Assembly: GCF_037902255.1 (NCBI RefSeq)
Contig: NZ_CP147990.1
Coordinates: forward strand, 720,001 to 752,000
DNA: 32,000 bases
Reading direction: 5' to 3'
Origin: Candidatus Electrothrix sp. GW3-4
GTDB lineage: Bacteria; Desulfobacterota; Desulfobulbia; Desulfobulbales; Desulfobulbaceae
The notes below the pieces were generated by a model that saw only the letters and a program-made list of their open reading frames with translations, was not told the DNA's origin and searched no databases. Every line of letters starts with the position of its first letter. Positions within the stretch are counted from its first letter, which is position 1. A program made the translations under genes and the position numbers. Positions 1-32,000 of the stretch are shown one piece after another.

Positions 1-359
1 CATACGGACGGACGTTTTTCCGCGCAGAACTGTGCGATCAACCGGGCATCTTTTTTATCGGTTTTCGTCCGGCTCATGGACGCGGCGCCGAAGGCTTTAA
101 TCCGCGCCGGATTAACAACGCTCACAGTGTGACCGGTATCTGCGAGGAATTCCGCAACGGATTCGTGGTAAATTCCGGTAGCTTCCATGCAGGCATGGAC
201 ACTATCCGCGCCTTGTTTTCGTAACCATTCGGACAGGGTTTTAAAACCGTCCGGCGTGTTGGGTACAACTTTACTTCTGAATTTTCCGTCTGGACGACGG
301 AGGGCGATATCCAGTTTCGCTTTCGCGACATCAATACCGAGTATGTATTCATGATGCAT
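1..359 (-). CDS. IS110-family transposase, N-terminal DEDD domain (3' part lies beyond the window start)
   Basis: I translated the minus strand from the ATG at 359-357: MHHEYILGIDVAKAKLDIALRRPDGKFRSKVVPNTPDGFKTLSEWLRKQGADSVHACMEATGIYHESVAEFLADTGHTVSVVNPARIKAFGAASMSRTKTDKKDARLIAQF... The GIDVAK, EATGxYH and KTDxxDA motifs are the IS110 N-terminal signatures. The ORF is missing from the track because it runs off the edge. The listed 122..352 ORF is a different frame. Confidence 0.9.
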   Translation of the reverse strand, partial: MHHEYILGIDVAKAKLDIALRRPDGKFRSKVVPNTPDGFKTLSEWLRKQGADSVHACMEATGIYHESVAEFLADTGHTVSVVNPARIKAFGAASMSRTKTDKKDARLIAQFCAEKRPSV

Positions 360-600
360 TACAAAACTCCCTGCATGCTTAACCTTGTAAATACGGGCTG
401 CCGACTCCGGGCCGGGCCATTGATACTGTTCGAGCTCCCGCAGGAGAAAGTAGGAGAAATCGGCGCGGGATCTACGTTGCGATCTTTTCGATTCCAGGTC
501 TGATACGGCGTCCGATTCTCCTTTTATTGAGATGAACCATGGTAACTCATCTCAATTTCATAATACAAGGTCTGATTTCGCTTTACTCAATCAAGACCTA
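1..600 (-). mobile_element. IS110-family insertion sequence, 5' part (transposase start plus upstream non-coding end); the outer boundary near 560-608 is not determined
   Basis: The transposase N-terminus is at 1..359. About 250 nt of hairpin-rich non-coding DNA lies upstream (360-608), before the next gene on the opposite strand. IS110 elements lack terminal inverted repeats, so the end cannot be fixed from one copy. Confidence 0.55.
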
Positions 601-608
601 CACAGTTC

Positions 609-1247
609 ATGTGGACCGCCATGTTCCACCAAGATAACCTTACCCGCAGCTTAGCCAAAATAGGAGCACAACCCTCTTTTTCCATTTTCGATAAACTCAA
701 ACAAGTCTATACGGAGCCGGGACGCTACTATCATACGGATAAGCATATTACCGACTGCCTGACTCATGTACAACCCCTCCGCCATCAAGCAACGCATCCA
801 GCGGAGATTGCAATCGCGCTCTGGTTTCACGACGCAATCTACGACACCCGCAGGGAAGACAACGAAGAGCAAAGTGCGGAATGGGCAGTCAACTTTCTTG
901 GAGCATCTGAGGTCAAACAGGCAGTCATAGACCGGATAGCCCGTCTGATCATGGTGACCAAAATCCATGATCCCTTTGATGCCGATACCGCTCTCATGAC
1001 AGATATTGACCTCAGCATCTTAGGTGCGCAGCCCCAGCTGTTTGAGCAATATGATGCTGATATTCGCCGTGAATACGCTTGGGTTCCAGACGAACAATTT
1101 CGACAAGGGCGTGTACAGGTTCTGAAGAGCTTTCTGGAGCGAGCAAGAATCTACACAACAGCCTATTTTTCAGAGCAATACGAAGAGCAGGCCCGAGTGA
1201 ATCTCAAGCGCAAAATTAAGCAGCTTTCCTCTGGTTTGTTGCTGTAA
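609..1247 (+). CDS. HD-superfamily metal-dependent phosphohydrolase (COG4339-like)
   Basis: The translation has RYYHTDKHI...ALWFHDAIYD, the H...HD metal-binding pattern of this small HD family. The length is about 210 aa. The start may instead be the second ATG (M5). Confidence 0.8.
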   Translation: MWTAMFHQDNLTRSLAKIGAQPSFSIFDKLKQVYTEPGRYYHTDKHITDCLTHVQPLRHQATHPAEIAIALWFHDAIYDTRREDNEEQSAEWAVNFLGASEVKQAVIDRIARLIMVTKIHDPFDADTALMTDIDLSILGAQPQLFEQYDADIRREYAWVPDEQFRQGRVQVLKSFLERARIYTTAYFSEQYEEQARVNLKRKIKQLSSGLLL

Positions 1248-1288
1248 TACCGAGAGATGAAAGATGGATAGAGACAAAGGAGGGCAGT

Positions 1289-1930
1289 ATGCGTAGCTTT
1301 CGAGAATGGACCTTGGCGGAACTGGACAGAGCGTTTAAACTAACTGTTCTTGATACCAGCCCGGTGCTGGAAAATTGGCTCAATGGCCAAGCGGAAATAT
1401 CCTCCTATGAACAGCAAGCCTTAGGCTCTTTTCAAACCCTGTTAAAGACCCATGTCTATGACTGGAACGAGACCGAGCTCGCCTATAATTTCATTGGCCC
1501 GCTCATGACCCTGGTTCGTTTCAGCACAAAAGAATTTAATTTTTTTGCGGAACGTCCCTTATCTGGTGTTGTAGATGAGGTCGAAATGACAGGCAGGCCT
1601 GACGGCATTATTGCCTCTGGTTTTCGGGAGCCGCAACAGCCCTATTTTTGCCTCCAGGAATATAAGAAAGAAAAAGACCCAGAGGGCGATCCCGCAGCCC
1701 AGGTACTTGCAGCCATGCTGGTGGCCCAGGAGCTGAATCAGCATAAATTACCAGTGTATGGTTGTTATGTGAAAGGGGAGGTCTGGCATTTTCTCACCCT
1801 GGAAGAGCGATCCTATGCAATCAGTCAGGGATATCTGGCCTCCCGGCAGGCGGATCTCAATGAAATTTTCACCATCCTGAAGCGTCTCAAAGTAATCATT
1901 ACCGCTTTTACAAGCAGAACAGACACATGA
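1289..1930 (+). CDS. Hypothetical protein with an HsdR_N-like / PD-(D/E)XK nuclease-fold core
   Basis: WNETELAYNFIGPL...GRPDGIIA...FCLQEYKKE matches the D...E-x-K layout of the type I restriction R-subunit N-terminal (HsdR_N) fold. A GGAGGG RBS precedes the ATG. The stop overlaps the next start (ATGA at 1927-1930). Confidence 0.65.
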   Translation: MRSFREWTLAELDRAFKLTVLDTSPVLENWLNGQAEISSYEQQALGSFQTLLKTHVYDWNETELAYNFIGPLMTLVRFSTKEFNFFAERPLSGVVDEVEMTGRPDGIIASGFREPQQPYFCLQEYKKEKDPEGDPAAQVLAAMLVAQELNQHKLPVYGCYVKGEVWHFLTLEERSYAISQGYLASRQADLNEIFTILKRLKVIITAFTSRTDT

Positions 1931-3567
1931 ATAACTGCAACATCGGTGCGGCTCTGCATAAGGCCGCCGCAGAACGGAAAGACGCCGTTGCCCTGGTCAC
2001 GGGCAAGAACGGCAAATATCAACAATGGACCTTCCGGCAGGTGGTGGAAAACAGCAATAGCTTCGCCAATGCCCTGCGGAAAAGAGGTGTACAGCGCGGC
2101 GACCGGATCATGCTCATGGTGCGGCCGTCCATGGAGTTCATCTGTCTGACCTATGCCCTGTTCCAACTGGGCGCCGTGGTGATCCTCATAGATCCGGGCA
2201 TGGGCTATAAGAACCTGCTCCGCTGTATCGGTTCGGTCCAGCCCAAGGTGCTAATCGCCATTCCCCAGGTGCATCTTTTTTCCCGTTTATTTCGCCAGCC
2301 CTTTAAATCGGTGAAGCAACGCTTCTGCATTGGCCAACCCTTTTTCGGGTTGTGCGGCGTCTATCTGCAAGGCGCAGCCCAGAAGGCTGGCCAGTATTTC
2401 AGTCCGGTGCAGACGGACGAGGATGAACTGGCCGCGATTATTTTCACCACCGGTTCCACCGGTCCGCCTAAAGGAGTGCAGTACACCCACGGCATCTTTT
2501 ATCACCAACTGCAACAGATCCGGGAGTATTACGGCATCGGTCCCCAGGATATCGACCAGCCCGGCTTTCCCCTGTTCGGGCTTTTTGCCACCGCCCTGGG
2601 TGCGGCGGCGGTGATTCCGGATATGGACCCCACTCGCCCTGCCGAGGTTGACCCGGTCAAGTTCATCCGCTCCATCCAGGATAAGCAGGTCACCTATTCC
2701 TTTGGCTCCCCTGCCATCTGGAACGTGGTGAGCCGCTACTGCATTGACCAGGATATCACCCTGCCGGTACGGAAGATCCTCATGGCCGGGGCCCCGGTGC
2801 CGGGCGAGCTGATTGAACGAGTCCAGCGGATCATGCCTGAGGAGGGGGAGGTCTACACCCCCTACGGTGCCACCGAGAGCCTGCCCTCCACCTCCATCAC
2901 CGGGCGGGAGATCCTCCAGGAGACCTGGGCCCAGACCCGGCTTGGTAAAGGTACCTGTGTTGGTCGCCCTTTGCCAGGGATGCGGGTTGCAATTATCCGA
3001 CCGGTTGATGGTCCGCTGGCTCATTGGAACGAGGCCGAGGTCCTGCCCTTCGGGACCATCGGCGAGATCGCGGTCAAAGGTCCGGTGGTGACCCCGGCCT
3101 ATGATCATAATGAGCAGGAAACCCAGCTGGCCAAGATCGCGGATCAGGAGGGGCTCTGGCATCGTATGGGCGATATGGGCTACCAGGATGAGCAGGGACG
3201 GCTCTGGTTTTGCGGTCGTAAGGCCCACCGGGTCCTGACTGAAGATGGTCCCATGTACACGATTTGCTGCGAGGCCATCTTTAACGAACACCCTGAGGTC
3301 TTTTGTTCTGCCCTGGTTGGTCTGGGTGAGCCAGGCAAGCAGGAGCCTGTGTTGACGGTGGAGTTGCACGCGAAAAAGGCCAAGGATGAAGAGCGTCTTT
3401 GCGCGGAACTGCATGAGCTGGCCCGTGCCAATCCCCTGACCAGCAAGATTGAGACCTTTATGATCTTTGCGGCCTTTCCGGTGGATATTCGTCATAATGC
3501 GAAGATCTTCCGGGAAAAGCTGGCGGTTTGGGCCCAGCAGCGCATGGAGTGCCGCCAGGGGCTCTGA
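1927..3567 (+). CDS. AMP-dependent synthetase/ligase, OleC-like (beta-lactone synthetase family)
   Basis: It has the adenylation motifs TTGSTGPPKG, TPYGATE and GTCVG. It also has VIPDMDPTRPA, HRMGDMGYxDxxGRLWFCGRKxHRV and a C-terminal FPVDIRHNAKIxREKLAxWA, which I recognise as characteristic of OleC homologues. The family assignment is from memory and has not been searched. Confidence 0.85.
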   Translation: MNNCNIGAALHKAAAERKDAVALVTGKNGKYQQWTFRQVVENSNSFANALRKRGVQRGDRIMLMVRPSMEFICLTYALFQLGAVVILIDPGMGYKNLLRCIGSVQPKVLIAIPQVHLFSRLFRQPFKSVKQRFCIGQPFFGLCGVYLQGAAQKAGQYFSPVQTDEDELAAIIFTTGSTGPPKGVQYTHGIFYHQLQQIREYYGIGPQDIDQPGFPLFGLFATALGAAAVIPDMDPTRPAEVDPVKFIRSIQDKQVTYSFGSPAIWNVVSRYCIDQDITLPVRKILMAGAPVPGELIERVQRIMPEEGEVYTPYGATESLPSTSITGREILQETWAQTRLGKGTCVGRPLPGMRVAIIRPVDGPLAHWNEAEVLPFGTIGEIAVKGPVVTPAYDHNEQETQLAKIADQEGLWHRMGDMGYQDEQGRLWFCGRKAHRVLTEDGPMYTICCEAIFNEHPEVFCSALVGLGEPGKQEPVLTVELHAKKAKDEERLCAELHELARANPLTSKIETFMIFAAFPVDIRHNAKIFREKLAVWAQQRMECRQGL

Positions 3568-3660
3568 AAATAAGGCGAGCGCGGAGGTTCCGCGCATCCA
3601 TGTTGATCAGGTAGTTTCTTGTTCTTTTTGTATCCCACTCATGAGAAAGGAGGCAATGCG

Positions 3661-4629
3661 ATGAAGTGTCTGGAGTTTGTAAATGGTGACCAAATGCCTA
3701 TGTTGGGGTTGGGCACCTGGAAATCCGCACCCGGTGATGTCTACAAGGCAGTCAAGGAGGCCTTGAAGCTGGGCTATCGTCATATTGATTGTGCACCGAT
3801 CTACGGGAATGAAGTCGAGGTCGGTCGAGCCCTGGCAGAGTCGATTGCTGAGGGGGTGGTGGCCCGGGAAGAGCTCTGGCTCACCTCCAAGCTCTGGAAT
3901 GATTGCCATGCACCAGAAGACGTACAGCCTGCCTTGGAAAAGACTCTGGCTGATTTGCAGATAGCGTATCTGGATCTCTATCTCATTCATTGGCCCGTGG
4001 CCTTGAAGAAGGGCTCGCTTTTTCCCAATACCGGTGCTGATATGCTCTCCCTGGAGGAAATGCCGCTCGCCCAGACCTGGAGCGGTATGGAGGCGGTGCT
4101 GGCAAAGAAGCTCTGCCGTCATATTGGGGTGAGTAACTTCAGCCTGCCCAAGCTCCAGGGCCTGCTTGAGGTTGCTCAAGTGCGACCGGAGATGAACCAA
4201 GTGGAGTTGCACCCCTATTTGCAGCAGCCGGAACTGCTCGATTTTTGCCGGAAGAATGCGGTGCATATGACGGCCTATTCTCCTCTGGGCTCCCCTGATA
4301 GGCCCCTGGCCTTAAAGGCAGAGAATGAACCTCTGCTGATGGCCGATCCTGTGATCGGTCAGATTGCCCAACAGCATGGCTGTACCCCTGCCCAGGTCTT
4401 GATCAGCTGGGCTGTGCAGCGTGAGACGGTTGTTATTCCCAAGTCAATCAACCCCGCACGAATGGAGGCGAACCTTGCTGCTGCCTCGCTGGCACTCAGA
4501 GTTGATGATATGGAGAAGATCGCGGCCCTTGATCGGCATCGTCGCTATGTCAGCGGGGATTTTTGGGTCCTTGCAGATGGTCCCTACACTGTAGGGAACC
4601 TCTGGGATGAAAAAAAGGAAGAAGGTTGA
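3661..4629 (+). CDS. Aldo/keto reductase (NADPH-dependent)
   Basis: The AKR motifs LGLGTWKS, HIDCAPIYGNE, LWNDCH, IHWP, IGVSNF, NQVELHPYL and IPKS are all present. I chose the ATG at 3661 because an AGGAGG lies 8 nt upstream. The track ORF starts earlier, at 3619. Confidence 0.9.
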   Translation: MKCLEFVNGDQMPMLGLGTWKSAPGDVYKAVKEALKLGYRHIDCAPIYGNEVEVGRALAESIAEGVVAREELWLTSKLWNDCHAPEDVQPALEKTLADLQIAYLDLYLIHWPVALKKGSLFPNTGADMLSLEEMPLAQTWSGMEAVLAKKLCRHIGVSNFSLPKLQGLLEVAQVRPEMNQVELHPYLQQPELLDFCRKNAVHMTAYSPLGSPDRPLALKAENEPLLMADPVIGQIAQQHGCTPAQVLISWAVQRETVVIPKSINPARMEANLAAASLALRVDDMEKIAALDRHRRYVSGDFWVLADGPYTVGNLWDEKKEEG

Positions 4630-4650
4630 ACAATATGAAGAAGGAAAAGT

Positions 4651-5259
4651 ATGAAAGCAGTTGTTGTTGAACAGATTGGCGGGTTTCGTCTTGCAGATAT
4701 CCCCTGTCCTGAGCCTGGTCCGGGTGAGGTCCTGATCAAAACCGCTGTCACCGGTATGTGTCGAACCGACCTCAAGATCATCGAGGTCGGGCATCGGGAC
4801 CTGGTCTTGCCCCGGGTCCCTGGGGAAGAGGTGGTGGGCACGGTCTGCGCAGTGGGGCCGGATGTTGCTCCCCAATATATGGGGCAACGGGTCTATGTCT
4901 ATCCCGGGACAAGTTGCGGGCACTGTAAGGCCTGTCTGCAGGGGGCAGGCAACCTCTGCTCCGGGATGCAGATCATGGGCTTCCACCGTGACGGCGGTTT
5001 TGCCGACTATGTCGCAGCGCCAGTGGCAAGCATTATGGCGATCCCGGAGAGCTGTTCCTTTGAGCAGGCAGTAACTGCGGAGCCGCTTTCCTGCTGTCTC
5101 AATGCCCTGGAGTTATCCGAGCTGCAGGCCGGGGAACGGATCGGTATCTGGGGCGGTGGGCCTGCTGGTGCCTTTCTTGCCCGGGCTGCCCAGGCGATGG
5201 GTGCCGAGCCCATAGTCATTGAACCCCATGAAGCACGGCATTGCTATCACGAATCCTGA
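4651..5259 (+). pseudogene. Zinc-dependent alcohol dehydrogenase (MDR family), N-terminal about 60% only
   Basis: The catalytic domain is present (GMCRTDL, structural-zinc CGHCKACLQGAGNLC, GGFADY). The Rossmann fold begins (GIWGGGPAGAFLARAAQAMGAEPIVIEP) and then the frame ends after HEARHCYHES at 202 aa. Intact members are about 330-350 aa. Confidence 0.75.
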
Positions 5260-5843
5260 GCCAGATCCGTTTCGGTACCACCCTGAATATTGCTGCCTCC
5301 CTGGCCAATCCAGCCCGGCCCACCCATGGTCTGCGCGGTGTTTATGCCGAGTCCCTGCTCAAGCCGGTGGCTGAGGTCATGGCCTCTATCGGCTACCAAC
5401 GCGGCTTGGTGGTGCATGGCAAAGCAGACGGACAGGAAGGGGGTATGGATGAGTTGTCGGTCTGCGGTCCTTCCACAGTGTGTGAATTTTCGGACAATGG
5501 GGAAAGGGAAGAGTACAGCCTGGCTCCAGAAGATGTCGGCTTAAAGACAGTACCGTTTGGTGAGATTGCGACCACCGGGGATCTGGATAAGGAGCGAAGA
5601 CGTTTTCTCAGTGTTCTTGCGGGTAAAGGAGAGCAGGGCTGTGTGGATTTTACTTGTCTCAATGCCGGTGCGACCCTCTATGCGGGAGGACGGGCCGAGG
5701 GTATTAGAGAAGGAGTTCAGCTGGCCTCAGAAGCCATTGCCGATGGGTCGGCTCTTGCTAAGCTGAAAGGTTGGGTTGCAGTACAGAGTAACGATGGCAC
5801 CGATGCTGCCGCACATCTTGCCGAGGAACTCGCTGCGTTATAA
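5241..5843 (+). pseudogene. Anthranilate phosphoribosyltransferase (TrpD / glycosyltransferase family 3)-like, C-terminal about 60% only
   Basis: IRFGTTLNIAASLANPA, VVHG...GMDELS and CLNAGATLYAGG correspond to the C-terminal alpha/beta domain of TrpD. The N-terminal helical domain and the GTGGD PRPP loop are absent. This frame is closed by a TGA at 5229-5231, and only a TTG (5241) is available as a start. Confidence 0.75.
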
Positions 5844-5858
5844 GAGGAGAGAAGAGGG

Positions 5859-5898
5859 GAAAAAACAAGGGCAAGACGAACAACCGCTCGTCTTGCCC
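5859..5898 (-). terminator. Rho-independent terminator of the cytochrome transcript
   Basis: A perfect 11-bp stem (gggcaagacga 5869-5879 / tcgtcttgccc 5888-5898) has an 8-nt loop. On the minus strand it is followed by TTGTTTTTTC. Confidence 0.8.
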
Positions 5899-6033
5899 TC
5901 CACAGAGTTCAGCAGCTTAATAACTCCCGTCCCTCCCCCTTGGGGGAGGGGCAATAGTAGATGAAAGTTGAGTAGGACGACTCAAAGGAGTCGACCGGTA
6001 CTTTCATATAAGCCTCTCTGCTGAAGAAAAGGA

Positions 6034-6363
6034 TCAGTCAATCTCGTAGGTGAATTGTTTTTTCTCCGTAAAGATGACATCACCTTTTCCGCCACTGATA
6101 AAGTAGGACAGTTTAACTTCGATCTCAACCTCTTCGGTATCGGTATCAAAGTGCATCAGGTGTTCTACCTTCTGGGTCTGGCTCGGGGGCAGGGTGAGGT
6201 CGATGATCTCTTTGATCTGCCAGGCTCCATAGCGCATATCCCGGTCCATATCAACACCGATCTCGAACCAGGTCTTCTGCGCAGAGTAGAGGATTTGTTT
6301 TTCAGGGTCTTTTTCTTCCAGATTTCGTGCGGTCACATCCAGGACCACTTTGCCTGACCACAG
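6034..6363 (-). CDS. Beta-rich C-terminal segment in frame with the upstream pentahaem cytochrome, separated from it only by a TGA
   Basis: It shares the reading frame of 6364..7341, and there is no further stop between the TGA (6366-6364) and 6034. The sequence LWSGKVVLDVTARN...EVEIEVKLSYFISGG looks like the beta-sandwich domain that normally follows the GHxxP(T/D)G motif. A GTG at 6348 is the only internal restart candidate. Confidence 0.6.
   Translation of the reverse strand: MWSGKVVLDVTARNLEEKDPEKQILYSAQKTWFEIGVDMDRDMRYGAWQIKEIIDLTLPPSQTQKVEHLMHFDTDTEEVEIEVKLSYFISGGKGDVIFTEKKQFTYEID
6328..6362 (-). other. mRNA hairpin starting 1 nt after the in-frame UGA (SECIS-like candidate)
   Basis: On the minus strand UGUGGUCA (6362-6355) pairs with UGACCGCA (6335-6328), giving 8 bp including one G-U. 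An alternative fold has 6 bp plus CAGG/CCUG and a 9-nt apical loop CAAAGUGGU. Confidence 0.4.
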
Positions 6364-7341
6364 TCAGCCGTCCGGGATACGATGTCCCGCCTTGTTCTCA
6401 ACAAAGGCGGTGACCACAGCGCTGGGGACCCAGGCCTTATCGTTTTTCACGCCTTTGATTTTGCCGGGCAGGTGGCGATACTGAGCGAAATTGACCTTGA
6501 GGCCAAGCCCTTTTTTCACCATGTCCAGGTCATGACCACCGGGGAAGAGATGGCTCTTCTTGCCGTTCTTGCCGCCCTTTTCCATATGGCAGTCCTGACA
6601 GGTTTCGGTGCCGCCGTTGTTGGCGTAGGCGTTCTGGAAGCTGCCGGAAAGGGTGTTGCATTGGATGGTCTCTCCGTCCGGTGCCTTGTATTTGCCGTGG
6701 CACTGCATACAGAAAACTGAACGGGTGATATCAACGGTCTCAATGGTCTCATGGGCACCGCCGCTGTCAGCTCCTGTGGGACCGTAAATGGCGCCTTTCT
6801 TGGGGTCTCCGCGCAGACCACGGGCAACCGTGATCGCCTTTAGATTATGACAGGAAACACAGCCGACACTCAGCTTGGATAGCTCTTCTTTCGCCTTCTT
6901 GCCAGCTGGTTTGTCTTTTTCCTTATGGGCCGTAATAACCTTCTCGGCTATTTCTACGGCTAATTTTTCAGATGCATACTGGATTACCGGGGCGTGACAG
7001 TCATAACACTTCATCACCTCGGCCTTGGTTATCGGTTTATTCCACTCTTTGGGAAGACCGATGGCAAAGAAATTATGAATACCTTTTATAGCACCGGGAG
7101 AGACAACCGACTGGGCATGCCAGGACTGCTGCCACTCATCATGAATTTCGGTATGGCATTCACCGCATTTTTTCTCGCCCAGCATTTCGACGAGTTCGTC
7201 AATGGTGTTTGCCTCCTTGGTGACAATGGAGTGCGGGTTCTTGTCGGCTTTTTTGCTTTCTTTTGCCGCAAGAGGTTGAGTGAACAGCATGATACAGCCC
7301 AGTATCAAGCATGTTCGAAACAGCACGGTAACTGCTTTCAT
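6364..7341 (-). CDS. Periplasmic pentahaem c-type cytochrome (cytochrome c554-like multihaem family)
   Basis: It has a signal peptide (MKAVTVLFRTCLILGCIMLFTQPLAAKE). It has five CxxCH motifs (CGECH, CYDCH, CVSCH, CMQCH, CQDCH). A GGAGGA RBS lies upstream. It ends ...ENKAGHRIPDG-TGA. Confidence 0.9.
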   Translation of the reverse strand: MKAVTVLFRTCLILGCIMLFTQPLAAKESKKADKNPHSIVTKEANTIDELVEMLGEKKCGECHTEIHDEWQQSWHAQSVVSPGAIKGIHNFFAIGLPKEWNKPITKAEVMKCYDCHAPVIQYASEKLAVEIAEKVITAHKEKDKPAGKKAKEELSKLSVGCVSCHNLKAITVARGLRGDPKKGAIYGPTGADSGGAHETIETVDITRSVFCMQCHGKYKAPDGETIQCNTLSGSFQNAYANNGGTETCQDCHMEKGGKNGKKSHLFPGGHDLDMVKKGLGLKVNFAQYRHLPGKIKGVKNDKAWVPSAVVTAFVENKAGHRIPDG

Positions 7342-7869
7342 ACGTGTTTTCCTCCGAATAAAGAAAAGTTTTTACCTCAATCCTGATGGTTTCGTAAAAA
7401 GTCCAAAATTGCGAAAAATCGTGTTGTAACTCGCTGAGTAGCCGTTAGCGAATTGCTGTTTTCTGACTTTTTAGCAGGCCATCAATCCTGCTTGATCATA
7501 GCGCGTTCAACACCACCTCCTTTTCTTCAGAGCATTTTTTCTCTTTTTGGGACGTTAGATTAAGCTGTTGGACGATAACGACTTAATCTGAGCCTTTGTT
7601 TAAAATATATATAATACATTGTGGTATGGTTGGATAGGAAGCAAAAAATGATGGAAAAGAGAAAATGTTCGATGAATATTAATGGGCTTCGGGATGAGGT
7701 TGATTGATTTTAATATGAAATAAGCAGGTTATATGGTGAGTCTTGACGGGGAAAAGAGAGGGGCAGGTTGGTTCTTCTCCATGCCCTTGGTTCATCTCTG
7801 TTGATAATTTTTTGAGGACGTGGGGGCGACTATGATGGATGATATCCAGAAGCACGAAAAGAGGACCTT

Positions 7870-8712
7870 ATGATTTCAGTTATTATTCCGACCTGTAATC
7901 GGGCCGGATTTCTTGAACAGGCAATTGCTTCAGTGGTGGATCAGACTCTTGCCTGCGGAGAAATTCTGGTGGTCGATGACGGTTCCACTGATGCAACCTC
8001 AGAGGTCGTCAGGCAGATTAGTGAGGGCAGCAAGGTGCCGCCGATTCGTTATCTCTATCAGGAGAATAAAGGGGCCTCAGCAGCACGGAATAAGGGGGTT
8101 GTGGAAGCCCGCTATGATCTCCTCTCTTTTCTGGACTCCGACGATCGTTGGGCCCCACAAAAGCTGGAGATGCAGCTGCAAGCGATGGAGCGGCAACCGC
8201 AATATCTTATCTCTCATACCCGGGAGATTTGGTATCGGCGAGGCGTGCGGGTAAACCAGAAAAAGAAACATGCGCCACCACATGGCGAGATATTCAAACG
8301 TGCTTTGCGGATGTGTGTGGTCGGGATGTCCACGGTCATGGCGCGGCGGGAGCTCTTTACCCGTTACGGCCTGTTTGACGAGGAGATGCTCTGCTGTGAA
8401 GATTATGATCTTTGGTTGCGAGTGAGCAGGAAGGCGGAGTTTCTTCTGGTTGATGAGGCCCTGACTCTGAAGGACGGTGGGCGACCGGATCAGCTCTCAG
8501 TCCTTCATCGTCTGGGAATGGATACCTGGCGTATCCGTTCTCTTTGCCATCTGTTGGAGAATGCTCCATTGACTTCGGAGCAATATACCCAGGCCCTTGC
8601 AGAACTGGAGAGGAAATGCAGGATTTACGGGAAAGGATGCATAAAGCATGGCAGGGTGGAGGAGGGGCGACGCTACCTTGCTTTGCCGGGGCAGTTCCGG
8701 TTTGAAGGGTAA
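7870..8712 (+). CDS. Glycosyltransferase family 2
   Basis: The N-terminal GT-A signature is present (ISVIIPTCNRAGFLEQAIASVVDQT...ILVVDDGSTD...FLDSDD). An AAGAGGA RBS lies upstream. Confidence 0.85.
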   Translation: MISVIIPTCNRAGFLEQAIASVVDQTLACGEILVVDDGSTDATSEVVRQISEGSKVPPIRYLYQENKGASAARNKGVVEARYDLLSFLDSDDRWAPQKLEMQLQAMERQPQYLISHTREIWYRRGVRVNQKKKHAPPHGEIFKRALRMCVVGMSTVMARRELFTRYGLFDEEMLCCEDYDLWLRVSRKAEFLLVDEALTLKDGGRPDQLSVLHRLGMDTWRIRSLCHLLENAPLTSEQYTQALAELERKCRIYGKGCIKHGRVEEGRRYLALPGQFRFEG

Positions 8713-8866
8713 TTTTTTAATATGAATAGTTTTTGCAATATTAAGCCCTGGGGTGAGTTTATCTGCTGTTTGGCCTTGATTAATATATTGAATTTGAGTA
8801 GTGTATTTTATACTCTAGTGTAATAAATTGTACCTTTTGTTCTGTTGACCACGGGGTGGTGGTAAA

Positions 8867-9496
8867 ATGGCTATAATATCAAAAAGTCTCCTTTTATTCC
8901 TGTTTCAAGGGACCTTGTATTGGATCTGCTGGCAACCAGAAGAGATGGAGCCTTATCTTGCTTTTTTCGTATTGTTTTTTGTCCTTTTTTTCGTTTATGC
9001 AGGAAGTTGTGGGGCTATGCCGGATTTACGGATTACCTCTCTTCGGTTAAAAAAAATGGAACCAGGCAGGATGCCAGCTGTCTGCTATGAGATTGAAAAT
9101 ATCGGTGATGGCGAAGCAAGAAATGTGCAGATTGAAACGCGGATTACTGTAATTAAGAAAAAAAAAGCGGGTGAGATGTTTTCTCTTCTGATCCCTTCCC
9201 AGGCCCCCAAGGCATTTTTGTCCCACGGCAAAACCATGCATAAGAATTTTTCTTTTATGAAAAGGTTCGCTGCTGATGAGATGAATAAGGTTGAGAAGGG
9301 AGAACTGATCCTCTCTGCCTCTTCAATTATTCGGTATAAGGATGAACGACGAAAAGTGCATAGGGAGTTGAGGGTATGGAGTGTTTATAATCCCAAAACG
9401 CAATGTTTTGAAAAGACCTTTGGATTGTGGGGTGGTGAAGACGGGCTAGACATAGGGGTGAATCAACCCGTTTCGAGCAATTATGTGAGTTGTTAG
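8867..9496 (+). CDS. Hypothetical membrane-anchored protein with a CARDB-like beta-sandwich segment
   Basis: It has a hydrophobic N-terminus (FFVLFFVLFFVYAGSCG), then PDLRITSLRL...VCYEIENIGDGEARNVQIE, which resembles the CARDB pattern. The gene is visibly AT-rich. The start is uncertain (8867 or the ATG at 8945). Confidence 0.5.
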   Translation: MAIISKSLLLFLFQGTLYWICWQPEEMEPYLAFFVLFFVLFFVYAGSCGAMPDLRITSLRLKKMEPGRMPAVCYEIENIGDGEARNVQIETRITVIKKKKAGEMFSLLIPSQAPKAFLSHGKTMHKNFSFMKRFAADEMNKVEKGELILSASSIIRYKDERRKVHRELRVWSVYNPKTQCFEKTFGLWGGEDGLDIGVNQPVSSNYVSC

Positions 9497-9585
9497 TCTG
9501 CTTATATTTCTTGGGCTCCTCCTCGGTGTTTTTTTAAGAGAGGTTATTTTTCAGGAAGTGAGTGCGTGGGGAAATTGCTGATGCA

Positions 9586-9610
9586 GGAGAGGGGGGCTAC
9601 CTCTTTTTTA
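9586..9610 (+). terminator. Weak rho-independent terminator after the CARDB-like gene
   Basis: The stem is agagg (9588-9592) / cctct (9600-9604) with flanking G-U pairs, followed by TTTTTTA. Confidence 0.35.
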
Positions 9611-9858
9611 TGCTTATTTATACGCACAGGAGGCGTAAGGTATATAGCCTTTTGCGGTAAAAAAAGGTATACTGTTTTGCTTTCTACTGGCGAAAAATCA
9701 AGGATAAGGTGAAGTTTGCTGCCTGTTAGAGAGAAAAGAAAATCTTGGTGTGGGATTGATGTTTCGGCAGGAAAGAGGCGTGCTTGAATGCGCAGTAAGC
9801 AGTAGAGTTGCGGGCTCTGGAGTTTCGCAATAATTTTTTTTCAGGAGAAGAGAGATAC

Positions 9859-12270
9859 GTGAGCGAGCAGGAAAAGACGTCCTACGGGGCGGAACAGATA
9901 AAGGTCCTTGACGGGCTGGAGGCCGTGCGCAAGCGTCCGGCTATGTACATCGGCAATACTGCCGAAGAAGGACTGCACCATCTGATTTACGAGGTGGTGG
10001 ATAACTCCATTGATGAGGCCTTGGCGGGCCATTGTGATCGGATCCGGGTGGTGATCCGTGAGGATGGCGGTGTCTCGGTTGAGGATAACGGACGTGGTAT
10101 TCCGGTGGAGAAGCATCCGACGGAAGACATGACTGCCTTGGAACTGGTTATGACGACCCTGCACGCCGGAGGTAAGTTCGATCACTCTTCCTACAAGGTA
10201 TCTGGTGGGCTGCATGGGGTTGGTGTTTCGGTGGTTAACGCCCTGAGCACGGCAGTCACTGCCGAGATCAAACGGAACGGAAAGGTCTACCGTCAGTCCT
10301 ATGAGTACGGCGATAAAACCAGTGATATGGAGATCATCGGGACCAGCGATCATACCGGAACAACTATCACCTTTAAGCCGGACCCCTCAATCTTCAGGGA
10401 AACTACCATCTTTAAGTACGATACGGTGCGTAACCGGCTGCGTGAGCTTGCCTTCCTCAATCGAGGCATCAGGATTTCTCTTAAGGATGAGCGCAGCGGG
10501 GCGGAAGACGAGTTCCATTTTGAAGGCGGGATTGTTGAGTATGTGGAATACCTGAACCGTAAACGTACTTCGATTCATCCTGACCCTATTTTTATTGAAG
10601 GGGAAAAGGATCAGGTGCAGGTGGAGATCTCCCTCCAGTATTTTGATGGCTATTCTGAGCGCCTATCCTCCTTTGTTAATAATATCAATACCCGTGAGGG
10701 TGGGTCTCATGTAGCTGGTTTTCGGGCTGCATTGACCAAATGTATCAATAAATACGCCACAGATGATATTGTTCCGAAAAAAATGAAGGCCAAGATGGGC
10801 GGTGATGATGTCCGTGAAGGCCTGACTGCTATTGTCTCGGTTCGGGTGCCTAACCCCCAGTTTGAGGGACAGACCAAGACCAAGTTGGGAAATGCTGAGG
10901 TTAAATCCATTGTCTCTACCATCTGTCATGAGAAACTCAGCGCCTATTTGGAAGAGAATCCCCAGATTGCCAAGTTGATTCTGAGCAAGGCCGTTGATGC
11001 GGCCCGGGCCAGAGAGGCGGCAAAAAGGGCTCGGGATCTGTCCCGTAAAAAGGGTGGCACCTCGGTGATGATGGCGGGCAAACTGGCTGAGTGCCAGTCC
11101 AAGAAGCCGGAAGAGCGGGAGTTGTTTATCGTGGAGGGTGATTCTGCGGGTGGTTCTGCAAAACAAGGCAGAGATCGTTCTGTCCAGGCTATTCTGCCCC
11201 TGCGCGGTAAGATTATGAACGTGGAAAAGGCTCGTTTTGATAAGATCCTTGATTCCGAGGAGATCAAACAGCTGATCGCTTCCTTAGGGACCGGTATTGG
11301 TCGGGAAGAGTTTGACCAGGAGAAACTCCGCTACCATAAAATCATCATTATGACGGATGCTGATGTGGATGGAGCGCATATCAGGACCTTGCTCCTTACT
11401 TTTTTCTACCGCCAGATGTTACCCTTGGTGGAAAACGGTTATGTCTATATCGGTCAGCCACCCTTGTACCGGTTAGGACGGGGGAAAAAGGAACAGTATT
11501 TTATTGATGACGATGCCCTGAATAACTACCTTTATGACCAGGCCGCTCAATTCATCCGGGTTCGTCGGGAGGACGGTGCAGAGATTGAGGGGCAGGCTAT
11601 GGTCAACATGCTCAAGAAGTTGACTTTTTTTGGACGGGTTAACAGCTTTCTGGAACGGATGAATATTCAGGAAAGGTTGGCCTTCTTTCTTCTGGAAAAC
11701 GACGTGCATTCCGCAGATCAGTTCCAAGATAAGGCCTTCCTGGAAGGATTGCTGGAAAAACTGGCTACCTTGGATTCGGTTGCCAGCAATATCCGCGTTT
11801 GCCGCTGGCGCCCGAGCTGTTACGAGGTAGATGTTTCCTTTCGTGGTCAAGCTCATACCCGGACTACTATGGGACCCAATATTCCGCTCATCCCGGAATA
11901 TCGGCACGCCCTCGACCTGTACCCTGAAATTCGAGACTATGCCTCCGGTACTTTTACGATTATCAAGACCTCGAGTTCAGGGCAGGAAAAGGAATTTTTG
12001 GCAGAGGACTGGCATGGATTGATTCGCTTGGTGCGTGAGGAAACTTTTAAGGGCAGTCATCTGCAACGCTATAAAGGTCTTGGTGAAATGAATCCGGAAC
12101 AGCTGTGGGATACCACCATGAATCCGGAAAATCGCACGCTCCTTCAGGTAAAGATTGAGGATGCTGAGGCAGCTGATGATCTTTTTGTTACCCTGATGGG
12201 GGATAAGGTCGAGCCGAGACGTGAGTTTATCCAGAACCATGCGTTAGAAGTTGCCGAGCTGGATGTGTGA
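9859..12270 (+). CDS. gyrB: DNA gyrase subunit B
   Basis: The GyrB motifs LEAVRKRPAMYIG, EVVDNSIDEA, GGLHGVG, EGDSAGG, PLRGKIMNVE and DADVDGAHI are present, and the product is about 803 aa. I chose the GTG at 9859 (VSEQEK...) because AGGAGAAG lies 8 nt upstream. The track ORF begins at 9808. Confidence 0.97.
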   Translation: MSEQEKTSYGAEQIKVLDGLEAVRKRPAMYIGNTAEEGLHHLIYEVVDNSIDEALAGHCDRIRVVIREDGGVSVEDNGRGIPVEKHPTEDMTALELVMTTLHAGGKFDHSSYKVSGGLHGVGVSVVNALSTAVTAEIKRNGKVYRQSYEYGDKTSDMEIIGTSDHTGTTITFKPDPSIFRETTIFKYDTVRNRLRELAFLNRGIRISLKDERSGAEDEFHFEGGIVEYVEYLNRKRTSIHPDPIFIEGEKDQVQVEISLQYFDGYSERLSSFVNNINTREGGSHVAGFRAALTKCINKYATDDIVPKKMKAKMGGDDVREGLTAIVSVRVPNPQFEGQTKTKLGNAEVKSIVSTICHEKLSAYLEENPQIAKLILSKAVDAARAREAAKRARDLSRKKGGTSVMMAGKLAECQSKKPEERELFIVEGDSAGGSAKQGRDRSVQAILPLRGKIMNVEKARFDKILDSEEIKQLIASLGTGIGREEFDQEKLRYHKIIIMTDADVDGAHIRTLLLTFFYRQMLPLVENGYVYIGQPPLYRLGRGKKEQYFIDDDALNNYLYDQAAQFIRVRREDGAEIEGQAMVNMLKKLTFFGRVNSFLERMNIQERLAFFLLENDVHSADQFQDKAFLEGLLEKLATLDSVASNIRVCRWRPSCYEVDVSFRGQAHTRTTMGPNIPLIPEYRHALDLYPEIRDYASGTFTIIKTSSSGQEKEFLAEDWHGLIRLVREETFKGSHLQRYKGLGEMNPEQLWDTTMNPENRTLLQVKIEDAEAADDLFVTLMGDKVEPRREFIQNHALEVAELDV

Positions 12271-12437
12271 AGAGGTAAGAGGGCAACGCCTCGTGTATCT
12301 CTTGTGTTGTCCTTGTTTTAAAACTCTGGGTGTTGTTCAATTTTTATTTTTTTCTACCTTTATTTTAAGTTGTTATAGAGGGGGTTGTCTTCTGTATCTC
12401 TAACTATCAATAAAATTTAATGGTATGTGTGTTTATT

Positions 12438-12608
12438 ATGCATGAGCAAAGAACAAAACAGGATCGCATTAATGAGTTGAGAAACAAAATCTACTATGCT
12501 GAATCTGCACGAGATGCCTACAGAGAAATAAATTTAAATCTTTATGAAACGAATTCTGTGTATGCAGAGGCCTTGAAACGCGAGTTGAGAGATTTGGAAG
12601 AATCATAA
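12438..12608 (+). CDS. Possible small helical protein (56 aa), uncharacterised
   Basis: The ORF reads MHEQRTKQDRINELRNKIYYAESARDAYREINLNLYETNSVYAEALKRELRDLEES and lies in an AT-rich patch. There is no clear Shine-Dalgarno sequence. Its 3' end overlaps the tail of the convergent glgX ORF. Confidence 0.25.
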   Translation: MHEQRTKQDRINELRNKIYYAESARDAYREINLNLYETNSVYAEALKRELRDLEES

Positions 12609-14800
12609 GTACGTCGATTGGATAAAAAGGGGCCGTCTTCTCCAGCGGCCCTGTCCCACCTCTTTATTTCCTTCTTTTTACCTGGCTGCTCGGGTTTGCC
12701 CCTCCTAACAGTTTGAAGGACAACACATCCCATAGCAACTACCTTGAGTTGGTCTCCTATCGCGACGCAAGGGGCTTTGTCAGGAGCAAGAATATCTGCT
12801 GGAGGCTCTTGCCGGGTATCAATGATCTTTTTCCAGACGCAGAGGCCCGTTTCAGCATCAGGCTCTGGAACGGTAAACAGCGCCTCCTCTCCAGGATGGC
12901 CGTTGAGCATAATAAAGAAGTTCGGATCGTCCTTATCTTCAATTGTACAGCCTTTGAGAAGAAAAGAGAGGGTGTGGATATGCTCGGACCAATCTTCTGT
13001 GCCTGGTTCCAGGGCCTGCCAGAGGATTGTTTGGCCAACAGGTGGCATATCAGGCCTGTTGACCTCAAAGAAGTCCACCCGGCGGAAGATGGCATGTTGC
13101 TGGCGGAGCTGGATGAGTTTTCTGAAAAAACGGACCTGTCCTTTATTTTTTTCCACAAGATCCCAGTTAAGCCAGCTGATTGCATTATCCTGACACCAGG
13201 CATTATTGTTTCCCAGCTGGGTCTGGCCAAATTCATCCCCAGCCACCAGCATGGGAACCCCTTGAGAAAGGAAGAGGATAACGGCCATTGTCTTAATGCG
13301 GCGTCGACGGAGAGTAAGGACTGCTGGTTTATTGGTTGGTCCTGGGGCTCCTGAATCCCAGCTCAGGTTATTATTATCCCCGTCCCGGTTCTTTTCACCG
13401 TTGGCCAGGTTCTGTTTTTCATTGTAACTGACGAGATCCGCCAAGGTAAATCCGTCGTGGCTGGTAATGAAGTTGATGGAGTTACAGGGTCTACGGCCAT
13501 TATGCTGATAGAGATCCGAGCTGCCTGCAATCCGGGTCGCCAAGGCCGAAACCATGCCCGGATCCCCCTTCATGAACATCCGTACATCATCCCGGAACTT
13601 GCCATTCCACTCCGCCCAGCGGTGATGGGAGGAAAAATGGCCGACCTGATACAGGCCAGCCGCATCCCATGCCTCAGCAATGATCTTTGTGCTTGCCAAG
13701 ATAGGGTCTTCGGCAATCATCTCTACGACCGGTGGATTGCTGAGAACATTGCCGTCCTGATCGCGTCCGAGGATTGAGGCAAGATCAAAACGGAAGCCAT
13801 CCACATGCATCTCTATGACCCACCAGTGCAGGGCATCCATGATCAGGTTGCGGACTATAGGATGATTGCAGTTGCAGGTATTGCCGCAGCCAGAAAAATT
13901 GAGATACTCTCTGGTCTTTGGATCAAGCAGGTAATAGATCGGGTTGTCAATGCCGCGAAAAGAGGTGGTCGGCCCGTCCCAACCTCCCTCGGAGGTGTGG
14001 TTGAAGACGATATCAAGGATAACCTCAATACCGGCTCGATGCAGGGTCTTGACCATGTCACGAAATTCCCACAAAGGGTGAGCACTGTCTGAAGAGTAGG
14101 AGGCCTTGGGCGCAAAAAAGGAGAGCGGGTTGTATCCCCAGAAGTTGCGGAGCTTTTCGTCGGTTTTCGGATTACGAAATTGGCATTCCGTTTCATCGAA
14201 TTCTGTAACCGGCATGAGTTCTACCGCAGTGATCCCCAGCGCCTTCAGGTAATCGATTTTTTCGCAGATCCCTTTAAAGGTGCCTGGAAAACTGCAGCCC
14301 GATGAAGGGTGCTGGGTAAAACCGCGTACGTGCATCTCATAGATGATTGTATCCTGTAAGGGGATGTTGAGTGGGCGGTCTCCTTCCCAGTCATAGTTGT
14401 CAAGAGGGGGGATCAGGCCGCAGGTTTGGTGATTGATGCAGGAGCGATCTTCACTCCAGCGTGGAGAACGTATCTCTTTGGCATAAGGGTCAAGTATAAT
14501 CAGGCTATCATCAAAGGCCAGACCACTGGTCCGGGGCTCCATAGGGCCTGAAATCCTGTACCCGTAACGCAGATAGGTAGGAAGACCGCTGATTTGAATA
14601 TGCCATATATCACCGGTTTTGTTAGTTTTTGGATCCAGGGGGATTTCAAGGCGGGAGGATTCGCAGGCATCCTTTACACCCAGGACTAAGGTGATTTTCT
14701 CTGCATGGCGGGAAAAAAGAGCGAAATTGATACCTACCGGTGTGACGGTTACTCCGAGTGGCTGTGGTGAACCGGAAAATGTAGGGAAATTGATTTTCAT
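12542..14800 (-). CDS. glgX: Glycogen debranching enzyme (isoamylase, GH13)
   Basis: PLGVTVTPVGINFALFS, DGFRFDLA, EAWD and FITSHDGFTL are present. I chose the ATG at 14800 (MKINFPTF...). Family-like sequence ends near 12707 (...VVLQTV) and is followed by a 54-codon K/R-rich tail. Confidence 0.92.
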   Translation of the reverse strand: MKINFPTFSGSPQPLGVTVTPVGINFALFSRHAEKITLVLGVKDACESSRLEIPLDPKTNKTGDIWHIQISGLPTYLRYGYRISGPMEPRTSGLAFDDSLIILDPYAKEIRSPRWSEDRSCINHQTCGLIPPLDNYDWEGDRPLNIPLQDTIIYEMHVRGFTQHPSSGCSFPGTFKGICEKIDYLKALGITAVELMPVTEFDETECQFRNPKTDEKLRNFWGYNPLSFFAPKASYSSDSAHPLWEFRDMVKTLHRAGIEVILDIVFNHTSEGGWDGPTTSFRGIDNPIYYLLDPKTREYLNFSGCGNTCNCNHPIVRNLIMDALHWWVIEMHVDGFRFDLASILGRDQDGNVLSNPPVVEMIAEDPILASTKIIAEAWDAAGLYQVGHFSSHHRWAEWNGKFRDDVRMFMKGDPGMVSALATRIAGSSDLYQHNGRRPCNSINFITSHDGFTLADLVSYNEKQNLANGEKNRDGDNNNLSWDSGAPGPTNKPAVLTLRRRRIKTMAVILFLSQGVPMLVAGDEFGQTQLGNNNAWCQDNAISWLNWDLVEKNKGQVRFFRKLIQLRQQHAIFRRVDFFEVNRPDMPPVGQTILWQALEPGTEDWSEHIHTLSFLLKGCTIEDKDDPNFFIMLNGHPGEEALFTVPEPDAETGLCVWKKIIDTRQEPPADILAPDKAPCVAIGDQLKVVAMGCVVLQTVRRGKPEQPGKKKEIKRWDRAAGEDGPFLSNRRTYDSSKSLNSRFKASAYTEFVS
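12622..12652 (-). terminator. Rho-independent terminator (minus-strand sense), lying inside the glgX ORF tail
   Basis: The stem is gggccg (12630-12635) / cggccc (12646-12651) with a 10-nt loop. On the minus strand it is followed by CTTTTTATCC. Confidence 0.6.
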
Positions 14801-15025
14801 GTTGACTTGGGAATTATTCCTATTGTATCCTTTTGTGTAGGACAAGGAGCTGAGTAATTTGTTCGGGTTGTAGAGCGTTAGGGCCGTTACCTTATTCCTG
14901 CGCTCTTTCCCCTGTGAACCAGTGCTTTTTTGCCCCCCACACTTGTTGTGTGGAGTCGTTTATTTTAACCGTAGTAATATTATACTCTACTTTGAGAAAT
15001 TTCTAAAAAATAATGGAGGCGCTCT

Positions 15026-15970
15026 ATGGGGCTTTTCAATGCATTGAATCTGAACGGTAATCCGACAACCGTAGACTGGGAAATGACCCCGGAATACAGC
15101 TTCGGTACCTTTGAGAGTTGGGGTGGTCGGGAGAGAGTTCGCAGTAGCAATGAGCGGATCTATTATTTTTTTGTCGACGCCTGGGGAGAGCAGCCTAAGC
15201 TCTGTTTAATGGAGCGCGGTATTAAACATGCCAGGATCGTCGCGGAAATCAAGGCCCCGCCTGAAATGATGCAACGCTGTGTGCAGAAACAAGGGAAGGT
15301 GGCCCTTTTTGAGCGGACTCATGCCATTAACGGAGAACTCAAACAGTGGTTGATTGATAATATAATGGACACTGATGATACCTCACGGGTTATTCCTCTG
15401 AAGGAGGAAGATCAGCGGGACCATCTGGGGGCCACAGGTCTTCCTGGGAGTGAGGAGCCGCTCCCTGAGAATCTTCCGGCGCATATTAGCTTGCCTTCCA
15501 CAACCCTTGAGTTTGTCGAGGAAGAGGCGGACAAGATGATCAAAGAGTATAATTTCACTGATCAGAAGCGTAACCCCGATGGTCTGTTCAAGAATTATTT
15601 AGTAGATAACGGTGATGGCTTAACAGTGACCGATGTGGTCACTGGCCTGATGTGGCAACGGGCTGGACTGGATATCATGAGCCACCGTATGCTCCGTAAA
15701 GAGATAGAGGCCATCAATAATAAGGGCCTTGCTGGTCATAACGACTGGAGAATGCCGACCCTGCCAGAGGCCATGTCTCTTTTGGACAACGAGTTGAACA
15801 GTAAAAAACTCTACCTCCATCCTGCATTTTCTGCTGATCAGCCCTTTATTATGGTGGATACTGAACGGAGACCAGGGGGGCAGTGGTTTGTTGATTACAA
15901 ACAGGGCAGTGCCTATTGGGCATCAGCAACTATCCCCGGAGGGTTTGGGCGACTTTGTCGTAACGTTTAA
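15026..15970 (+). CDS. DUF1566 (Lcl C-terminal domain)-containing protein with an unrecognised N-terminal domain
   Basis: The C-terminal third has TVTDVVTGLMWQR...HNDWRMPTLPEAMSL, the DUF1566 signature. There is no signal peptide or lipobox at the N-terminus. A GGAGG RBS lies upstream. Confidence 0.75.
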   Translation: MGLFNALNLNGNPTTVDWEMTPEYSFGTFESWGGRERVRSSNERIYYFFVDAWGEQPKLCLMERGIKHARIVAEIKAPPEMMQRCVQKQGKVALFERTHAINGELKQWLIDNIMDTDDTSRVIPLKEEDQRDHLGATGLPGSEEPLPENLPAHISLPSTTLEFVEEEADKMIKEYNFTDQKRNPDGLFKNYLVDNGDGLTVTDVVTGLMWQRAGLDIMSHRMLRKEIEAINNKGLAGHNDWRMPTLPEAMSLLDNELNSKKLYLHPAFSADQPFIMVDTERRPGGQWFVDYKQGSAYWASATIPGGFGRLCRNV

Positions 15971-15990
15971 GTGAAAAAAAACAGTGCATG

Positions 15991-16029
15991 AAAAAACCGC
16001 TTATGTCTATTGATATAAGCGGTTTTTTG
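15991..16029. terminator. Bidirectional rho-independent terminator between convergent genes
   Basis: The stem is accgcttat (15996-16004) / ataagcggt (15015+1000-16023), that is 16015-16023. An A-run lies 5' and TTTTTGG lies 3'. Confidence 0.8.
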
Positions 16030-16059
16030 GTGCCAAAGGGCCGTCTCAGATGAATTGTA

Positions 16060-17151
16060 TCAGCTCTCTTTTTCGGTCTTGGCAAGTTGTGCCAACCTGA
16101 TTTGCTCTTTTTTCTGAAAGCCGTACTCAACCAGTCGCTTAATATCCCGCCACATGGTTTCACTGCCCATGATGGCGACAACAATAGTATCATCTCCCCG
16201 TTGAAATTGGCCCACATAGGTTTGCCGAGCGAGATTGGTGTAACCGGTTTTACCTGCCAGAGTGCCCTTCACCTGCCAAAGCGCCCTGTTATGATTGCGG
16301 AGGAGTTTGCCATAGGAGGTTTTGATCTTTGTCCGTTTCATGCGGTGGGCAAATTCCTTATCCTGCATAGCGTGTCGGAAAATCTGAGCGAGATCCCGGG
16401 CCGTGGATTGCTGTCCCTTGGCAGTCAATCCAGATGCTGTGCGGCAGATGGTATTTTTTGCCCCCCAGAGCCGCGCATGCAGGGTCATTAACTTGGCAAA
16501 ATCGGCCTCACTGCCAGCAATTTTTTCTGCCAGAGCAACGCTGGCGTCGTTTGCTGAAGCGAGGAGGACGGCGTTGATCAGATCGTTAGCCTTGTATTTT
16601 TTCCTGGTGCTCAAGTAGACCTTGGACCTTGGCATTTTTTCCGCATGCCGACTTATCCCGATTTTTTCGTTATCCTTTAGACGTTTTATGGCGATCATGC
16701 CGGTCAGTACCTTGATGGTGGATGCCGGTTGACGGGGATTATCCGGGGCCTTGGCAAAGATGGTCTCGCCCGTTTTCGCATCCAGGATAATAGCGCTTTT
16801 TGAGGTGATATGCCGGTTAATGCCGGTCACACGTTTCCTCTTCTTCTCTCGGGAGCGTTTGGGCGTTGTGGTGCAAGAAACCCGCGTGACTCTTTCTTTG
16901 ACCGAGGAAATACTCCCTTTGCTGCCGAGAATCACGGGTACACTGGAGTCTACAGAACAAGTCGATTCAACGGCTACCTTGTCATTTACGAGAGAAGATG
17001 ATATGGAAGGAAGCTGTTTTTCAGCTTGGGGAGATTTTTTGGCTGTATTACTTAAGACGGGGACAGCGGCTTGTGCTTGCAGCTGACCGGAAGAAAAGGT
17101 AAATATGCACGGAGCCAAGAGGGTGATGAATAAAAAAGAGCATCGATTCAT
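16060..17151 (-). CDS. D-alanyl-D-alanine carboxypeptidase (peptidase S11, PBP5/6-like)
   Basis: It has a signal peptide and the three motifs SxxK (ASTIK), SxN (SAND) and KTG (AGKTGYT). A low-complexity linker lies between the signal peptide and the catalytic domain. Confidence 0.9.
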   Translation of the reverse strand: MNRCSFLFITLLAPCIFTFSSGQLQAQAAVPVLSNTAKKSPQAEKQLPSISSSLVNDKVAVESTCSVDSSVPVILGSKGSISSVKERVTRVSCTTTPKRSREKKRKRVTGINRHITSKSAIILDAKTGETIFAKAPDNPRQPASTIKVLTGMIAIKRLKDNEKIGISRHAEKMPRSKVYLSTRKKYKANDLINAVLLASANDASVALAEKIAGSEADFAKLMTLHARLWGAKNTICRTASGLTAKGQQSTARDLAQIFRHAMQDKEFAHRMKRTKIKTSYGKLLRNHNRALWQVKGTLAGKTGYTNLARQTYVGQFQRGDDTIVVAIMGSETMWRDIKRLVEYGFQKKEQIRLAQLAKTEKES

Positions 17152-17287
17152 AGAAGGTATCCTTTTTATGTCTCAGGTTCGGGGGAAATTTGCGAAACAG
17201 AAGCATGAGAAGGTATGGGCTTTCGTTTGCAGAAAAGCCGCTCTGTTTTCGCATTGAAAATTACAAATTTATTATAACTGATAAAAA

Positions 17288-17317
17288 TTGACTTTGCATC
17301 TTTTTAGGGTAAAAATA
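17288..17317 (+). promoter_or_regulatory. Sigma70-like promoter (TTGACT-N16-TAAAAA)
   Basis: The -35 element is TTGACT at 17288-17293 and the -10 element is TAAAAA(T) at 17310-17316. It lies upstream of the 17434 gene. Confidence 0.4.
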
Positions 17318-17433
17318 TTCTTTAGATGGATTGGCGCGACGCATCATTTGTCAGCACCGTCTTTTTTGTGGTTCAATTCTTCTCTATCGCAATATTCCTT
17401 TCCCTGAACATCGGATTTTTACAACTCGAATTT

Positions 17434-19164
17434 ATGAAAAAAATATTTTTTTGGCTTTGTTTTCTCTGCATCGTCGGAGTCCTTTCTTATTTTTTGCTCC
17501 GTCCTGCTCCGCCAGAACCTGGGCAAGCTGATTATGCCGATTTTCTCTCTGAGGAGGAGACCGTGGCTGCTGTCAGTCTTTATGACCTGGAGGGGGTGTC
17601 TGAGGCATTTCCAGAAACACCCTTGGGGCGTTTCCTCTCCAAACCGGTTATGCATGAGATGATGAAAGAGCTTGGGGCTACGGAAGAGGATTTTGGGGGA
17701 TATGATGCCTTTTATGAGAGTGTTGCCGATATCATGACGAGCCCGGTCTTTCGCCAGGTCTTTGGTGATGATGTGAGCATTGCCCTCTGTTCGCCGGATC
17801 TGGAAGGGGTACAGGCCAACCCGGAGCAGGAATTGAAGAATTCCCTTTTGGCCTTTGGTACCTCAGCTTCGGCAGGGCCTATCAGCCGATTTGCCCGCAT
17901 GGTGATGCGGAAGGATGTGACCAACACGAAGATAGCTGGCCTGGATATGACCCGGATCAGGGTGGATGAGCATGAGATGCTCTACGGGTATGATGTCCAG
18001 GGGGTTATTGTGCTGGCCTATGATCCCAGGAGGATCGTCAGGGCTGTTCAGCAAAAAACAGCAGGGAACGCCCTGCGGCATTCTCCGTCATTTACTGCAA
18101 CAGAGGCATTCTGGAAAGAGGAGGGCCAGGGACGTGTCTATGCGCGTTTACATTTCAATGCGATCTTGCTGCAAGACCTTCTCCGTGCTTTTGACCAACA
18201 AAAAACAGAGGATGTGGCAGAAGGGCTGGCAGGGGTGAAGAGCATAGGGGGGCTGATTGTTGAAACCCAGGGAGAGGTTCATGCACGAATCCAAGGGGAA
18301 CGTGACCCTGAGCTGCTGCCTGAGGAGGTTCGGGCGAGAGAGGCCTTATTGGGTCGTGAGGGGGGGGCTGCCTCACCCCTCTTACAAAAAAAGACCTTGT
18401 TGCATTATCGATTGGCTCAGTTTGATAAGGCGTTTTTTCGCAAATTTTTATCCTCTGCTGAGACGGAACAGCAGTACAGCGAGCTGGAAAAGACGGTTCA
18501 GGAAGAGGTCGGTTTCTCTCTGGATAAATTTTTGGAAGCAGTAGGGCCTCAGGCCGGGATATCGGTCCATGAAATTGTCAATGCAGGCATATTTCCCCTC
18601 CCGAAAACGGTGTTGGCTCTCCAGGTTCGGAATAAAAAGGCTGTGGGCTGGGCATTGAGAAAATTACGTGATGCTCTTAAAAAACAGGGGATTGCCAATG
18701 AACATCAGGAGAAAATACATGGTCATCGTATCTATTACTGGACGCTCATGCCTATTGAAGCCACGCATCTGGCCATAGCGCTGACCGACACCATGTTATA
18801 TATCACCAATGGGGAAAGCCAGTTGCGGACTTTGCTTGCAGGAGGACAGGTTGCTGAATCTCTAGCGGAAAATATGGTCAAGGAGTTGGGCAAGACAGCC
18901 GGGACCTGTGTGGCGAACGCTAATTCTTCAGCATTTCTTCTTCGACCAGCTCGGTTGGCTCCCGAGATTGCTCCGTTTGCGGATTGGTTGACGGATATGA
19001 TGCTGGCCAAAGGAAGTGATTCTGGCAAGAAAACACAGGAGGAGGTTCTCGCCTTGATGCGTTCGTTTGATCTTGTTGCTGCCTGTAGCAACCTTACAGA
19101 AACACAGCTCAGGGGGGAGATTATTTTGAAGGCCTTGCCCGTGGCTAACGAAGAGAAAAAATGA
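17434..19164 (+). CDS. Hypothetical N-terminally membrane-anchored protein (possibly DUF3352-like)
   Basis: I chose the ATG at 17434 (MKKIFFWLCFLCIVGVLSYFLL, a single TM helix). The rest is about 560 aa with no motif I can name. The DUF3352 resemblance is an impression only. Confidence 0.7.
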   Translation: MKKIFFWLCFLCIVGVLSYFLLRPAPPEPGQADYADFLSEEETVAAVSLYDLEGVSEAFPETPLGRFLSKPVMHEMMKELGATEEDFGGYDAFYESVADIMTSPVFRQVFGDDVSIALCSPDLEGVQANPEQELKNSLLAFGTSASAGPISRFARMVMRKDVTNTKIAGLDMTRIRVDEHEMLYGYDVQGVIVLAYDPRRIVRAVQQKTAGNALRHSPSFTATEAFWKEEGQGRVYARLHFNAILLQDLLRAFDQQKTEDVAEGLAGVKSIGGLIVETQGEVHARIQGERDPELLPEEVRAREALLGREGGAASPLLQKKTLLHYRLAQFDKAFFRKFLSSAETEQQYSELEKTVQEEVGFSLDKFLEAVGPQAGISVHEIVNAGIFPLPKTVLALQVRNKKAVGWALRKLRDALKKQGIANEHQEKIHGHRIYYWTLMPIEATHLAIALTDTMLYITNGESQLRTLLAGGQVAESLAENMVKELGKTAGTCVANANSSAFLLRPARLAPEIAPFADWLTDMMLAKGSDSGKKTQEEVLALMRSFDLVAACSNLTETQLRGEIILKALPVANEEKK

Positions 19165-19235
19165 GCATTCATAATAAAGGCCTTGCAGCAGCAATAAGGA
19201 GAAGTGCGTTGTTTGTCAAAAAAGGAGGGGAGGGG

Positions 19236-20603
19236 ATGAAGAAACTGGGGAAACAGGTATGGGGCTGGGCCCTGTATGATTGGGCAAATTCCGCTTTTGC
19301 AACAACAGTGATGGCGGGTTTTTTCCCGATTTTTTTTAAACAGTACTGGAGCGTTGGCGCGGATGTCAATACGAGTACGGCCCAGCTCGGTTTCGCTAAT
19401 GCCATTGCGAGTTTGATTGTCGCGGCAATGGCCCCGCTCCTGGGCGCTATCGCTGACAGAGGGAGCGCTAAGAAGCGTCTGCTCCTGCTCTTTGCCTATC
19501 TCGGCGTCTTGATGACTGCATCCCTGTTTTTTGTCCAACAGGGGCAATGGCTCTGGGCGGTTTTTGTTTATTCCATGGGGATTATCGGCTTTTCCGGGGC
19601 GAATATTTTTTATGATTCCCTGCTGCCGGGCGTGGCGAAAAAAGACAATATTGATTACATCTCCAGCCTTGGTTTTTCCCTGGGCTATCTCGGAGGAGGG
19701 GTGCTTTTTTTGATCAATGTCCTGATGACCTTGTACCCCAAGGTATTTGGACTTGCCGATGCTGGCGAGGCAGTGCGCTGGTCTTTTCTGACCGTGGCCC
19801 TCTGGTGGGGAGGCTTCACCCTCTTTACCCTTTTCTGGGTTGAGGAGGAAAAGAAGGCGGTTGAGAGCCGCTCTGTTATGCAGTCCATCAGGGAGGGGGG
19901 GCGACAGTTTGTCGAAACATTTCATGAGATTCGTCATCTGAAGACCATTTTTCTTTTTCTCCTGGCCTACTGGTTCTATATCGACGGAGTGGATACCATA
20001 GTGCGGATGGCCGTCGATTATGGCCTGTCCCTGGGGTTTGTCTCCAACGACCTCATTATTGCTCTGCTGATTGTCCAGTTTGTCGGCTTTCCGGCCGCAT
20101 TGCTGTTCGGTAAGCTCGGGCAGTCCTGGGGAGTGCGTAAATCCATCTTCCTGGGAATTGGGATCTATATGTTGATCACCCTTTGGGGGGTCATGATGGA
20201 GAGCAAGCAGGAGTTTTATATCCTGGCCGGGGCCATTGGTCTGGCGCAGGGGGGGATTCAAGCCCTGAGCCGTTCTTTTTATTCACGTCTGATTCCGGCG
20301 GATAAGCCTGCTGAGTACTATGGCTTTTATAATATGCTCGGCAAGTTTGCCGCCATCTTAGGACCGGCCTTGATGGGGAGTGTCGGCCTTTTGGTTCGTC
20401 GCCTACTTATGCCTCCCACACCCACGGCAGAACAGGTGGAAACAGTGGGCAGGATTGCCTCACGCTGGGGGATCGGCTCTCTTCTCCTGCTCTTTCTTAT
20501 CGGCGGTGTCTTGTTGTACTTTGTGGATGAAGAGAAGGGGAAGCAAGAGGCCCTGTGCCTGGCTGGAGGAGAAGGCGCGCAGGCTAAGGAAAGAGTCGCG
20601 TAA
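19236..20603 (+). CDS. MFS transporter, UMF1 / Atg22-like family
   Basis: WGWALYDWANSAFATTVMAGFFPIFF is typical of this family, and there are many TM segments. I chose the ATG at 19236 because AAAGGAGGGGAGGGG lies directly upstream. Confidence 0.85.
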   Translation: MKKLGKQVWGWALYDWANSAFATTVMAGFFPIFFKQYWSVGADVNTSTAQLGFANAIASLIVAAMAPLLGAIADRGSAKKRLLLLFAYLGVLMTASLFFVQQGQWLWAVFVYSMGIIGFSGANIFYDSLLPGVAKKDNIDYISSLGFSLGYLGGGVLFLINVLMTLYPKVFGLADAGEAVRWSFLTVALWWGGFTLFTLFWVEEEKKAVESRSVMQSIREGGRQFVETFHEIRHLKTIFLFLLAYWFYIDGVDTIVRMAVDYGLSLGFVSNDLIIALLIVQFVGFPAALLFGKLGQSWGVRKSIFLGIGIYMLITLWGVMMESKQEFYILAGAIGLAQGGIQALSRSFYSRLIPADKPAEYYGFYNMLGKFAAILGPALMGSVGLLVRRLLMPPTPTAEQVETVGRIASRWGIGSLLLLFLIGGVLLYFVDEEKGKQEALCLAGGEGAQAKERVA

Positions 20604-20661
20604 GGGGGCTTCTGTTTTCCTGTTGAGCTTTGTTACTCCTCTCTCCTCCCCTGGAGGACCC

Positions 20662-21552
20662 TCAGGGTGAGAAGCTGTATTCCGCCTTGAACAGGTAGGC
20701 CCAGGAGGTTTTGGGCTCATATGCCCCCAGCTCTTCTTCATCCTGAGTAAAGAAGGTCAGTTGCCGCTGGAAGTAGTGACGCACCCCCATGCTGAGCAGG
20801 AGCTCGTCGAGCGGTTTGTACTCAAGATGGAGACCGGGGAGCAGGTTTTCAGCCTTGATGTACCCCTCTGCCGCGACGGTATTGTCCTCAGCCAGTTGGT
20901 AAATCCGGTTTTCCCAGAGGATGTCGAGTTTCAAGGCGAGTTGTTCCGTCAGGCTATAACGCAGAGCTGTCTCCGGGAAGGCAAGAATACCGTGCAGGCC
21001 CTTTTTCTTGTCCTTATTCCAGGCCAAGCCAAAGACTGGATAGAAGGTGGTGTCGGCAGGATGATAGAGGACGCCAGCACCGCAGTAGAGGTCGAGGCTC
21101 GGTGTGACGCTATAGGAGGTGATGACCTGCGGGTTATAGGTGATCGCCTCTGTTGCAAGTTTATCCTTGAAACCGAGGAGCGCCGTGCCCTTCGCCCAGA
21201 TACCCCACTGTTTTCCGATGGTTTGATAATATTGCAGTGCTGGCGCAAGGTAGGTGAGCTCGGAAAAGGGTTCTGCTGCTCCCATAAAATTATGCCCCTG
21301 CCAGTCGTAGCTCCGGTGGTCCAGATCAATGAGAAGGAATTGCCATTCCGCACCTGCGGCAATCTCAGTATAGCCCATTGAAGCACCAGTGCCATCGATA
21401 TCGGCCTGTTCCACCTGTTTTACTGAGAAGTTTGTCTTAATCTCAGGAGACCTGCTCTCTTGATCGTCTGAAGCATTGGCTTGGGCCAATGGGTTGGGGC
21501 CTAACAGCAAGGCCGCGAGTCCCAAAGTGAGACCTGTTCTCTTATAATGCAT
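20662..21552 (-). CDS. Putative outer-membrane beta-barrel protein
   Basis: It has a signal peptide (MHYKRTGLTLGLAALLLGPNPLAQA). It has alternating aromatic/aliphatic beta-strand patterns and an aromatic-rich C-terminus (AYLFKAEYSFSP). I did not recognise a named family. Confidence 0.6.
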   Translation of the reverse strand: MHYKRTGLTLGLAALLLGPNPLAQANASDDQESRSPEIKTNFSVKQVEQADIDGTGASMGYTEIAAGAEWQFLLIDLDHRSYDWQGHNFMGAAEPFSELTYLAPALQYYQTIGKQWGIWAKGTALLGFKDKLATEAITYNPQVITSYSVTPSLDLYCGAGVLYHPADTTFYPVFGLAWNKDKKKGLHGILAFPETALRYSLTEQLALKLDILWENRIYQLAEDNTVAAEGYIKAENLLPGLHLEYKPLDELLLSMGVRHYFQRQLTFFTQDEEELGAYEPKTSWAYLFKAEYSFSP

Positions 21553-21686
21553 TCTTCATCACCTTTATTTTGTCAGGGCAGCACCTTCTGCTTGTTCATT
21601 ATGGGGAAAATTTTTTGATAAGGACATTATAGACGTGGGGAAGCTCTGCTTGTCTTTCAAAAAAAAGAAAGGGGCAGGGCGGGCAG

Positions 21687-22346
21687 CTAAAAGCAACATT
21701 CTTCGTAAAAAGTATATTTCTGCCAGTGTGAAACCAAGAAGCCGAGGTAACGTTTATATTCAGGCGAGCTCCTTCTTCTGTGGCAGTCATTGAGTTTCTT
21801 GAGCCATTTTTCATTGGCATAGAGTTTTTTCCACTCCATGCCAATCCCATGCAGATTGAGATAGATCTCAAGGAGAAAGCGACCTATCCTGCCGTTGGCA
21901 TCATAAAACGGGTGGATCTGGACAAAATGCTGATAAAATTTGACGGCCTGATACACGGGCACCTCTGTTCGGGGGATGAGATGGGATATCGCACCCTGCA
22001 CCTCAGCCTTAATGCCTCCTGGTGGAGTGCCCTGAAATTGCTGGCGCGATCCAAAGAGAACAAGGCCATTATTAGGGTCCTGACTCTGGCGATAGGATCC
22101 TGCGTTGGCAAAGATGTCCTCAAAGAGGTAGTAATGGAGAATACAGGGGAGCTGGACAAAGAGTCGTTGGTATTCCTCTGAATGGAGCTGCCTGAGTCTG
22201 GGGATAAAGCTCTCTGTATTTAATTTGTCAAAGCGGGCGTGAACGGTCCGGAGAGCGATATCAAGTGCTGGAGGGCTAGCCACCGGGAAGTCCTCCATAA
22301 GCTCGCGAAAATGGGCCCGATCGTGAGAGTCGCTCCGGTGATGCAA
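21687..22346 (-). CDS. Fic/Doc-family protein (putative toxin)
   Basis: The core motif is HPFYDANGRIGR, a variant of HxFx(D/E)GNGRxxR. The upstream element is IFANAGSYR. The TTG start at 22346 directly abuts the stop of the upstream gene; an alternative ATG lies 16 codons in. Confidence 0.85.
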   Translation of the reverse strand: MHHRSDSHDRAHFRELMEDFPVASPPALDIALRTVHARFDKLNTESFIPRLRQLHSEEYQRLFVQLPCILHYYLFEDIFANAGSYRQSQDPNNGLVLFGSRQQFQGTPPGGIKAEVQGAISHLIPRTEVPVYQAVKFYQHFVQIHPFYDANGRIGRFLLEIYLNLHGIGMEWKKLYANEKWLKKLNDCHRRRSSPEYKRYLGFLVSHWQKYTFYEECCF

Positions 22347-22991
22347 TTAGAGCAGCTCGTCTATCTCACGCAGCAGGTTTTGAAAATCATGCTTGGCTTT
22401 CTGGCTCTGATGCTGATAATCTTCTGCGGTTGGATAGGTGGCAAAGGTTTCAGCCTCTTCTTTATCCATGTCCAAGGTGAAGGAATGCCAGGAATTGGAT
22501 TTCAGGACGTGGAAGGGCTGTTGGGCGGCATTCTGGAGTTTGAGGAAATTTTTGGCAAAGGGCTGGTTGGAATAATAGGTGAAAATTGCCGCATCGCTGA
22601 TAACTGCACTCTCTTCTGCTTCCAACCAAGGAGCCTCATTATGGGTCATTGCACTGAGGGTGAAAGCAGAATAATCGACATAATTATCTAGAATAAAAGT
22701 GAGGATTTGCCCCTGTTCCGGGCTAATGCCTGCGGGTTTTCTTCCCAGAGGGATGACATCCGCCCCGTGCTTTTTATAGGCATTATAGATAGAGGCGTTC
22801 ACTGGGCCATAGGTCCATTTTTCGAAATCGGCCTGGATAAAGGGATGATGTGCCACCAAAGTCCATGACTTGGCATAATAGGCTAGCTTTTGCAGCTTCA
22901 TCGGTGTGATGCCTTTATCCGGATATGCGGCGATGATGAACTGGGCCAGCTCTATGGCATGCAGAGGCTGGGCCTTGGGAACTTCAGTCAT
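22347..22991 (-). CDS. Panacea (DUF4065 / SocA-like) domain protein (putative antitoxin)
   Basis: The N-terminal half (PMKLQKLAYYAKSWTLVAHHPFIQADFEKWTYGPVNASIYNAY...THNEAPW) fits the DUF4065 pattern. It is followed by an acidic C-terminal extension of about 80 aa. Confidence 0.75.
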   Translation of the reverse strand: MTEVPKAQPLHAIELAQFIIAAYPDKGITPMKLQKLAYYAKSWTLVAHHPFIQADFEKWTYGPVNASIYNAYKKHGADVIPLGRKPAGISPEQGQILTFILDNYVDYSAFTLSAMTHNEAPWLEAEESAVISDAAIFTYYSNQPFAKNFLKLQNAAQQPFHVLKSNSWHSFTLDMDKEEAETFATYPTAEDYQHQSQKAKHDFQNLLREIDELL

Positions 22992-23078
22992 GAATGAAAA
23001 GGTATCCTGCTGTACTGGTGGTGTTCTTTTCTGAGTATACGTACGCTTGTTTGCTGAAAAGTATAGCTTTCCAAGTGA

Positions 23079-23107
23079 AATGTACCGTACAAAACGCTTT
23101 GTGTCAA
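23079..23107 (-). promoter_or_regulatory. Sigma70-like promoter for the Panacea-Fic operon (TTGACA-N17-TACATT)
   Basis: On the minus strand the -35 element is TTGACA (23107-23102) and the -10 element is TACATT (23084-23079), with a 17-nt spacer. It lies about 90 nt upstream of the Panacea ATG. Confidence 0.4.
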
Positions 23108-23420
23108 CGTATCTTGCCGAAGTTGGATGGAAAGTCCGTTTTTTGCCTCAGCGGAGATAGGCGCAATATTCATAAAATCTTCAGGAAAATAAGCGGATGT
23201 TCAGGTCTTATTCGTTAACTTTTTTATTCAGGTGATGGCATTGAGTTTGTTGTTGATGAGATGAAGCGGGACGGTGTGCCGTGGACACTTGTAGGCCTTG
23301 GTGGAAGCAGGAAAAAAAACGAGAATTTATCGGGGAAAAAGTACATGAGACGGTTGAGTAAACATTATTGAAATGAAAAATGGGTCATGTGCTGAGCACG
23401 CACCCGGCAAGAACTGGCCA

Positions 23421-23456
23421 TAAAAGAGGGTCGCTGGCATAAGCCTGCGGCCCTCT
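23421..23456 (-). terminator. Rho-independent terminator after the small secreted-protein gene
   Basis: A 10-bp stem (agagggtcgc 23425-23434 / gcggccctct 23447-23456, one G-U) has a 12-nt loop. On the minus strand it is followed by TTTTATGG. Confidence 0.55.
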
Positions 23457-23524
23457 TCTTTGTAGTTATCAATAGCTAAAAATTTATTGGAAAGGTGCCC
23501 TGTGATAGGGTCTATGTATGGATA

Positions 23525-23851
23525 TCACAGACTAATTATCTTAATACCATTACTGCCATCACATGCTTCAATAAAAAACTTTGCTTCAGGTGGTGAGTTG
23601 AAATTGACAGATACTTCTGGCGGGCAGCCCTGGAGCTCTTTTTTCATGAAATCGCTTGAGCTATTCTCTTCTTGAGAAGAAAATTCTACCCGAACAGACT
23701 TTATATTTCTGTTCGATTTCACTATACAGTTGGTTTCATCGAGGGCCTCGCATTGTACACTATACGCATGATCAATATAAGCACCTTGAGCACTTGCTAT
23801 GAATGGTATTGTCAAGAGTAGTCCTGTAAATAATAATATTTTTTGATTCAT
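23525..23851 (-). CDS. Small secreted protein with four cysteines, uncharacterised
   Basis: The ATG at 23851 is preceded by AAAGGAGGAG. It has a signal peptide (MNQKILLFTGLLLTIPFIASAQG). The mature part is about 85 aa with 4 Cys. The gene is AT-rich. Confidence 0.6.
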   Translation of the reverse strand: MNQKILLFTGLLLTIPFIASAQGAYIDHAYSVQCEALDETNCIVKSNRNIKSVRVEFSSQEENSSSDFMKKELQGCPPEVSVNFNSPPEAKFFIEACDGSNGIKIISL

Positions 23852-23949
23852 ATCGTTACTCCTCCTTTTATACAATCGGTAGTTAACCGAATTTGTAAGT
23901 AAACCTCATGGCTTTCTTGTAATATGAGGGTGGAATATATCTCTATTAA

Positions 23950-24144
23950 TTAATTCTCTATAGCTATAAAGTTGTCCTTTATGAGAAAAATATTCTGATC
24001 ACCCGTGAAAAGGAAAAGGATACCGGTAAGCAAAAACAATACGCTCACTAAGCACATGCACCAGGAGAACCCCTTTAAGATGAAATGCAGTGAAAGTGTA
24101 CCCTTTTCTGTAAACTTTATAACTTTTCCTTTATTGTTCAACAT
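23950..24144 (-). CDS. Small single-pass membrane protein (64 aa), uncharacterised
   Basis: The ATG at 24144 is preceded by GGAGGAG at 8-nt spacing. It has one central hydrophobic helix (FSWCMCLVSVLFLLTGILFLF). The gene is very AT-rich. Confidence 0.45.
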   Translation of the reverse strand: MLNNKGKVIKFTEKGTLSLHFILKGFSWCMCLVSVLFLLTGILFLFTGDQNIFLIKDNFIAIEN

Positions 24145-24525
24145 AAGCAGACTCCTCCATATCAGCTTATTTTTTACTTGCAATAATTATACCCGAACAA
24201 CTAAGGGTGAGTCAGTTGGTCTGTTATTTAAGGAGATATTGGTTTTTATAACAACCACATTGTGGTATATTTTTTATTGACGGTAATTAGTTAACAATCT
24301 TGAATGTCAAGAAGATCTGTATAGTTTTTTATTTGTTTTTTTTTTAAAGTTTAATTTTTATTATATAAACGCAAGCAACTCTCCAGGATATCATCAAGCT
24401 GAAGAGGGCCTCAGGTAGGTGTGCATTATGCTTGAGCTAATCAATTCGTAGGGAGGTGGCGAGGGTTTGGAGGTGTTTGGGGGGGCAGGATATGGCCGAG
24501 AGTGTACTGGTCAAAAGGTCAAAAT

Positions 24526-24548
24526 CGAAAAAAGGCCCGTTGGGGGCC
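24526..24548 (-). terminator. Rho-independent terminator about 200 nt downstream of prmC
   Basis: On the minus strand the sequence reads GGCCC-CCAAC-GGGCC followed by TTTTTTCG (plus-strand A-run at 24528-24533). Confidence 0.45.
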
Positions 24549-24756
24549 GTAAGGAGGGTGATTTTGGTCAACTGGGCGAACCAAGAGGCCGTCCGTCGCG
24601 CATAATCAAACCGCGCAGTGATAGGCAATAGAGGGAAGGGTTAGGAATTCTTCTTGTCGGTTAACTTGATCGCACATATGCCAGCTCATAATGTCGGAAA
24701 ATGGTTGTATGTAGCTGGGAAAAGAAATCTGCGAGAAGTTTGTTCTTCTCTGGTTG

Positions 24757-25641
24757 TTAGCTCTGCCGCCGCGCCTGCAAGACCCTGGGGCGTCCAGCCC
24801 AATCATCCACCACCCTGACCTGCTCATAGCCGCCATTCTTCAGAAATACCTGCTCCACCTCCTGCCTGATATCCGCCCCGATCTCCATGAAAAGCCAGCC
24901 GCCTGGTTGCAAGAGGGGGAGGGTATCTTGGCAGATCCGGGCAATGCTGTCCAGGCCGCGCTTACCGCCGGACAGGGCCAGGTGCGGTTCCCAGTCCCGT
25001 ACTTCCGGTTCAAGAGTCAATATATCGTCCGCTTTGACATACGGGGGATTGGTGACAATGAGATCAAAGAGCGGTGTGCAGGAAAAAGCGGTCAGCAGGT
25101 CGGCCCGGAGCAAGTGGATCCGATCATCCAGCTTATGGCAGGAAATATTTTTGTTGGCTACCCTAAGAGCTTCCTGGGAAAAATCGCTGGCAATGACTCT
25201 GCTTTGGGGAAACTTTTTGGCCAGGACAACAGCAATGGCCCCGCTCCCCGTGCAGAGATCCAGGATACGCTGCGGTTGTTGTCCGGTTGCCGCATTGTGC
25301 AGCAACGTGGCAAAACAATGCTCAAGAAGAAATTCGGTCTCCGGGCGGGGAATCAGGACCGCCGGGCTGACAAAGAACTCCAGGGACCAGAATTCACAGC
25401 TGCCGATAATATACTGAAGAGGTTCACGCTGGCAGCGGCGCTGAAGTAATTCTCGGAAACGGTATTCTGTTTTTTGCTCAACAGACTGATCGTGGAGGAG
25501 AAAGAGCTTGCTGCGGGAAATATCAAGGCAATGACGAAGAAGGAGTTCCGCCTCAAGGGCGCTGTCTTCAAGCCCGGCCTCAGCAAGGGTACTTGTTGCC
25601 GAGCGAAGAAGCTGATGAACCAGCATTTTATCATCCGACAT
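24757..25641 (-). CDS. prmC: Release-factor glutamine N5-methyltransferase
   Basis: It has the NPPY motif (IVTNPPYV) and the SAM-binding DLCTGSGAI. It lies directly downstream of prfA. Confidence 0.93.
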   Translation of the reverse strand: MSDDKMLVHQLLRSATSTLAEAGLEDSALEAELLLRHCLDISRSKLFLLHDQSVEQKTEYRFRELLQRRCQREPLQYIIGSCEFWSLEFFVSPAVLIPRPETEFLLEHCFATLLHNAATGQQPQRILDLCTGSGAIAVVLAKKFPQSRVIASDFSQEALRVANKNISCHKLDDRIHLLRADLLTAFSCTPLFDLIVTNPPYVKADDILTLEPEVRDWEPHLALSGGKRGLDSIARICQDTLPLLQPGGWLFMEIGADIRQEVEQVFLKNGGYEQVRVVDDWAGRPRVLQARRQS

Positions 25642-25757
25642 TGGTTGGAAGACCGGAGAAGGAGGTGCAAAGTTCTTGTAGGGGCGATCCTTGTGATAGA
25701 TGCCCTTTCAATTTTACAGGGCAGACACAGGGAGCAGTCCCTACTACCGTCATCACA

Positions 25758-26828
25758 TTAATCGAGATCTTTCAGGGCCTCGGTCTGATAATGGGTGATA
25801 ATAGGCAGAATGATCTCATCAAGGTCGCCGGATATGATCTGATCCAGTTTATAGCAAGTCAGGTTGATACGATGATCTGTGACTCGGCCTTGGGGAAAAT
25901 TATAGGTCCTGATGCGTTCACTGCGGTCACCGCTGCCGACTTGTCCCTTACGGTCCTGGGCAATCTTGTCATGCCGTTCCTGTTCCAGTTTATCCAGCAG
26001 ACGGGCCCGCATCACCATCAGGGCCTTGGCCTTATTTTTATGCTGTGATTTTTCATCCTGACAGGTCACAACCAAGCCCGTGGGCAGATGGGTAATCCGC
26101 ACAGCCGAGTCTGTGGTGTTGACCGATTGGCCTCCTGGCCCGGAAGAGCGATAGACATCGAACTTCAGCTCGTTGGGGGCAATCTGGAGATCCACTTCTT
26201 CTGCTTCCGGGATAATCGCCACCGTCACGGCTGAGGTGTGGATGCGGCCCTGGGTCTCGGTTTCTGGAACCCGCTGGACCCGATGCACCCCGGATTCGTA
26301 TTTCAGGCGGGAGTAGACTTTATCGCCGGAGATCAAGGCAATCAGTTCCTTAAAGCCACCAATACCGATGGGGTTGGAATTCATGACCTCAATTTTCCAG
26401 CCCTGTGCCTCCGCATACCTGGCAAACATCCGGTAAAGATCGGCAACAAAGAGGGCTGCCTCGTCACCACCTGTACCGGCCCGGATCTCCAGGAAGATAT
26501 TCTTCTCATCGTTGGGATCAGGGGGCAGGAGCATTAAACGAATGGCCTTTTCCAGCTCTTCTTTTTGCTCAGACAGCGCTTCCATTTCCTCCTTGGCCAG
26601 TTCCGCCATTTCGGGATCGTTATCTGCATCGTGAATCAGCTCGCGGTTATCCGCTAGATCCTGCTCAACCTTGCTATAGGCTGAGTAGAGTTCATTCAGC
26701 TTGGCAACGCGGGAGTGCTCACGAACGGTTTCCTGATATTTTGTCCGATCGTTGAGCAACTCCGGGTCAGAAAGCTGGCGCTCCAAGGCGGAAAGCTTTT
26801 CATGGATATCAACAAGATTTTCAAACAT
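25758..26828 (-). CDS. prfA: Peptide chain release factor 1
   Basis: It has the GGQ motif ([24 protein letters not shown]) and a PxT-type RF1 architecture. I chose the ATG at 26828 ([12 protein letters not shown]...). Confidence 0.97.
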
Positions 26829-26871
26829 GGATATATCCGGCAGATCTCTTGATTTCGTGTGAAACAAGGAG

Positions 26872-26900
26872 ATAATGATAAGGGGTTGTCAAGCTGTCAA
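26872..26900 (-). promoter_or_regulatory. Sigma70-like promoter for prfA (TTGACA-N17-CATTAT)
   Basis: On the minus strand TTGACA lies at 26900-26895 and CATTAT at 26877-26872, with a 17-nt spacer. Confidence 0.4.
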
Positions 26901-26911
26901 CAAGGAAGAAA

Positions 26912-26942
26912 CAAAAAAACCACATGACAGAGTACTGCCATG
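26912..26942 (-). terminator. Rho-independent terminator after rpmE
   Basis: On the minus strand CATGGCAG-TACT-CTGTCATG forms 8 bp (one G-U) and is followed by TGGTTTTTTTG. Confidence 0.7.
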
Positions 26943-26963
26943 CGGTCTTGGGAAACAGGTCGG

Positions 26964-27182
26964 CTACGCTTTTTTCTGGGCGAGATGCTTGGCGTATTTT
27001 TTCTTGAATTTTTCAATGCGACCGGCGGTGTCAACCAGTTTTTGCTTACCGGTGAAAAAAGGATGGCAGGCGGAACAAATTTCCACCTCTATGCTCTCGT
27101 TCACAGAGCCCAGCTCTACTTCATTACCGCAGGCACATTTTGCCTTGATCTTATGATATTCAGGATGGATATCCGGTTTCAT
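26964..27182 (-). CDS. rpmE: 50S ribosomal protein L31 (Zn-ribbon type)
   Basis: The sequence is [27 protein letters not shown]...[14 protein letters not shown] chose the ATG at 27182. Confidence 0.93.
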
Positions 27183-27355
27183 TGTATTCTCGGCCTCCAG
27201 AGAATATATTCGCATAACAGCGAGTTATTATTTGCGAGTTCTTTTGTACAGGTTGAAAAATAGCTCATTCTACCCGGTTTAACTTTTTTAACAAAGGAAA
27301 AATACCTTAAAAAGATTTTTTTGTCAATCAGAGCTCCTGCGGTGGCAATATAGCA

Positions 27356-28606
27356 TTAGCTATTCATTGAAGCAAAGAATTCCGCATTGGTCTTGGTTTG
27401 CTCCATCTTGCCGAGCAGGAATTCCATGGCATCAGCTGGATTCATAGAGGAAAGCAGTTTGCGTAGGATCCACATCCGGTTCATCTCCTCTGATGACAGG
27501 AGCAGGTCTTCTTTTCGGGTGCCGGATTTTTGGATATTGATGGCCGGATAGATCCTGCGGTCAGACATCTTGCGATCCAGGACAATCTCCATATTACCAG
27601 TTCCCTTGAATTCCTCAAAAATAACATCATCCATCCGGCTGCCGGTCTCGATCAGGGCGGTGGCAAGGATGGTCAGGCTGCCGCCTTCTTCAATGTTTCG
27701 GGCTGCGCCGAAAAACCGTTTCGGACGATGCAGGGCATTGGCCTCCACACCACCGGAGAGGATCTTGCCGGATGCCGGGGTGACGGTATTATAGGCACGG
27801 GCCAGTCGGGTGATAGAGTCCAGCAGGATGACGACATCTTTTTTATGTTCGACCAGTCGTCTGGCCTTTTCAATAACCATCTCCGCCACCTGGATATGAC
27901 GCTGGGGTGGCTCGTCAAAGGTGGAGCTGACCACCTCTGCATCCACGCTGCGCTTCATATCTGTGACCTCTTCCGGTCGCTCGTCGATCAGCAGGACAAT
28001 GGGGATTATCTCCTTATGATTCTTGACAATAGCCCGAGCAATTTGCTGCATAAGGACTGTTTTACCGGTCCGGGGCGGTGCCACGATCAGGCCGCGCTGT
28101 CCTTTTCCCAGCGGGGAGACCATATTCATTATTCTGGTAGAATAATTATCCGGCTCATCCTCAAGATTGATCTGTTCTTCAGGGTGCAAGGGCGTCAGGT
28201 TAACAAAGAGGGTCTTATTATTGGAGGCCTCTGGATCTTCGTAATTGACCTTGTCAACCTTCAGGAGGGCGAAATAGCGTTCATTTTCCTTGGGTGCTCT
28301 GACTTCTCCCTCAATCGTGTCGCCTGTCCGCAGGTTGAGGCGCCGAATTTGGGAAGGGGAGACGTAGATATCATCAGGGCCGGGAAGATAGTTATAATCC
28401 GGTGCTCTGAGGAAGCCAAATCCATCCTGTAATACGTCCAGTACTCCGCTCCCGCGAAGTTTGCCGTCCTCATCGGCCTGCGATTTGAGAATGGCGAAGA
28501 TGAGCTCCTGTTTCCGCATGGAGCTGTATCCTTCAATCTTTAAAGATGCTGCCAGTGCGACAAGTTCTTTGATATTTTTATTCTTTAACTCAGTAGGATT
28601 CATCAA
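27356..28606 (-). CDS. rho: Transcription termination factor Rho
   Basis: It has the N-terminal Rho_N and CSD regions ([14 protein letters not shown]), Walker A (PPRTGKT) and a RecA-type ATPase core, at 416 aa. Confidence 0.97.
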
Positions 28607-29078
28607 CGGATCCTTCCTCCTCGGGGTTCGGGTAGTATATTAAGATGGTTAAGATGCGTAAGGGATTTCCTGCGCCAAAGGAAATACATTGTCTTTGGCG
28701 GTTATCTCTGGTGACGGGTGATTTTTATTGTAAATCGTTCTCTTGGGGAGAATGTACTTGCCTGGACAGAAAAAAAGCACTGTCTCTAACTGGGGTTTGG
28801 CTCAGTGAGAATAGCTTGTCGTCTATACATCACTGAAGGTAAATTTTATCAACAGGCTTAATTCTTATAGAATGAAACAGGCAGGGAGCATCCAAAGTAT
28901 GGTTGTTGACAATTTCTCTGCAAACTGGAGATTGAGGTGAGAGAGGAAATGCGTTGCCGATTTTACTACGAATTGCTTATGTCTTTATTGTAACAGAGGG
29001 GTACGCCGCCCTGATGATTTCTGTTGAAAATACCGGATATTGAGGTGAGCTGGAAAAATATAAAAATATTTTTTAAAC

Positions 29079-29107
29079 ACTTTATTGGTTTTCCGTGACG
29101 TTGTCAA
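29079..29107 (-). promoter_or_regulatory. Sigma70-like promoter for rho (TTGACA-N17-TAAAGT)
   Basis: On the minus strand TTGACA lies at 29107-29102 and TAAAGT at 29084-29079, with a 17-nt spacer. This implies a leader of about 460 nt. Confidence 0.4.
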
Positions 29108-29146
29108 TATTTTTTTGCGTAAATTTTATGAAAATTTTTTCCTCAA

Positions 29147-29785
29147 TTATGGGCCCCAAAAGGCCCCAGAACTCAACAAGTTCTGTACCTGTGAACAGGT
29201 ATGCTCCCAGGGGCCAGAATTGTCCAGCACATGATTCGCAGCTGCGGCCTTTTCACGGAGCGATTGCTGGGCCGCGATGGCCTGTTGGGCCTGCTCCTTG
29301 CTAACTTGATCCCGTTGCATAATACGCTGCAAGCGCACCGCTGTATCTGCATAGACAACAAGGATCAGATCCACGCTTTCCTGCCAACCCGCCTCGAAAA
29401 GCAGGGGAATTTCAGCCAGAACTGGTCCGGAAAAGCTGGAGAGCTGTTTCTTCATTTCCTGGCAGGCAAGGGGGTGGAGTATCCTGTCAACCTGACTCCG
29501 TAAGACGGAATCCGTAAAAAGCCGCTGGCGCAAGCGCTGTCGGTCGAGTTCTTCGTTTTTACTGAAGTATACACTTGGTAGAAGAACCCGGAGGGCCTGC
29601 CAGCCAGCTTCCTGGGGCTGAAGGAGGTCACGACAGACTCTGTCGAGGTTAATCAGCGGTAAGTTATATTTTTCAGCGAGAAAGGAACAGACCCTGCTTT
29701 TTCCTGATCCAATCCCACCTGTGATCCCGATGACTCGCTGTCCGCCCTCGTTCTGTCGTTGACGGGCGGGACGTTTAGGACCCAT
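29147..29785 (-). CDS. coaE: Dephospho-CoA kinase
   Basis: It has the P-loop GITGGIGSGKS and typical CoaE length. Its start overlaps the rluD stop by 11 nt. Confidence 0.9.
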   Translation of the reverse strand: MGPKRPARQRQNEGGQRVIGITGGIGSGKSRVCSFLAEKYNLPLINLDRVCRDLLQPQEAGWQALRVLLPSVYFSKNEELDRQRLRQRLFTDSVLRSQVDRILHPLACQEMKKQLSSFSGPVLAEIPLLFEAGWQESVDLILVVYADTAVRLQRIMQRDQVSKEQAQQAIAAQQSLREKAAAANHVLDNSGPWEHTCSQVQNLLSSGAFWGP

Positions 29786-30764
29786 GATCGGCGTTCTTAT
29801 TGCGTTCTCGTAACTGACTGAGCACCTGTTCCATATCCGGCCATAATGGCGCTGTGAACTGGCATTCCTCGTCAGTTACCGGATGGGTGAAGACAAGGGT
29901 CGAGGCGTGGAGGAACTGCCGCTGCGCGACCACTTCCGATGTGTTCTCCAGTTTCCCCCCGTACAGGTGATCTCCTGCCACCGGGGCATGTAACGAGGAC
30001 ATATGAACCCGGATTTGATGGGTGCGACCTGTCTCTATCCCTATTTCTGCAAAGCAGAGACCGTTGGAAAAGGTCTCCAGGATATTCCAGACCGTTGCTG
30101 CATAGCGCCCATCCGGGCGAATGGCCATTTTTTTACGATGAACCGGATGCCTGCCAATGGGAGCAACAAGACGGCCGCTGAGCTCAGCAGGGGGGCGTAC
30201 GAGCAGGGCATGATAGGTCTTGCGGACCTTGCGTTCTTTAAAGGCCGCTGATAGCATGGCCTGGACCTGCTCTGTTCGGGCCACCAGTATAATACCTGAG
30301 GTGTCCTTGTCTAAGCGATGGACAATACCTGGTCTGCCCCCCTCAAGGGATGCCATGTCATTATAGCGGTGGAGCAGGCCATTGACCAGGGTGTTATCAG
30401 CGTGTCCAGCAGCAGGGTGAACAACAAGTCCTGGTGGTTTGTTGATGACAAGCAGGCTCTGATCTTCATAGAGCACCCCGAAATCCACAGGCTGGGCCTG
30501 CGGTTCGTTTTCCGCAACAAGCGGGGGAAAATCTACCTGAACAATATCGCCAGGGTGTACGCGGTACCCTGGTTTCACCTGCTTGTCGTTCACCAGGATG
30601 TGGGATGAACGTATATGTTTGCCAAGGCTGGAGCGTGAATGCTCGGAAAAATGGAGGGCCAGATAATGATCAAGGCGCATCCCGTTTTCCCGGGGCTGGA
30701 TTTGGTGACGTGAAGGGGGCAGAGTGGGGGGCAAAATGGTCCTGCAATAAAAGGAATCATTCAA
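29775..30764 (-). CDS. rluD: 23S rRNA pseudouridine synthase, RluD family
   Basis: It has an S4 domain (RLDHYLA), the catalytic HRLDKDTSG, and KTYHALV and GRTHQIRVH. The start is uncertain. A TTG at 30764 overlaps the carD stop, and alternatives are the ATG at 30680 or the track start at 30815. Confidence 0.88.
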   Translation of the reverse strand: MNDSFYCRTILPPTLPPSRHQIQPRENGMRLDHYLALHFSEHSRSSLGKHIRSSHILVNDKQVKPGYRVHPGDIVQVDFPPLVAENEPQAQPVDFGVLYEDQSLLVINKPPGLVVHPAAGHADNTLVNGLLHRYNDMASLEGGRPGIVHRLDKDTSGIILVARTEQVQAMLSAAFKERKVRKTYHALLVRPPAELSGRLVAPIGRHPVHRKKMAIRPDGRYAATVWNILETFSNGLCFAEIGIETGRTHQIRVHMSSLHAPVAGDHLYGGKLENTSEVVAQRQFLHASTLVFTHPVTDEECQFTAPLWPDMEQVLSQLRERNKNADHGS

Positions 30765-31260
30765 AGATGCTATCGATCTGTTTTGCGACCTTGTCCTCTT
30801 CAACCTTCTTGGCAAGGGAGATCTCTTTGATAAGCAGGGTCTTGGCGGTATCCATCATCTTGCGCTCACCGTAGGAAAGATCCTTGTCCCCTTTGAGCAG
30901 GAGCAGGTCACGGAGGACCACGGCCACTTCAAAAACAGAACCGGTTTTTATTTTCTCCATGTAGTCGCGATATCGTCTGTTCCAGGTTTGGGAACTGACC
31001 TTGATGTCGCGATCCTTGAGGATATCAATGACTTTTTTTACTTCGTTTTTGGAAATAATAGGTCTGAGACCAACGTTCTCGCTGGTAGCGGTTGGGATCA
31101 TGATCGTCATATCATTATTAAGGATTTTGAGGACATAAAATGATTGATCAATCCCCCCGATGGTCTGCACCTCAATATCTTCAATTCGACCGACGCCATG
31201 TGAAGGGTACACTGCCATATCACCTGCCACAAACATAGTTTTACCCTTACCTTTACTCAT
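30757..31260 (-). CDS. carD: CarD/CdnL-family RNA-polymerase-binding transcription factor
   Basis: It has FVAGDMAVYPSHGVGRIEDIE... (a TRCF-RID-like N-terminal domain) and a helical C-terminal domain. I chose the ATG at 31260 because GGAG lies 7 nt upstream. Confidence 0.9.
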   Translation of the reverse strand: MSKGKGKTMFVAGDMAVYPSHGVGRIEDIEVQTIGGIDQSFYVLKILNNDMTIMIPTATSENVGLRPIISKNEVKKVIDILKDRDIKVSSQTWNRRYRDYMEKIKTGSVFEVAVVLRDLLLLKGDKDLSYGERKMMDTAKTLLIKEISLAKKVEEDKVAKQIDSIFE

Positions 31261-31323
31261 AACAACTCCGGCTGACTGCAAATTGAATACAAACTGAAAA
31301 TGACCGTAAGGAAATAAGCTTTC

Positions 31324-31352
31324 ACTATAGCATATTTTCCCCTCTTTAGCAA
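31324..31352 (-). promoter_or_regulatory. Sigma70-like promoter for carD (TTGCTA-N17-TATAGT)
   Basis: On the minus strand TTGCTA lies at 31352-31347 and TATAGT at 31329-31324, with a 17-nt spacer. Confidence 0.45.
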
Positions 31353-31420
31353 AGTAAGGAAATTTCTGTTTGCAAAATAGGGTCCCGTTCCTGGCACAGG
31401 GACAACAAGGAGGGCGTTGC

Positions 31421-32000
31421 TCAGCGCCCGTTTATCATGTTCATGCATTGAGCCACACCCTGCTGAAGAAAGAGGCTCGTGGCCTCATGCATCAGGGCAA
31501 GGCGATCGTTGAACAGAGCAAGCTCTTCATCGGTAAAATTGGCCAGCACATAGCGGTCAACCGGTATGCCCCGGCCCTGCTCGTCGCGTTCAGGACGCCC
31601 AACGCCTATTTTAAGGCGAGAGAAGGTGGAAGTGCCAAGATGTTGGATCAGAGAACGAATGCCGTTATGTCCGCCAGCTCCGCCTTTGGCTGCCACCTTT
31701 ATCTTCCCTTTGGGAAGATCAATATCATCATAAATGACCAGGATATGTTGGAGGGGAATTTGGTAGAAATCAACAAAACGAATCACGCTCTCCCCGGATT
31801 TATTCATAAAGGTCTGGGGTTTGAGAAGTAGGACGCGCTGTCCGTTTATGCGTTCGGAACAATAGAGACCCTGCCATTTCTCCGTATTAAGCGCGCAGTT
31901 ATGTTGATCAGCAAAATCATCGACAGTGAGAAATCCTGCGTTATGGCGGGTCAGTTCGTATTTTACTCCTGGGTTGCCTAACCCGACAATCAGGTAGTGG
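31421..32000 (-). CDS. pth: Peptidyl-tRNA hydrolase (5' end just beyond the window)
   Basis: I extended the 31421..31807 ORF upstream in frame to the window edge: HYLIVGLGNPGVKYELTRHNAGF...FMNKSGESV...GGHNGIRS. These are canonical Pth motifs. Confidence 0.93.
   Translation of the reverse strand, partial: HYLIVGLGNPGVKYELTRHNAGFLTVDDFADQHNCALNTEKWQGLYCSERINGQRVLLLKPQTFMNKSGESVIRFVDFYQIPLQHILVIYDDIDLPKGKIKVAAKGGAGGHNGIRSLIQHLGTSTFSRLKIGVGRPERDEQGRGIPVDRYVLANFTDEELALFNDRLALMHEATSLFLQQGVAQCMNMINGR

Follow-up and report, generated by a model that had tools for sequence, protein, structure and literature searches.

The closest characterised relative of the gene described here is MccSep of Geobacter sulfurreducens (= ExtKL, GSU2937-2936; PDB 9wt8/9wt9/9wta-c), a periplasmic polysulfide reductase with a cleaved 25-residue signal peptide (PMC13510729). 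Its selenocysteine (Sec, U) was proven by ESI-MS in the peptide VEMTNHAGHSIPDGUPTPNR, and its selenium content is 0.96 per subunit (PMC13510729). Both U325 and C239 are essential, activity being lost in the U325A and U325C variants. H122 serves as the proximal and C239 as the distal ligand of the catalytic haem 2, and in the crystal structure, which shows a single chain, the Sec residue projects out of an Ig-like beta-sandwich domain at the C-terminus (PMC13510729). Polysulfide (and selenite) reductase activity and a homotetrameric assembly have been reported for the Geobacter enzyme only (PMC13510729).

In cable bacteria, a "small pentaheme cytochrome" (sPHC) has been described as a conserved structural homologue of ExtKL (PMC11976967, PMC13381530). 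A "two-gene structure", located in a non-Geobacter context, was reported for an Electrothrix strain, the downstream gene encoding an Ig-like domain (PMC11976967), and the protein has been discussed as a cytochrome that may form nanowires or take part in EET (PMC11976967, PMC13381530). Selenocysteine is absent from the text of these two papers, where "selen" occurs in a reference title only, and cable bacteria are absent from the main text of the MccSep paper (PMC13510729). In the literature searched, we found no relevant link between selenocysteine, selenoprotein or MccSep on the one hand and cable bacteria or Electrothrix on the other. The sPHC and the gene presented below belong to the same family and the same organisms, the two being matched by the published description only.

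The gene lies on the minus strand of the window, i.e., the whole stretch of DNA analysed here (32,000 nucleotides from Candidatus Electrothrix sp. GW3-4), and its features are listed in Table 1. As read from the sequence, it forms a continuous frame of 435 codons (7341..6034) whose sole internal stop is the UGA at 6366-6364. The upstream ORF (7341..6364, 325 codons) ends in ...ENKAGHRIPDG before this TGA; beyond it the frame runs through LWSGK to a GTG at 6348 and on to the TGA stop at 6036-6034. An initial annotation of the same DNA had described one frame split by a single UGA, with these ORF ends and the LWSGK link, and each of its statements on the sequence proved correct. It had also placed the only strong terminator after the second ORF. 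Indeed, a minus-strand terminator with a 15-bp stem (5900..5867) and a T-run is found there, and none lies between the cytochrome ORF and the second ORF. The N-terminus is signal-peptide-like by eye, with K/R residues, a hydrophobic core and then LAA/KE. The five CxxCH motifs start at residues 59, 112, 161, 211 and 248, and the list of cysteine positions leaves Cys228 as the sole non-haem cysteine of the mature protein.

Table 1. Features of the Electrothrix gene and its flanks (positions in the window)
Feature	Position	Strand	Basis
Complete gene of the predicted selenoprotein, mccSep/extKL orthologue ("sPHC" of cable bacteria)	6034..7341	-	frame, NF040886, PDB 9wt8/9wt9
Shine-Dalgarno GGAGG, 9 nt 5' of ATG 7341	7351..7355	-	read from sequence
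Probable N-terminal signal peptide, MKAVTVLFRTCLILGCIMLFTQPLAA/KE	7264..7341	-	sequence inspection
Haem motif 1, CGECH, residues 59-63	7153..7167	-	aligned with CIECH of MccSep
Haem motif 2, CYDCH, residues 112-116	6994..7008	-	alignment; His116 = H122
Haem motif 3, CVSCH, residues 161-165	6847..6861	-	MccSep alignment
Haem motif 4, CMQCH, residues 211-215	6697..6711	-	MccSep alignment
Cys228 codon = C239 of MccSep	6658..6660	-	alignment; column invariant in 26/26 sequences
Haem motif 5, CQDCH, residues 248-252	6586..6600	-	MccSep alignment
In-frame UGA, predicted Sec326, motif AGHRIPDG-U-LWSGK	6364..6366	-	codon conservation, ESI-MS of the Geobacter orthologue
Conserved hairpin of putative SECIS type, GUGGUCC-UGGAU-G(U)GACCGC	6329..6348	-	covariation, RNAalifold core, MFE
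Alternative long-range pairing, UGUGGUCA (6362-6355) / UGACCGCA (6335-6328)	6328..6362	-	MFE of 42-nt stretch
C-terminal part, residues 327-435, Ig-like beta-sandwich domain of MccSep	6037..6363	-	alignment to residue 392; dN/dS
Intrinsic terminator behind the gene, which is monocistronic; stem of 15 bp (5900..5867) and T-run	5857..5900	-	

The translated frame matches NF040886 ("multiheme c-type cytochrome (seleno)protein ExtKL"), an NCBIfam equivalog model with a curated cutoff of 250 bits, at 412.7 bits (E 1.3e-123). The match covers residues 20-427 of the protein and positions 13-414 of the 423 in the profile, with the UGA inside the matched span. The crystallised Geobacter MccSep (PDB 9wt8/9wt9) was likewise aligned across the UGA (E 2.5e-38, query residues 39-392), the identity to the crystal chain being 34.4% over 334 columns. 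In this alignment the UGA corresponds to U325, Cys228 to C239 and His116 to H122. The trio of His116, Cys228 and position 326 is conserved, the H116 and C228 columns being invariant in 26 sequences, and all five haem motifs align one by one with those of Geobacter, in the same order. The gene is the Candidatus Electrothrix orthologue of MccSep/ExtKL. The family itself is already known, having been predicted years ago and characterised biochemically and structurally in 2025-2026; a Sec-containing multihaem cytochrome, which the initial annotation had considered unusual, is no longer so if unusual is taken to mean unknown.

Like MccSep, the Electrothrix protein has a probable N-terminal signal sequence, the motif AGHxIPDG-U with the UGA at the aligned codon, and a C-terminal Ig-like domain past the Sec site; in both genes a stem-loop follows shortly 3' of the UGA. 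By sequence comparison, the Ig-like domain is contiguous with the haem domain, the alignment reaching residue 392 of 435. The expectation of the initial annotation that GHxxP(T/D)G opens a C-terminal beta-sandwich domain agrees with the Ig-like domain of the MccSep crystal structure (PMC13510729). Unlike MccSep, the Electrothrix clade carries U-LWSGK in place of U-PTPNR, and the protein contains an extra GGKNGKKS insertion before GHLFPGG. The positions aligned with the Geobacter second-shell residues R83 and K372 are occupied by Ala84 and Gln375/Ile376, respectively; conserved Lys86 and Lys377 sit within 1-2 residues of them, and this clade has an R83 loop that is ~10 aa shorter. Since R83 and K372 have no counterparts at the aligned positions, the substrate could differ from polysulfide. 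The hosts differ as well, a sulfide-oxidising cable bacterium as opposed to a sulfur-reducing Geobacter. More distant is the TsdA and MccA class of sulfur-metabolising multihaem c-type cytochromes, which share His/Cys haem ligation, a catalytic feature, with MccSep. Cytochrome c552 of Thermochromatium tepidum (PDB 5ze8) displays weak N-terminal similarity (E 5.4e-6, residues 50-119). All of these are devoid of Sec, and their similarity is confined to part of the haem domain.

The genomic setting also distinguishes the two genes. Geobacter extKL is found inside extHIJKLMNOPQS, flanked by the rhodanese ExtH, the porin ExtI and ExtJ, and by the cytochromes ExtM and ExtN. This arrangement is absent here: the Electrothrix gene is solitary, no ext-cluster partners were identified by NCBIfam among 20 ORFs of the window, and around the gene lie a GT2 glycosyltransferase gene, gyrB, and fragments of trpD and ADH. 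The related loci are likewise solitary and lie outside any ext cluster. The same window carries an apparent deletion or mis-assembly of ~0.9 kb just downstream of the gene, at the ADH/trpD junction (5230-5270).

In 25 homologous loci, with identities of 27-96%, TGA is found at the same codon as in the present gene and is followed by 103-128 open codons, and a further locus (L037) also carries TGA at the Sec site. The complete genome of Electrothrix strain YB6 (CP178758.1) has this TGA gene as well, as locus L003. Because of this recurrence in 25 other loci and L037, the arrangement exceeds chance. In two Nitrospirota loci (L025 and L027) the site is occupied by TGC (Cys). The comparison of homologous codons, suggested in the initial annotation as a check, thus returned TGA or TGC and no other sense codon, an outcome in favour of Sec. 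One entry considered as a sense-codon homologue (P0157) was rejected, as its own DNA has TGA, and the apparent Trp at the Sec site in one database entry represents TGA translated with genetic code 4. In comparison with Electrothrix relatives, dN/dS is 0.06-0.12 for the N-terminal part and 0.03-0.05 (at dS 0.7-1.7) for the C-terminal part; the segment downstream of the UGA is under strong purifying selection.

A conserved hairpin (6348..6329, GUGGUCC-UGGAU-GUGACCGC) is located 15 nt after the UGA. Its 7-bp stem contains a single bulged U and carries an apical loop of 5 nt, UGGAU, which is reduced to 3-4 nt in GAA variants. Across the homologues it is 95.9% paired, compared with 18-67% for slid controls, and exhibits compensatory changes at three pairs, with one sequence behind each; the RNAalifold core coincides with it. 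None of the apical-loop nucleotides U26, G27, G28 and A29 varies among 21 distinct sequences, and in all loci 22 nt separate the UGA from the apical loop (alignment A1, columns 4-25). The 84 conserved four-fold columns of the gene have a mean third-position entropy of 1.37 bits, and the five lowest values (0-0.26 bits) all fall in hairpin codons 332-337. The nucleotide conservation at the hairpin partly overlaps a conserved peptide, VVL(D/E)VTA.

In the bSECISearch description of a bacterial SECIS element (PMC13188914), the apical loop counts 3-9 nt and the upper stem 4-16 bp; a G stands at loop position 1 or 2, as a rule with G or U after it; the distance from the UGA is 16-37 nt; and the MFE is <= -7.5 kcal/mol. 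Hairpin 6348..6329 agrees on all four points, its 20 nt having an MFE of -7.7 kcal/mol, which is marginal against the -7.5 threshold. At the other Sec-type loci the values lie between -4.9 and -10.0 kcal/mol, whereas in the two Cys-type loci the hairpin is absent (-0.7 and -1.5 kcal/mol). The stability of the 73-nt local fold is in itself unremarkable (z = -0.74, with 38 of 200 shuffles at least as stable). Rfam at gathering thresholds detected no SECIS or other relevant family in the whole window, and a permissive search of 6250-6420 returned chance matches only (serC leader, E 0.32; DLEU2_4, E 1.2). As in E. coli fdhF, an in-frame UGA is followed by a short hairpin within the coding sequence, and the likeness to fdhF-type recoding extends to a G(G/U) that opens a small apical loop 16-37 nt from the UGA. 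Unlike the fdhF element, the hairpin in the present gene is of unrelated sequence, bears a bulged U on its 3' side and has no Rfam model; its SECIS role is putative.

The hairpin that the initial annotation had placed 1 nt past the UGA is a different one. Its pairing, UGUGGUCA with UGACCGCA, does fold, being the ViennaRNA minimum-energy structure of the 42 nt past the UGA (-11.9 kcal/mol), but it is not the conserved element: only 72.6% of it is paired across the homologues, and it is lost in the U-PTPNR clades. Because the 3' arm is common to both, this long-range pairing and the conserved hairpin are mutually exclusive. Judging from the comparison of homologous sequences, function probably resides in the conserved hairpin 15 nt downstream of the UGA rather than in the one 1 nt after it. 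The alternative fold of 6+4 bp in the same annotation, with the apical loop CAAAGUGGU, is a variant of the long-range pairing; it is not conserved, its loop has no G at position 1 or 2, and it was discarded.

The stretch 7341..6034 is very probably one gene, coding for a periplasmic pentahaem c-type cytochrome selenoprotein in which the UGA specifies Sec. Selenocysteine, listed first among the explanations in the initial annotation, is strongly supported by the NF040886 family match, the proven Sec of the crystallised homologue, the alternation of TGA with TGC, the RNA-level selection on the hairpin of SECIS type and the low dN/dS downstream of the UGA. By analogy with the E. coli paradigm, SelB-GTP and Sec-tRNA(Sec) would be recruited by hairpin 6348..6329, with its UGGAU loop, to a ribosome at UGA 6366-6364. 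The product would be an apoprotein precursor of ~48 kDa, and stopping at the UGA would yield a 35-kDa by-product. By homology, the catalytic centre would consist of Sec326 adjoining the His116/Cys228-ligated haem 2, and the enzyme, predicted to act in the periplasm, would probably reduce polysulfide or related S-S or Se compounds with electrons passed via the five haems.

Alternatively, the UGA might be decoded by SECIS-independent read-through, leaky or programmed, by a near-cognate tRNA (Trp, Cys or Arg). The products would then be a cytochrome cut short at 35 kDa and, as a minor form, a longer isoform that lacks selenium. The nucleotide after the UGA is always C in the aligned loci, and UGA-C is a weak termination context in E. 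coli. The marginal stability of the hairpin would also suit such a mechanism, as would the absence of Sec machinery near the gene: selA, selB, selC and selD are lacking in the 32-kb window (ARAGORN; NCBIfam on 20 of its ORFs), no sel genes occur in the fetched related loci, and ARAGORN detected no tRNA-Sec in 28 of these. Nevertheless, we consider read-through very unlikely. The site alternates with Cys codons only, the signature of a Sec/Cys pair, and the hairpin that fits the bacterial SECIS description is lost exactly where TGC stands for TGA. Moreover, the Geobacter orthologue inserts Sec stoichiometrically, as seen from its selenium content and the U-containing peptide in MS, and its position-325 variants are inactive (PMC13510729).

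In a second alternative, the locus encodes two separate proteins, a pentahaem cytochrome that ends at UGA 6366-6364 and a 104-aa partner whose translation begins anew at GTG 6348. Gene callers everywhere produce this picture: public gene calls consist of a 3xx-aa and a ~104-aa ORF, 15 nt apart, the best 120 matches to each half are all split, and those to the C-terminal part are orphans of 85-176 aa. The "two-gene structure" in EMBO Rep 2025 (PMC11976967) points the same way. However, the 15-nt spacer is under selection at the protein level, with no nonsynonymous and at most 3 synonymous changes in the linker LWSGK in comparison with Electrothrix relatives. Other clades have CTG or ACG in place of the GTG, no Shine-Dalgarno sequence precedes this GTG in the Electrothrix gene, and the 104-aa product would be left without a signal peptide although its partner is periplasmic. 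In addition, the Cys-type relatives L025 and L027 are single ORFs, and the crystal structure shows MccSep as one chain in which Sec sits where the domains join (PMC13510729). Two proteins are thus highly improbable; the restart at GTG 6348, also put forward in the initial annotation, is refuted, and the two genes in the databases represent gene-caller artefacts.

The TGA at 6364-6366 could also reflect a sequencing error or a nonsense mutation of recent date, both among the earlier suggestions, or else an assembly error or a pseudogene. Poor local sequence quality or gene decay is conceivable in view of the apparent deletion or mis-assembly just downstream. This reading is scarcely credible and is refuted by the comparative data, as the TGA recurs in 25 independent loci and L037 from differing samples, assemblers and phyla, dN/dS remains low downstream of it at considerable dS, and the NF040886 model is built around the Sec site.

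Compared with the published view of sPHC, the evidence presented here is for one chain that contains Sec and has the catalytic centre of MccSep. Joining the sPHC and MccSep literature suggests a catalytic, selenium-dependent sulfur enzyme in cable bacteria, a connection which is incremental and involves no new kind of system. The point at which electrons from sulfur oxidation enter the system in cable bacteria is still debated. As a speculative proposal on which we place little weight, sPHC may belong to a distinct clade of MccSep (R83 loop deleted, U-LWSGK) and work as a sulfur-redox enzyme that depends on selenium, rather than as a nanowire or EET protein, with possible action on polysulfide or S0 in sulfur oxidation or disproportionation, and conceivably even in the oxidative direction, feeding electrons toward the periplasmic conductive fibres. 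If this were the case, electrogenic sulfur oxidation would require selenium as a trace element.

With respect to annotation, the locus should be recorded as one selenoprotein gene and not as a truncated cytochrome with an orphan 104-aa ORF; public gene calls almost always split the gene in this way. Other in-frame TGA candidates in the window, none of them selenoprotein-like, are antisense or chance continuations.

The gene occupies a single 435-codon frame on the minus strand, whose features are collected in the table below. The initial annotation had described a 325-codon cytochrome ORF, a UGA, five linker codons (LWSGK) and a 104-codon ORF in the same frame, with a strong terminator only after the second ORF. 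Each of these statements was confirmed on the minus strand, and no terminator comparable to the one listed was found between the two parts. The gene is monocistronic, and Cys228 is the sole non-haem cysteine of the mature protein.

Features of the selenoprotein gene and its transcript (window positions unless residues are indicated)
Feature	Position	Strand	Details
Start ATG	7341	minus	Read from the sequence; GGAGG Shine-Dalgarno upstream at 7355-7351
Five CxxCH motifs	Residues 59, 112, 161, 211, 248	minus	All within the 325-codon ORF
Internal TGA	6366-6364	minus	Closes the 325-codon ORF, which ends ...ENKAGHRIPDG
GTG	6348	minus	In frame after LWSGK; 104 further codons
Conserved hairpin	6348..6329	minus	Seven base pairs, one bulged U, apical loop UGGAU
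Final TGA stop	6036-6034	minus	End of the 435-codon frame with its single internal UGA
Terminator	5900..5867	minus	Strong; 15-bp stem and T-run, 3' of the second ORF

Profile searches employed the fused translation, with X placed at the UGA. One NCBIfam equivalog scored far above its threshold: NF040886 (412.7 bits versus a cutoff of 250; E 1.3e-123), named "multiheme c-type cytochrome (seleno)protein ExtKL", the match to which spans residues 20-427 and thus crosses the UGA; Pfam recognized generic multihaem domains only, confined to the part before the UGA. A search of solved structures retrieved the crystals of Geobacter sulfurreducens MccSep (9wt8, 9wt9 and others; E 2.5e-38), aligned over residues 39-392 with 34.4% identity across 334 columns. 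In this alignment, the AGHRIPDG-UGA segment pairs with AGHSIPDG-U325 of MccSep, and His116 and Cys228 correspond to H122 and C239, respectively. All 26 sequences retain the catalytic trio (His116, Cys228 and Sec326). The window protein belongs to a selenoprotein family that has been described before and whose structure is known. Its Geobacter representative, encoded by gsu2937-2936 (extKL), had long been predicted to be a single Sec-containing cytochrome (PMC5877670). Mihara et al. (Sci Adv 2026) found 4.9 Fe and 0.96 Se per subunit of purified MccSep, and detected the peptide VEMTNHAGHSIPDGUPTPNR by ESI-MS. The structure combines a C-terminal Ig-like beta-sandwich with an alpha-helical cap that holds the five haems, and U325 extends from the sandwich to the His122/Cys239-ligated haem 2; the enzyme acts as a polysulfide reductase and is indispensable for S0 respiration, and 394 of its 637 surveyed homologues were retrievable only when TGA was read through (PMC13510729). 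Prokaryotic selenoproteins were reviewed in 2026, and the family is listed there too (PMC13188914).

The initial annotation had asked which codon homologues carry at the UGA site. A genome scan, using one genome per species, yielded 36 loci; those nearest to the window, at 85-96% identity, come from MAGs and genomes of Candidatus Electrothrix, and the window therefore derives from a cable bacterium. The site is TGA in the window, as it is in 25 loci of 27-96% identity, from Electrothrix, Desulfobulbaceae, Desulfocapsaceae, Thermodesulfatator and Nitrospirota, and is followed in each by 103-128 open codons. Two Nitrospirota loci (L025 and L027), both single unbroken ORFs, have TGC (Cys). Sense codons of other kinds are confined to distant proteins of the GHKxPTG type, which fall outside the family (L030, L032). 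One ENA entry (P0157) displays Trp at the Sec site, an artefact of a genetic code 4 gene call, as its DNA reads TGA (L037 287-289). Relative to the Electrothrix homologues (dS about 0.7-1.7), dN/dS is 0.06-0.12 in the haem domain and 0.03-0.05 after the UGA, and the five LWSGK codons show no nonsynonymous and at most three synonymous changes.

Besides selenocysteine insertion, the initial annotation had considered readthrough yielding two isoforms, a recent nonsense mutation or sequencing error, and two proteins with a restart at the GTG. Selenocysteine insertion is supported, and the other three options are refuted or demoted. A restart at the in-frame GTG is ruled out by the site-codon and purifying-selection results; in addition, this position reads CTG or ACG in other clades and is preceded by no Shine-Dalgarno sequence. 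The same two lines of evidence exclude a sequencing error and a pseudogene.

In all Sec-type genes the UGA is followed, at the same distance, by a block that hardly varies, (G/C)UGGUCCUGGAWGUGACCGC. The hairpin that it forms is 95.9% paired across 21 distinct sequences, and its core was recovered by RNAalifold. Compensatory changes, each backed by one sequence, affect three pairs: in locus L022, columns 22/35 change from G-C to A-U, and in locus L028, columns 24/33 change from C-G to G-C and columns 19/38 from G-C to A-U. Only 2 of 500 shuffles matched the pairing and covariation values, and slid controls were 18-67% paired. Since the hairpin overlaps a conserved peptide, third-position entropy was measured in order to separate RNA from protein constraint: over all 84 columns of the gene that belong to a conserved four-fold family, the mean is 1.37 bits, and the five lowest values (0-0.26 bits) all fall in codons 332-337, i.e., in the hairpin. 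The hairpin conforms to the published bSECIS criteria (PMC13188914): the apical loop is 3-5 nt (required, 3-9), the upper stem 7-8 bp (4-16), the UGA-to-loop spacing 22 nt (16-37) and the MFE a marginal -7.7 kcal/mol (-7.5 or lower); the G required in the first two loop positions is represented by invariant G27 and G28. In the two Cys-type genes the hairpin cannot form (free folds of -0.7 and -1.5 kcal/mol; +8.3 and +4.3 kcal/mol with the structure imposed). Local fold stability is no greater than that of shuffled sequence (z = -0.74), and Rfam contains no matching family for the hairpin region.

The initial annotation had placed a hairpin one nucleotide after the UGA, pairing 6362-6355 with 6335-6328. 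This structure does fold, being the thermodynamic optimum in Electrothrix (-11.9 kcal/mol), but the conserved element is instead the distal hairpin, with which it shares the 3' arm. The longer-range pairing is 72.6% paired family-wide and is lost in the U-PTPNR clades, and its 5' arm, beginning one nucleotide past the UGA, would lie inside the ribosomal mRNA channel at the moment when the A site holds the UGA. For these reasons, we interpret the distal hairpin as the SECIS and see in the longer-range pairing a clade-specific alternative. Genes of the Electrothrix/Desulfobulbaceae clade contain the 5' arm GUGGUC at two places after the UGA, namely columns 6-11 (window 6355-6362, minus strand) and columns 19-24 (window 6343-6348, minus strand), and two mutually exclusive hairpins therefore compete for one 3' arm. 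The upstream copy is missing in the U-PTPNR clades.

Sec326 is most likely inserted via SelB and tRNA-Sec, directed by the hairpin. The resulting periplasmic pentahaem selenoenzyme would have an apoprotein precursor of ~48 kDa, against 35 kDa if translation stopped at the UGA. No Sec machinery was found within the 32-kb window or the fetched related loci. With synonymous divergence at saturation, the TGA, the hairpin and the downstream domain are retained in no fewer than seven Electrothrix genomes, which suggests a functional Sec system. Because the catalytic trio is invariant, the best inference is chemistry on S-S or Se substrates at the His/Cys haem with Sec as nucleophile, polysulfide reduction being the specific candidate activity. 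We only infer the substrate and reaction direction, since the clade differs from that of the Geobacter enzyme (U-LWSGK versus U-PTPNR). Moreover, the loop bearing substrate-site R83 is ~10 residues shorter in the window protein, and K372 is not at the aligned position, with conserved Lys86 and Lys377 nearby.

In public gene calls (P0001-P0240), the selenoprotein is consistently split: the best 120 matches to the N-terminal part are all 257-339 aa long, and the best 120 to the C-terminal part are all orphan "hypothetical proteins" of 85-176 aa without Pfam domains. Recognition of the full frame corrects this widespread annotation. NCBI already labels Desulfobulbaceae homologues "multiheme c-type cytochrome ExtKL". 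In cable bacteria, a conserved "small pentaheme cytochrome" (sPHC) was reported as a structural homologue of ExtKL with a "two-gene structure" in one Electrothrix strain, and a relation to cytochrome nanowires was proposed; the text of that paper does not mention selenocysteine (EMBO Rep 2025; PMC11976967). A 2026 Nat Commun paper reuses the sPHC name, and cable bacteria do not feature in the main text of the MccSep paper (PMC13510729). A connection of sPHC with Sec-type MccSep thus appears to be unstated in the literature searched; drawing it points research on cable bacteria to a possible catalytic function of sPHC that depends on selenium.

Gene context is not conserved, even within Electrothrix, and the window neighbours include no ext-cluster partners. 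The window was compared with loci L003, L005, L039 and L040: in L003, the complete YB6 genome, the match is limited to the selenoprotein gene itself, and in L005 and L039 it comes after coaE, the gene at window 29147-29785. The region directly downstream varies by insertions and deletions among Electrothrix. At 4651-5843 (plus strand), ~200 N-terminal residues of a Zn-dependent alcohol/threonine-type dehydrogenase (ADH; profile 1-194 of 341) abut, near 5241-5259, the C-terminal half (profile 163-329 of 330) of an anthranilate phosphoribosyltransferase resembling TrpD. Both genes are whole (329 and 388 aa) in the 96%-related L001, with 924 additional bp at the junction, and the window therefore bears a ~0.9-kb deletion or mis-assembly; L004 and L006 lack the entire ADH-trpD block. 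The genes prmC, prfA (release factor 1) and rho lie consecutively at 24757-28606 (minus strand). RF1 does not read UGA, so prfA has no direct bearing on the recoding. Between prmC and a SocA-antitoxin-like/"mobile mystery protein B"-like pair (21687-22991, minus strand), ~1.7 kb (22991-24757) lacks a convincing ORF and shows the minimum G+C content of the window, 0.39 at 23001-24000; its only notable ORF (23525-23875, minus strand) encodes 116 aa with a signal-peptide-like N-terminus.

Follow-up and report, generated by a model that had tools for sequence, protein, structure and literature searches.

Two adjacent genes on the complementary strand were analysed in a window of 32,000 nt, the whole stretch of DNA under study, from Candidatus Electrothrix sp. 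GW3-4 (contig NZ_CP147990.1, positions 720,001 to 752,000). The upstream gene encodes a Panacea (DUF4065) protein, here called PanA, and the downstream gene encodes a Fic protein (Table 1). Both reading frames, their coordinates and the abutment of the PanA TAA with the Fic TTG were found to be as given in a preliminary description of the sequence, and the two families proposed there for checking by HMM search were recovered, with PF13274 at E 1.8e-14 for PanA and PF02661 at E 1.8e-12 for Fic. The TAA-TTG junction suggests that Fic is translationally coupled to PanA from a weak start codon. At 59 related loci the distance from stop to start was mostly -17 to +19 nt, with 4-nt overlaps at 10 of them and frequent TTG or GTG starts, and in the closest relatives the corresponding junction reads TAA-TTG, TAA-GTG or TGA-TTG. 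An automatic gene call (P0001) begins Fic at residue 22 and gives a protein of 198 aa; residues 5-21, wherever a homologue contains them, show conservation of the protein sequence, and the TTG start, giving 219 aa, is the better call. A fusion of PanA and Fic by read-through of the stop codon, the TAA and TTG being in frame, was also considered and was rejected, since the two frames differ at most homologous junctions (-4, -14, -17).

The consensus scan that gave the promoter-like site upstream of PanA returned 5 sites in the region versus 2.6 expected, so this site is a weak promoter candidate. The locus is flanked by housekeeping genes (prfA, prmC and a transporter), no mobile or defence island was seen among the neighbourhood genes, and an Rfam scan of the window gave no match.

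Table 1. Features of the PanA-Fic locus, in order of transcription; coordinates are those of the window.
Feature	Coordinates	Strand	Basis or details
Promoter-like site, TTGACA, 17 nt, TACATT	23079..23107	-	Consensus scan, 10/12 matches, ~88 nt upstream of PanA ATG
PanA gene: Panacea/DUF4065 protein, 214 aa, putative antitoxin	22347..22991	-	ATG start, TAA 22347-22349
Globular Panacea core, PanA residues 8-157	22521..22970	-	Invariant KLQKL, GPVN, F145/N148/F149 (FAKNF)
Clade-private acidic tail, PanA residues 158-214, candidate neutralising module	22350..22520	-	~57 aa, pI 4.9, net charge -5.9
DMDKEEA in tail (pattern DMxxx[ED]A)	22452..22472	-	Column counts, 88 sequences
Terminal amphipathic helix of PanA, residues 189-213	22353..22427	-	Weak resemblance to C-terminal part of P1 Phd
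Gene junction: PanA TAA then Fic TTG, no gap, same frame	22344..22349	-	Sequence
Fic gene, 219 aa, putative toxin, AMP-transferase type	21687..22346	-	TTG start 22344-22346
Fic N-terminal helix, residues 4-19, leading into D19-F20, possible degenerate cis-inhibitory helix	22290..22337	-	Predicted helix, column counts
Predicted flap (target-docking hairpin), Fic residues 94-106, GLVLFGSRQQFQG	22029..22067	-	DSSP strands and turn 97-106 in model
Fic active-site motif HPFYDANGRIGR, residues 145-156	21879..21914	-	Translation checked
Conserved LNDCHRR, Fic residues 185-191	21774..21794	-	Column counts, 61 sequences

Panacea is known as a domain of antitoxins whose partner toxins have many different folds. 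PanA matched Pfam SocA_Panacea (PF13274) over residues 33-122 with 55.1 bits, above the gathering score of 25.7, and this match together with a conserved two-gene arrangement with a toxin-like partner places it in the PanA family. A search of PHROG matched family 1281 over residues 8-157 (E 1.4e-35), and phage PanA-like models in BFVD, 147-156 aa in length, aligned over 145-160 columns of PanA with a TMt of 0.69-0.75; from the PHROG span and these alignments of about 150 columns, the Panacea core is taken to reach approximately residue 157. The AF2 model of PanA had a pLDDT of 92.0. Searches yielded 132 homologues, with query coverage of 64-100% among the 120 matches listed, and when PanA and its tail were compared with Pfam and with PDB sequences, the one result beyond the Panacea match was a sub-threshold Pup-like match, which was taken as compositional. 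The NCBIfam model SocA_antitoxin (NF047745) also matched residues 25-81 (E 1.3e-13). Since the Panacea domain is the SocA domain, PanA could in principle act as in the type VI system SocAB, as an adaptor for proteolysis that hands Fic over to a housekeeping protease and does not inhibit it by binding. However, the match scored 51.1 bits against an equivalog cut-off of 190, which places PanA outside SocA proper, specific binding of the toxin would better account for the conserved private tail, and the five PanA-toxin pairs that have been tested form stable complexes and are classed as type II (PMC8832971). We regard an adaptor role as highly improbable.

The Fic protein matched PF02661 over residues 69-163 (48.4 bits versus a gathering score of 24), and its AF2 model had a pLDDT of 93.9. 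Foldseek comparison of this model retrieved FICD, EfFic, EcFicT and NmFic at a probability of 1.00, and BepC and CdFic as well, while a profile search of the PDB gave 52 relatives (E up to 0.01), all of the Fic fold and mostly named as AMP-transferases. Neither Doc nor AnkX was present among these 52 relatives or the best 50 Foldseek matches. Judged by sequence and model comparison, the putative toxin is of the AMP-transferase type and not a Doc. Its active-site motif, HPFYDANGRIGR, deviates from HxFx(D/E)GNGRxxR at a single position, a G-to-A change at position 6. Across 61 Fic sequences the H, P, F, Y, D, N, G, R, I and R of this motif are invariant, and A150 and G155 are conserved in at least 90%. 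The preliminary description had placed the D-A-N of this motif between canonical Fic and Doc and likened it to that of AnkX, a view that the analysis did not support. The change that defines Doc is G-to-K at position 8 of the motif (PMC4177925), and here position 8 is an invariant G and R153 and R156 are both invariant. Moreover, HPFYDANGR is found in 18 unrelated Fic proteins, 11 of which have a canonical class II motif (SSxIEN/TNEIEG) about 132 residues upstream, and the DAN motif is, at the level of sequence, a neutral variant. Fic scored 16.2 bits with the Doc model TIGR01550 (DOC_P1), under its cut-off of 38.65, and hhalign of the Fic family with P1 Doc gave a probability of 5%. In AnkX an extra CMP-binding domain, with the Fic domain, inverts the binding of CDP-choline (PMC4177925); the present protein, at 219 aa and with no insert domain in its AF2 model, does not match that type. 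In the predicted flap, G94 and G99 are invariant and F98 and G106 nearly so. Further downstream, N186 of the LNDCHRR stretch is invariant and C188, H189 and R191 are each present in 60 of 61 sequences; an HMM alignment shows that the 'LN.C' pattern is common to this family and the C. difficile Fic structure 4x2c.

At all 59 genome loci that encode a full-length Fic of this family, a PanA of the same clade lies directly upstream on the same strand, and independent gene calls with Pfam labels give the same arrangement in distant members, so that the tightly coupled Panacea-Fic module proposed at the outset is borne out. The pair occurs in at least seven phyla, with Desulfobulbales, Chloroflexota, Bacteroidota and Cyanobacteria among the taxa represented. 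Plasmid and phage collections contained no close relative (identity of at most 36% over partial lengths), and in the two distant matches that were inspected the partners differ. At several related loci (L009, L033, L038, L053 and L056) the Fic frame is interrupted beside an intact PanA. These interrupted frames, and the housekeeping setting of the present locus, are compatible with a conserved pair whose Fic does not inhibit growth, and would instead either modify a non-essential target or PanA itself in a regulatory role, or persist in this genome as a decaying remnant. In the portion of a published screen considered here, a Panacea-linked Fic/Doc protein of B. adolescentis was likewise non-toxic in E. 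coli. Decay of a toxin beside a retained antitoxin is itself typical of toxin-antitoxin loci, however, as is the patchy distribution seen here, which is typical of mobile modules and is combined with strong conservation across phyla, and in the source genome neither frame is interrupted and no catalytic residue has been lost. A Fic that does not inhibit growth is accordingly a distinctly improbable reading, and we retain that of a toxin.

For most Fic proteins, restraint is attributed to a conserved glutamate motif. Engel et al. reportedly divided them in 2012 into classes by the location of the [ST]xxxE[GN] helix, which lies in a partner protein (class I), at the N-terminus (class II) or at the C-terminus (class III). 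No conserved [ST]xxxE[GN] was found in either protein, as had already been remarked of this locus: the pattern is limited to 3 of 61 sequences of Fic and 5 of 88 of PanA, which carry it at scattered, non-homologous positions, and the present Fic falls into none of classes I-III. The candidate inhibitory elements are instead the acidic tail of PanA and the N-terminal helix of Fic. In this helix S7 is conserved in 34 of 39 sequences, position 9 is acidic in all 39 (E in 23, D in 16) and L16 is present in 40 of 40; after it, D19 is found in 49 of 59 sequences (with E in 7 more) and F20 in 58 of 59. The class II inhibitory helix sits before the pre-flap helices, and by the order of helices in the model the N-terminal helix of Fic occupies the same place. 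As residue 9 is acidic throughout, Fic could be self-inhibited in the manner of class II, with this residue directed to R156, and would then not be a constitutive toxin; PanA would serve as a sensor or regulator, for example the phage-sensing part of an abortive-infection system that releases or activates Fic. The S-H-[ED] of the helix does not fit [ST]xxxE[GN], however, and the mean pLDDT of residues 1-10 is only 59. A role in defence would accord with the PADLOC matches of Fic to PDC-S04 (E 3.6e-12, 44.5 bits) and to SoFic (E 5e-10), but these matches are distant, PADLOC sets no cut-off for them, and the locus lies outside any defence island. A sensory role has been proposed for Panacea where neutralisation sits in a separate element (Ernits 2023; PMC10440598). 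On balance we consider self-inhibition unlikely, and the tail of PanA to be the better candidate.

The preliminary description had pointed to an acidic C-terminal extension of about 80 aa in PanA as the toxin-specific part. Its acidic, conserved and clade-specific character was upheld, but the family-specific tail is only about 57 aa in length, the earlier figure being too long because it was counted from the end of the Pfam match. The tail has a pI of 4.9 versus 8.8 for Fic, and in the AF2 model it forms predicted helices at residues 166-172, 177-182 and 189-213 with a pLDDT of 76-91. Since it is folded with good predicted confidence when modelled without a partner, the tail may just belong to the fold of PanA itself. 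A phmmer search with residues 141-214 against 1.84 billion representatives gave real matches just to proteins of the PanA clade and fragments of them; long matches in multiple stretches were to low-complexity repeats or TPR proteins. The possibility that the tail is a free-standing or widely shared module was rejected, the search having given 19 matches of which the short ones appear to be fragments or frameshifted copies of PanA. Within the tail, D174 and M175 are present in all 88 PanA sequences, position 179 is E in 53 and D in 35, and A180 is found in 74 (84%). The terminal helix aligned with residues 37-65 of P1 Phd in hhalign only weakly (E 0.069, probability 0.8%), and in a shuffle test with the tail HMM only 18-32 of 5000 shuffled versions of Phd were not outscored by the real sequence (p ~0.004-0.006), so that its likeness to Phd is a hint only. 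An analysis of covariation between the two proteins (MI with APC, 76 PanA-Fic pairs) was uninformative: the W168 deletion group, which marks a clade, dominated the top pairs, and the tail was not enriched, contributing 17 of the top 100 pairs versus 21.5 expected.

In this cable-bacterium-like member of the Desulfobulbaceae the locus is probably a chromosomal type II toxin-antitoxin-like (PanAT) operon, in which Fic is held inactive by PanA by way of its tail. In the mechanism that we propose, a single transcript would carry PanA and then Fic, and since Fic would be translated from a weak TTG that abuts the PanA stop, the toxin would be made in step with, and in lower amount than, the antitoxin. 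H145 would act as the base of an AMP-transferase-type Fic, and D149 and N151, the A-N-G anion hole, R153 and R156 would hold the NTP in the canonical orientation; the enzyme would most likely NMPylate (AMPylate) an essential cellular protein, docked on the flap, at a side chain that bears a hydroxyl group. Direct binding of PanA would keep Fic inactive through the clade-private tail of 57 aa, and not through the globular Panacea core, either because the invariant D174-M175 and the always acidic position 179 reach the nucleotide site, or because the active-site groove is spanned by the terminal amphipathic helix. Fic would be freed if PanA were lost or triggered, for example by proteolysis or by a phage cue sensed by the Panacea core. 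There is precedent for such an arrangement, as PanA proteins and their cognate toxins form complexes, and the PanA of C. doosanense, WP_018022803.1, neutralises its Fic/Doc toxin by C-terminal helices and not by the Panacea core (PMC8832971, PMC10440598). A narrower form of the proposal, which we advance tentatively and think doubtful, is that D174 or the acidic residue 179 pairs with R156 as a non-canonical acidic plug, whose withdrawal is timed by the Panacea core, for example upon phage infection. Were this the case, the plug would be a fourth restraint of AMPylating Fic proteins, namely one exerted in trans by an inhibitory module joined to a Panacea domain that acts as sensor.

To our knowledge, the sole characterised Panacea-Fic/Doc pair combines a Doc-type kinase with a Phd-like C-terminal element. 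The present lineage represents the recruitment of Panacea to a full-size Fic of the AMP-transferase type, with a different private tail, in many environmental phyla. As the glutamate motif is missing from both partners, the pair offers a compact test case for another kind of restraint of Fic enzymes. Any practical gain would be modest, amounting to a further validated branch of the PanAT network and perhaps a new peptide that inhibits Fic enzymes.

Among known systems, the C-terminal toxin-binding domain of DarG (DarTG, 7YK3) is the sole solved structure that resembles the PanA model, with a Foldseek E of 0.5 that is not significant; the PADLOC DarG model matched PanA at E 0.013, also not significant. 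DUF4065 was described in 2026 as homologous to this domain of DarG (PMC13621843), although DarG, unlike PanA, carries a macrodomain and neutralises an ADP-ribosyltransferase. Phage P1 Phd-Doc likewise has a toxin of the Fido fold and an upstream antitoxin, with the neutralising C-terminal helix in Phd, and D-A-N is common to the two motifs, but Doc is a six-helix kinase with the motif HxFx(D/N)(A/G)NKR (PMC4177925). The best relatives in sequence and fold are found in class II (SoFic, FICD, CdFic), namely CdFic 4x2c (E 1.5e-9) and FICD (E 1.6e-5), and the N-terminal helix takes up the position that the inhibitory helix has in class II; this helix of Fic shows just S-H-[ED] in place of [ST]xxxE[GN], and the present Fic is short, at 219 aa, lacks additional domains and comes with PanA in every case. 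The class I pairs VbhT/VbhA and EcFicT/EcFicA resemble the present one in that a small AMP-transferase-type Fic protein lies downstream of a separate would-be trans inhibitor, and Fic matched EcFicT (5jff) in Foldseek with a TMt of 0.66-0.68 and VbhT in the profile search. Class I antitoxins are small proteins that supply [ST]xxxE[GN], and EcFicA is described as a small inhibitory protein. The partner here is a 214-aa Panacea protein without this motif and without a FicA- or VbhA-type family match in Pfam, in which the candidate DMxxx[ED]A is the nearest analogue of the inhibitory motif.

The closest counterpart is the PanAT cluster T7 with the C. doosanense PanA:Doc pair, Panacea-Fic/Doc pairs having already been published, one of them experimentally validated (Kurata 2022; Ernits 2023; PMC8832971, PMC10440598). 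In both cases a Panacea protein without an N-terminal DNA-binding domain lies directly upstream of a protein of the Fic/Doc fold, in the order antitoxin then toxin, with a tight junction and a C-terminal helical extension past the Panacea core. The present toxin differs in that it fails the Doc model, has G and not K at position 8 and has a full-size Fic fold, and its partner's tail shows no significant similarity to Phd beyond the weak hint of the shuffle test. In the part of the Kurata 2022 dataset covered here, the approximately 36 rows of cluster T7 were all from Actinobacteria, many of them named 'death-on-curing family toxin', in contrast to the Desulfobulbales, Chloroflexota, Bacteroidota, Cyanobacteria and other taxa of the present lineage, which was not found in that part of the dataset; at least one member of the lineage, that of Longimonas, had been removed from the published census by filtering. 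The present module is thus a new lineage of the published Panacea-Fic/Doc pairing rather than a new kind of system.

The PanA-Fic gene pair is best supported as a type II Panacea antitoxin-toxin (PanAT) module, whose toxicity, binding, chemistry, target and trigger we infer. A sequence check found both ORFs at the coordinates of the preliminary description, and its domain assignments were borne out by Pfam, with PF13274 (SocA_Panacea) matching PanA residues 33-122 (E 1.8e-14) and PF02661 matching Fic residues 69-163 (E 1.8e-12). The tight coupling that it had reported was also seen: the Fic TTG is the codon directly after the PanA TAA and is in-frame with PanA. The automatic gene call P0001 (198 aa) places the Fic start at residue 22. 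The TTG was favoured over this start since Fic residues 5-21 are kept at the protein level among homologues and form a confident helix in the AF2 model, and since the same junction (TAA-TTG, TAA-GTG or TGA-TTG) is found in the nearest relatives. Stop-to-start distances in related loci are mostly -17 to +19 nt, with 4-nt overlaps at ten junctions and TTG or GTG Fic starts in many, a geometry that, together with the weak starts, would fit translational coupling and low toxin output. A read-through PanA-Fic fusion at the in-frame TAA-TTG was ruled out, because homologous junctions are usually out of frame.

Features of the PanA-Fic module and its upstream region
Feature	Position	Strand	Details
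PanA ORF (putative antitoxin)	22347..22991	(-)	214 aa; ATG start; TAA at 22347-22349
Fic ORF (putative toxin)	21687..22346	(-)	219 aa; TTG start at 22344-22346
Fic core motif HPFYDANGRIGR	21879..21914	(-)	Residues 145-156
Promoter-like site	23107..23079	(-)	Consensus scan

The two genes proved to be conserved as neighbours. A scan for HPFYDANG in one genome per species gave 80 loci (L001-L080), and six-frame ORFs of all 80 were scored with HMMs made from alignments of Fic and of PanA. A same-clade PanA lies immediately upstream of Fic on the same strand in 59/59 loci with a family-level Fic (L001-L059). No PanA was matched by HMM in L060-L062, where the Fic match starts at the contig end in L060 and L061, or in L063-L080, which hold other Fic proteins having the motif alone in common. 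In an independent set of gene calls carrying precomputed Pfam labels, Panacea was likewise followed by Fic in members approximately 40% identical to the window's PanA, including a complete Stanieria genome. The taxa carrying the pair include Desulfobulbales, Chloroflexota, Bacteroidota (among them Balneolales, Rhodothermales and Ignavibacteria), Chlorobiota, Calditrichota, Marinimicrobia and Cyanobacteria. Such patchy spread is typical of mobile toxin-antitoxin (TA) modules, which the distribution of the pair resembles.

A rival explanation is that the pair is non-toxic or decaying. In L009 (4001-4658), L033, L038, L056, L059 and L053 (3779-4498), PanA is intact and the Fic frame is interrupted or N-terminally truncated; the conserved Fic N-terminal peptide of L009 and of L053 (Longimonas halophila) is out of frame with the remainder. 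These frames could reflect either toxin decay or MAG assembly error. Approximately 2.2 kb downstream of the L009 module, 20 codons (6190-6249) match the final 20 of the window's PanA gene at 75% identity and may be the remnant of a second copy. At a further related locus, L088 (5640-7102; Stanieria sp. NIES-3757), Fic was called at 184 aa only, with a DDE transposase gene directly downstream on the opposite strand. This locus resembles a small TA cluster, as a PemK-type toxin pair lies approximately 2.5 kb upstream.

The closest homologues belong to Candidatus Electrothrix and further Desulfobulbaceae. The genes flanking the module are housekeeping genes (prfA, prmC, an Atg22/MFS-type transporter and an OmpA-like barrel); among related Electrothrix contigs the upstream prmC is retained in L009 and the downstream transporter in L002, while the flanks of more distant loci are unrelated. 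No tRNA genes or Rfam matches were found within the window. Between the module and prmC is a low-GC stretch of approximately 0.8-1.4 kb (window 23600-24400; 33-35% versus approximately 50-55% around it) with short ORFs only. It is adjoined by a 116-aa ORF, 23525..23875(-), which is hydrophobic over an N-terminal stretch and has no match in Pfam; its terminator could be an inverted repeat of 20 nt at 23419-23462.

Across 61 family members with identities as low as 32%, the Fic motif is invariant, and its sole deviation from the canonical HxFx(D/E)GNGRxxR is an alanine in place of glycine at position 6. Doc is defined by a different change, to K at position 8, and this inverts ATP binding (PMC4177925); the window's Fic has G there and retains both arginines. 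The second of these, R156, corresponds to the R2 with which the inhibitory glutamate pairs in canonical enzymes (PMC5033356). The Doc model TIGR01550 scored 16.2 bits on Fic against a cut-off of 38.65, and hhalign with P1 Doc gave 5% probability. A PDB-sequence profile search returned 52 matches, comprising CdFic, FICD, NmFic, SoFic, IbpA, VbhT, Bep proteins and other Fic-fold proteins, with Doc and AnkX absent among them. The AF2 model (pLDDT 93.9) matches the folds of FICD, EfFic, EcFicT, NmFic, BepC and CdFic. AnkX requires an additional CMP domain (PMC4177925), for which the window's Fic, at 219 aa, is too small. Decisive for the D-A-N reading is that, in 11/18 unrelated HPFYDANGR Fic proteins, a textbook inhibitory motif of class II (SSxIEN or TNEIEG) lies 131-139 residues upstream; the motif alanine is therefore a neutral variant among ordinary glutamate-regulated Fic proteins, not a sign of Doc- or AnkX-like chemistry. 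After the active-site helix, LNxCHxR (Fic residues 185-191, window 21774-21794) is almost invariant in the family, with N186 in 61/61 sequences and C188, H189 and R191 in 60/61. C. difficile Fic partly shares this element as 'LNSC', and we know of no explanation for the conserved Cys-His pair.

The canonical inhibitory motif [ST]xxxE[GN] is conserved in neither the Fic nor the PanA family. The Fic N-terminal helix (residues 4-19) has the same place in the helix order as the class II inhibitory helix; S7 is found in 34/39 sequences, an acidic residue 9 in 39/39 and L16 in 40/40, with conservation extending to the D19-F20 pair next to it. A rival reading is that Fic is self-inhibited and PanA acts as a sensor or regulator. 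The other candidate element is the PanA tail, the 57 residues after the Panacea core, which ends at about residue 157. The tail is predicted to be helical and has a pI of 4.9, versus 8.8 for Fic. D174 and M175 never vary, E or D occupies position 179 throughout, A180 occurs in 84%, and a homology search confined the tail to the window's PanA clade. Its terminal helix aligned to Phd residues 43-62 (hhalign E 0.069; shuffle test p ~0.005), which hints at a weak resemblance. PanA residues 177-214 (window 22350-22463) also gave a sub-threshold match to Pfam Pup PF05639 (E 0.004-0.085; 14-18 bits, cut-off 27), which probably reflects the composition of an acidic and Q-rich helix. In cyanobacterial loci L039, L046, L048, L049, L051 and L057, PanA lacks residues 166-168, W168 included, and the Fic partners depart from the family profile after approximately residue 193, so that the PanA tail and the Fic C-terminus co-vary at the group level. 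Within the Panacea core, residues 19-74 (window 22770-22937) are weakly like the DarG C-terminal toxin-binding domain (PADLOC DarG E 0.013; Foldseek 7yk3_B E 0.5), in agreement with a 2026 paper terming DUF4065 homologous to that domain (PMC13621843).

In the proposed PanAT mechanism, PanA would bind Fic via its private tail and hold an AMP-transferase-type toxin silent, and coupled translation from the weak start codon would cap the toxin level. Precedent is given by PanA proteins that complex with their cognate toxins and by C. doosanense PanA, whose C-terminal helices, not the Panacea core, neutralise its Fic/Doc toxin (PMC8832971, PMC10440598). Alternatively, PanA might be a SocA-like proteolytic adaptor.

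The preliminary description thus stands as to a Panacea-Fic module lacking a canonical inhibitor, but its reading of D-A-N as Doc/AnkX-like does not. Its query whether the pairing had been characterised can be answered from the portion of the literature covered, in which Panacea with Fic/Doc toxins is already published, with 32 predicted pairs and one validated (PMC8832971). In the covered part of Dataset S1, cluster T7 (approximately 36 rows) is all actinobacterial with many named Doc-type toxins, no taxon of the window's Fic family appears as a Fic partner, and one Longimonas halophila PanA is listed as 'NonConserved'. L053 comes from that strain, and its Fic gene, which follows PanA, seems to be frameshifted; if this is the same PanA, the frameshift would account for its being overlooked in the published census. 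The window's pair is a new lineage of an already published pairing, not a new category, and differs from the published Panacea-Fic/Doc pairs in its toxin sub-type and in a PanA tail that is different and private to the lineage.
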